Below, piece by piece: positions 1 through 64,000 of a DNA stretch of 64,000 nucleotides. The stretch is from assembly GCF_037042905.1 (NCBI RefSeq), contig NC_087245.1:29326001-29390000 (forward strand), written 5' to 3'. Each line of letters opens with the position of its first letter. Position 1 is the first letter of the stretch. The position numbers and the translations under genes are program-made. Below the pieces are notes generated by a model. It was not told the DNA's origin, searched no databases, and saw nothing but the letters and a program-made list of their open reading frames with translations. This stretch comes from Lytechinus pictus. Lineage: Eukaryota.

Positions 1-370
1 ATGGATAATGATCATGATCATAATAATAATAATGATATCAATAATGATACTTATAATAATATCAACAGTAATAACGACGACGATGATGCTGCNNNNNNNN
101 NNNNNNNNNNNNNNNNNNNNNNNNNNNNNNNNNNNNNNNNNNNNNNNNNNNNNNNNNNNNNNNNNNNNNNNNNNNNNNNNNNNNNNNNNNNNNNNNNNNN
201 NNNNNNNNNNNNNNNNNNNNNNNNNNNNNNNNNNNNNNNNNNNNNNNNNNNNNNNNNNNNNNNNNNNNNNNNNNNNNNNNNNNNTTGATGATAACTATAC
301 CGGTAATAAAAATAATAATAATAATAATAATATTGATAAAAATCATGATAATAATAATAAATTATAATAA
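1..370. repeat. AAT/GAT microsatellite spanning an assembly gap (N 93-284)
   Basis: (AAT)n/(GAT)n on both sides of the N run. Confidence 0.85.
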
Positions 371-389
371 AGTAGCGCATTTCATTATA

Positions 390-1381
390 CAGTGCGTATC
401 AAAAAAAAGTTTACACTTTGAAAAAATCCTGTAAAATTATACATTTGTAATATCCTGAACACTTTTCCACATTTCAACATTGGTACAGGTCCATTTAATC
501 AAATGACGATATAACTGTCGAAGAATATTTCCGCTTGAGTGAGCACCACTTACTTTTGAAAAGTTAGTGAAAATGATTTGTGCAGAACTTTAAAAAAGTT
601 ATGCGAATAAAAGTAGACCTTAATCATGAAGAACACTTAGAATTTAGCTATTAAAATTGATTTAAAGATATCTTTTACCTTTTTTGACTTGTTTCCTTGC
701 CCAAAACACTTCGAAGAGAGCATTTCACCCCACCCCTCTCCCCCACACACCGAGGCCATCGTGACGATATTTGCTTTACACTGAGCTGTGATTTACATGG
801 AATGGCTTAAGCTTGATTTTCATTTTGTTAATCATTGCCAAGCTTGGGAAAAGTGTGAAGAAACAAGTATTAAATGAAAAATGAAATGTAAACCCACTTT
901 CAATGATAAAAACTGAGTGAAATAATGCTGGAGATGTCTGATTTAAACTTTTGTTCAGATTCAGTTATGTCCTCAGATCCAGCTGGCACAAAAAGGGTAA
1001 AGGTTGTGCTTACTAAGTGCTGAAATTTCGATTTGGGTGGCAAAATTGTTTGGGTGACAAAATGCTTGAATGTATCCGTCTTATTTCAACTGACTGAAAG
1101 TGCAAGGGAAATGTATGAGAAATGTTTCGCAGGGTAAGTTTGATTTCGCCGTTTCCCCTTAACACAGCGTGAAAACGAGCATTTCTGCGCAAACAGATTT
1201 CTGCGAGCTTTACAAAAATGGACAGTGCTCACTCAAGTTTAACTTTCTGACAAAACTTTTACTTTCATTGGATAGATGAGACCCAAACCCAAGATTATAT
1301 GTGAAAAAATTACCCACATGTTGTATATTTTTTAATTCCCAGGGCTTTTTCAAAGTGTAAACTTTTTTTTGATACGCACTG
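390..1381. mobile_element. Non-autonomous Tc1/mariner-type DNA transposon in a CYP46 intron
   Basis: TIR CAGTGCGTATCAAAAAAAAGTTTACACTTTGAAAAA at 390, with its reverse complement ending at 1381. TA on both flanks; no transposase ORF. Confidence 0.85.
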
Positions 1382-1763
1382 TATAACAAAGAAATAGACA
1401 TGTATGCCTACATATTACAGTATTACTCACTATTTGATCATGGAAAGAACCTCTCGCATGAGTTAGTCACCAATAAAATAATTATTCATACAATATAACA
1501 ACTACTAAATAATTATGAAAAGATATATTTTAAACAAGGACTTGAAAGTTGAGTAATGATAACAATATTAACAATAATAAAAAAAACAATACGAATATTA
1601 ATTAAGATTATTTAAAAAAAAAGATTAAAAAAGTATTCCAAGACGATGATGATAATCGTGACGATGAGGATACTGAAAAGGAGGAGAAAACCGAAAATGT
1701 ATTATTCCTTCATGTTTCTGAGAGAAAATATCTTACAAGGAGATAAAAGTTGTAAGAGCTAAC

Positions 1764-3698
1764 CTGCTACGAAGAATGTCCCAAACTCGTCAATCATGTC
1801 TGCTGTGTCGATGTTTTGTCCGTTGCAGAGATCGTCTTCGACTTCAAGGATACATGTCAAGATGTCCTTAGGCAACTCATCTCCTCTCTTCTTTGCCGCT
1901 CTTCTCTGTTCAATGCAATCCTTGCCATATTTTCGTACCAGTTTAATGGCGTCGCGCACTGAGCGGCGATATTTACGAGCCTTACTGCGAGGATCCATCT
2001 GGAAGAAAAAAGATAATTTTTGTAAAAAAAAAAGCTAGACGTAGATATAGATCTTATTTTACAGCAAAGATAACTATATTGTTTCAAGAATGGAAAAGGC
2101 CAAGAGTATATCTCTTCATATCGGTCAAAATGATTGAGCTGAGACACTGTACAAGCCGGGGGGGGGGGGGGGTCACCGTGTCCCGAGAGGACCAAACCAT
2201 GTGTGTGTTAAAATGAAACCCTAGGTTATTAGGATTACACCCAAGAGATTGCAACCGACACAAAAGAGTGTAAAAGTACAAATCAAAAGTGCTGTAATAA
2301 CACCCACAAGAGTTGAACTACTATTTAAAAGAAATAACACTGGGATAAAATGACTGGTGCATCAATCAACGCGACAGATTTTGCTGCGCACTCTTCCCAA
2401 TCTATCACTTCACAAAGAGTCAATTTCGTGTGGAGAAACAGCATGATCTGATGTATAAAAAAAGGTGGATTTTTAAGTTGTAAAGAAACGTTGAAATTCA
2501 GCAACACTAACCATCATCATAGGTTGCTTGAATATAACATCCATTCCTTCAAGAGCAAGCGCCACCGCCGACGGGAACGGGCAGTCAGGTCTCTCAACAG
2601 CGTTTACATCCATGTCAAATCCAACCTTAGTTGCAGAAAATGGAGAAGAAAAGTAAAATTTTTATAATGAATTGCTGATAATTCGACATAATTTACCATT
2701 AAAGACAGTGGTTAACGTGACGGAGGTAGGCCTATTCAGTATTTGTTCATTTGGATATCCTCCGGTTATTTTGGCTGAATTTGAGACCAACCATCTGATT
2801 TGCACTTTAGCGACGAAATGGTTACGAATATAAAACTGAAGAGTTTTGAAAACTGCTTCCCCGTGTGTGTCCAGAAAACTTTGCCCAATGTTTTGGATTT
2901 CTTTAGAAAGGGTCATTAATATAGGTGGCACGTATTTTTCATCTAATTACGCCAGCAGGACTTTAAACTCAACAGACACAGTCAATGTTGCCATCATAGT
3001 TCTCATTAAAGATAGTCATCATGCATAGAAAATGAAGGGAGAGAGGAGGAGTTACCTTTGCAATTACATCCAAGGTGACATCGTTGAAATGGTCTAGCAT
3101 TCTTACGAGCGTTTTGCCATCAGCTAGGGGAGCTAGGTGATCCCGCAAGCGGGTCGCACTGTCGTTGAAGAGATCCATCATTTGCATGAGATACCTGATA
3201 TAAGATTCAAAAAGCGGTCGTCACCTTTTTGTGTGGCACAAGACCCTTTATTTCAATTCAAACATGAAAACTACCCTACCGAGATATATTTTTTAAAAAC
3301 ATTATTGCAGCCACCACCCCCATCGTAAAATTAACCTTGCACGCTGCATATGATCACGAGTTGACGGATATTTAAAGTGCGTACTGCAGTCTTGAAAATA
3401 GCGATACATATTAAATAATCACGAGTTAAATTCAAGAAAAAATCATCGAAACCTGATGGAAATGATAAGGTATTGGATTATGGTTATTAGGTATTGGAAT
3501 TTGGTGATATTTTGAGAAAATTGGTATATGCATGCCCTCATGCTGAAAATGATATCATGTTCCCACTCTCACTTATATTTCTTTTAAATGAAATCACAAT
3601 TATTTAATATTTTAATACACGTGTGTAAAACATGTCTCCCTTCTAATAAAAATCAATTTCAGCAATGACTATCGTAAACAGTGAATGTGTAATATACA

Positions 3699-3733
<35 letters not shown>

Positions 3734-6700
3734 TATATTGTGATGAGGCCAAATTGAAAGATGACGCAGGACAATATATATATATCATTTGTAGATTACA
3801 CATTCACTGTTTACAATAGTTGGCCTCATCACAATATGTTTCATACTCACACCTCAAGAGCGTTTGGTACAANNNNNNNNNNNNNNNNNNNNNNNNNNNN
3901 NNNNNNNNNNNNNNNNNNNNNNNNNNNNNNNNNNNNNNNNNNNNNNNNNNNNNNNNNNNNNNNNNNNNNNNNNNNNNNNNNNNNNNNNNNNNNNNNNNNN
4001 NNNNNNNNNNNNNNNNNNNNNNNNNNNNNNNNNNNNNNNNNNNNNNNNNNNNNNNNNNNNNNNNNNNNNNNAGGTTAAAGAGATGACATCATCAGCTCGC
4101 TAATATAAATGATTCGCCAAAACAATGCAAAACTTTGAAATGTCATAACTAATAACTGTGCTATCCCTGGTAGATTTGTGATGAAATTCGCGGCGTTTTG
4201 CTTGGATGATTTTCGGACTCTTATCTGTTCAAATCATATAGGTTTTAGAAGTTTAGCATGGAGTACCTCTTCGATATTTGGATGTCACACCTGCACATAT
4301 GTCCCATTAGAGACGTGAATTAACTAGCAGTAAAATGAGGATTAAATTATTGGACTAATTCATATTGCCATTAGACAGAAAATACGTTTGAGATTTCACA
4401 TCTGACCATCAAACTGTATATTGACTGGCTCAATACGAAAATGAATCAATAATTGAAACATCTCAGGACGAATTCTCATTCATCCCCTGAAACATGAAAA
4501 CTACCCTATTTTTCCGCCCGTCCTAGAATCAGTATTAGATGGCGAATCATATGCATACAATGTCGTCAATTAGCTATATAAAATTAGAAATCTTGGGTCG
4601 AATGATTTTTTAAAGTGTTTATTTATTATTGTTTTTCATTTTCATTTATTTCTTTATTCATTTCATTTCGGGGGACTGTCTTTTTTATATTACGCCGTGG
4701 ATTTTGAGATTTACTCACTTTCGATTAAAGGCTGGGTTTAGGAGAGCTCGCCGTGTGTGCCATTTCTCGTGATCAGTTTGTGAGATCAGTCCGTTGCCCA
4801 TGAATCTCTCGCCAAACACGGAATAGAATCCTACGTACATGCTTTGTGGTTTAAGATGGCGGCTATCGAGGCAAACTTCCTGTTTTAAAGAAGATCGATG
4901 ATATCAGAGTTAAAGCTTGTGGATAAATCTCATCAAAAACCCCTCAAAATATTTTGACTTAAACACAAACACAAACAGAATATATAAGTTGAATATGATG
5001 ATGGTGATACATGTATGACTAATGACTAAGTGATTCACTAAAATTGTGAGCAATGACGAGATAAATGACAAAGTGGAAATAAGTGTTAAATCTTTCTATC
5101 TTGGGCATACCATTACAGGACTTAAACCTTTTCTCAGCTATCCCATGGTCGCCATAATGAATGATAAAATTGTATCAGTCAATAATTTACCTTCACCGCT
5201 TTAGAGTCGCAACATACCACCATCGGTTGTAAAACAAATCGCAGATAGAAGACTGGTCCGAGTTCCCTCGTCCTTGGTTAAAACAGAAACAATATAAGTA
5301 AAGAATTATTCTTTACTTTGTCCCCAAAACAAAAAAGAACATGTTAAGATATGCCTTAAAAAAGAGCGAGGTAATGTCACTTTTTTATAATTTTTTTTAT
5401 TTTGTGTTTTGTTTTCTGTTTTCTTTCTCTTTTAATTCATATTAGTGTAGTGCTTGGATGGGTATGGAACTTAAATCTAATTCATACTGGAACGCCTTCT
5501 GAATTAAGTTTTTAAGAGAGATGCAAATTTTCACTAAGAGATGCAAAATTTTAAGTGTTGATTGAAACATGTTTTAAATAAAACATGTTAAGTTTTTTCC
5601 AAATTCATTTTAACGAATCTTTAAGTCGGAATAGTGCCTCTATGCTGTTTTATGAAGTTATCTTTAAGCTTACCATTGGTACATCAGCAACAGGGGCGGG
5701 AAATCCAGCTTCTTCGCAACAGCATTGAAATGAGACAAGTGACCAGTGAAGAAGCTAGTGACGGAAAAAATAATATTCGAATCAGTCATATCTTCCTTGA
5801 GAGAAACCAGTTTAATCGTAGAAATTACAAATGGTGGCGCAAGGATATTCGATAGGGGTCAAGATCTTATTTTTTTAATCTCTTTCTCTCTCTCAATTAT
5901 ATTAGAAGGATACTACAAAGATACATGGTAGAACTTTTCATTCGTCACGAATTTGTATTTGTAGTGTACTGTACTATCATGGACCTACAAAGCCTTGTGT
6001 GAGAGCAAAGCCTTCTCGAGCTTGTAAATCGCATTATAGTCCTAGGCATAGTTTTACATCTCGTTTTGCCTGAGCGTCCTTCCAACATTCCCAGCTGAGG
6101 TCAGACTCGGCCTCGCTCCTCAAGAGCGACTGTCCTAGCTTCGCTTACGTAACGACAACAAGGACAGTCTCTCAGTCGCGTGCGGCCTCGCCCAGTGATG
6201 ACAGATCTCAGTCGCATGCGACCTCGCCTGACCTCACGCTGAGGACAGATCTGTTTTACATAAGTCCAGGGTCTCGCTCCGCTCGTCAAAAGAGTCTGCC
6301 CTTGTGTTTATATGCAACATCAAGGACCGACTCTCAGTGCCGTGCAGCCCATCTAGGCCGAGGACGAATGTTGTTCTTGGGAGAAGGATAGAAACTAGCT
6401 CAAGGATGCTTTGCTCGGTTTAGCTCTCTATAAAGGTAAAAGGGGTGGAAATTCGCATTTGAGAAGAGTTTTTCGGGGCATGTCTTGGAGTCCATTTCAG
6501 TCAAGTATAGTTGGATTGTGTCTATTCTATGGACAATCTAACCTAAAAGTCAGCTCTGCTTATTTCAATTTGCTGTTCCCAACTTGTGAGAGAATATACA
6601 CACATGTACAGATAGTTTATTTACATTCTGGGAGAGGGAAATTAAGAACTGAAGTGAGAACTTTTATACAGAGTCAATGAGAGGAGAAAAACGAACTGTT

Positions 6701-8008
6701 GGTGAAATCAGTGAGATCTGTGAGAGATTACATTAGAGCGGTTCATTGATTTCCAAACCCCGTAAAGATTTTGCAACAATATGTTATAAGCTACTTGAAC
6801 ATGTTAAAGTGTTCTGCAACTCAAGCCTGAGGGTTAATAAATTTCTCATTTATTTTATTTCATTTATTTGTAGTTTTATTATACAGGGTAGCATTGTCAG
6901 TTTCAGAACTGCTTTCCACACCGGCCCTGTCAACATACAATTTATTACAATTAATATAATTGAATCAGTGACATTTAAATAATCAATAGCACAATTAAAT
7001 ATTCACACATATGCATATCTATATAAACATGGTACCCAAAAGAATCGAAAAAAGGTAATAAACACAAGAAATATCCATTAAAATCTAAAGAAAGAATCAA
7101 TTGGTTTCAAAATATACGAAATCCCAAAACAAAACAAAAACAAAAACGATTTTGAAAATAAGAAAAAAGTAAAAAAAATCATATGAAGTTTGTCCTAATA
7201 CAAAAATGAAAATAAAATCAATATCAAACTATCACACATTTTCGTTAAACCAGGCATTGAAATTACTATTTTCCTTCATATATTTTTATTGTTTCATACG
7301 GTATACGGAAAATCATAATTTCCTTTAATTTTATCAAGTCCTGATTTAAAAGCATTTAACGACCGACTGGTTCTTTGATTTATATCGAGGTTGTTCCACC
7401 AGCATATCCCATGAATTCCAATGTCCTACTGGCCGCACAATTATTCAACTTGATGGTAACACTGAGAGAACTATTCATGCGGAATCAGTCAATTTCATGA
7501 CTTGGCCTGGCGACGATACATTTCATAGTAGGGTGCAAGGTCACTCGGGCATTTATATACTTAAATCATTCTATGTTGATTCCATCGAATGGGAACTTTT
7601 GCTACTTAAGTTCTCTAAACATATCAACTATGTGAGTTCTTGGATGTGCACCCAGAATCATTCTAGCCATTCTATTTTGTAACTTTGGCAACGCTAATGG
7701 AACGGTCATAAAGGGGGTCATATAACACTTTCCTACATCCTACTATTTAACACAACCGTTAACGTGATACCATGGAGCTATAAAACACAGACCATGGAGC
7801 TATATTAACACATGCTGATACGACGCACTCACACGTATTACCATAGAACAATTCAATCATACCTTGTCGGTCTTGGGCAAGGCAAATGTCCATATTTCCT
7901 GTTAAATCGATACAAAAACCACGTAAACACCACGAAGGCAATGCCAACTGTACATGTTACCACCAAGAATACATAGAAAAGTATGCTGACCGCGACATTT
8001 AACTCCAT
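1764..8008 (-). CDS. CYP46A1: Cytochrome P450, cholesterol 24-hydroxylase-like (CYP46 family); 5' part only, 7 exons, remaining exons lie beyond the left edge
   Basis: Exons (minus strand): 7863-8008, 5674-5754, 5191-5272, 4719-4879, 3056-3194, 2512-2625, 1764-1998, all GT-AG and phase-compatible. Spliced protein: MELNVAVSILFYVFLVVTCTVGIAFVVFTWFLYRFNRKYGHLPCPRPT-SFFTGHLSHF...YQW-TRELGPVFYLRF...-EVCLDSRHLKPQSMYVGFYSVFGERFMGNGLISQTDHEKWHTRRALLNPAFNRK-YLMQMMDLFND...LADGKTLVRMLDHFNDVTLDVIAK-VGFDMD...-...LPKDILTCIL...DEFGTFFVAG. It shows an N-terminal anchor, a proline hinge, the C-helix WxxxR and the start of the I-helix. FGERFxGxGL and ADGxTxVxM are CYP46 hallmarks. Confidence 0.92.
6848..7420 (-). 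mobile_element. CR1/L2 LINE 3' fragment in CYP46 intron 1
   Basis: Minus-strand GICWWNNLDINQRTSRSLNAFKSGLDK (matches the WN.L...SL..FK..L motif), then a T-rich UTR ending CCCTGTATAATAAAA...AATAAA. Confidence 0.55.
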
Positions 8009-8034
8009 TTTGGATAATCTTGGCCGTTGTGCGT

Positions 8035-9116
8035 CCCGGGGGGGGCACTCGACCAAAAAAGTGGTAGGGGTGTGCCGCGGGCGAGGCGAAAAACGGGGGC
8101 CTTGGAGCGGGCTTATTGTAAAAAGGAGGGTCCTCGGAACGGGCTTCGGAACTACAAATGTTTGTGAAAACGGGGGTCCTCGGAACGGATCTCCGTATCT
8201 CTGTGAGTGCGTATGCATCCCTATGGCCCGGGGGGGGGGCACTCAGTATATAATGCATAGTGGGTATGTGCCGCGGAGGGGACCCCCATTTTTACACTCA
8301 AATTTCCGTTCCAAGGCATAGCATTTTTGTCTTATTGAGAAATAGAACAAAGAAAGCCGCTCCAAGGCATATCATTTCCTTCTTATCGAGAAAAAAGAAG
8401 AAAGAAATCCGCTCCAAAGCTTCGCATATTTTTCGTTACGCCGTTCCGGTCGCATTGATCTGCTACAATTTTGGTGAAAAGCGGCCGTACAGCGCTTTTC
8501 GACCATCGCCTAAGCGCGAGCGCACCCGGCGGAGGCCGCGCTAGCTGCGTCATGCACGATTGCCCGTTCCATAGGGATGCATACGCACTCACAGAGATAC
8601 GGAGATCCGTTCCGAGGACCCCTGTTTTCACAAACATTTGTAGTTCCGAAGCCCGTTCCGAGGACCCTCCTTTTTACAATAAGCCCGCTCCAAGGCCCCC
8701 GTTTTTTGCCTCGCCCGCGGCACACCCCTACCACTTTTTTGGTCGAGTGCCCCCCCCCGGGCCCTATGGAACGGGCAATCGTGCATGACGCAGCTAGCAC
8801 GGCCTCCGCCGGGTGCGCTCGCACTTAGGCGATGGTCGAAAAGCGCTCTACGGCCGCTTTTCACCAAAATTGTAGCAGATCAATGCGACCGGAACGGCGT
8901 AACGAAAAATATGCGAGGCTTTGGAGCGGATTTCTTTCTTCTTTTTTTCTCGATAAGAAGGAAATGCTATGCCTTGGAGCGGCTTTCTTTGTTCTTTTTC
9001 TCAATAAGACAAAAATGCTATGCCTTGGAACGGAAATTTGAGTGTAAAAATGGGGGTCCCCTCCGCGGCACATACCCACTATGCATTATATACTGAGTGC
9101 CCCCCCCCCCCCCGGG
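8035..9116. mobile_element. Non-autonomous DNA transposon (MITE, CCCGGG-G-run-CACTC termini, 8-bp TSD); outer copy interrupted by a second copy
   Basis: TIRs CCCGGGGGGGGCACTC (8035) and GAGTGC(C)nGGG (9116). Perfect TSD TTGTGCGT at 8027-8034 and 9117-9124. Removing the inner copy leaves a ~539-bp element. Confidence 0.93.
8227..8761. mobile_element. Inner, inverted, intact 535-bp copy of the same MITE
   Basis: Starts CCCGG(G)nCACTCAGTATATAATG and ends GGTCGAGTGC(C)nGGG. Perfect TSD CCCTATGG at 8219-8226 and 8762-8769. Its sequence is the reverse complement of the rejoined outer halves. Confidence 0.93.
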
Positions 9117-9823
9117 TTGTGCGTACACGTATTGCCGGTATACGAACTCGAATCGCTTGTCTGTCCTCAAAGGTTGAGTGAGTTTCTTATGGTTAGATAA
9201 TACGGTTGTCGATCTGCCCGATCAGTACATATCCGAGCTTTGCAATGCTCACGATGGACTTTCCCCCAGTGCATGGGTCAAAGCATGTCTGGATCGATTT
9301 GTTTACTCATGGTTTCACGGGTACAAAACGTTTCCCATAAAGTGGCACTTCATTATAGGAATATTAAGATTTTTATCAGTAACGTCATATTCGAGCAGCT
9401 GCCTCGTATGTTACATCATGTATGTAATATAAAATGCATGAATTTCAATGTTTAATGGCTCCTGATGACTATTTTTTTTTCTTTTCCAGAATGTACAATT
9501 GCGGCAATTTAAAAAAAAAATGACATATTGATATTTTTTAATTCACAATACGTGGAAAGCTGCTACATTTGACGTCACAAATAAGAATAAACTTATGATA
9601 ACTAAGCTCTTTAATCTTTGATTGATTTTCCCTAAACCTTCTTCAGTGTTTTCTAATTATTTCCTCCTTTTTTTTTACTATAAACTTTTTCTCAAGGAGA
9701 ACTTCCCCTTTCACAGTTAAACATACAAACAGCATCATGTCATTTGCATTTTGCCCCCATTCACATTGTTAAGTTGAAGCTCACTGCACTTAAGAACTTT
9801 GTGCATATGGCGCACACACAATC

Positions 9824-9904
9824 TTAGGAAAGCTCATGATTTATCTTAAATTAGGAAAGCTCATGATTTATCTTAAGTTAGGAAAGCTCATGATTTATCT
9901 TAAG
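9824..9904. repeat. 27-bp tandem triplication
   Basis: TTAGGAAAGCTCATGATTTATCTTAA(A/G) x3. Confidence 0.9.
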
Positions 9905-10194
9905 TTACAATGTTTCCTGTCATCATGTAAACAGAAATAATAAGATATAATAAACAGGTAGCAATTTGCCTTATTATTCCGCCTTTTCAGGTCAAAACAT
10001 TTTAAGATGCAATTTTTGAGAAGGGATTTTCTTCACAACCAAATATAAAATTTATGTATATGAAACCGTCCATCTTGCTTGTCAGTCCAGCTTATACACA
10101 AATGACATGTCAGGCAAATAATGAATCCTAAATAAATACACGCAGTGCCGTATTCAGCGCACCCACAAAATCAAGCCAACAGTCACTGAATTAA

Positions 10195-10767
10195 AGGGAT
10201 GGTCCAGGCTGGAGATATTTATATCTCAATATATAGAGTAAAACTCACAGGGCAAAATGCTTAAAATTTGATCAAAATCGGATAACAAATAACAAAGTTA
10301 TTGAATTTTAAAGGTTTACATTTCTAGGCATGTCTTCATGAATATTCATTAGGTGGACAGATGATGTCATATTCCCACTTGTTCTTTTTTTATTTTATTA
10401 TATCAAAGTTTTACTACCAAGAACTATAACCAGATAACAATTGGATTGACAACTGATTAGTGCATTAATTATTTATTGCCGCAACTTATTTCATTTTAAT
10501 GCAGGCACATCATTTACACATGTATGTAAAAATGAAACAATTTCGTTTTAATGTTAGAAAAAGGGAAAGTGGGGATATGACATCATCAGCCATTCCTAAT
10601 GAATATTCATGACGATGTGCATAACTGTTTTCACAAAATATTGATATAATTTAAAATTCAATAACCTCGTTATTTGTCATCCGATTTCGATGATATTTTC
10701 AGCATTATGCTATGTCAATTTTACTTTATTTATTTAGATATGAATAATTTCAGTCCGGACCATCCCT
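10195..10767. mobile_element. TTAA-targeting MITE (Kolobok-like, AGGGATGGTCC termini)
   Basis: TTAA|AGGGATGGTCCAGGCTG...CAGTCCGGACCATCCCT|TTAA, with long imperfect palindromic arms. A related copy lies at 38043-38636. Confidence 0.8.
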
Positions 10768-11035
10768 TTAACGTGAGTATGGAAAAGATAATCCGAATTG
10801 TTGGGGCAAATATTCAGAGGTTACCCAGCATTACATTTTCAATTTACTTGCATGTGAAAGAAAATATTCTCACCTTTATACTGTACCTCTTATACCTGCC
10901 ATTACCCAATTAACTGATGTAAAAATCCCGGGGTTAAAATCACGTGGTACAAATTTTATTTTTCAAGTTTTGGCAAGTTAGCCTGAGATGAATGTGAGAT
11001 GAGTGATTTATTTTGTCACTTGACATGATCACTCT

Positions 11036-11443
11036 AAATAATAATAATAATAATAATATTCAGTTCTTTTATAGCGCATAACACATAGCAATGCATGTCC
11101 CTATGCACTTGGATGGAATTAAGGAAAGAAATTAGAAAGTAAGTAAAGAGTGTTGGGCACTGAGTTCATTACAAGTTAAACAGATACTTTTTTAGGGAAG
11201 TCTTAAACTTATCGAAATCATGAATATTTCTCATATAATTGGGAAGTGCATTCCATAAGACGGAAGAGGCATGTGCAAATGAGCGCTAACAATGGGAGGA
11301 ATAGCAAACAGCTGATTTGTGCTTGATCTTAGAGTACGAGTAGTCTGATGTAAAGTTAATAATTCGGTTAAATATGATGGAGCTATCTCATGGAAGCATT
11401 CATATGCAAAAACTAATGATTTGAAAGAAATACGAGAATGAAT
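11036..11443 (-). mobile_element. 5'-truncated L2 LINE (ORF2 C-terminus and 3' tail)
   Basis: Minus-strand translation IHSRISFKSLVFAYECFHEIAPSYLTELL...RTLRSS, then a frameshift, then RSFAHASSVLWNALPNYMR...FKTSLKKYLF*. Tail GCGCTATAAAAGAACTG followed by (TAT)n. Confidence 0.85.
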
Positions 11444-12041
11444 AAATAGTCCTTATGTACGTATAGGTTATATGTTAATCAATGCAATGTTGAAAGGGTT
11501 GGTATTCCCATGCCGTATCCCTGATCATGGACCTACAAAGAGAACGCGAGCCTTTCCTTTGATGTAATGACTGTCACCGTCACATGATTGTGTGCATATT
11601 AATGAGAACATTCACGTGTTCTGCCAATATCGACTACCAAGGGGCATCTGAATACAAACTTGGAGCAATTTTCCTGGTCTTGGTTCTAGTTGGTTGGTGT
11701 ACTATTTCAAAACAGGCATTTCAATATAAGTATGTGGATAGCTATAACATTGCTATGAGATTATGGCCAGAGTAATCAATAAAATATCGTCACATGCATA
11801 TATCTATTCAATTTACAAACTTTTATTCATTTCATTCTATTCCATTTTCATTTGGTTTACATGAAGATGTGCCAGGCCCTCGGAGAGGAACGTAAGCATC
11901 GGGTACTCTGGTCTCTTGCTTACATGCATTCATGCTTCCTTAGAAATCATGGAGGAAAAAATATCACAAAAAATATCCAACCCTCGATATTCGAAATAAA
12001 GCTATTCGTCATTTTTTATTATCATCATCATGATATTAACC

Positions 12042-12295
12042 GGGCATGGTGGCTCAGTGGTAGAGCGTCCGCCTCATGAACGGGAGGTCGTGGGTTCGAT
12101 CCTCGGTCGAGTCATACCAAAGACTTATGAAAATGGGACCTTCTGCCTTCTTGCTAGGCGCTCAGCATTTAGATTGGAGAAGGGTAATAATAACATATTA
12201 TGTTATGCAGGGCCCGCTGGTAGAGCAGTTTCACTAACTGGCTATACCCTTGGCTATACCCTGGGTAATTAAAACGTTATTAGTATCATTATTAT
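12042..12295 (+). mobile_element. tRNA-derived SINE
   Basis: Pol III A box TGGCTCAGTGG and B box GGTTCGATCCT, followed by GAGTCATACCAAAGAC, a ~150-bp body and a (TTA)-rich tail. The tRNA acceptor stem does not close. Confidence 0.8.
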
Positions 12296-15273
12296 CATCG
12301 TCGTCGTCACCGTCCAACACCAAACATACCGTTATCGGCAGTCTATTTCATTCTAAAGCTGGATACGCTGACGGAGTTTCATCCTGATTCCTGGCACATT
12401 GAATTTTGAACGAAAGATTCAAAGCTCATAATGAATTTGACATCACCCCATAGATCCGACATGCCATCCTATATCACCCTACAATCAGGTATAGAGGAAA
12501 AGAGGGTAAGGTGTCCCTTGCAGAATTTGTCAAGACTGTTGACTTCTTCGGGGGGGGGTGGCTTGTCAATTATTTGCACCTGCTGACGAGGTTTGACATG
12601 CTCCCAGAAGCGTCATGATGAGCCAAAAGTTTTGAGAGGGCGGACATGGAATATATAGGGCAAAAATTACTATAAAAAAGCTACGAGCGAAGAGAGTGCA
12701 TGCATGAGCAAAATATATGACCCTATTAATACAAAAATCGAGTTTTGTGATAGGTCTCGACATAACATTCGGAAAATAATATCATATCTCACTTCTTTTC
12801 TTTTCCATTTCTTTCTTTTATTAATTTGTGTTTATCTTGGTCTTGAAAATATTGGGGGTGGTTCATAAGGCCCCAAAGCCCCCTCCCCCATCTGCACGCC
12901 AGTGGGTACGCCATTACCACTGAAAGTTTGCTGTAATTTAGCAAATGGCTGCTTCTCTATGAGCAAGATGAACTGATGAATATCGGCATGTGCATCCGGC
13001 ACTATACTGTATATACCGGACGTTGGAACGGAGGTATTTATCTCACTATTGTTCAACCAAAGATCACAAGTGATCCGCTCCAACGTTAAGGTAAATTCAC
13101 GTTCCAGATTCTGTTTCCTGCTGGCAAAATTTTGAACTAGTTGTTCATAAACCTGTTTCGTTATATCCATGAGAGAACAAAGAAGGGTGAGTAAATAATT
13201 TTTTCCCAAAATATTGTTCCAAATCGTTGATCTAACACGGGACGTATATTGCGTGTATTTCTTTCCGCTTTCATAGTTTTGCAGAGTGGAATGACAGTTT
13301 TTTTTTTATAGATCTGTGATCAGTAGTGACCGTGATGTTAACATTTTCGAAAAACACATCCATGTCATTTGAAGCTTTCTACAAAGAACTGTGCTAATTC
13401 GTTGTGTTTCTTGCTTCATTATTATTCCGACACTCTCTTCACTATTCAGTATGGAAAGGGTGTAATTCAGATTATTAAAAGTATTTACAGAGTACGGAAA
13501 TATGCCTATAGCTTTATGTATGTATTCATTGTGATATGCAACTTGTGTCGTTGTACATCCTGCCTAGCATTTTTCTTTTCATTAAACCATTTTATATGAA
13601 ATAAAAACTCGCATGTGACGTGTTTAACATCAGAAATTCAATAAATGAATATAACTATAGTAAAGGTATCATTTTAAAATGTGACCCAAAACCCCTCCTC
13701 CTCGAGTTTGTTCAAAAACTTCCCTCAATGAGATATCCCTCTTTTCGAAGGGAGGATGAAAATTCGGTGGTTGGAATTTTGGCTTGTCAAAAATATTTCT
13801 GCAGGGAAATCGATCAACTTAAATAAAATTCCTTTGCCCAACCCACCCTCGGTAACATTCATGATTGTATACAATGATAAATTAGTAACACAAAAACTGT
13901 GTTACTTACAGTAATATCTACAGTGCAACATCACTGGTAATACTTATATAATACTTATATCATTGTTATCACTTTTGTCACCATAATATCATTATAATAA
14001 TATCGTTATCATTGTCGTATTCACCATTACAACAATCATTGCTTTTTTACACAATTAATGAAACTAGGTAACTTCATAAGGATTTTAGATTGAGGGAGCA
14101 GGGGGGGGGGGGGGTTCGGGACAAGGTACCACATTTCTTCATTCTATGTTTTGTTATAAAGGCATCGTGACTTGCCTACAGTTGTCATCGAGAACCGTGG
14201 CTCATACGCGACAACTTCTGCTTGTATTGGTGAAATAAAAATAATCCATTTATATTACCCAGTAACATTTGCGAATATTATTGTTTGATCACATTTATCA
14301 AGTAAATGTACGGTAAACATGCCTTTGTGTAATCTAACGGGGACTTTGACATTCTCGACCGAAAGGCAAATAAAGCACACTTTTTCACTGGCATTGCAGC
14401 AGAGTAGTAAATGCTAATGTATATTTTGGAATAAAGCAATACAATATGAAATATGTTATGAAAATCGTCGTGATGTTGCCTATGGAGCGATCACATCTGG
14501 ACAATTTAGCCAGCGCACGACGCCGACGTACTGTCCTCGTCGACGGCCGTTTCCTCCTTTAAACCAATGTCTTGTTATCAAACACTTCATTCTTAAAATA
14601 TCGAGATTGCATTTTGTTAACAACACAAGATATAAAGAATTCAAATTATTTGTATAAATGAACATTTGTGTTGTTAACAAAGGGAAATTATTGATATAAA
14701 GAAATGGGATTAAGAAAACGGTTTGCCATAGCCTGCGTACGTCTCGTACGAAGGCTTAAGTATTCTTCATTTGAATCGTATTTAGATATGATGTTTCCGC
14801 TATAGCCCAAAAGCCTGTGGAACAAGAACCCGGGACATGAACTCATATGTAAATATGTACAACATCATCAAAATATGTTTTGGTGGTACTCGTGTCCCAC
14901 GTGTTCTGTACTGTCGTGATGAAATAGTACTTATCTTAAATATCTTATTATGATGTGAACAATGCCCCAGTACTCAAACAGTAACTGAAAGAATAATGAC
15001 TTAATGATACTATTAACAATGCACTTCGTATATTCTTGAAAATCGAAACTCTGAACACTTATATCCAGTTGAACATGATAAATTTACCTTGGTTTGAACA
15101 TTTTGTTTTACTTTCGATGTTTACATTCGGAAAAGTGGTTACCAATTGATTTAGGCATGTGTTGCCAATTTATGGTTACCGTGTGACAGGAAAAGGGTGC
15201 TAGTTCGATTATATTATCATTCTCTTCTTTCTTTTCACTCAGTTATTTGTTATTTCAAAACGACGGTGTATCA

Positions 15274-18200
15274 ATGGTCGACGCTTATTTCCTCTTCATG
15301 GCTCTACTTTTGCATATCGTTATTCTTCAGCTGCTGTCGATATATGCTTCAGGTACGTTTCCCACCTTTATCGGTGACTATGTATATTATCCTGATTTCG
15401 CTACTGTTTGGATAATGGGATATTTGTATGTTTTGGTATACGAACGGCATGACAAAGAAAAAAAATCTTCTGCCCACCCCATTGAGTGCTTGAAAATATG
15501 AATTAAACCTGCAAGATTTATTCTTTTTTTACTGTAGATATATGAACATTGTTTTTTATGTGATCTTTCGTTATGTACCCCCTCCCGTATGTTCATCTCT
15601 CCCCACTCCTTTAGCTCGATCGCCCTATCTATTGCTAACTCTCCTTCATGTATTTCGTAATTACGGCCAAAGACGATCAGGCACTGGTAACTGCCATAAG
15701 TAACCATATTATAAGAATGGCAAACACCCAAATGAAAATTTGAAGAAGTGACACGCATCAAGCAAAGTTTCTTTGTCAATGTCTCACACGTAGATCTTTA
15801 TTTTAATTCTTTCTTTCACAGCAACGACGGTCAATGTCACAATAGGGGAAAACACATTTAAGACCTGCACCTCGTCATCGTGTGGCAATGTAAACTGTGG
15901 AGAAGTACCCGGTGATCCAACTCCTTGTCATTGTGACCAGGCATGTGAGTTCTACAACGACTGCTGCGGAGACTACAGAATGGTCTGCTCTGGGACGAAC
16001 TCTACAGAGAGCACAAGGGGTTTCCGTGAGACAGTGGATGATATAGGAGGAGAGGTGAACACTGAGTGCATCTCTCCGAACGCAGATTCATCAGATGCTT
16101 TCTGGATGATTCAGTCATGCCCTGAAACGTGGCATGATGCTGTTTTGCGCAATAGGTGCACGTCAAATGAGTCTTCAACAAACACCGATTTGAGGCTCCT
16201 GCCAGTGGTCCATGGTGGTGTTACATACAGAAATATATTTTGCGCTGTCTGCAATGGTGTCGAGTTCTATAGCGGCGGTCTCACTGGTTGGAAGTTTGAA
16301 TTCAGTTGCTTGAAACGGCATGCAACATTTGTCGAGTCCGAAAACATAACAATTCACGAACTCATCAATTCTGAAAATTGCGAACCACGTTTTTCGCCTC
16401 CTTCAGGTGTGCCACAAAGTAGTCTTCGCCCATGTCTGAACTATAATTATGTAGCAGGTTGTCCGCCTGATTCCCCACGGACTCTTCTAGAGGGATGTAT
16501 GTCCTTTACTGGTATCTTCACAGAAGAATCGACAGGTCGATACAAGAATCCATACTGCAAACTTTGCAATGAGGGCGCAATCAGTAAGAATTGGACAACT
16601 GATGAACAAAAAGAATACGTGGAGAGATTATGCTCCTCTCCGGGGGAGTCTTTGACACCTGTCGTCGCGTCTAGCAGCATTGGCAGCTTTAGCTTTCTAG
16701 ACGAATCTGGAGAACCCAGCGACAATGATATCGGCATGTCCCTGACACCGATCTCCGTGATTGTTGATTTTTCTGCTAAGAGTAGTGTGTCCATCTTCTA
16801 TTCTGAGAACATGGTTGTGGAAAGGCAGGTGGCGTGTAACTTTGGTGAAGTCTACGATCTGACGTCTGATGGATGTGTGGCAGTCACATGTACTGATGGA
16901 TATACACTCACTAATGGTAGGTGTGTCAGGGATGCACCGTCGGTTAACCTTACATGTGGTAACAATAATGCCAATTTGGAGTTATCCATGACTGTGGTAA
17001 TAGCGACAGACAGCAATGACACGTGCCTGAAACTGGAAATTGATAAATTGGGTCAGCTTTCGAACTGCATTGCTGTAAGCCTCAACTTGCCCAATGAATC
17101 ATTCACTATTAAACATCAAATTCCACAGGATAATGTCACTAAACAAGTAGATAATAACACTAATTGCAAGGAAGTTATGCATGAGGGACGGGCTTACACA
17201 TCCATGGAATACACATTTTACACAGCAGTCCTTGATTATGCAGAGCTTGAAGACGCCATCGACAGGTCGCTTCTGTACGTTTATCAGCCAGCGATGGGTT
17301 GTGATATTAAAGATGTAGACATTTCACGCAGATGTGTCGCGATAGAAGGGCTCCCCAATTGTGATCGCGGCCGTAAGGAACTTTCCTATTATCAATTTCA
17401 AAATCATAATGGCACATCTTTTGTTTACGATAATGAGACGGGCAACCTCTACCATCCATATGAGACGGAGCTAATTGCGACTTACGACAGCCAATATCCT
17501 TCGACCATTCGCAAGTTCCATAAGAAAGAAGTTGTTCACATCTGCGATCGAGGGCACTTTCTTTCCTGTCCACTCATATCTCGAAACGTATCATATTTCA
17601 CCACAGTGGAAGGGAAGTCTAATTTTCTAAGACATGCAGCGACCGGGGAAATACTTGGTCCAGATGAATACATGGTGGCAGCAGATGGTAACATCCAGGT
17701 ATGTGTGCCAGAGGGATCGGGTCAAAACGCAACAGTGAACGAAACTGTCGTGAAATACTTTTTCCGGTACGATCAGTCGCAGGTTATTCTTAGCTACGTT
17801 GGTGTGTGTATGTCACTCGTTGCACTAATCGCCACTTTCCTGACGTACAGTACCTTCCCTGTCCTCCGACAGTGTGTCAGCAACAAACTTATCATGATAC
17901 TCTGTGTAGCTCTTTTTGCAGCTCAACTCCTGCAATTACTGAATGGCATTGCAACAAGAAACGCTTACGCCTGCATGATAGTAGCAGTAATCGGTCATTT
18001 TCTGTGGCTCTTTGTTTTTGCCATGACAACAGGTCTAGCGTTCGAACTGGATAGGACTTTCGGCAGCTTGAACAACTTCAGCGTGTCCTCAGATAGTCTC
18101 GTCTCGCTTTTGAAATACACGACATTCGCACTTTCCTTAGCCGGTGCCATCGTTGCCAGTTGTCTTGGGATTCATTTCACAATAGGGGAAGAGATAGACT

Positions 18201-19007
18201 TTCATTACGGCAGTGAAACTCTATGTTGGATTGGTGACAGGACTGTGAATCTGATAGCATTTGGTGGGCCACTCGCGATCTTCTTACTATTCAACATTAT
18301 ATTATTTGGACACACAGTGCACGGAATAAGGCATGTGACCAAGATTCGAAATCGTGCTATCCGGCATTCTAGCACTTTAAAGGAAAGGGGAAAGGAGCTA
18401 CAAATATATTGGAAGGTATGTATCAGCACTTTTATTTCTGTTCTGGTATCTTACCATGGTAAATGCTCATGGTAGTCACTGAGTGCACTTCATCGCCAAA
18501 AGAAGTCCCAATCATGACAAAGTTGTAATATGCAATGGGGTCAGGTTTGTTTATACGTAAATATGTAGCTGAAATATTATTGATCAACTCGTGCTTTGTT
18601 TTATTTTTACATTATTACTACATGGTTCCCTCTCTCATACACCCTCTCTCTCTTCCCATCTTTTTCACGTGTAGATATCAACACTATTAGGTTTCACCTG
18701 GCTTTTCGGGTTCGTAGCCGCTTTTGCAGGAGTGCCAGCCCTATGGTACATCTTCATCATCCTAAATTCTCTCCAGGGCGTCTACATTTTTCTTGCGTTC
18801 ATGGCCAACAAAAGGGTCTACCACCTCTGGGCCAGCGTACTGTGCTGCAGGACACGGGGTGACAAACTGACAAAGCAAGGAAAGGGCCATCGCAGCAATG
18901 GTAAATCAACGACATTGACACTGGTTGCAGGAACAGTATCGACGACATCTGAACACCGTATCGCCAACCAGTTCACAACCTGGAACTCGAGTGCGACAAA
19001 GGTGTGA
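15274..19007 (+). CDS. Family-B (adhesion/Methuselah-like) 7TM GPCR with signal peptide, somatomedin-B domain and long Cys-rich ectodomain, ~1001 aa
   Basis: Exons: 15274-15352 (signal peptide MVDAYFLFMALLLHIVILQLLSIYAS; donor G|GTACGT), 15822-18415 (acceptor ttcacag; donor AAG|GTATGT) and 18675-19007 (acceptor gtgtag; TGA). Total 3006 nt in frame. SMB motif CHCDQACEFYNDCCGDYRMVC. Family-B TM motifs LSYVGVCMSLVAL, C..VAVIGHFLWL, YGSETLCWI, FGGP, LLGFTWLFGF and LNSLQGVYIF. Confidence 0.9.
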
Positions 19008-19295
19008 CATGTGGCTTCAAATGTCTCATTTTATACGTTTACTTAGCAGATCTTACGAGAAATTACTGTAGATTTGGGGTGTTGATACATCTTCTTAATG
19101 CTCAGGCAAAAACATTCGACACAAACACATGTAGGTATAAAAAATATCGCATACATGTATTTATTGGTTGAGATCAAGCGACACCAGAATAAAAAAAGAA
19201 CAAACACCAACAATCCTAATCTTCATCACAAAATAATTATGTACTTATTGTGTAAAAGAATTATAAAGCTATCAAGAAGGATAATGAAATTAAAA

Positions 19296-19397
19296 GTCAT
19301 TGCATTTGGACCTACTCAAATTCTGAATAATACTAAAAACTCTGTCCATGTCATTGCATTTGGACCAACTTAAATTCTGAATAATACTCAGAACTCT
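19296..19397. repeat. 54-bp-period tandem duplication downstream of the family-B GPCR stop
   Basis: GTCATTGCATTTGGACC(T/A)ACT(C/T)AAATTCTGAATAATACT(A/C)A(A/G)AACTCT at 19296 and 19350. Confidence 0.85.
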
Positions 19398-20758
19398 TTC
19401 ATGTTCGTTTTAAATCTTGACGATGAGACTTCATGAATACAGACACGAGTAATAACGGTCTCATCATCGATGAAAATAATGTCCATTGATAAGAAACATT
19501 GGGATGCTTTCAAACGTCTGAATGGATCCTATTCAAACCATTAACTGACAGCATACACATGATCCATCTTGCCTAAAATGCAAATCGATGATGGCAGGTC
19601 ATATAAACAAATACCTGGTCAAAGTTTCGATATGAGGAAAATTCGCCAAATTAGGATTCACGCCATTAATATTCAGAAAACAAATATGTTCGGTCAGTAT
19701 AATTCGGCTATTACCTTTGGCGTGTAAGAATGGTTTTACAGGTAATGTGTGGGTTATTATTTCTAAAGCCCCCGTTAATTTTGTAATGATATTGCACATT
19801 GCGGCTCACCATTCCATAATTAGGTATAGAATCGTGATAAGCAAGCTATCCTTTACAAATATCTCATTTATCATATTTATGGTCATACTCTGCAGTTCCA
19901 TTCTTATTTCGTTTAACGTGACTGTGCACTATTTCATGTAAATTGCATATGTATATACTAGTTTGCAGTTATTGTGCTATTGCGTCGAAGTGATATTTAC
20001 ACATACATGCATTCGGGAAAAGATATCCCGCTTATTCAACCATCCTTTTAATGGATAACTTCTTTAGTTAGTATTATCTTCTTGGCTGAAATATATTGGC
20101 AACAAACAAACCACTTCCAGATTGGGATTTTTTTTTCTTTTCATCGAAAGGAGAAGTCCAAGGTGACATTGAGTTGCCTTTAAAAATCAGAAAAATGCAC
20201 CTTTTTGACGTCACCTTTCCCAATGGACTCATTTAGTAAATCCCACTCAAAAATGTAATTTCTTCTGTATCTACCGAAAGTAAATTTATCACATCATAGA
20301 AATAAATCATATCGCAAGATAATTTCAAATACATATGCATTTAAAAGAAAACAAATTAACAAACTGACATTAAAAATAACGCATATGACTTTGAACTGGA
20401 CGTAACTGATGTGAAAACATTTACATTTTAATCAAGCAATACATGTATACTCCTAATACTTTTCAGGCACCGTTACACAAAGATTACTGATCATTGAAAT
20501 TTTGAAACAACGATAGATTAGTTGTAAGTGGATTTGGAGATCCTCAAACTCATGCACCCAGTCATATTGATTGGTCATTGTTATGTCCCCTTATTTACTG
20601 CAAACCTTTGTGTTTAATAGAAGCCCCGACAGCATAGTCTTTGTTTTCAGGCACTTAACGAATTAGCACATTTACTGAATATCTCACAAGGAATGATAAA
20701 AATACCCTGTATCCTTTTGACCCTGTAATCCACTTGGTATAAAGTTTCATAAGATTGA

Positions 20759-21413
20759 CCCTAAAAGGACTGGGGGGCATGATGCCCCATCCCCCCCCCC
20801 CCTTGATGCTTCGCGCGATATTTCCCAAATGCAAAATGAAAGCACCGCAATTTTTAAAGACTTTTTTCTTTGAAGTCTCGGGCAACTCAATCGCGACGCA
20901 CGGGTATAGCATCGCGACGCCACGTGACTTAATGGCTCATTTTTGTGTACAAAGTCTATGGGAGATGAAATTCATATAAGGGTGATTATTTTTCGTTCTA
21001 ATTGGTCTGCTTAATTAATTTAGGGTTTAATTTAGTTGTTAAATGGTCTGCAATAAATTCCATTGAAAAAAAAAATAACAAGGAAAAAAAAAAGATATAC
21101 ATAAGAAAATCTTAAAACAAATACATGAGGAAAAATTTTTCTTTGTGAAAACCTGTAAATTAGATTACAAAGATGACATCTGGTAAAAAAGAGGAAAATT
21201 TAAATTGGGTGTTAAATTTTCAAATAATGATTTTCACGAATAAATTTGCATATTTTATTCATACTAAATAGAATTAATTATTTTCAGATTTTTATACTGG
21301 CTTGTAGTTTATGTGCGTCCCAGATTTTGGCGCGAACGGCGGTCGAGATCAGAAGGGGGGCATCATGCCCCCCAGTCCTCAGTACATCTCAAATAGCCCA
21401 GTCCTTTTTAGGG
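20759..21413. mobile_element. Non-autonomous piggyBac-like element (CCC...GGG ends, degenerate TTAA flanks)
   Basis: TTGA|CCCTAAAAGGACTGGG...CCCAGTCCTTTTTAGGG|TGAA, with a subterminal inverted repeat GGACTGGGGGGCATGATGCCCC / GGGGCATCATGCCCCCCAGTCC. Confidence 0.7.
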
Positions 21414-21558
21414 TGAATCATTAATTACTCGTTGACATAATCAGAAGGGCTCCAATGTTTGAACGTAGAAAAAAATACATTTACACTCAATAAAAACACA
21501 ATAAAATTAGAGATCCCGTATAGATTTTATATATGATGTATTATAATATTTTAAACAT

Positions 21559-21869
21559 GGCCCGTATTCTGAACTCAGGTTTAAATTAAACCCTGGTTTA
21601 AAGTTGTGGTTTAACTATGGAGAGCCAATTTGGGGCCCAAGTCCCTAACAGTATACACTCCATTCATTAACTCATATGACACCCAAATTGTTCATAATTG
21701 TCTGGGAATGATAACTGAAGTATTTTTCTTCATTATGAAAGCATAATGAAACAAAATAGTAAACATAAGAAATATACAATAAAAACATTTTTTTAATAGT
21801 TGGCTTCCCATAATATTAGCACAGAGTTTGACCGTGGTCTAAGTTAAACTTGACTTCAGAACACGGCCC
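21559..21869. mobile_element. PIF/Harbinger-like MITE
   Basis: Imperfect TIRs GGCCCGTATTCTGAACTCAGGTTTAA ... TTAAACTTGACTTCAGAACACGGCCC. Confidence 0.6.
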
Positions 21870-22590
21870 AATGCAAACAATTTATGAGTTGAATGTGTGA
21901 AAATATTGGGGTTTAGTGGGGGTGAGAAAGTTATATATAACGCTTAGATGTTTTGTAAAATTTTACATTGTCGTTAAAATTCATTTTAAAAAACCTGATT
22001 GAAATAATAACATTATTGAGATGAAAGTATTATTGAAATAGTAAGTTCATAAATTACACACGTTTTTACTGTGAATCTAGTTTTCATTAAAAAAACGTGC
22101 ACAAAGAATACTGTTTTATGCAGTCCTTGAAATTGTGCCAGAGATTACCTAAACCGACGCCATATATCTTATGACCAATGTTGGATTACACTTTATAAGC
22201 AGTTTCACAAAATGAATAATTGAACCATAACCCCCCCCCCCCCCCACATTCGTTACTTCATTTTAAAAAGTTAAAAATCCATTCCAGAAGTGGGAAATCA
22301 ACAGGGCAATTCAATGTATGGTTGACCCTTATTTGCTATATAAAAATTAAATGCTCTATAATTATTTCAAAACAATGTGTTTTTTTTTCGTCAATTTTTA
22401 CATGTTCCCTGAGAAAGAAAATATGGCATGCTGAAAATATTAAAAGCGGAAAGAAACAAAAAATATATTCATATCGCTATCTAATCAGAGTATTTTGAGG
22501 GTTTTTTTCTCAACCGAAAGTTTCTATTGATATATGAATAAAAAGTGTGTAAGGATTATCGGGAGAATTTAGTACGTTTCTGCTACAACT

Positions 22591-23165
22591 TACGGAGGTT
22601 TTTAAGTGCCATCGACTTGTCAAGATGGGGAGATACGTTTTCTCGCCAAGTCGACATATGAAAAGTTGTATGTCGACATCGTGATGGCGAAATAATTATC
22701 TTGCCAGTTCGATATAAAAAAGTTTTTTTGTCAACATGGCGAGATACATTATTTCATCGAGTCGACTTATGAAAGGTTGTACGTCAACATGGCGAGATAC
22801 ATGAACTCGCTATGTTGACATATAGCAATTATTGGCGAGATTTAATTTTATATCCAGAGGTGCACACCGCGCGCCAATGGATGTTGGTATATAACTAGCC
22901 ACACTGCATCGGCCAGGATTCGTTTCCAATTACGGGATAAGGTGCCTGCATGGTGTTGATATAAAACTAAATCTCGTCATTTACTATTTATAAGTCAGTA
23001 ATGCGTGATTATGATCACGCCATGTTGACATATAACTTTTCATATGTCGACCTGGCGAGATAATGTATCTGGCCAAGTCGACATACAACTTTTTTATATT
23101 TCAACTTGGCTTGATAATTATCTAGCCATGTTGACAGACAACTTTTCGTTTATAGTCGACTTAAG
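22591..23165. repeat. Foldback-like inverted array of short palindromic units (GTCGACAT / GGCGAGATA)
   Basis: Alternating GTCGACATATGAAAAGTTGTATGTCGAC and GGCGAGATAxxTATCTCGCC-like units. Inner arms 22833-22854 and 22958-22979 are 20/22 complementary. Confidence 0.7.
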
Positions 23166-23586
23166 TTGAAAAGATTACAGTCGAATCGATTTTCACACGA
23201 TTCTCTTTCAGCCTCATTCCACTCCTACCAATAAGTTATTTGCATAGAAAATTCTGACAAAATAATGTCACGAAAGCATCACTTGGTCCCAATGTTCAAA
23301 AGTGGAAGAAGTCATAAATCAAAGACACAGAAAATTAAGAGAAATGCATTACTCGTTTAAGTTTGCACACTTCTTTGTTTTCATCCTGTGTTTAACCCTT
23401 CACGTTTTTCATTTCCTGCGGATGAGACTCGACGAAACTTAGAAATAAAATGATCAAACACAGTCGTTTGAAAAATTCAACTGAAAAGCCTGCTGGTCAT
23501 TATATATTATTTGTTTCAAATTTAGAAATATAAATACATATCCGTAACAAAATACCCTTTTCGAAGATGCTCATTCAAAGCTTTTA

Positions 23587-26500
23587 TCACGCAGTATCAT
23601 CTTTATGAACTGACTCTCTTGAACTTCCGATTGCATTTTGATCCACATCTACCACACTTATCCTTTCATTGCCACTTGGTTTATAAAACGCTAGCGCTCC
23701 TATAAAGAAGAAAATGGATAACAGTCTCAGCATCATACAGAGCAACAGTGCCGTCAGTCCGAATTGTTTGTTGTCGTAAATTAAGCAGGCCGAGCCGTCA
23801 CAGGAGTCTTGCCACAATACACAAACCCGGTCGATGAGGGCGCCAAACACAACCGGACCGGGTATAGTTCCTGGACAAAAAAGGCGGGAAGTAATTTTTT
23901 AATGAGTGTTATTTTCAAACCAGTACGATCACCTAGAATCCCCGCATGTTTTTCTTCTTTTTTTTTTTTGGTTTTGTTTATTCATCATTGCTTCATTTGT
24001 TCATTTCGTTTATTCATAAAATATAGATGGGTGGATAAAATTATTGCTCTTTTGAGATAAGGAATAAAAACAATAAAGAATCAACTTTCACGCATTTATA
24101 ATGAAACATACGAATTGATGTAACAAATATCTGTACCCAATCAAAACATGATTTGTATTACTTCATATGATATGATATGACACAACTTACCGAAAGCTCT
24201 GAAGCAAAGCGATTGAATACCAAGTGCAAACGAACGCTGATCGTGCGAAACACATCTAAAAGGTCAGAATAACAATTGTAATGAATATAAAAGTGTAAGA
24301 TTTTGCAAAAAAATTCTTATTGATGATGGTGACAACAACACAAACAATAATAATAATAAGAAGAATAACAATTATAATAAAAATGACATCTTTGAAAAAA
24401 GTGATGATAATAATATCAATAATGATATCAATAATGACTACAATGATAATAAATATAATAATAATGATACAGTAATGACGGGCATTTTAAGATCACTTAT
24501 CACTAATAAAATGATGATCCTATTACAATACAAAATTATCAAATGTATGTGTCAGTCACAAAAAAATATATGTCTGTGATGTCAGTTTATGTTAGCTCTA
24601 ACTTGATGATAACACAAAATTTATTAAAAACATACCTTATTGAGGCCATGGTGGACGGGACCAAGGCTAAAAAGGTGCCCAAAAGCTGAAGAAATGTAAG
24701 AAAGATATACAGAGTTTCTTTCGAACACGATTGGGGGCAGCGACCCAGCTCTGCCGAGCCTCCAAGCACTTCCGGGTCAATAGTCGAGTTACCAATACAT
24801 GTGCAGTTAGTATACATCTGTTTCATACACACAAAAATAAAATCATGAAGTAAAAATAAACAAGGTAATATTGGCTACAGGTTATTTTATAAGCATGTCC
24901 ATTATAATAGTCTTTAATAGTCAAAAATATCATTTTCGAGTATCCACTGCAGTTACACAAAGGATGTTAGATAAATACGAAATAAATAACGCTGTAAAAT
25001 AGATAGCAGTAACAAGATAACCATAATAAAATATATGTTGACAAATCCTGAAATAGAATAGCTCATCTGCCATGAAAAAAAATAGTTGAATATATCCAAG
25101 GCCAGGTCTTTTATAGAAAGCCGACAGGAAATATCATGGTTAACCAAGTAATCAATACCTTCATGCAGATAGAACATACTATACAATATGTACATGTCGG
25201 AGGTACAATAACTTTCTGTTCACGAGAACCTTCTTTCGAAATGGGAAAATTAAATACCTTTTCCACTCCGTTTATCTCCCCAGTTTCTAAGCAACCTGCG
25301 AAGCATGCTGAGTAGTACAAGATACCATCAGTCCCGCACACTGGATCGTATCTAGTGGGGCAGCCGCATCCCGCATTGCAAGATGCGGTCACATTGCTTT
25401 CTAACATTCCATCTCCTTCAATATTTCCTCTAAACGGTTAAAAAATGGAAGAGAAGAATTAACAAAATTTGGAGGTATAAATACCTTCTCTACAAAATGC
25501 GACTGGTATGTTATATTTCTTTGGTCTTTATTATTATCAACAACTTTATATTGGATGATTGCTATTGAGGTCATTTGTGTGATATAGCTGAATCATGTTT
25601 GCTTTCATTTAACGAATATTCATACTTGAAATTCAAAAGCAAAATACCGTAAGAAATAAGAGATAGTAAATGTGTGTTAAAGAGGGAGGAATAAGAGAAT
25701 GCAGATGACACAGCAAATCATCTATGATAAAGGCAACAATTTTGTATCTGGACAAATTAACAACCCGCACCCCCCCCCCCCCCAAAAAAAAAAAAAAAAA
25801 AAAAAAATAGATGAATAAATAAATAAATAATAAATAAATTTGAAAAAATTAAGAGGGGAAAGGGGGTGAAGATCAAACCTTTGTGATAGAAGTAAGAGCT
25901 CCTCCTATTCATACTGTATCCAACAATCAAGAGCACTATTATATTTTTTATGTCCTCTCGTACTCACGTGTTTGAATATGCAATGGACACTCCGGCAAAA
26001 GGCACATTGGGACATTGTATGGAGAATGCTGGCAACATACAGAAGCCAAATAAAAGACTACCCAGACAGAAACGAATCATTCCACGAAATTGAAAGTTGA
26101 AGAAGGTAACAATCCAGCCCCCGACTAAGGCACCGCAGAGGCTGGCAGGGATGACAAGAAAACCTGTATGAAAAAGTAAATATACAAACTACTACATCAA
26201 ATGCCCCAACTAGAGTTTCTGTTGATAAAAAATAACTCCCAAAACCAATTCTAGAATGTCTATACAAGCAAAATATGGTGATCATTTTAAGCAAAATTAT
26301 AAACAAAACCTCTTTTTTATATCCAAGCAGAGAAAAAAAATGTTTGCAAAGACTATTCAATCAACCTTTCGTTCAAGTACTGAAGCATCACTATAATCGT
26401 CGGTGACAAGAAGGAGGAGGAGGAGAAGAAGAAGAAATTATAAAATGTTTAAAAGCTAACCTGTTTTTAATGCTGCATCACTTGCAGGAATGTTGAATTG

Positions 26501-29500
26501 TGTTTCCATAAACTTCGGTCCAAATGTCGCAAGGGATGATATGATAAACCACTCGGTGATGGCAGCCCCGTTCACACACATGAAAGGGATGTTTTTAATC
26601 AGGTTTAAGCTAGCTTTGGGGAAATCTTTCAAAGCGTTCCCGTAGCCCGCTCGTGCAGCAAACTCAGAACCTTGCTGTGTTTGAGATACTCTCTTCAAAG
26701 CTAACTCTTTGGCCGCTGAAAATAAGGAAAATTATTGTTTATTTCTTAAATGAAGGTCATTCTAAAAACAAATAGTGCAATTGTACTGAAAAAGCAAGGG
26801 TGTAAAACTTCAATTCGTGAAATAATAAAATTTAGACTGAAAGATGTACCTTTTGTTTTCATCAAGTAAAACAAAAAGATTTGATGGGAATTAATTTAGA
26901 ATCTGAATATAAACGACATATTGACAAATAAGGGAATGAAGTAATAACCATCTACAATTATTCCTACATTTTATTTTTTCAGCCTTCTTCTATGTTAATC
27001 CAAGAACGGAATTATTATCATCTATCATCTATCAAACCTATATCACTTTCTTGGTTTTACGCCTTCTTACGTACGCATAATTTAAGTAGGGGGCCTACTG
27101 TATTGATACTATATGGAAAATGTCAATTGGAAGAAAAATACATGTTGACTTGAATTGAATTGAATCACCACTCTTCTTAGCTCTTGCTTCGGTAAAGATG
27201 AACCCAACATGCTTTCTTTCTATCTCTCTATCATACCACCCACGACCCACCCCCCCCCCCAAAAAAAAAAAAAATCAAGTCTCATGATTGGCTTACCTGG
27301 CATAGATCTTGGGAACATGAGGAAAGGAAGAGCGATCGATAGAGCCATGCATCCTGTCAGGATGAAACCAAGCCACCATGCACCAACCCACAGAGGACTG
27401 TCTGACGAAATCGTTAAGCTATCAAAACAAACAAAATATATAGATCTCTGAAAGACGGAATCGCACTTTATATCATTATTTATCATTAAAATTATCTAAG
27501 ATCTCTTACTCTGATGATTTTGCTAATTTCTCTTGCAAGGTGTGCTAATGGGAACGGATATGAGCGGGGATTAGCAAACGTTTTCGAGAGAAATAAGCGG
27601 CATTTGTTTGTTGTTGTTTTTTTTTGTTCAAAACTCACTTGCATCGACCCCTTATAAATTCGTCACTTCTCTCACTTCATCAGTAATATAGCATTCACTA
27701 GGACAAAATTTTACAAACATAACCACACAGCTGCGCTTTACAAATTCCCCTTACTAAATTTCATTCATTGATTATCGGTTTCATTGGGTAAACAGTACAT
27801 GCACACGCCCGATTTTTATACATCCCGATGTTTCGCTCAAAATTTAATCTACCGCTCTTTGTGTGTAATTTTTAAGTTTACACTACGGAAAATCTCATTC
27901 ATTTGCTGGGATATATTAGAACTTCCAATCAAGTATATTATTGAATGATATCATGGCTGAAGGCAAACGGAAGTCGTCTAGTAGATATTGGAAAGGTCAT
28001 AAAGATATATATAGATAATCATACTTCAGTGGTCTAAGAGTGGTTTAAGAGCCCAAGAAAGTTCATTGCCCCCTTGCCCATATTTATTGCATTAATTATC
28101 CATAAAGCAAAACGGAAATTGAACACAATCTAAGAAATGTTTAATTAACCCAACATAGTATGGTAAAAATATTAACAGTCCGGCTGTTGGTTAGAAAATC
28201 CAAAATCAATTTGCTTGCAATTTTGTTTAACCAACAGTTTCCTAGGTTCATATTTGAACCGACTGGTCGTGAAGGATTAATTTCTATAACGGGAGCTCTC
28301 GATCCATGATTCACAACTAAAAGATGAGGAAGTGATATGACCTATTTTAAAGATCATTGATAAGTGAGTCAAGTTTGAGCTGTCGAAATGGAAAGACTAG
28401 CTTTACCCTCGTAAGGAAATGTGTGCAGTTCGTATGGCGTTCGACTAGGTATAGTTTTTCAAATCACGCTGAAAGATTGTCTCTATATCAAACGATTTTG
28501 GACAAGCTTTATAATCACACTCTTCTGAGGCAAGACGATCTCAGTCCATCTTTTAATTGCATCTTTTATGAGTGGATTTTGCCTCTTCTTGGCGTGGAAT
28601 AACTAAAAGGATGTTCAGTTCGCTCTAAAGGGAGTGATCCCATAGAATCACCCCGACTAGATAGCTCGTTTACATTTAGAAAGCACCATTACATGAAAAT
28701 GTCAACATAATATCCGATCGGACACGATGGCTAACTGGGAACATTAGACAACATTAACCTAATATATTGGATTGTAATACTGGCCGAATAATAAATATTT
28801 GAATAAAAACCACATCTTCCTTCTTGTCAGGCTCTCAACATAATAATACGGAAGTGTGAAAGATGATATGTTATGATAGGCGTATGCAGGATCGGGTAAC
28901 AGGTTATGCGACTTTCCCCTGATATACATGTAGCTATAAGTATCATTATTACGATCAGTATTAGGTACATTAAAATCAACAGGTTGCAGAAGAGAACGGA
29001 CAAAGGCACCCCCTTTCTACACCTCCTCAGAAACCAACACATTACTGCACGAAATATAATTCAATCTAATGATAGAGTGTGGTGACGAAGTGTTGATGTA
29101 AATGTGATAGCTTAATCTATAAATATCATATCTAAAAAGACGTTAGTGTGGCAGGGATATGAGTATCACCTTATTAATAACAATATGGAGCATTCATGAG
29201 GCACCTATTATCTAGTTACCGTTGAAAGAGGGCACTGTATAAATTATCACCCCAGCTTTAGCCCAAGCTACTAAAGTCGCTTGGTGTTTTCAAGGAATCA
29301 ATCCTTCAAGGTACCCACCTCACCTGGGTTGAGTGCAGCAAAATGCAGATAAATTTTGCTTTATTTTATCATCACTCACTTATGTTGGTAGGTTTCTATC
29401 AGGATATTTTTATATAATTCACAGCAGGCCGAAATATACTTGATTACTACCTTGATAATCATACCTTTCTTGATCTATGGTGATGTCCGTATAGTGGTTT

Positions 29501-31869
29501 AAGAAGAGTCCCCCGATGAGATACCCTAAGGCTGGGCCAAGCGTTGACATACCCTGAAAGAGACCTGTGCAAAATTAATAAATTTTTAAAGAGAATTTTC
29601 AAATGAAGAATAGTAGGCGTAAGCATTGTATAAAACAAAACCATATTGCACAATAATAAATCGCCTACCTTCCATTATAGGTGTAAAATTATATCATGAG
29701 ATCAACTAAACCAGAGTTCTTTATCCCCCCCCCCCGCACTTTCCTCGCCCAATCATTTTCTTCAAATTTGATATTGGCGTATCTCTAGTCTCTACCAATG
29801 AAGTGGCGGCACCAGGATTTTTGCTCTCCATCTGAAGTGAAGAGCAAAACAAAATGTTGGTGGCAAGGGTGGAGAAGAACTTACTATTTAAAAATTTATC
29901 CACAATGTCCACAGATAAGAGGGCCAACTGGGACTGAGGGAGGGCATATGCCACTTGTGCCCCCTGTCCTCTTGGTGCCGCCAATGCCAATGCACTTTGT
30001 TCTCAACAATGTCATCATTGTGTCGAAATACATAAAAAATGTATTTTCTTTCACTTGCCATTACCAGATTACGTACGTACCCACATACAGAGGTGAGCGT
30101 TTCGTCTCAACATTCTCATCGATGTAGGTGACACCCAATGTGTAGATACCAGATGCACTGAATCCGTGCAGGAGTTGGGCAAGGATGAAGACACCAATGT
30201 AGTGACTGAGGCCTCCAGAGTTCCCCGTACACTCCCGATCAAGGGTCACGTTGCCATCCAGTGAACAAGTGTCAATGCCTGCCGTCTGCATGGGTTAAAA
30301 CATTTTTTTAATTAGCACAACCTGCTGAAAGTGAAGGTAAAGGCGGGATGATGATGATCATCATCATCAGGGTCATGGTGGGGCTGATATAGTGATGGTG
30401 GTGTTGGGGATGGGGGTGGTAATGATGATGTTGATGATGGTAATGATAATGATGATAATTATAGAGAGGGTGAACCAAGGCATAGATGACGATAGTGATG
30501 CAGATGAAGATACCGATGATTATATAGGAAGAGTATCTCATCAAGACTTTGAACATGATAATAATGATGATAATGATTATGATCATGTTAGTGATGCTGG
30601 TGGTGGTGGCGGTGGTAGTTGTTGTGGTGGTGGTGGTGGTTATGGTGGCGACGGCGTTAATGATGAATAAGGTGATAATGATGACGACAGTGATGCTGAT
30701 GAAGATCTCGTGGTGACTTTTGCCAAGATAATGATGATAACGATGATATATTATCATATATTCTATTTAAAAAAATCATAATTATCATTATTATTATCAT
30801 CATCACTACCATCAGCACCATCACCGTCATATCATCATCATCATCATCAACATGTGATGATATTAATGATGACTGGGATGACAAATGATGATGAGGCAGT
30901 AAAGGTTATTATGATGATGGCGATAAAAAATAAGAACATGTAGTCTGTCACTAAGAAAATTATGACAGTAATGAAAATAAGAAATGCGACAAAGACCAAT
31001 GATTGGAAGTCGTAACAAAATCATATTAATCTCATACTGAAATCTGAATGTAATGTGTATACAGATAATTCATGCGACGATTTAAAGTAGGATTAGGGTT
31101 ACAATCCCACATAATTCTGAAAACATACCTGGTACTGGTATCGTCCAGTCGTGAAATGCGGCAAGGAAAACAGAAACGAGCTTGCCGCGAACCCCAAAGC
31201 TCCTATCCCCAACCACCTCGGTTTGTGAGCCCTATCTCCGAAGTACGTGACGAAGACGACGACCAGTAGGACACCGAAGTCGTATGAGCTCGAGATGAAG
31301 CCGCTCTGGACGCTCGGGAGGTTGAACCTGCGTTCGAGCGTGGTCGTGACCACGTACACGATGCCATTGACCGTCATACCTTGCGTGAAACCGAAGAAGC
31401 ATAGGCATATCAGGAAGCCGATTGGACTGTTACAGAACTAGAGAGAGTGACAGAGAGAGAGAGCGAAGTAGAAGAGAAGAGTATTTTTTTAATCCGGGCG
31501 GTGCGTGTACTGTTGTGAAATATTGAATTTTGTTTAGTTTTGTAATTTCATGATCGAAACAGAAACAAACATGAGCAGACTAATACCTATAAATTTCACT
31601 TACATAATTATCGAGTGATTATTTTTAATTTCATTTCAATTTTTTTGCTTCCTTCACGGTGACAAGTATAAAGTGATCAGTTATTAAAGAGAATAATAAT
31701 AAATGCCATGGATTGCTCATTCTCATACCTGCAAGCGACGGGGATGCCATGCCCCAATACCACATTGTGTCTGCTTGTCCTCACCGTAGACCTCGCCAAC
31801 AACACCTTCATCGACGTTCATACCCTCGATGACTTCGCTCTCCGACGTTTCTTTCCTCTCGTCGGCCAT
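23587..31869 (-). CDS. SLCO4A1: Solute carrier organic anion transporter (OATP), SLCO4A1/4C1-like, 676 aa, 11 coding exons
   Basis: Exons (minus strand): 31729-31869, 31129-31437, 30081-30285, 29465-29564, 27297-27418, 26461-26715, 25968-26163, 25258-25429, 24636-24817, 24191-24255, 23587-23870. Total 2031 nt, all GT-AG and phase-consistent, with an in-frame TAA just upstream of the ATG. Motifs: TTLERRFNLPS..SG.ISSSYD, HKPRWLG.G, LGVTYIDEN, GPALGY, the OATP signature DSPLWVGAWWLGF, the Kazal-like CN..C.C...YDPVCG.DG..YYSAC.AGC, and GTIPGPVVFGALID..C..W. The subfamily symbol is approximate. Confidence 0.93.
30345..30925. repeat. Compound trinucleotide low-complexity tract (GAT/GGT then CAT) in an SLCO intron
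   Basis: A GAT/GGT-rich tract (30390-30745) followed by an ATC/ACC-rich tract (30775-30850). Confidence 0.85.
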
Positions 31870-33414
31870 CGATCTTTCTTAGTCGCTGCACCTTTGTCGT
31901 TTCGTGATTTCTGATGAAAATCAAAGTAAATTGTTGATTATGACGAGTTGTGTGAATAGTATGTGGCCCTTGCAGTTTGCCTCACACCGGCTCATTTACC
32001 TGGTGTCCCAACCAAACTGTTACATTGGCTGTCAGAGAAAATCACAATGAATATAAGATATTTAGCAAAGGTTGTATTTGGGAATGGTCATTCCCGCCAT
32101 TTGCAGCTGAGCGGGTGAAATCATCGTTCAAATACAACGAGGCCAATTGCAAGTTGTAATAATGTGACTTGTGACCATCACATGACAGGAGGCTTGACAT
32201 AATATGATTACGAAGAGCTTGACATTGATATGACGTCACGAATTTGGTATGACGTCATGATATTCAAAAGCGGGAAGCCAAGATCAGTGTCGATCTTGAA
32301 ATGCATGAAAATCTGAAGGCAAAGGAACTTGACATGAAGCCATATGTGGAATGATGTCGAGGGTTTGTCCATAGCGAGTCACGTCCCCGCGTGGAGACAT
32401 GCAAAGCCTGGACTTCAATAACATATAAGAGGAGTCATTTTATGAATAAACTACGAGCTATATAATTGGTATACATGTAAAGGGGGCAGGGGCAGTTGCC
32501 ATCCAAATCGTTGGAAAACTTACATTTTAGTTGAAAACAAAATCCCCCATAGTGTGCACGGAACCACCCCAATGACACGAATGACGAGCTTTGCCGCATT
32601 GCTCCTTTTCGATTTTTTCCTGAATTTTATAAGCTTCTTGCCCCCCCCCCTCCCCCACCCGAATAACATTTCTGCGTAGGTCCTAGATACATATACATGT
32701 AGATCATTATGAAATTAATATTCTAATGTGATTAGGTTTATAATATACCAGCACAAATTCATCATACACACCACATTAACTGACATGATACTTCAAACTA
32801 TATTAGGCGTATTGTTAAAGAGAACATGCCAATGTTATCAAATGTAATTCATAAAGTGTATCGATAAATTGACCAAGTCAAGCTGAACTTGTTGAGATGA
32901 TTTACTTAAAAGTCAAGCGAAAATGCCGAAAGGAGTAGAAAAGGAATGGTTGGTGANNNNNNNNNNNNNNNNNNNNNNNNNNNNNNNNNNNNNNNNNNNN
33001 NNNNNNNNNNNNNNNNNNNNNNNNNNNNNNNNNNNNNNNNNNNNNNNNNNNNNNNNNNNNNNNNNNNNNNNNNNNNNNNNNNNNNNNNNNNNNNNNNNNN
33101 NNNNNNNNNNNNTTATTATATTATTATTATAACAAAGGCCCTTAATCCCCAACTGTCAAAATAAGTTCTTACAAAATATTGAAAGTCATTCTTAACCGCA
33201 TTTGGACATGATACATAGTAGGAGATACTAAAACAGGTGATTATGTGCTCACCTGTGTATGTAGATACCCGCACAGGCGTGTCTTGATTCATTTACCCAC
33301 ATGCTTGATTTCATTATGTTATCACATACCCTGGTGCATCATAATTGTAAGTCAATATCATCAGAAACCATATACCGACAATATGGTATTTATTCTCTTT
33401 GTCGTGCCCTCATT

Positions 33415-33506
33415 GGCCCGAATTCTAACTTAGCCCGGGCTAACTTTGGCCCATTGGCTAACTATCCCCTGGGGGCTAAGTTAGCCACCCTTTGAGAATT
33501 CGGGCC
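33415..33506. mobile_element. 92-bp PIF/Harbinger-like mini-MITE
   Basis: Perfect 12-bp TIR GGCCCGAATTCT / AGAATTCGGGCC; ATT on both flanks; internal GGCTAACT/AGTTAGCC repeats. Confidence 0.7.
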
Positions 33507-35471
33507 ATTGACGTGAATATGATACAATTTCGTAACGACAGCTATTGTACTTTTTCTGATCCATTTTTAGTCATTCACTTCGGTCAGTAAATCAATTGGT
33601 AGCAAACGAATACACAGACAAAGCATGCGGCCTTGACCTATCCACCAAGAGAGTTAGAGAGATTGGCATCAATTCATCGACAGAACCCAAAGTTATTATT
33701 CTGTTTCACGAAATGTTGCAAATCTCTTTCATATCCATCAGAGTCAATATTATTCCTGCAAGTGTTCTATCTTCAATGTTGGTGATGTCAAAATGTACCA
33801 TCCCTTTCAAGAAGTGTTCTCCACGGGATACTCCACTCACTTCAACTATATAGGGAAGATCAATTGGTGGAAATTCATTTGAAGTCAGGCTTAGGTGAAA
33901 TCCAGAATAAAGAATGAACACCCAAAATGATAGCGCGTAACTTCTCGACGATGTAAATAATAGTTGACGATGTAAATAATAGTTGACGATCTGATAACTA
34001 AATTACTGGTCGAAATGTAGAAGCATCATCCAATCGGGCCAATATGTTGTATGGTTTTGTATTTGACCACAGTTTGTTCTCGGCCAGCGATAAATGAACA
34101 ATTGTCAACTTGTTTTTATTTAGTGTAATGCACATGGTAGTATGGGTAGCCAAATCCATGAAACCGACCGAGTACCTCTTATATACAAATATCACACACC
34201 TATTGCACTGGCGTACAGATGCTTGGGGGCATGCCCCCCCCCCCTCCAAAAAAAAAAAAAAAACACGATAATAAAATAATGATAATAATGATAATAATGA
34301 TAATGAAATAAAGTAAATAATAAATGAATAGATGTATAAATAACTAAATAAATTGATAAATAAATAAAATAATTAATAAATAACAAATACATGAATTAAT
34401 TGATAAATTAATTAATGAAATGAAAAAAAAAAAAATCACGACCTAGAAAATAGGAGAAAAAGAAAGAAAATGTTATTTGGTTCATTACGCTGCCGAATTG
34501 TTGGGTAGAATCACAGCCAAATACTTGATGCAATGAATCTTTTCCTTGTTTTCTAAAACCAGCTACGAATAAGACACAACTTATATATCATGTGCGTGTG
34601 TAGGGCTACTGTAGACCACACATCACCTTGAATACTAATTGCAACAGATGTTGGATTCATCCCGTACCATTACATTATAGATGTGTCAAGTCCATGGAAC
34701 ACGCGTGCACGTCCTTGTTTGGAGCTATGGTCGCATTTCGCTCACAGCAAAACCATTCGATCACAAGAAAAATGATAATGGCTATATTATGCGTCAATTA
34801 ATCCAGTAAATAATATGTTGGGGAAGGGTGATTTCCTCTCATTTGACTATGGTAATTAATTGTTGTCGTCGCTGTTTGTAGGCATTTGATATGCATTATG
34901 GTGGTGGTGGTGGTGGTGGTGGTGGTAGTGGTTGTAGTGGTGATGGTGCATGATGAGGATGATGATGATGATGACGGCGGTGACAATTATTTTATAGTGT
35001 GAAAATAGATAACATAACACGACCTAAAACCAACATAAAATTCGTAGATATTTTCTGCTATTGAGGCTTTGTCGGTTCATTGTAAGCCACAACGTGAGAG
35101 CCTAACCTATATTCATCACTGATCAATGATTTTCATGAATAGGCGCGGCTCAGGCGTACATACAAGGCAAATTTAATTCACTTTATTTTTTGTAGCCCTT
35201 CGTTGAGATGTAACGCATAGGAGTTTATTTCATCTTCTATTTCTAAGGATTGTTTTGTGTCCTGAGAAGATCAATATCAACTCAAATTACGTAATTCCTT
35301 AATTACTAATAGGAACGTCATCGATCATCTCAGCTGAAATAAAATCAGAGTTAATAATAACATTAGATCAAGGAATTGTTAGTATGCATCCATACTGTCT
35401 AGTTATCTATTTAGGCTCTCCTTTAGAACAATACAATATCATACTATACTGTTATGTAAAACTACACTTAC

Positions 35472-35720
35472 CTCGATAAGTTCTGTTCCTCTCGATCCCG
35501 TGTCCTCCTCAACAGACCTGAGCTGAGCGATCAACAGACATTCAACATTCGCATTTACACGAGCATCATTCGGGCAGAGCAGTTAATAGCATCAGTCGAT
35601 CATAATAAATAATCGTACGACCGAAGCTGAATACAGGAATAATCACGTAATAAACAAATGGAGCTGGTTTCTTCCTGTTTTCTACTTGCACTTGAAATTG
35701 GCACGTGTACTTGGCTCGAC
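35472..35720 (-). promoter_or_regulatory. Candidate non-coding first exon and promoter of the SLCO gene
   Basis: Consensus donor GAG|GTAAGT at 35472/35471 on the SLCO strand, in locally CpG-richer sequence. Upstream are an E-box (CACGTG, 35702) and ETS-like CAGGAA sites. An upstream exon is expected because the ATG exon has its own acceptor at 31911. Confidence 0.45.
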
Positions 35721-37355
35721 AGGAAATTGTAGCATTTGTAGGTCAATTTCTCCTTTGAGTAAACGTTCCTAAATACCGAGTTGCGGGTATGACCATGTTA
35801 CAGACGAACAGATTGTGTACATTTAGCAGGTATACAAAACACGCACAGGCGAACGTGGTCGTTCGATCAATCGATGCTAATTATATTCGTAGTCTATTTG
35901 AATCATCATTATGTTCCCTCTCCGATGTTCGTGCACGAGTAAAATATCTTATCAGTGTTTGTGAATTTATTCATATTATTGCAAGCGATTCAGGGGATAG
36001 GGTGCAACTAACTAGAAAACTCAATTAGTTAATAATATTGCTGGTGCCGATGGCATGTAAACATCGTTTGGAAAATTGTTTGACGTTATAGACTAGTGCC
36101 CAGGTTTTTTAATGAATGGGAATAGTCGACCGTAGTAAGAAGAAATAGTCTGCAAACACAGACTCATAATTGTACAAAGTAAAATATTGATATTGAAAAA
36201 AAATCTTATCATTATTCGAATTGGGGAATTTATACATATATATATAGGCCCTATATAATCCGATATGATTTCCGCTCCAATCGTTGGTTGCCGCATAGTG
36301 GATTTGATTTCAAACAACTTGTTCATTTTGGATTTCTCTTGATTTTATTTAATTGTTTCAAATTAAGATGATTATGTATGAGTTTTGTCTCATAATTTTT
36401 CTTAAAATCATTAGATTGATCAAAATTGTAAATTAAATAACTATACATGACAGGGGCGGCGAAACCTGGGGGTTTAAGCCCCCCCCCCCCTCCTTAAAAA
36501 GAAATGTGTACAAAAACGTAAATATGACTGATTGTGTTATTTTGCCTGGTCTTTCTTTGTCCCCCCCCCCTTCAAAAGCAATCGCGACCCCTGAATGGTA
36601 ATCAGAAAAATATAGATGGCCTATTGCCCTTCCACCCCATCCAATTTCTTTGCATCACCGTTCACCAGTTTTCCGAATCCTGCTCTTCGCACTATCCCCC
36701 CCCCCCCCCCCTTCAAGAACACACTTTGTCAGCATGGTCATTTCAACCAGTTCTATAACAATTGTAGACTCATGAAAAAAGTACCATCCATATTTTTTTT
36801 TTCGAAAACAAGTCAGAAAAGGATTAATCAGTGCATGGTGTAAATATCAATAGCGCCAGCTTTTGTCTAAAACGAGCATATTTGAGAAAAGCTCTCTTCC
36901 CCATTTCCCTCCCTCCCTCTCTCTATTTCCCCTCTTTGAATCTCTTTCTCCCCCCCCCCCCCCCCATTTCACTCAATAACACCAAGTTATTTATCCTTTA
37001 ATATTTCATTTTACATTTATTTTCTTCGACTACAAAACTACATGTACATGCGATTTGTCTGACAAGAGTTCAAAATGGGCTAAGATTTGTTTTAATAATA
37101 ATAATACACATTTTGTGAAATCCTTCAAACATTATGTAATGCCTTGGGTTAAAGAGCATATGTCACTTTAGTGTATTATGTTTATCTTTTCTACCTTTAA
37201 AATATCAGAATGTCAAATCAGTTTATACAATCATGTAGCGTCGAACATTCAGAGTACATAGACCTATAAATCACTATAAAGGAAACATCGGTGGTTAAGA
37301 GGAGAAAAGGAGGAAAGCTTTGCATTATTTTATTGATTTTTTTTTATTTGCTTAA

Positions 37356-37939
37356 AGGAGAATGAAACCTTTGGAACAAGTAGGCTTGTGTCGAAACAGA
37401 AAAATCAAAGAATAAGAACAAAGAAAGTTTGAGAAAAATCAGACAAATAATGAGAAAGTTATGAGCATTTGAATATTGCAATCACTAATGCCATGGAGAT
37501 CCTCACATTGGCAATGCAACAAGGATGTGTGACGTCACATGTGAACAACTTTCCCTTTGATGGACTATAAAATACCCCCAAAATGACTCTTTTTGCTTTT
37601 TCTTATGGTGATACAAACTCTTTATCCATGACATATTCTTTAAAAATCTGTGTTACGTGCCCTCCTATAGAAAGAACACATGATCTACTGATAGATGTGA
37701 TAAAAGAGACAGTTTAAGTGAAATATATACTAAAGTAATGGGAGAGTTGTTCACAGGTGACATCACACATCTTCGTTGCATTGCCAATAGGAGGATCTCT
37801 ATAGCATTAGTGATCTCAATATTCAAATGCTCATAACTTTCTCATTATTAGTCTGATTTTTCTCAAACTTTCGTTGATCTGTTTCTTTGATTTTTCTGTT
37901 TTTACACAAGCTATCTTTTTCCAAAGGTTTCATTCTCCT
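37356..37939. mobile_element. TTAA-targeting palindromic MITE (Kolobok-like, AGGAGAATGAAACC termini)
   Basis: TTAA|AGGAGAATGAAACCTTTGGAA...TTCCAAAGGTTTCATTCTCCT|TTAA; the inverted arms extend ~200 bp. Confidence 0.85.
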
Positions 37940-38042
37940 TTAATTAATGAAGATACCAATTCTGTATGAGCAATCCCACAAAGCTAAACCAACAAAAAAC
38001 AATTATTTAAGAGAATTTAACATGTCTTCTTACCCCACTTAA

Positions 38043-38636
38043 AGTGATGGTCCAGACTGGAGATATTTATATCTCAATGAAAAGAGTAAAATTCACATAG
38101 CAAAATGCTGAAAATTTGATCAAAATAGGATATCACTAATAACGAAGTTATTTAATTTTAAAGATTTGCATTATTCCGGTGAAACAGTTCTAGGCATGTC
38201 TTCACGAATAATCATTAGGTGGGGTGATTATGTCATATCCCCACTTGTTCTTTTTTAGTTTATTATATGAAATTAGGTTTATTCAGAATTTTTCTACCAA
38301 GAACTAAAACAATTGGATTGACTGATTAAGTGCATTAGTTATTTATTGCCGCAACTCATTTCATCATAATGGAGACACATCATTTACGCATGTATGAAAA
38401 AAATGAACCAAATATGATTTCATGTAATAACATAAGAAATGGGAAAGTGGGGATATGACATCACCAGCCAACCTTATGAATATTCATGACGATGTGCATA
38501 TAACTGTTTTCACAAAATATTGACAAACTTTATAATTCTTATTTGTTATCCGATTTTGATGACATTTTCAGCATTTTGCTTTGTGAATTTAACTCTATTT
38601 ATTTAGATATAAGTATTTTCAGCCCAAACCATCCCT
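38043..38636. mobile_element. TTAA-targeting MITE, same family as 10195-10767
   Basis: TTAA|AGTGATGGTCCAGACTGGAGATATTTATATCTCAAT...AAACCATCCCT|TTAA; colinear with the 10195 copy. Confidence 0.8.
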
Positions 38637-40825
38637 TTAAACTTACCCACAAACTTACGCAGACACACACACAAATTGTACAGGAGACTACTCAGCAGTC
38701 TTTCTTGAACCCCCCCCCCCCCCCATGGAGGTGCCTTGCCCGAGGTGCCGTGGCCGAAACGGGAACCCAGCCCCTGACTTTTATGTGTCTAGTCAGGCAG
38801 ACCACTCAACCACGGTACCACCGACATAATTATGCACAATTACTAGCCTGTAACGGGAGGGAGTGGTCGGGGTTCGAGCCCCTTAAATTTCCCAAAAACA
38901 AGAAAAAATTCAGGAGAATAAAGAGAAGAGAAGGGATCGAACCCCCTTATTGAAAACCAGGCTCAAGGCCTGAACTACTATATACTTTTATGATCGATAT
39001 TAAATCATCCAAAGGACTAAATTATTCGGAAATAAGTCAGAATGGATGACACCCCGTCTTGGTCATGTTGGTAAGAATAACCCGAAATAACACAGTTTCC
39101 GGGGCATTTTCTTTTTAACTTAGAACAGACTGTTGCCCCAGTCCCCATCTGAATTCACCCTCCCTGTGTTTGTTTGAGGGTACGTGTGTATGTGTGTCTC
39201 TCTCTCTCACTGTGTCTGTCTATCTCCATCCCTCTCTCCCTCCCCGCCCCTCTCTTTTCTTCCTCACTCGTTCTCATTGTTATCTTTTATATGCATATAT
39301 CAATCATTGCTGGCTACATAAATTTCCACCATCTTGAGAAAAAAAATCGTAGTTGAATTAATTTTGTTATAAAACCACGGTTTTATTTACAAATCACACT
39401 AATTTCATCCAACGATAAATAAACATAATGATCTGTCGATATGTTACATATAAAAGTCGCGAGAGATAAGATAACATCGTATGAATAAATTTGGAAATTA
39501 AATACAGGTTACAATCTTTCGAGAAATACGCGGTTGACTTATTTTTAGAAACTTAGTTATGGAGAGAATCGAGCTCCGACGTCAGAATAAAAATGTCACT
39601 GTATTTTAATGATGGTGGAGATAATCATGAAGACATCAAACCAGGGTCGGTGTCACCCGGGGAGGGTGGGGGCGACCATCCCCAGATGATTTTTTTAAAG
39701 GAGTGAGAAATGAAAAAAAGGGAAAACAAAAAGGGAGAGGTGGGAAGAAAGGAGGAGTGTACAAAGAGAGGTCTGGGTCGCGCAACTCCAGTATTATAAA
39801 AATAACCATATAATTCAGTTGAGAAAAATAAGATCTAAGCCTTAAGTCACTTTGCCCCCTCCACCCCCATGAAACATGTTCCTGGCTCCGCCCCTGTAAG
39901 CATCGAAGTGACGAATAGAAGGTTAGATGACAACGTAATCTTAAAAAAGGCCTTGTCAAATCGATTATATAATGGTGTTTTTTTTAGAATTCACAACTGA
40001 TATGTGCCCCCGAATAACAGAAGATAAAAACCAATTCCGAAATGGCATGATCAATCAAAATCATTATAATCATGCGCATCGACTATCAATCAATTAGGAT
40101 CTGAGTTTGAAATCTTTAGCGATTTCAATCAGCTTTATACAGACACTTTAAATTTTCAATTTAATTTTCAATTTTTAACTTTTGACAAACAGGTCTGACA
40201 AACATAGCCTTTGTCTATTTCAGTGAAATGGAGAATCCCAAACTCGACAATTACCGAGTGAAAAATTCGAATTCACAATCAACAGGAAATAACAATCTAG
40301 CTACATCGTACCAATAAATGTCAAAACAAACAAAAATACAATAAGATGTTCATTGGGAGCTATGCCAGGGCAGGGGAAATAGGAAGGCAGTAATACATGC
40401 GATATAAACGTTGCATATGATTATGATTATTATCATTATCAATAAAATGTTGTTGTTGTTATTGTTATAACATTTAGGGGCCCATGAATTCAAGCCAAAA
40501 AAACTGAGAAATTCTGGTCGGCGATAATAATATCTTTGGAATTCTCTGTTGATTAAAGGGGACTTTAAAATTGATAAAATAGAAGTGTCATCTGGGACGT
40601 CCTCACAACTTTTGGTCTGATTATACGTAATTTGCACAAATAGTCTGCAAATCAAATATGAAAAATATGACGGATAATCACATATATCCGATATATCAGG
40701 CAATTATTATCTCAGTGTTTCAGACCATTTCTTTCAAGTATAAGTATATATAGGCCTTTATTGTTATGAATACATACAAAAGTGTACAAATGATCCTTCG
40801 AGGAATGATAAAACAAGTAGAACTG

Positions 40826-40968
40826 GGGAGTGGTCCATGAAGCAATAGTCAGTGATTTTCACCGACAAATGTTATAAGCTACTGAAAATCCTTGCATCTG
40901 ATTGGCTGAGAGCAAATTTGTTGTTGAAAATCACTGATGAAACTCATCATGATCATGAAACACTCCCC
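40826..40968. mobile_element. Short palindromic MITE
   Basis: GGGGAGTGGTCCATGA...TCATGAAACACTCCCC termini; internal inverted TCAGTGATTTTCA / TGAAAATCACTGA. Confidence 0.6.
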
Positions 40969-42239
40969 TGGCCTGGGCTCCATTGAGAGAAGAGAACTTT
41001 GCAAGAACCATCAGCCCAAGTAGCAGATCCAGAGGGGCCAGCCTCCCCCCCCCCCCACACTTACCCCATTGTGAAAAAGACATTAGACAATTTTGCAACA
41101 AAATGATTGGGCCCTATTCCTTGGCGTCAAGGGAGTTTATCATTGGAGTGGTGCCTTTTTTCTGCTTCTCGAAAAAATGAGCCGCAAAATGCTTTTTTTG
41201 TTGTTGTTGTTGTTTTTCACATAATTTTGAAAGAAAAAGCCCGCTTGCCCCCCCCCCCTCCCCCCCCCCCCCGGCCCCCCAAAAATAGAACATGGACGAG
41301 CAGTTGGTGAGCCCTGACTATTTATATAAATGAAACTGAACACACACGGAAGAAAAAACAAATCGTATCGTAAGGGACTTCTTGGAAGAGTCTAACAATA
41401 AACAATTATTTACAGTTACGATCAGATTTTATGTAATTGATATCACGATAACAATACTAGTGTAGTACACACATTTTTTTTCTTTTTCAACAAAATAAAT
41501 CAAATTTTATGATATAAAATATGTATTACTGCTCAAATCGACATTCAAAAAGGTTTTCTTTATATTACTTTCAAATGCACATCCGATGCCTAGTACTGCA
41601 CATATTATCTAGTAACAATAGTAATTTGTACACATCGTTAAAGATATTAAAACACCCTGAATTATTTAGATACGTAGCTATACATTTTAAGTACACACTA
41701 AGATCAATCACACAATTAGTACAGGTGAATACATAGCCATAATTAGAATAGTAATGCTACTCTACTTTCTAACAGGTTATAAATTGACAGCATGATTAGT
41801 CAGCAATATATGCAAACACATATTTCGGAGTAAGATCCATGTTGTGAAAGTACTTCCGTAGCGAATGCTGTAGCGTCATGCTTTCAAAGCGATCGAAAAC
41901 AATGCGATGAAAGTTGCCGAATATTGCTCGCCGAAAAAATTTCAAATTTTGTACATAGAAATTCGAAAACATCGTCTTTGCTTCATGGGTTAGTGAAATC
42001 CGTGGCAAATTCCTCATTTGAAATAATAGGAAGTTTTCGCAAAGGGACGCAGAACGCTTTCAAGAACATAGAAAATGTGTTCTTAGATGACCTTTATGAC
42101 AAAGAATGGCAACCAAGAAGACTTTGTCAAAAATTGATGAATCAAAACAGCAGTTTCGTCCTGGACTCTTGACAAGCCACATATTTGCAATTTTTCATGC
42201 CTCCTAGCTGTTTCTTGTGATTTGACGGGTATTTTCAAT

Positions 42240-42483
42240 CATGGCCGTACGCAGCGGCGTGGGGGTAGGCAGGGGGAAGTTCCCCCCCCCCCCCCGAAAT
42301 TTTGACAGATGACATTTTTTTACTGAAAATTTTCATACGATTCACCAAAAATATGCATGAAATCGTTCAATTTCGCATACTAATTGACAAGCTCGGTGGC
42401 TTCGCTCCCTCACTTTCGAATTTTTATTCGAAAAAGTTTACACGTCCTGTCCTCTAGCAAACAAAATTATGTGTACGGCCATG
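42240..42483. mobile_element. hAT-like MITE with 8-bp TSD
   Basis: TIR CATGGCCGTAC...GTACGGCCATG; flanks TTTTCAAT / TTTACAAT (1 mismatch). Confidence 0.7.
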
Positions 42484-43713
42484 TTTACAATACATTTTCT
42501 ATGTTTTTAAAGACGTTCTTAGTCCCGGGGCAAACACTCCCCATTGCCTGAATCAGACGTGCAATACATCCATGCAATGACTGTTTCTAAAATCATGCCA
42601 ACGAAGATCGAGTTATTGGCGGTAATTACGAGTCTTGTGCAATGTTTGGCGACCCTTTTGGATAATGAATAGAAAAATGGGGACTTTTCGTTATATTTTC
42701 ATCCACCGTTACGAGTTCAGGTGCTCTTGATTTGACACCTTTATATTCTAACATGTCTAGTATAAATAGATTCAACTTTAACAACCTAACAGTCTCACAT
42801 TATGAAATTGGCCGGTTGCAACGTTAAACACCACGTTATTATCCCCTGAGCTTAAACTTGTCAAGTTTGTGTTTTCCCTCGTGTTTAAAACTTACTATGA
42901 CGCATCGTTAACCTTTACAATATATCATTGTGATATGTCTTGAGACTGACTGTTTTTGTAAATCATGATAACTTCCGGCAATATTGAGTAATATAAACTT
43001 GTTAACTCCAACTAATACAAATGTCATACGGCTTTTCAAAATGCGGTCTTAGCATGATTCGAGCGACAATAATGAAAGTCACCATATCAAGTAGTAGAAA
43101 TTATTTCACAACATAAAATGATACAGGACATTATAAGAACCATATCCGTTAACAACTTTTATTTTCTTTAATCATCGATGGCAAAAGTTGTCTGACCCGC
43201 AGCGATGAATCCTACAATGACATTTTTAAATGCGACATTACCTATGGACAATGTAAACATGGTCAAAACAACTTGCATAAGTCAACCTTACATAAGTGGA
43301 ATATTCGCCCAAGTCGAAGCAAATTATTAAACTAAATTATGTTCTATGCAGAATTTCTCTTAATTCGAACAGATTTATGTAGTCTAAACAAGATTCGAAA
43401 TAGTCAAAGTTACATGCGGATTTCAATAGTCTTATTCCTTGCATTAGGTCTTGATAATCAACTCTTGTCCTTATCCGTGTCATCTTCGTCTTTTGCAGTT
43501 GCTAAGGCTGCGAAAATTATAAATCCATATTTTTTTTTTAACAGGTATAACTCATATTGGTCCTTATCAATCAATTCATACACTCTGAAATATTTGAAAA
43601 AATCATCATAAGCTATGGATGTAAATCGCATGTAACATGATGCTCATAATCTCCATCACTTTTAATATCTTAAATCAACACCCTAACAAGTTGCCGTTCG
43701 AGTAGTACTTTTG

Positions 43714-44868
43714 CTACAGAGCCGTATCCGAGTTCACGGTTGAAGGTGAATTTCTTTTCAGTGCCACGAAAGTACTTTGAGGTGACCTCAACGACGTAAA
43801 CAACGTAACACTTGGTCGGTGGTAGTTATTGCCTCGGTTGTGGTTGTTCATGTTCAAATTCTCACTCTTTTCGCAGCAGTAACTGCTCTGCTTGTGGCAG
43901 CATTTGGAAAGGTTCTTACGGTAGACCGTGCTCATCGCGAAGACGATGTACGGGTCGAGGCACGCGTTCAAGAGCGCAGAGATGGCAGATATCTGTTCAA
44001 AGATGATGCTATGTGGCTTGTCGCTACCAAGGCTATACATCACGTGTTTGTAGAGGCGATGGATGAAATATGGCATCCAAAATATGGCAAAAGATACGGT
44101 GATTAGAACAAATATCATGGCAAGGCGACGTCTTTGAGACGTCTGCCTCCTATTATTTGCATCCTGCCTGGTATTATTAAGCATGGTGTGACTGCTCTTG
44201 TAGAGTGTCACAGCGATGGAGACATATAGGGTACTGATCACGAGTAACGGTACGAAGTACATGGTAAAGAAGCTATACAAGTCAAACAGTTGTCCTTCTA
44301 TCTCACCCATGCGGACAGTGCTGCATATTGGCATCATATCGAGGATATAGGACATCAGAGCCATAGGAATGGCCAAGACAAGAGCCACGATCCACGTGAC
44401 CAGAACACCCACAACCTTGACAGTTCTGCTGTTGATCTGTCGAGACTCGAGACCCCGAACGACCGCCATGTAACGCTCGATGCTCAACGCTGTCAGTGAC
44501 AAAATGCAGACGTACTGGGCCACCGTCTCGAAGTAGGTATGCATCTTGCAGGCGACTAGTCCGTGGTTCCAGCAAAGTGGACGTAGGAGTTTGTTGACGT
44601 ATACAGGTCCGCGCATCAGGATATATATCAGGTCCCCAACAATTACATTGATGAGGAAGATGTTTGAAGGAGTCCTCAGGGATTTGTTGAGGCACGTGAT
44701 TGCTAAGAGTCCGATGTTGGCGATTGCCCCCATGAACATGACGATGCATATGAAGATGACGCTGGCAAGATAGTTGTAATCGACCATGCTACACCACGCG
44801 TCCCAGTTGTTGGTCATATTAGTGTTGTTGTCACTGGAATAGCTGCTGATGTCATTCATCGAATCCAT
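43714..44868 (-). CDS. Rhodopsin-class (class A) peptide GPCR, bombesin/GRP/CCHamide-receptor-like, coding region intronless, 384 aa
   Basis: Single ORF with 7 hydrophobic segments and N-terminal N-glycosylation sequons. TM1 GAIAN; NKSLRTPSNIFL; TM2 GDL; ECL1 W.HG..ACK; TM3 LSLTALSIERY (bombesin-type TLTALSxDRY); TM5 YFVPLLVISTLY; TM6 FAIFWMPY; TM7 NACLDPY. Confidence 0.9.
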   Translation of the reverse strand: MDSMNDISSYSSDNNTNMTNNWDAWCSMVDYNYLASVIFICIVMFMGAIANIGLLAITCLNKSLRTPSNIFLINVIVGDLIYILMRGPVYVNKLLRPLCWNHGLVACKMHTYFETVAQYVCILSLTALSIERYMAVVRGLESRQINSRTVKVVGVLVTWIVALVLAIPMALMSYILDMMPICSTVRMGEIEGQLFDLYSFFTMYFVPLLVISTLYVSIAVTLYKSSHTMLNNTRQDANNRRQTSQRRRLAMIFVLITVSFAIFWMPYFIHRLYKHVMYSLGSDKPHSIIFEQISAISALLNACLDPYIVFAMSTVYRKNLSKCCHKQSSYCCEKSENLNMNNHNRGNNYHRPSVTLFTSLRSPQSTFVALKRNSPSTVNSDTAL

Positions 44869-47737
44869 GGCTAAACCAAGTTTTTACTCGATGTTCATCC
44901 ACTTCGAAATGCTTGAATGTTTTCCCAGCTTAATGCCTGCTCGATACTATTTAATCAGCTGAAACGTGTTAATGATTATTTAAACACTTATTTATTTTCA
45001 AATAAAATAGAGGATTCACTGAGATATATAACGTCAAATATCACATCAAGTTAATTGAAAAAAATTCTGTTTCGTCCGGTGACTGTTGCAATGCTGAGAG
45101 GCTAGAATGTTTTTGTTGATTCCTTTTAAGTTTTGTTACTATACGAATGAAATCAATTAGACTGTACTGGTCCAGAATAGCATCTATATACAACTCTTTA
45201 TTTACCATGAAGCCCCATTGCTCAATACGCTGGTTTTTATAAGAGCAACATGTCAACATGCATCGAATCTAAATCTCTTAGTTTTCGAAGATGGGGAACA
45301 ACTCCGTGCAGGTAGCTGCCAGTTGCAGTCGGAAGTCGGGGTATAAATATGGTTCTTCGAGCAGGCTGGCGGCGTCAAGCGGCTCCAAGCACACCATCCT
45401 TCTGATTCCCGAGCGTAATTCTGTCTGCGATGCTGCCAACAGACCTGCCAAGAAAAAAAAGGAGGGAAAAAAACTGTTGAAAGTTCAGCAAGCAAAATTG
45501 TTTAGTTGAACGGTGAGAGATAACTAGAAAATGATCGCTTGATGTTGTAAACATGACGTCGAATAATCACAAAGCATATGGGTAAATAATCGGATGCCGC
45601 CTTGGAGAGAAAATTTCATTTAAAAGAGTTTTGCACGCGGCTTTGTGTTCGCCCAATACCATTTATCCCCGAACCAACATCACCATTTTTTGACGAATAG
45701 TATTGAAATTGGATTTTCGGGCTTTTTGTTGGCTTCTTGTGTACCCGTCCTTCTTTAAAGAACTCCCAGAATATACTATTATTTCTTCAGTTCATGAAAT
45801 GAATAGTACATGTATACTCGTACACTCTAGATGCACACTTGGCATGAGGAAACGTAAATGTCTTCCATACACCTACTCTCCAAAATATTAATATTAAAAT
45901 CTGCGGACATATAAGTTTGCCTCTCTCTTCACCTGAAATAAAATAAAAAGTATCACATAGAATGCGATAGTGTAATTGCAATGTTTGGGTGTAGGGCTGC
46001 TGCATTCAATAAAAAAATGTTTGTTTTTAATTATTTTTCTGTATTTTTCGATATCGCGATAATCATCAAATTCGTTTTGATTGATATAAACATTTTGAAC
46101 GTATGATTTGTTAAGAAATTAATAATAAATGTCGCATAATATTGTTTTGGCCTCACACTCGCGATCAACATTGATTTTAAGACCAATGTGTATGTCATAT
46201 AATAAATTTACCATTTACCCATCTTTCTGATGAAGTTGAAATAATTGAATTCATTTAATAACACAACAACTATCTTAGGTACGCCCCGTACCATTTGGAG
46301 ACTATAAAGAATATGGGTAAAACTGCTCCAGGACGGTAATTATATGTGTCGAACCAACATTGGGCGTTTCTTTGGGGCACTTTTATTTATCCAGTGTGAT
46401 GAAAATTTTGCCAATTCTGAAGTAATTGCTGCTTATTTTTTAATCTTACTGGAGACTCAGCTTCCCAAATTGGGTAAAATACTTCCCCAAATTGGTTGGA
46501 CACATAATTACCCTCGTGCTGGTTAAAATCTTACCCAGTATTTTTACAGTGTATGCAGTGGTTTTAAGAAAGGATGTTTAAGATTTTAACGTGGCATCTA
46601 AGCACCCCGCCCACTGTAATTCTTTAAAATCATTAATTCTTATCGTCCAGCCCAGGGTATGTCCTATCTGCAACCATAACCAAGCAGATAAACAGCCCAA
46701 CATATATTTCGGAAAAACTATTTTTAAAAAATATCCATAACAAGGAAAGGCGCATTTACTATCCCATCTGGCCTGGTCAATGCCGCCGAGAAATATCCGG
46801 ACGGCGGGGTAAAAATCATCTATCGAAATGGATCCATCGGGCAGCGCCAATTATTATAAAGCCTATTTTACTTCCCGCATCACGTCTCAATCCAATTCGG
46901 TATGATACTTCGAAAATATGAATTATATGAGAAGGGTGAATAGTAATAGCCCCTCACCGACAATGTTCTGAATGGGCGGCATGGGATAGGTGTAACATCA
47001 ATAACCAATGGTTGATCGCAATATCTAATTCCAGCAAAATAGATACGGAGGGAATCAATATAACACTAGAAACGATAGGGGCAATGCATTCTAAATTGAT
47101 ATCACCAGAACCATACTTCCTGTATAACTTTGTCTCTTTGTATTTATGGTATCAGGAAAGTGCACGAGATTAAGCGCTTGAACCTTACTCCAGTTCGTGA
47201 GGGTCTCAGCATTGTGAAAATTATATTTGAAAATTGTTTTAACGCCAGTACCGGGTTTTTTTTTTTAAGTATAAGACAAGACTGTCACCAAATTTGAACC
47301 CACACGCCGGTGGGGATGGAGTGGTAACACATACTGCAATTCGTTAATGACAGAACCATCTAGATTCACCAGATGACAATTAAGAAAATAGATTCAAAAT
47401 TTCTAAGCTAACGAACAAATAACAATTAACAAGTAATGATATTTCTTTTGACTGTAACTCTTTACCCGAGTGTTCTGAGGACATATCGTCTTACAAACAG
47501 TTGGTTCATCCAGACAATTAAAAAGAAACTGGTCGAAGCGTACCGATGTATCACTGGGGATATCCTTAACGATTATTACTTCGGTAATGTATCGTAAACC
47601 CTCTTGCGAGTTCACGTCATGATGGAAATGGCTTAAGCTGTATCTTACGGACAGAGTGAGTAAGGATTCTTATTCCGATGCAATTATTCCTCTATATCGA
47701 TACTCGAACCACTTTTCGTGAACAGAATCGGTAATCA

Positions 47738-47850
47738 CTGTGGCCAAGAGTGATGTAAGGCGCTTGATTTGAAACATGGAAGTCCGGGTTCGATCCCTGG
47801 GCACGGGACTTTAGATAGCCCTTAGGCAAGGCATTTATCTTCAATAATCT
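47738..47850 (+). mobile_element. Degenerate tRNA-derived SINE head
   Basis: TGTGGCCAAGAGTG...GGGTTCGATCCCTGG followed by the common SINE block CCCTTAGGCAAGGCATTTA. Confidence 0.55.
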
Positions 47851-50237
47851 TTCATCATGCATGAAAATATCACAGAACTTGGGGTTACCAACGTTTGCAC
47901 TTAAAGAAACAAAGAAAAAGGTTCTCAGTACTAAGTTTAATTTGGATGGCTCAGAATGGGAAAGAAGCAGTAATATTCTCCGAGGTAGGGAATATTTAAC
48001 GAATCGAAAGAAAGGTGAGATTTAATTTGTCACGTGCCATCCTTCCTCCAACACACTGCTCTGGATTACCGTGTGATTTGGTGCCCCCCCCCCCCTTATT
48101 GCCTTATTTAGGATAATAGTATAAAAACAAAATACGTCAACCATGTCAACTGTACTCGAATAATTGAACAGTGTGTTTATTTGACCAAAGGATGTATTAA
48201 AAATGGTTTGGTAAAACTTTGTTGTATAGAATATTTTTTACTGCAATACATCCTCATTCGCACACACACACACACCCACAAACACAATCCACCCATTACT
48301 TTTCAGAATATCTTCGATTGTCTGCACTCTCGGAAAATGATTTAACCATGATAACAACGCAAATTGTACGACTAAGAGTACAGAATCCTGTAATCTAAGA
48401 TAATGAACAATAAAATAATATGACCATGTTCAGTATAAGTTCGTTTGTTGTCAGAGGTAAAGCAGTCAAGTTGTTTGAATTCCACCTTTCTTCCCCTTCA
48501 CAGACCGTGTGATTAAACAGTTGTAAATCAGTTCCTTTACCTCTGACCCATGGCCGTACCACAGGGCTCTGTGTATGGGCCGACCCTTTTTTCAATTTAT
48601 CTGATTGGATTGCGGAAAGTTATGATTCGTCACGAAATTCAATACCATAGTATACCGAAGATATTCAACTAAGCAGCGAAATCTGCCCTTCGTCGACTCT
48701 ATTCATGCATTATTGAATTTATGACAGAATGCAAACCCCTTTATATGAATTTAAATAAATGTAAATTGATGAAAAATTTTCACCTTATGACCACAAAATC
48801 AATTTGTCTTAAACTCGCAATTGATAATGTCTCCTCAAATCTGAAAGAGCAAGTCTACCCAAAAAAGTTAATTTGAATGAAAAGAGAAGAGAAAAAAAAT
48901 AATGGTGGATTTTTATAAAGTAAGAAAGAGTTATGACATTTTAAAGTCTTTATATGACTAGAACATATGTATGCCATTTGTATGTATATACATGATTATA
49001 CAAAGTAACATATATTCGTTATGTGGCCTGGGAAAGTCATTTTAACAAAATTGAATTGTTATCTCTTGTGATAATTATAAAATTCTAGACTTTACATTAT
49101 TTCATCTGTCATACTCATGTATGATTGGATTTCAGATTGTATTGGACGAAATCATAAGAAATGACAGGTTACTCAAATTACTCAAGAATTCATCCTTCAG
49201 CGAGAAAGTGCTATCTGTATCATGAAATTATGGGATTTTTAGAACAAAAATAAATTCGCTGAGGAGAAAACAATAGCCAAAAGAAATCGAGAAGCCTTCC
49301 CGACCTATCAGTGTGGCGTCAAGTTGCCCATATTTCTTTTCGGTTTTCCCCCCAAAGAAATCACGATAATTTACAAAACACAAAAAGTCGTCGCCGTCTG
49401 TTCTTTCATTCATCCTAGAGTTTCTTCAAACTCGGTGTCTCTTTAGATTGATTCAAAGAAAGCTTCCAGTTGACGAAACCAGTGTCTCTTTTTCCAAATT
49501 GATACTCTGTGACTGTAAGTACCTCCTGCATCACAAATGTCGCTTCTGGCAACTTCAACACTGCGTCAGCAGGGTTCATGTTTCATAAAGTTTTTCGTAG
49601 CATAACGTAAAACTTTACGGACAACTCGAATTTTAGCAGCCCAAAATTTCACCGAGTTTGATTTGTAATATGAATGTGCAGGTCTTTAATAAAATTCTTT
49701 GTTTCCGTTACCAATATCTACAAAATTAATGTTGAAGTACCTGTTCTCGATTATACCTTGCCCTTCGATTAAAGTCGAGGGCAGTATTTAACTTTTTTTT
49801 TTCATTTATAGTATGAATGTGCAGATCTTTAATAAAATTCTTTGTTTCCATTAATAGCTTTTTGTCCAAATATGAATGAAGGTATTTGTTAGTTAACTCA
49901 AAGAGGTAGAAAGACTCCTTTAGAAGATACTTTTTGCATCGTTTCTTTATTAGAACGGTATACAATGTACTTCACAAAATGCCTTTTCCAGAGCAGTATG
50001 TTTTGACGTTGCCGGATAAAAGCTTTTTCAACTGAGCTTGAGCAATGAACGCCTTTAAATTGACAACGTGATCAAAACACCGTTCAAAATTCTAATTGGT
50101 AACTATTTAATGATGTCTCACATTTTTGAAATCCTTTTATATTCATGTTTGATTTTTTTTCTTCAACGTACGGAACTTTTTCGAAAAAAAATAATTGTTG
50201 CCAATTCGGGGAGTAAAAGTCGATCAATTCAAACCTT

Positions 50238-50937
50238 AAGGCCCCTCACACCTAACCAAATTGCCTGAAATATGCCTTCTGATGGCTGGCGAAAGGCATT
50301 TTTTAAGAAATCGCTTTCAATGGTAACTGATAGTAAATCATATTTACCCTTCGTGTTTGGGTTCGTACACCTTCTGAACTAACAGCTGCAATTATTCAAA
50401 TTCGCGCGGAAATTTTGAACATGTTTAAAATTTCCCGACGAATTGAGAAATCGTTGGTCATCTGTTTGAATTCGCATCTCTTATTTAGTCTGCGGTAATC
50501 GTTAGTTTATCGTTCGTGTTTCATTGTCGCGCATAGTCCCTCATCGCGCTTTTGCCAAAGTGGACCGATCTCGAAAGAACCCTTAACGAAGCAACACGAT
50601 TACACAAAGTACAAGAATGCCCGATATATTCCCTCGTCTTCGTTTCTAATCGCACGACATATCAAACCATTGCCCACTGTTCCTTCGTCTTATTGGGTTA
50701 TATCAACCCTTCGCCCGCCTTCGGCTGCAGTTTACTCAAAGAGGTGAACCGAAAAATTGATATTGCATGTCATATTTATCATTCGCTTACCGTTCGTTGA
50801 TAAAATTTGACAATTGTTACTGATTGCATGATTTGACGGAAATTTTATTTGATTTCGTTGAATTCGCGTGCATTTCGTGCATTTTTCCCATTCGTCACCC
50901 TTCGTCCGCCTACATTCGCTCAGGTGTGAGGGGGCTT
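50238..50937. mobile_element. Non-autonomous DNA transposon (Harbinger-like ends)
   Basis: AAGGCCCCTCACACCT ... AGGTGTGAGGGGGCTT termini; interior rich in TTCG motifs. Confidence 0.65.
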
Positions 50938-52984
50938 TTAGTCAAGTTGTGTTTTTCTATGGGTAGATATAAAAAACTCTGTTAGAAATTTGGAACTCAA
51001 ATGCTACAACAATTTATATTCATGTCGTTCGCAATGTCACATGCTCCTTCTTTCCAAACTCTTTGGGGTCATCTATTTTTCTTTATTCATATCTGTTTTC
51101 TACATTTATATCTTAAACATTAATTAATATAACATTGGTATTTGGATGGAATGTGTGTTGTCATGTAATATACTTGGTACCCTAAGCAGCGTGCCCTGCA
51201 ATGTGTTATTAAACTTACCTGCAAAGATATATCCCTATTTAAGCGCAACCCACCCGTACATCTTCACTCACGGTAGTATTCTAACGCCTCTAGTTGTGTC
51301 AATTAGGCCTACTTCTGTTTTGAAATAAAAAGTTAAGTTAAACGATAGGGGATGGTAGGACATGCAAATAGAATAACCCTATGTTTATTCCTGAATAGGA
51401 TCAATTCAACAAGCGGTGATTTCTCGCCACCGAAGATCCATAAAATTCCTGTAAACAAAGAAAGCAAGCTATAACTGATGGTTCTGTTCTTGTGAAGCTG
51501 AAGGGCAAGTTCTAAATAAGTTCATAGAAAAAAAGCGGGGATGGGATGGAACTCATCAAACAAGGAAGCATTTAACGACGTCTAACGTGTGTTAGTTTCA
51601 CTAAAAATCCAAATAAAAAGACATGACAACCTCCGGAATGGTTTACTCCTGACTTCCTACGCTGCGTCCTACTTTTGTGCTGACGTCACTTTTATTTGAA
51701 GTGGGTTATTATTAGTCAATGGGCAGTTTTGGTTTAGGTTGCACCTTTTTGGAGATGCTGGGAGGGCCTCAATCTTAACTGGATGACAGGTTATGACCAA
51801 ACATCAGAGAAAAACAAGAAGGAAGTAGACATTGGAGATGAAAATACAGGAATCACTTCATGGTCATCCACTAATTTTACTTTTGATAAGTGGAGCTTCT
51901 ATCGATTTAGTAGGCTTACCCCCCCCCCCCCCATTCACTCGAACATGTCGACTTAAGACTGTAAGTTATCGTGCGACGTTCCGAATATTACATTCGGTGC
52001 AAGTTGAAACATTTATTCAACTCCGCTTCGCGTCGCAACTTGCACACTCATGTAATATTTTGGAACGATCGCACCCATGAACATTGAATATTGTGTATAC
52101 TAACGAACCGCCACGTGTCGGGATGTTACCTTTTCACTTTGTTATGATGTATTGTATTTTACTCTGTAGTTGTCTTGAAAAAAAATGAGGTGAATAAAAA
52201 ACTCGTATTTATTTAATCAACAACATTTTGTGCTGTTGAAATCTACCGGTATTTCCATTCAATCTTTCATTATATTGCTAGGATTGTTTTATTCTATTTG
52301 GTTTATATTTGTGTAGTTTATGCCTCTTTTACCTTCTTCCTCGTTGTGTGTTACATGCTTTTGATTTTTCATTTATACCTCCTCCCTGTAATACTTTATG
52401 TTTCTTTTGCTGTTTCAAGTCGTCTTTATGTGAGGTGTTGATAATTTAAACATGAAGTTTGTGATACGTTATTCTATCATCATAGTTCAAAGCGTGTTTT
52501 TCTCGTCATTTTTTATCACATTTATGTGGATAAGTGGCGAAGGCGTTACGTCGCCCTTGACTACATTTACCAGATGCCGGGAACATTAATTTTTCTGGGA
52601 ATAAATGGAGCACATCGATGTCATAACCTGATTCAATTACTCGTAATTACCATGCCGACGGATCGATAAAGCAGACTTATCAGGTATCTGTTCTCGGTTA
52701 GACCTCACCCTTCATTTCAAGTCCAGGTTATGTTTTACTTTAAGAAATCGCGTGTTAAAATCAAGGTTTTGGGATGTTGTTGTTTTTAACACATAACCTT
52801 CAAAGAAACAAAACCAGTTTTATAATAGAATGAATAATTGATAGTTGTCTATATTGGAGGTCCTACGACGGTGGTGTGTGATCACTGAATTTTTACAGAT
52901 ATTTTTAAGTGTTTGTTTGGTAAACCACTATTTGTAAAGTAATCACCTCATTTTTCATTCGACATAGTTAATCTGAGACCTACA

Positions 52985-53540
52985 CTCTCCTGTGATATCG
53001 TATATACATGAAAAAGATGCAACGATCACACTAGGATTGGAGGCCAAAAAATACCCACAATGCAACAGTATACTAGACGTAATTGTAGAATTGAGTTTAT
53101 TTCCTTTCATGATATCCACATCAGGATCCAACACAAGGTGAAGACTCCCTGTCCCCAGGTCCTCTTCATCCAGCATCCTCGTGTGAACATACTATATAAA
53201 TACATGGTTGTCAAGAAAGACCGTTTTCAACCGCTGAACCGCACAATAAACCCTCAGGGGAGATGGGTTTAATGGAAGATGATCATGATACATGAAATAA
53301 TCGAAGGGGATATGAATTGATTAGGGAACTTTCGCTGCTGCAGCGGGGACAGGTTCAAGAACACAGTAAATATATTGAAAATACAATTTCCAACAAAGAG
53401 AAGGCCCGGACACTATTTGCTCAGATCCACGTCTGCGTCATAGCTGACAATGTGTTATACCTGCTGTTCAACATAGTTGTTGATGTTGTTAACTGTTCGG
53501 TGTTAGTTGAGGAAGAGGTGGCGCTCTTCGAATTGGTTCA
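52985..53540 (-). pseudogene. Possible highly decayed class A GPCR relic
   Basis: Minus-strand fragments in receptor order across frames and stops: an S/T-rich stretch, FVGNCIFNIFTVFLN...RKFPNQFI, GVFTLCWILMWIS, and YTVALWVFFGL/PSVIVASFSCIY. No DRY, TM6 or TM7 found. Confidence 0.25.
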
Positions 53541-56500
53541 TGTGTACTATATAATATAGCTCTGACACTATTTTCTCTTACATATTAACATCAGACCACT
53601 ATTCATTGAAAAAAAATCATGATAAAGACAGAATTAGAGTATTTCCCACTATTTATCAAACTTGCAAAACGTAACATTCGCCCATACAGTCTATCTTTTT
53701 TTTCTTATTATCAATCAATATCTTGGTTGTTTTTTGTGTTTTTTTGTCAAACCACATTGATTGCATTGTACTATATTAAACCTTGTTTTTCTTCTATATT
53801 AACCTTTTTTATTTTTTTTTTCTTCTTCTTATCCTTTTTACATTTCAAATTCTACTTCTGTTGTTGCATGCTGCCACTGCTCCTGCTGTCGGTTCTGCCA
53901 GGGCCTCCTTCTCTACTTCACCAGCCTCTTACTACAAAAACTGTTTGCTTCATCCATGTAATTATTTTCGTTTCAATTTGTTCACTCGGCAAAAAAACAA
54001 AAAAGTGTTATTTGTTAACCGTAACTTACTGCTTATGATATTGACTTTTCTTGGTAAATTCATTCGTAGACATCATCCCCAAAGACAACCTCCACCTACG
54101 CCAACTCCATACTGAAGCAGATGCTTCAGCAGAATGTGTTTCTATTGTTCTATTTCTATGGTGTCTTCATGTTCACTTGTCGCCCCCTCCCCTCCACCCT
54201 CCTCCTCCCCTGCAGCTTCTCTGAAGGATAAATGATCCCGCTAATGGATGGTGCATCCAGCTCCCAGGAGGAATAATGCCTAGTCCTCAACTCTACGTGA
54301 AAAGAAGGTTATATGCATCAAAGACCAATATCAAGAGGGATGTAAGGATACAATATGGATGTATGTTTTCTCGTTGTTCCCTCCTGTTCCTTGTCATCAG
54401 CTGGTTCCTCCTTTTATCCGTGGTTTTCCTTCATTCTTTCTATTGTGTGTGTGTGTGTGTGTGTGTGTGTGGGGATTTATGAGGGTGTGGGTGGCTGGGT
54501 GTGTGTGTCCGCGCAGGCTATTCCAACATTATTCAGACCGGCCGGCCGGCCCCTTTTCACAGAACACTGTTTTGATTATTCAAGAAATTGGGAGGAACTG
54601 AAAACTGTCATTCCCTTGTGTGTGTGGGCGTGTGTGCGTGTGTGTATTTTCTACCAACATCAATCGAACCACCCTGAAAATGAGACTATACCTGCTGAGC
54701 ATGATTTGTAGTATAGCCTATTGCAGAAAGAGCTGCAAATATCAATCGCAAGTCTTTAATACGCGAATTTCATTGGTTGAAAATGATGTTGCGTTTTATT
54801 ATTGGAGTTTAAAAACATTTTTTCTGCAACGGACCCTTGCCGTTTAATTTCATATCAATATCTAACAAATTTCAAATGATTAGCATTGCCAAACAGCATG
54901 TCTGACCAAATAGAAGCTTGGACCCATTTGCTAACTATCGTGATTGGCGCCGTAAGAGCAATAACCTTACAACCATTTAAATAAAAGAGCTCTTTTGACT
55001 CTCAAATGACAACCTACGAAATTATCGTTAAGATTTGTATGTTGCACCAATGAATTGAACCAGTTATGTCAAGCAGCTTAATCTCACTAAAATGACTATC
55101 ATCAACTGTATAGACAGATCTTGATATTTGACCTCTTGATGTATAAATTGCCACTTCATTATCAGGCAGATTTACTATAAAATAAAAAGCAGGACATCAA
55201 AATTTCTTCCTCTTATCTTTTCAAGGTTTCATAATGAGGACAAATCAAAGATTTCCATCCAATCCATATGAAAAAAAAAGATTTTAATCCTCCCTTATTC
55301 ATTAAGTCACATAAATGCGGTATATACATCTTGGTAATAAACATCAGACATGTCGATGGTTAAGTAATAACTTAAAAAGAATAAGAGTAAACAATTTGAA
55401 AATAAACCTCTTGTGAACCAATGATTGTGCAATTGTGTTTTATATAATAAAATGGACTACATTGCAGGGGATGGGGTCTCCCTCTTTGAAGAAAAAAGAA
55501 ATATCAATCTTTATATTATTGCTGTCAAATGGAAACTTTAATTGTCAATATCCAAGAAAAAAAAATCACATTTGGCATGTTTGGGTTCTTCATCATACCC
55601 CTCCGAGATATGATTTAAGAAACCCAACTAAATGTAAAAAAAAAATCATATTATCGTGACATCATCACATCGGCACTCTATTGGTATCAGTTTTATCATT
55701 AGGCCTATCATCTCATCATCATCATCACCACCATCATCATCATCATCATCATCACTATAAATGACCATCATTTGTAATTCATTACTGTTATCATCATCAT
55801 AATTTTATTTTTGAGGAAAAAAGGCCTATGAGAAATATATGAAAAAGAAAAGCAGCCCTTAAAACCTGAAACGTTGTTGAACTCATATACTTCGATATCG
55901 ACTCTGCTAACATATTTAGGTAACGCGACATTTGCTTTCACGACAAATGCGCCTACGCTAATTTCCCTGAAGATATAAGGGGTTGGTTTGGGTTAGATAA
56001 TATAGTCTCCTGTTAAAAATCATGTGAGGAGTAGCATTAAGGTTAAAATAAGATTGGAGCTCAGGTTTTGGTTAATACGCATTTTCAGTAGGAGTAAATT
56101 TTACTTTCGCAGGAGCAAATGTCAAACAACCGACCACCAGCAATTATGGAGCCTTTGCATTAAAGAAACCCCTGCGTTAGAAACCATTGGAGTCTTGACG
56201 CACAATAACCCAAATTTGATTACCATTTGCATGCTGTAAGTTACATTGCCATCACGAAGATGTGCTCCATGTGGACAGACCAATTCACTTTAATTTAACT
56301 AAGAACAAGGCAAATTTATTAATTAAGGACACGAAGAAAAAAAATCCCGTTAAATGCTGTGCACGACCTGTTTACTAAATGCAGTTGTTTCCTGACTTAA
56401 CATTTCGATTGAAATGGGCTAAATGATAACGTCTGCTACTTAAACCTCCTGAAACATTTATTCCTTTCGGCAAGTCGACACGGCTGAGCAACTCTCTGGC

Positions 56501-57011
56501 GCCAAGGAGCGACCTGGATCACGCATATGAGCTTTGAATGAAGGTGGCAAGTGGCCCACATAGTCGCTTTTTAATTAGCTGGTCACTCGTCAAAACGGAA
56601 TTCAATTAAAGAAAAACTTCCAATGTGTTCGCTTTACATAATCAATGAAACTTAATAGCATACTATATTATCCGACTTTATGTCGTAGAGTGGTGTAAAT
56701 TGGTGGGCATATATACATGTAGGCCTAGAGAATTGTGCCTACACCCTTTAAAAATGGTCAAAGTAAGTATTTTTTAGAAAAAAATTTGTAGAAAAATTAT
56801 CAGTACCAACGAAATTTCTGGTAGATTCTAACCAACATATTGGTTGATCCATTTTCTCGTCGGACAGATATTCACCAACACATTATTTATTTTGAGTAAT
56901 CCTTATCAAGAGAGTAGATGAACTGTCATCTTTGAATAAAAAGAGGTTGTAATAGCTTCGACTTTATAAACATATTCGGAAGAAATCATGTTTGTTGGTG
57001 ATTGATGTTAA

Positions 57012-57436
57012 CGGGGATTCAAGGCTGGAAATAATATGATTTGAGCAGATAAAGAAAAATCATCCTCACAAAATACTGCAAATTTTTCATAAAAGTCAGA
57101 GGAGGAATAACGAAGTAATGACATTTTAAAGCGTTGCATTGTTTCGGTGTAAACAGTTCTATGCATGTCTTCCTAAATAGGCAATGAGCAAATTGGTGAT
57201 CTCATATCCCTACTTATTTTTACTTCATCATATGCAATAATGTAATAACAAATGAAAGGGGAAACCTAAATGACATTCATGACGGTGTTCATATAAATGT
57301 TTTCACAAGATAATGCTAGACTTTAGAATTCCACAGCTTTGTTGTTTTTGTCATATTTTTTCTAAATAATTCAGCGGTTAGCTCGGCAAATATCACTACA
57401 TCTATTTAAATATCATTATTTTCAGCCTGGAGTGCC
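57012..57436. mobile_element. Degenerate relative of the TTAA MITE family
   Basis: Ends ...TTCAAGGCTGGAAATAAT and ATTATTTTCAGCCTGGAG. Internal blocks such as AAACAGTTCTATGCATGTCTTC and TTTTCACAAGATAATG are shared with the 10195 and 38043 copies. Confidence 0.55.
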
Positions 57437-58204
57437 AAATACATCTTACAGATTGACTGAAAATGTCAACTGTTCTTCGGATGTCGTGAAGAAATTTTTT
57501 AATACATCGGCGAGAGTCGATAATGTAAAATAAGACACTAGATTGGTTTACACATTAGTGGTTACTATTATAGCGATACACACCTTGACAAACCATAACT
57601 TAACAGCGATATTTATGCTAAAGATAACTTCCACAATTATCCGGAGGCCCTTTCGATCAGATTCGTAAGGTATTTATAGATTTATGACGTCGCAAAGACA
57701 AATGGTATATAATCCTAATAATGCCCTGGGATTCGACTGCTCACCATAAATATGATATAGCAGATGATGTAAAGTACCGATGGTCTAATCTGGTGTTATC
57801 GGACATAGCGTCGAGTTGCACGTAATGATAACAGGGACTTAACGACTTAAACCGTATTTCTGGAGTCGGAATAACCGAAAACTCTTATAGCTTTCTCATT
57901 TGTTACGGCATGGACCTACAACTCTGAGGAGCATAGGTCCATGGTTACGCCAAAGAAAATGTTTAGTATCATTTTTAACAAATAAACATATCAGAGTCGT
58001 TTGTTGCTTTCATAAAATGCCCCTGACCTATTTTATGTATTTATGTTTATTATTGACATTTCTCCCATCCGAACTGTAGGGGAATCCCTGCGAGAGGAAG
58101 AAAACGTAACATTTGCTATCGTCATGATCTTTCAATCCGAGAAAGTTGAAGAAGCAAGAGAAACCTGCAAAATATCAGAGGAATCGAGATTCGATGAATA
58201 AATC

Positions 58205-59355
58205 ATTAACCTATTATATAAATATAATATTTTGAAGATTGGTGACTTGTATCGATACAATCTCGGAAAACTCATGTATAGTTTCGATAAAAATGAACTT
58301 CCAAATATTTTTTATTCCATGTTTACTAAAAATTTCGATATTCATCTTTATCCTACTAGGTCCGCCGGGCTCTTTCATCCACCAAGAGCTAGAACCATCC
58401 TTTTGAATAAAACATTTATTTTTACAGGTATCAAACTTTGGAACTCCCTTATAGAATCATTACGTAACAAACCAACACATTTAAGTTTCAGTCGAGGGTT
58501 AAAGAAAATTCTTATCCTTGGGTATAAACCCCAGAACTCAAACATTTCTGTGTAAGCAGCTACCACTTCTTTTGTTCTTCTTCCCTTCTTATTTTCTTCC
58601 TTCTTCTCTTTCCCCCTCTCCTCTCACATTTCTTTTCTCTCTCTCTCTCTTCCTATCATATTAATGTATAGTTATATTGCTTTTCTAATATTCCTGTTTG
58701 TCTATGTTTTGTAGTGTGTTTTGTTTTGTTTCTTTTCCTTCTTTTTTTTTTTTGCTGTCTTGTCCTGTTCTGTCCTGTTTTGTTTTTGTTTGTGTGTGTG
58801 TGCCTTTTTTTGTCTTTGTTTTGTTTTTAGTATTCGTCCTGTCTTGTCCAAGTGATTGTCTGTTCACACACTCCTGGGGCCTGTTGCATAGGGCTTTTTG
58901 CCTGGGAGGACTCAGGAGTATTTTACCTGAGTTTTTGCCCTATGTTGAAGTCGGTGGCAGAGGTCAGACTGGCCTTGGTTTTCGGTTTTTGCCAGAGTTT
59001 TCTCGGGTAGGGGGTTTTATGCAACAGGCTGCTGAACTCAGGTTTTTTTTTACACAACAGGGGTATAATATAATATTTTTTGTTAATTGTAACATAGTGA
59101 GTATGCATAAAAAGCTTGACCCCACTAGTATTCTTTTTCATTGTACAAACTTTTTAATTTACGAATTGAATTTCATTGATCAAAGATATACTTTAATTAA
59201 CTATTTATTGCAGGGAACCCATACTATAACAAGCTTTTCTTTCCAGTGGGTTCCCTTTTTTCATTTCTGTATATTATATTTTTTGTGTTTTGCTATACAT
59301 TGTAACTTTTGTTAAATTTTGGAATGAAAAAGAATAAATGCAATCAATCAATCAA
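58205..59355 (+). mobile_element. 5'-truncated L2/CR1-group LINE (ORF2 C-terminus, long 3' UTR, (CAAT)n tail)
   Basis: ORF 58232-58555: LKIGDLYRYNLGKLMY...LPNIF..MF......H.YPTRS...FH.PR.RT......F..TGIKLWNSL...LRN......F...LK is the typical post-RT C-terminus. Ends AATAAATG(CAAT)3. Confidence 0.8.
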
Positions 59356-61858
59356 CCGTCAAAATTGTATCAGAATGATCAGATTGCTACTTCATAATAA
59401 ATACGATAATAGCATTTCTGTTCGATTCTTCTGCATTTTCTCCAACATTTCTTGAAAAGCACACTCTACAGAGCGGATATAGAGCGGTATAAGTCCAATC
59501 TGTTATTATTATTATTATTGTCAAGATGTTGTGCACCCTCCTTGAGAGGGGAATGTCTACCCCGAAAAATTGTGTTTAATAGTTAAAACAGACAAAGGGG
59601 GGGGGGCAAGGATTATTCAATGTTCGACAATGATCGATTAAAGGATAGGAAAACGAATGAATTTGCAAAAGACATCAAAAGCTGGCAGTGGCCCAATTTT
59701 TCTTGTGAAGTAAAATCCATGAATTGCCATTCTGTTTTGACTGAAAATACTATTTTTTTCATATAAACTTTAGTAAATAATCTGTGTGATGTAATCAAAT
59801 GCAAAATTTTAAATCTTTACATCATTATGAAATTAAAACCAATGGATTGCTTGAATTTAGTAGTGAAGTATAATTTAATGATAAGTTGACGTCACAAATT
59901 AACTCATGAAGCGTCCTGTTGTTTATATACCTTCGTCCATTTATATTTATCATTCGGTAGAGACTATACAAAAAGAGGGCGTATATCATTGTTCCACTAA
60001 AAGAAAATCACTTTTTAATATCTTACTGCTTAGTCCTTGTATTCTGCTATTCATGAAATATATAGTGCGTGGAAAGTAAAGAAAAATAATGTTTAAAAAA
60101 TCAAGGAAATTAAGCAAGTGAGAAAGAAATGTACAAGCGGTTTTTCCTGGCTAATTGAGCTACAGTATTATGAGATATTCTACAATAAAAAAAGGTATCA
60201 AAATTCTATGGACAGCTGATTTCCCATTTAGAAATTCAAACCATTCACTTACCATAGTGCAGAGACGTTAGCAAGCTATTTATCTGATCAATTTTAAGGA
60301 AACTTGAAGGCAAAATAAAACGTTACATTACATTCACGGAAATTTGATGGATTGAAGACATCCCTCCAAGTGGTTTTCACTTCGCATATTGAGCCACAAC
60401 TTATCAAGCAACAAAATCAGCAATATTCTATGGAAAGCTGATTCATACTCATATAAATTTTCAACCTATTTGTACAGATAATAAAGAAATATCAAAAGCA
60501 TCAAGGCATAACGTAAAAATGTACAGCATTAATATTCAAGGCAAGAACATGATTAACAACATTAGGGCCTCCTTTGTAATTTTCTCTCGGCCTCAAGAAA
60601 AAATGCTTTTTACCGCAGGATCCATAACTCGGTTTGTTTTTGTCGTTCAATGTGTAAGTTAAGAGTTATTCCAGTGACAAACGTGTCTGATAAGGTATTG
60701 ATTTGAATTGATATATAGACACAATTTTCTCTTCCTGTTTTCAGGCATGCAATAAATTGGCACGGTGGGGGTGAATGAACGCTTAATGGGAGAGGGACCG
60801 GTTTAGTCTCTTTTCCGAGACTTTTCTTCATAATAATGTACATTTCGAAAAGAAACACCCATGAGAGATGATCAGCAATAACCAATTGTATTCCACTAAT
60901 CAGCAATTGATGATTTTCCCGAGGAAATAGATCTTCGGAAAAGTGAGGCAGGGGTATTCAAGCAGCTAGTTTTGAATACTGAATATCAGTTGCTCATAAT
61001 GATAATATACAGATATTGATGATGGTCAGTGTTGCTAACATGGACATAAGATCACCACGGGATCGATGACGTAATATAATATAAATTTGAATTTTATAAA
61101 ATTGTTTAAACTATATGCTTCTTATGTTTACTGGCCTCTATCCCCTCCACCTGCGTTAAGGGTGACGAAGATTTGTATTTAGGCCTATAGTTTTCAAATA
61201 GAAATTTGAGTCCGAAAAATTTGATATTTTATGAATCATTAAGAGATGCGTATCACATCTGGCGACTCATAATTAAAGCATAGATTATCATGAATAATAT
61301 CATTGCTTAACGTGAATTCACCAAATACAGACCAGTTGGTTTATGGGTTCCTCTGTTACTAGAAGGTACATGTATAGAGTTTCATTTTGAGGACTGTTCT
61401 TCGACATTCATGACTTTGTTTGCGATCAATTGACATGATGAATAAGTGGAGGACAGACGTCTACACAATTACGGCGGACTTGAGTCCGTCAAGATCTTTG
61501 ACAAATAACTCCTTCCTCTGGGGAAAGCTGTCTCTAATGACATTTCAATCGTCTTTGTAGTACAGCTTAAATCATCAAACTTGCGAAATGAATAAGTCAA
61601 CAAGATAACAAATTTAAAGTGTTTCAAATCCAAATCCAAATCCATATTTTATTGTTCAAAATAGACATCACAAATTAAATACTGTTTCATTGTTTGCCCA
61701 ATTGATCGTGATTGACCATATTATCCGATAGACCACCGAATTATATGATTGTTATATGCCTTGTGTAGAGATCACCTGGTTCCACTAGGCAATGGATTGA
61801 TTTTCGAATTCAGGCTTTTTCCAGGTATGTCAGGTACGAAACTATGTTATCTTATCAT

Positions 61859-62578
61859 CCTTTCACACGGTACCAGAATCGTAATTTGAATGATGATTCC
61901 AGTGAAAAATAATTCTAATGACGAATTTTTAGCACGTGTGAAACTAAATTAGAATCACGAACGCTAATCACAATCACGAATTCAAATTCTACTCTGGAGG
62001 TGAATTCCAGTTAAGTGTAATTCAAATTACGGTACGAATTTTACATCTGAAAGGGTTGACCTCCAAAACATCTTTTGAGGGGCGGAGCTTACGTGACCTT
62101 TCAAGCAATTCCGTAGATTATGCATAAATAAATAATAAAGGATTTGTATAGCGCACGTATCCACCTTGCTAGGTGCTAAAGGCGCTCCTTTATTACCCAG
62201 GCTAAGCTAGTCTACCGATTCTGGTGCGCACAGCTTTTTGAGGAATTTCTTCCTGCCGGTACCCATTCACCTCATCTGGGTCGAGTGCAGCACAGTGTCG
62301 ATAAATTTCTTGCTGAAGGAAAACACGCCATGGCTATGTTTCGATTCATGGCTAGGATTCGATAATATAATTGTCATGCACTCACCGTAGTTTCTTTTTT
62401 GCGATGCAGTGCTTTGATTGGGTTTGATTGGCAAGTCACCAAGGACACAATACCGCCTCTGCTCAGAAATTCGAATTCAAATCACAGTTTTCGAGTGAAC
62501 ATGTGAATGGTACAATGATTCTAGAGACGAATTGCAGTAATCATTACAATGATGATTCAAGATTCTCGTGTGAAAAGG
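61859..62578. mobile_element. DNA-transposon remnant carrying a nested SINE
   Basis: CCTTTTCACACG / CGTGTGAAAAGG inverted termini; SINE inside at ~62125-62340. Confidence 0.5.
62125..62340 (-). mobile_element. SINE body and L2-like tail
   Basis: Minus strand: ...CACTCGACCCAGATGAGGTGAATGGGTACC...GCGCTATACAAATCCTTTATTATTATT. A related degenerate copy lies at ~29245-29360. Confidence 0.65.
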
Positions 62579-64000
62579 CCCTTAGTACCCCCTGATGAAA
62601 AAAAAGCATTTGGAATGTTGCAATAACATGCAAAATATGGTTATTACGGAAACTGATGAAGGTCCCTTGGACTTACAAGTTTCGTAAGTTGATATACAAT
62701 TGCTGGACTGCATGGGGAACGTTATACGAGAGATGTTGATTAGGCATCTGAGGAGACAGTAACTGAGAGTCTGTGATAGAGAAGGCTGATACGGGAAAGG
62801 GTTACCGTTTAGCCCGATCGTCAAGTTTCAAAATTGACTTTCAGTAAGCATGTTTCATTGTCAAATCTTAAACTTCATTGGGTAAACTTTACACACGTAT
62901 GTTCGATTTTCACTCATTTTTGTGTAAAGTAGCTTTTGAGCAAAAATTACACAGGAATCACATTTGCAAGCTGTCAAGATCGTTCCTGAATTCAGTTTGC
63001 GTTTTTGTTCCTTTACTGAAAGACAATATTTTCGCGAACATCCATCCCAGCCCCTCCCCCAAAATTGCACAATTACGTATTGCTAAGGAGCGTAGTAGTG
63101 GCTTTAATATCAGGTATTTTCAAATCAAAGAAAGATGAAAATAACTATTAATATCTCAATAGAAGCGATTGACACTTTCAGCATGATACTCTATGTTAAT
63201 GTAGTCATATCGGGTTACTTTCTAAAAAGAAAAGCTTTTTGAAAAAGAAAGGTGCTTACATCCCCACATGCATCCCCCTCCCCCCCCCCCCCTCTTTCTT
63301 TCCTCTCTCGTTCCTTCTCTTCACTGTTTTCCTATCAATCTCCCTTTCTCGCTCTGCAACGTACTTCTTTCTCGCTGATTCTTTAGACGATAAACATTTT
63401 CATATCTTAGGAAGACGAAACTTAAGGAATATACATGGATATGTTATCGGGGTTTCTTTCCAAGATTAGGGGCAGACAATACCACCTACATTCATATAAT
63501 CACATCAAAATAACCTTTTTGAAAAGAAAAGTCGAGTATGGGGTTGAAATTATCTTAAATAGATGATAAGTGTTTTCATATCTAAGGGAGACGAAAATTA
63601 AGGAAAATATAACTATCATTTTCTCTGATATGAGGCAATCACTACGAACATGACGCCGTATATAAAGGCTCCAGATACAATCATATCAGAGACCTTTCTT
63701 TGCATGGGACGTCGATTTTGGACGGAAATGCTCTGCTTAACTTCCATCCATGTCCCTCCTACACTCCATCTCTCCCAACCCCCCTCACACACACACGCAC
63801 ACCCACACACACTCGCTCACCCCTTCCTGCTCATCTCCCCTCTCCCTTTCCGTCTATCGCCCTCATCTTCTCACGTTGTCTCTTTATCAAGATGCATTAT
63901 TTTGATATCTTTATGATGTAAATAATATTCGACTCATATCATATCCCTGCTCCAGTGAAGCAGAGCCAATATCGCATATCCCCCATTGTTTAGGGTAGGA

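What the first reader, a model, noticed from the sequence alone, without database searches (positions are those of the whole stretch)
8027..9124. A MITE inserted head-to-head into a copy of itself, with both 8-bp target-site duplications intact
Seen directly: the outer element 8035-9116 is flanked by TTGTGCGT x2, and the inner element 8227-8761 by CCCTATGG x2. The inner copy contains the uninterrupted junction (reverse complement GCATCCCTATGGAACGGGCA) that is split in the outer copy, so the order of events is readable. The two copies differ at only scattered positions, and the region is GC/CpG-rich in an AT-rich background. Inference: both insertions are recent, the family may still be mobilised, and it may hop locally or prefer its own sequence. 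The termini (CCCGGG plus a variable G-run plus CACTC, 8-bp TSD) do not match the CA/TA ends of typical hAT or P elements, so I cannot assign a superfamily.
Basis: partly seen in the sequence, partly recalled or inferred. Interest (0 to 1): 0.75.

Follow-up and report, generated by a model that had tools for sequence, protein, structure and literature searches.

The report
Sea-urchin MITE nested inside itself
A 535-base non-coding jumping element of a sea urchin has landed, upside down, inside an older copy of its own family; this is real but ordinary, because the family has over a thousand young copies and about one such hit is expected by chance.

Summary
An outer element (8035-9116, TSD TTGTGCGT) is split by an inverted inner element (8227-8761, TSD CCCTATGG). 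Removing the inner copy and one TSD restores a 539-bp element that differs from the inner one at 9 substitutions plus homopolymer lengths. The family is a young, abundant MITE of an 812-Mb sea-urchin genome (earlier notes say Lytechinus pictus). It has at least 1,100 copies, most 98-99% alike, with 8-bp TSDs and bipartite ends.

Self-targeting and local hopping are not supported:
- The two copies share no derived substitution and are as far apart as random pairs.
- The inner copy groups with copies on other chromosomes.
- The junction is unique in the genome.
- No other self-nest occurs among about 98 further ends listed.
- Random insertion predicts 0.4-1.3 self-nests.

I could not assign a superfamily. 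The ends and targets do not fit hAT. No P-like scars were found. No hAT, MULE, P, Merlin or KDZ transposase hit lay beside a listed end, but those lists were partial. Short-read contigs gave no independent check of the assembly.

The closest precedents are maize double Ds and rice MITE multimers. This is a new member of a known kind, of low interest.

The parts
8027..8034 (.). Left target-site duplication of the outer element (TTGTGCGT)
   Evidence: Identical octamer at 9117-9124
8035..8218 (-). Outer element, first part. It carries the 'right-type' end: terminal module 8035-8050 (CCC, 8 G, CACTC) and subterminal box 8064-8080.
   Evidence: Aligns to the reverse complement of inner 8570-8761. 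Listed as a right-type end.
8219..8226 (.). Left TSD of the inner element (CCCTATGG). It is itself part of the outer element's sequence.
   Evidence: Present once in the uninterrupted inner copy (8565-8572 on the other strand) and twice around the insertion
8227..8761 (+). Inner 535-bp element, inverted relative to the outer one. Left-type end: 8227-8244 (CCC, 10 G, CACTC) with box 8260-8276. Right-type end: box 8715-8731 and terminus 8745-8761. It holds eight same-strand copies of the core CGYTCC, seven of them within an 11-nt motif.
   Evidence: 100% self hit and 98-99% identity to 40 full-length copies elsewhere. Motif count 7-8 on one strand and 0 on the other, with 0.4 expected.
8762..8769 (.). 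Right TSD of the inner element (CCCTATGG)
8770..9116 (-). Outer element, second part. It carries the 'left-type' end: box 9063-9079 and terminus 9095-9116 (GAGTG, 14 C, GGG).
   Evidence: Aligns to the reverse complement of inner 8227-8564
9117..9124 (.). Right TSD of the outer element (TTGTGCGT)
7856..8008 (-). Neighbouring feature: an open frame starting at an ATG 26 nt from the outer element's end. It looks like a membrane-anchor first exon, possibly of a P450 gene.
Evidence: ORF. Only a weak Pfam p450 hit (E 0.007, below cut-off) on a downstream exon, 1762-2034 minus strand.

Best explanation
This is a nest made by two ordinary, independent cut-and-paste insertions of one non-autonomous DNA transposon (MITE) family.

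Sequence of events:
1. A 539-bp copy inserted 26 nt upstream of a gene's start codon and duplicated TTGTGCGT.
2. A second copy from a different source lineage inserted 192 nt inside the first, in the opposite orientation, and duplicated CCCTATGG.

How the family moves. A transposase supplied in trans makes 8-bp staggered target cuts. It probably recognises a bipartite end. The terminal module is CCCGGG, a variable G run, then CACTC. A conserved 17-nt box lies 13-15 nt further in. The same-strand internal motifs may also take part.

Why it nested. Self-nesting here is most likely chance. The family covers about 0.1% of the genome and has made over a thousand recent insertions.

Shown: the anatomy, the order of events, the family's size and youth, the 8-bp TSD rule, and that the inner copy is not a copy of the outer.

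Inferred: cut-and-paste by an unidentified transposase, the roles of the end modules, and chance as the cause.
For: - Structure and TSDs.
- Family size: 2,045 first-look candidates with 40 of 40 scored at 98-99% identity. There are 2,062 exact two-module ends against 0 in the control, and 1,122 right-type ends.
- TSD rule: 23 of 29 perfect and 3 more with one mismatch.
- Both end types carry the same terminal module and box, and no third end type with both modules exists (5 hits, all point-mutated MITE ends).
- Inner and outer share no derived substitutions. The inner copy shares variants with L002 and L003 on other chromosomes. The outer copy has 3-4 private changes against 1 for the inner, which fits the outer being older.
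- The 86-nt outer/inner junction is unique in the genome.
- Only this locus has clustered ends among the ends listed.
- Expected chance self-nests, N^2 x L / 2G, come to 0.4-1.3 for N = 1,100-2,000.
- Another copy (L050) carries an unrelated element nested inside it, so these MITEs are hit like any other DNA.
- The preferred target is slightly GC-rich: TSD GC is 47% against 37% for the genome (p = 0.002). This mildly favours a 53%-GC element as a target.
Against: - No autonomous partner was found, so the transposase and superfamily are unknown.
- The genome-wide number of self-nests could not be counted. A preference of up to roughly 50-fold is therefore not excluded. The upper limit is about 3% of copies.
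- No read or contig independent of the assembly bridges the nest.
Confidence: 0.8

Rival explanations
1. The family prefers its own sequence or hops locally, so the nest reflects targeting rather than chance.
For: - TSDs are GC-richer than the genome and show a weak symmetric W|S...S|W pattern. The inner target fits it on both sides: T before, A after, and C/G at the TSD edges.
- Some rice MITE families self-insert often (PMC5172404, citing Jiang and Wessler 2001).
- One nest was seen among about 99 listed ends.
Against: - The inner copy is not derived from the outer: there are no shared derived sites and it has different nearest relatives.
- No other self-nest occurs among about 98 other right ends or about 60 elements in chromosome 1, 0-39 Mb.
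- Of about 35 copies held as sequence and checked for ends or interruptions, one carries a nested insertion, and that is an unrelated element (L050).
- Chance alone predicts about one nest.
- The locus was picked because it is unusual, which is ascertainment bias.
Confidence: 0.1
2. The nest is an assembly artefact: a fold-back or chimeric join of reads from different copies.
For: - The family has more than 1,000 near-identical copies and long homopolymer ends, both hard on assemblers.
- No independent contig bridges the junctions.
Against: - An artefact would not create a perfect 8-bp duplication of an internal octamer exactly at both termini of a complete 535-bp copy.
- It would not leave an outer copy that closes up precisely.
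- The two copies differ at 9 sites, in a pattern matching different sub-lineages.
Confidence: 0.04
3. The composite arose or is maintained by aberrant (alternative) transposition or recombination between copies, as in Ac/Ds systems, rather than by simple insertion.
For: Inverted pairs of ends are known substrates for alternative transposition and for recombination (PMC3239180).
Against: - Both TSD pairs are intact and the outer copy closes up without loss or gain. That is the signature of a simple insertion, not a rearrangement.
- Flanks on both sides are unique and continuous.
Confidence: 0.03

Closest known systems
Maize double Ds (one Ds inserted in inverted orientation into an identical Ds; hAT superfamily)
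   Same: - A non-autonomous element sits upside down in a copy of itself, with an 8-bp TSD.
- This gives four termini in close, unusual relative orientations.
- Such pairs are substrates for alternative transposition and chromosome breakage (general knowledge; English et al. 1995 and Weil and Wessler 1993, as cited in PMC3239180).
   Different: - An animal host and an unrelated sequence.
- The ends do not match hAT.
- No transposase is known, and no evidence of breakage or rearrangement was found here.
- The composite is single-copy.
MITE multimers and self-insertions in rice, maize and mosquito (Jiang and Wessler 2001, via PMC5172404)
   Same: Independent insertions of MITEs into MITEs, recognised by nested TSDs. 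The nesting is used to read the order of events and the target preference.
   Different: - Those families are Tourist/Stowaway types with 2-3 bp TSDs.
- Some show real self-insertion excess, with more than 10% of copies in multimers.
- Here the rate is at most about 3% and is compatible with chance.
Superfamilies with 8-bp TSDs: hAT, P, Merlin, Zisupton/KDZ and some Mutator
   Same: - An 8-bp TSD and short TIRs with subterminal binding-site-like repeats.
- A GC-leaning, roughly symmetric target, which recalls P and Mutator.
   Different: - Termini begin CCCGGG plus a G run, not YARNG (hAT) or CA/CATG (P).
- No hAT target consensus.
- No long terminal scars of the P type.
- TIRs are much shorter than typical Mutator TIRs.
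- No transposase gene is linked to these ends.

Membership tests
MITE (non-autonomous class II element) | Short (<800 bp), no coding capacity, terminal inverted repeats, fixed-length TSD, high copy number, high similarity among copies | tested here: met
   - Length 532-547 bp.
- Only spurious ORFs and no Rfam match.
- TIR modules are present at both ends.
- 8-bp TSD in 23 of 29 copies perfect, plus 3 with one mismatch.
- At least 1,100 copies at 98-99% identity.
hAT | 8-bp TSD | tested here: met
hAT | Termini of the YARNG type and target consensus nTnnnnAn | tested here: not met
   - Termini are CCCGGG, a G run, then CACTC.
- T at TSD position 2 in 6 of 28 sites and A at position 7 in 10 of 28. 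The sample is small.
hAT | Autonomous relative with the same ends encoding a hAT transposase | tested here: inconclusive
   None of the 62 PF05699 hits lies within 10 kb of any listed family end. The end lists are partial, and no DNA could be fetched.
P element superfamily | 7-9 bp TSD, GC-leaning symmetric target | tested here: met
   8-bp TSD. TSD GC is 47% against 37% (p = 0.002), with a weak palindromic profile.
P element superfamily | Excision scars keeping many bases of both termini (staggered cuts inside the TIR) | tested here: not met
   A pattern requiring at least 9 nt of each terminus within 30 nt found one locus in 812 Mb. Absence of scars is weak evidence.
P element superfamily | Autonomous relative with a THAP9-like transposase | tested here: inconclusive
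   41 PF21787 hits, none beside a listed end. The same limits apply as for hAT.
Mutator / MULE | Long (about 100-200 bp or more), highly similar TIRs; TSD usually 9-11 bp | tested here: not met
   The two ends share only the 16-18 nt terminal module (longer where the G run is longer) and a 17-nt box. The TSD is 8 bp. None of the 17 PF10551 hits is near an end.
Merlin / IS1595-like | 8-9 bp TSD; transposase with DDE_Tnp_IS1595 | tested here: inconclusive
   The TSD fits. None of the 53 PF12762 hits lies beside a listed end.
Zisupton / KDZ | 8-bp TSD (PMC12730594); KDZ transposase inside the element | tested here: inconclusive
   - The genome has a single KDZ locus, at chromosome 1, 37,908,374-37,912,503.
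- It lies 3.2 kb from a rare variant end, but that end points away from it.
- No partner end was found.
- About 0.6 such coincidences were expected by chance.

The most novel reading that the evidence does not exclude
The head-to-head nest is more than debris. Its roughly 350-bp near-perfect hairpin (8227-9116) sits 26 nt from a gene start. If transcribed, it would give double-stranded RNA and small RNAs against the whole family of 1,100 or more copies, an animal counterpart of maize Mu killer. With an active transposase, its four ends would make it a double-Ds-like breakage and rearrangement hotspot.
Probability: 0.05. Interest if true: 0.6.

Novelty: new member of a known kind. Interest (0 to 1): 0.22.

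Why it matters
**The nest itself** is a textbook consequence of a recent MITE burst and changes no concept.

**The family** has modest value:
- It is a very young family of over a thousand copies in a laboratory sea urchin.
- Its ends are unusual: CCCGGG, a variable G run, then CACTC.
- Its TSD is 8 bp.
- A second species label also carries it at high abundance.

If its transposase were found, it might be an active endogenous DNA transposon in a model echinoderm. Its insertions near gene starts could be useful polymorphic markers or regulatory variants.

**This locus** places two GC- and CpG-rich copies and a long inverted repeat directly upstream of a candidate P450 gene.

Tried and rejected
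**Search for an autonomous partner**
- I fetched 20 regions around unpaired or oddly spaced ends. They were older full-length MITEs (85-90% identity), truncated ends inside a 4.53-kb tandem duplication (L040) or beside a 22-bp satellite (L049), and a MITE carrying an unrelated insert (L050). None was autonomous.
- Regions were cut at 10 kb, so minus-strand ends were lost. Later searches gave coordinates only.
- Negation patterns listed ends whose interior differs from the MITE. They gave no +/- pair 1-15 kb apart and no neighbour among the hAT, MULE, P, Merlin or KDZ Pfam hits.

**Leads judged not significant or unrelated**
- KDZ adjacency: not significant.
- A 2.67-kb span on chromosome 1 (4,366,727-4,369,398) pairs an 'AC-type' related end with a right-type end. 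It contains a different 1,000-copy repeat, so it is not autonomous as far as can be seen.
- The 'TT-type' hits are not termini.

- P-like scar search: negative.
- Read laying found no contig bridging the nest, no locus-specific RNA and no usable allele information.
- Literature searches found no description of this family.
- Dfam and Repbase are not available here.

Full report
**1. Observation**

The sequence is as described.
- The outer element spans 8035-9116 between two copies of TTGTGCGT.
- The inner element spans 8227-8761 between two copies of CCCTATGG.
- The repeat finder reports three inverted arm pairs of 198, 186 and 167 nt at 97-99% complementarity, together with both octamer duplications.
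- Cutting out the inner copy and one octamer leaves 539 bp. This aligns over its whole length with the reverse complement of the 535-bp inner copy, with 9 mismatches and 6 gap columns, all gaps in G or T runs.
- The octamer is single in the intact inner copy and double around the insertion, so the outer element was there first.
- The element is 53.4% GC in a 37.2% GC window. CpG observed/expected is 1.09 against 0.85.
- The terminal motif occurs only at these four ends in the 64-kb window, with 0 expected.

**2. The family**

The window lies on chromosome-scale contig 1 of an 812-Mb, 368-contig genome. Earlier notes of this scan name it the sea urchin Lytechinus pictus; I did not test that.

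Size and age:
- A search with the inner copy gave 2,045 first-look candidates. All 40 that were scored are full-length at 98-99% identity.
- An exact two-module end pattern has 2,062 hits against 0 for the reversed control.
- The right-type end alone has 1,122 hits. There are therefore at least about 1,100 copies, spread evenly (1.2-1.4 per Mb).
- Older copies at 85-90% identity also exist.

TSDs and targets:
- In 29 other copies parsed automatically, the 8-bp TSD is perfect in 23 and has one mismatch in 3.
- Terminal G runs vary from 6 to about 20.
- Targets are mildly GC-rich. TSD GC is 47% against 37% (p = 0.002).
- The target profile is weakly symmetric: A or T just outside the TSD and G or C at its edges.
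- Targets do not show the hAT consensus (n = 28).

Ends and internal motifs:
- Each end has a terminal module of CCCGGG, a G run, then CACTC.
- A conserved 17-nt box lies 13 or 15 nt further in. Between and beyond these modules the two ends differ.
- Eight copies of the core CGYTCC, seven within an 11-nt motif, lie on one strand across both arms. None lies on the other strand, and 0.4 are expected.
- There is no Rfam match and no real ORF.

Public runs:
- Runs of two species labels hold the repeat.
- The label matching the flank perfectly is presumably the window's species.
- In DNA runs of the other label, the summed word depth over the MITE is 10^3.5-10^4 times that of the flank. This shows high abundance but is not a calibrated copy number.

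**3. Chance or preference?**

- In an alignment of 34 copies, inner and outer share no derived substitution.
- They differ at 12 alignment columns, against a mean of 10.1 for random young pairs.
- The inner copy's nearest relatives are copies on other chromosomes (L003, L002). The outer copy's are L012 and L004.
- The outer copy has 3-4 private changes and the inner has 1, which agrees with the order of insertion. The inner copy did not come from the outer one.
- The 86-nt junction is unique in the genome, so the composite has not moved as a unit.
- Among the first 100 right-type ends listed (all of contig 1 and 26 Mb of contig 2), only this locus has two within 1.2 kb.
- Among the first 100 two-module ends (contig 1, 0-39 Mb), only this locus shows the +,+,-,- order.
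- With N = 1,100-2,000 copies of 535 bp in 812 Mb, random insertion predicts N^2 x L / 2G = 0.4-1.3 self-nests.
- One nest, found by a reader looking for oddities, is therefore what chance gives.
- A preference cannot be excluded. The upper limit is about 3% of copies.

**4. Superfamily**

An 8-bp TSD fits hAT, P, Merlin, Zisupton/KDZ (PMC12730594) and some Mutator elements.

Evidence against particular superfamilies:
- hAT: the termini and target consensus do not fit.
- Mutator: the TIRs are short.
- P: weakly, only one locus keeps long pieces of both termini.

Pfam hit counts in this genome:

| Pfam family | Superfamily | Hits |
|---|---|---|
| PF05699 | hAT | 62 |
| PF10551 | MULE | 17 |
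| PF21787 | P | 41 |
| PF12762 | Merlin | 53 |
| PF18758 | KDZ | 1 locus |

- None of these hits lies within 10 kb of, and inside, any listed family end.
- The KDZ locus is 3.2 kb from a rare variant end. That end faces away, has no partner, and about 0.6 such coincidences were expected.
- A related 'AC-type' end with the same terminal module and a similar box exists (L035:9040). About 42 ends of other types carry both modules, so the MITE belongs to a small group of families.
- The partner transposase remains unidentified. The end lists were partial and no further DNA could be read.

**5. Mechanism and comparison**

The most likely history is two standard cut-and-paste integrations by a trans-acting transposase that makes 8-bp staggered target cuts. 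The second integration hit the first by chance.

MITE-in-MITE nests and self-insertions are long known in rice, maize and mosquito. The inverted self-nest with an 8-bp TSD has the geometry of maize double Ds, whose mixed ends drive alternative transposition (and general knowledge).

The nest creates a hairpin of about 350 bp. Its predicted energy is -741.5 kcal/mol, against -277 for shuffles. RNA reads over the MITE are few, lie on both strands, and mostly run on into unrelated flanks. The unique flank is silent in the run sampled. There is no sign that this locus is transcribed.

**6. Limits**

- No independent confirmation of the assembly was possible.
- The internal evidence makes an artefact unlikely: two different perfect TSDs, exact closure of the outer copy, and 9 lineage-consistent differences.

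**7. Verdict**

- This is a new, apparently undescribed member of a known kind. Dfam and Repbase could not be consulted.
- Interest is low: 0.22.

Noticed in passing
window 7856-8008 (-), with exons near 4718-4903, 2972-3220 and 1762-2034 (-): The outer MITE ends 26 nt upstream of an ATG that opens a membrane-anchor-like first exon. Downstream frames look P450-like, but only one gives a weak Pfam p450 hit (E 0.007, below cut-off). The gene runs off the window start.
   Followed up: partly
L035:9040-9555 (contig 1, 4,366,727 onward): A related 'AC-type' element end has the same CCCGGG, 21-G run and CACTC terminus and a similar subterminal box, but an unrelated AT-rich interior. From L035:9555 a different repeat of about 1,000 copies begins. 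A right-type MITE end faces it 2.67 kb away.
   Followed up: partly
L050:679-1203 (contig 1, about 4,914,680): A MITE copy with its own TSD carries a ~520-bp unrelated AT-rich insertion flanked by an 11-nt duplication. Other mobile elements therefore also nest in this family.
   Followed up: no
Contig 1, 37,908,374-37,912,503 (+): This is the only KDZ/Zisupton-type transposase match in the 812-Mb genome: two fragments 4 kb apart, one with a stop. It lies 3.2 kb from a rare variant end of this family that has six copies genome-wide.
   Followed up: partly
Contig 1, 30,306,106-30,307,363: A right-type end and the rare variant left end face each other 1.27 kb apart. This is either a longer relative of the MITE or a copy with an insert. 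The sequence could not be read.
   Followed up: no
Contig 10, 14,009,621-14,009,665: A 45-nt mini-element carries both family termini (CCCGGG plus G run, and C run plus GGG) around 22 unrelated bases. It is the only such locus in the genome and may be an extreme deletion derivative or an excision scar.
   Followed up: no
Contig 10, about 30.09-30.30 Mb: MULE, P-type and Merlin-type transposase fragments cluster within about 200 kb. The region looks like a transposon graveyard or cluster.
   Followed up: no
L040:294-9360 (contig 1, about 9,001,080-9,010,150): A 4.53-kb tandem segmental duplication, almost 100% identical, includes a truncated 152-bp MITE end.
   Followed up: partly
L049:415-1800 (contig 1, about 26,441,500): A satellite with a 22-bp period starts directly after a 74-bp truncated MITE end.
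   Followed up: no
Read-laying run X21, loose ends before window 8034: Sixteen RNA reads enter a MITE copy from one shared flank that looks tRNA-like. At least one other copy of the family is transcribed from, or next to, a tRNA-like or SINE sequence.
   Followed up: no
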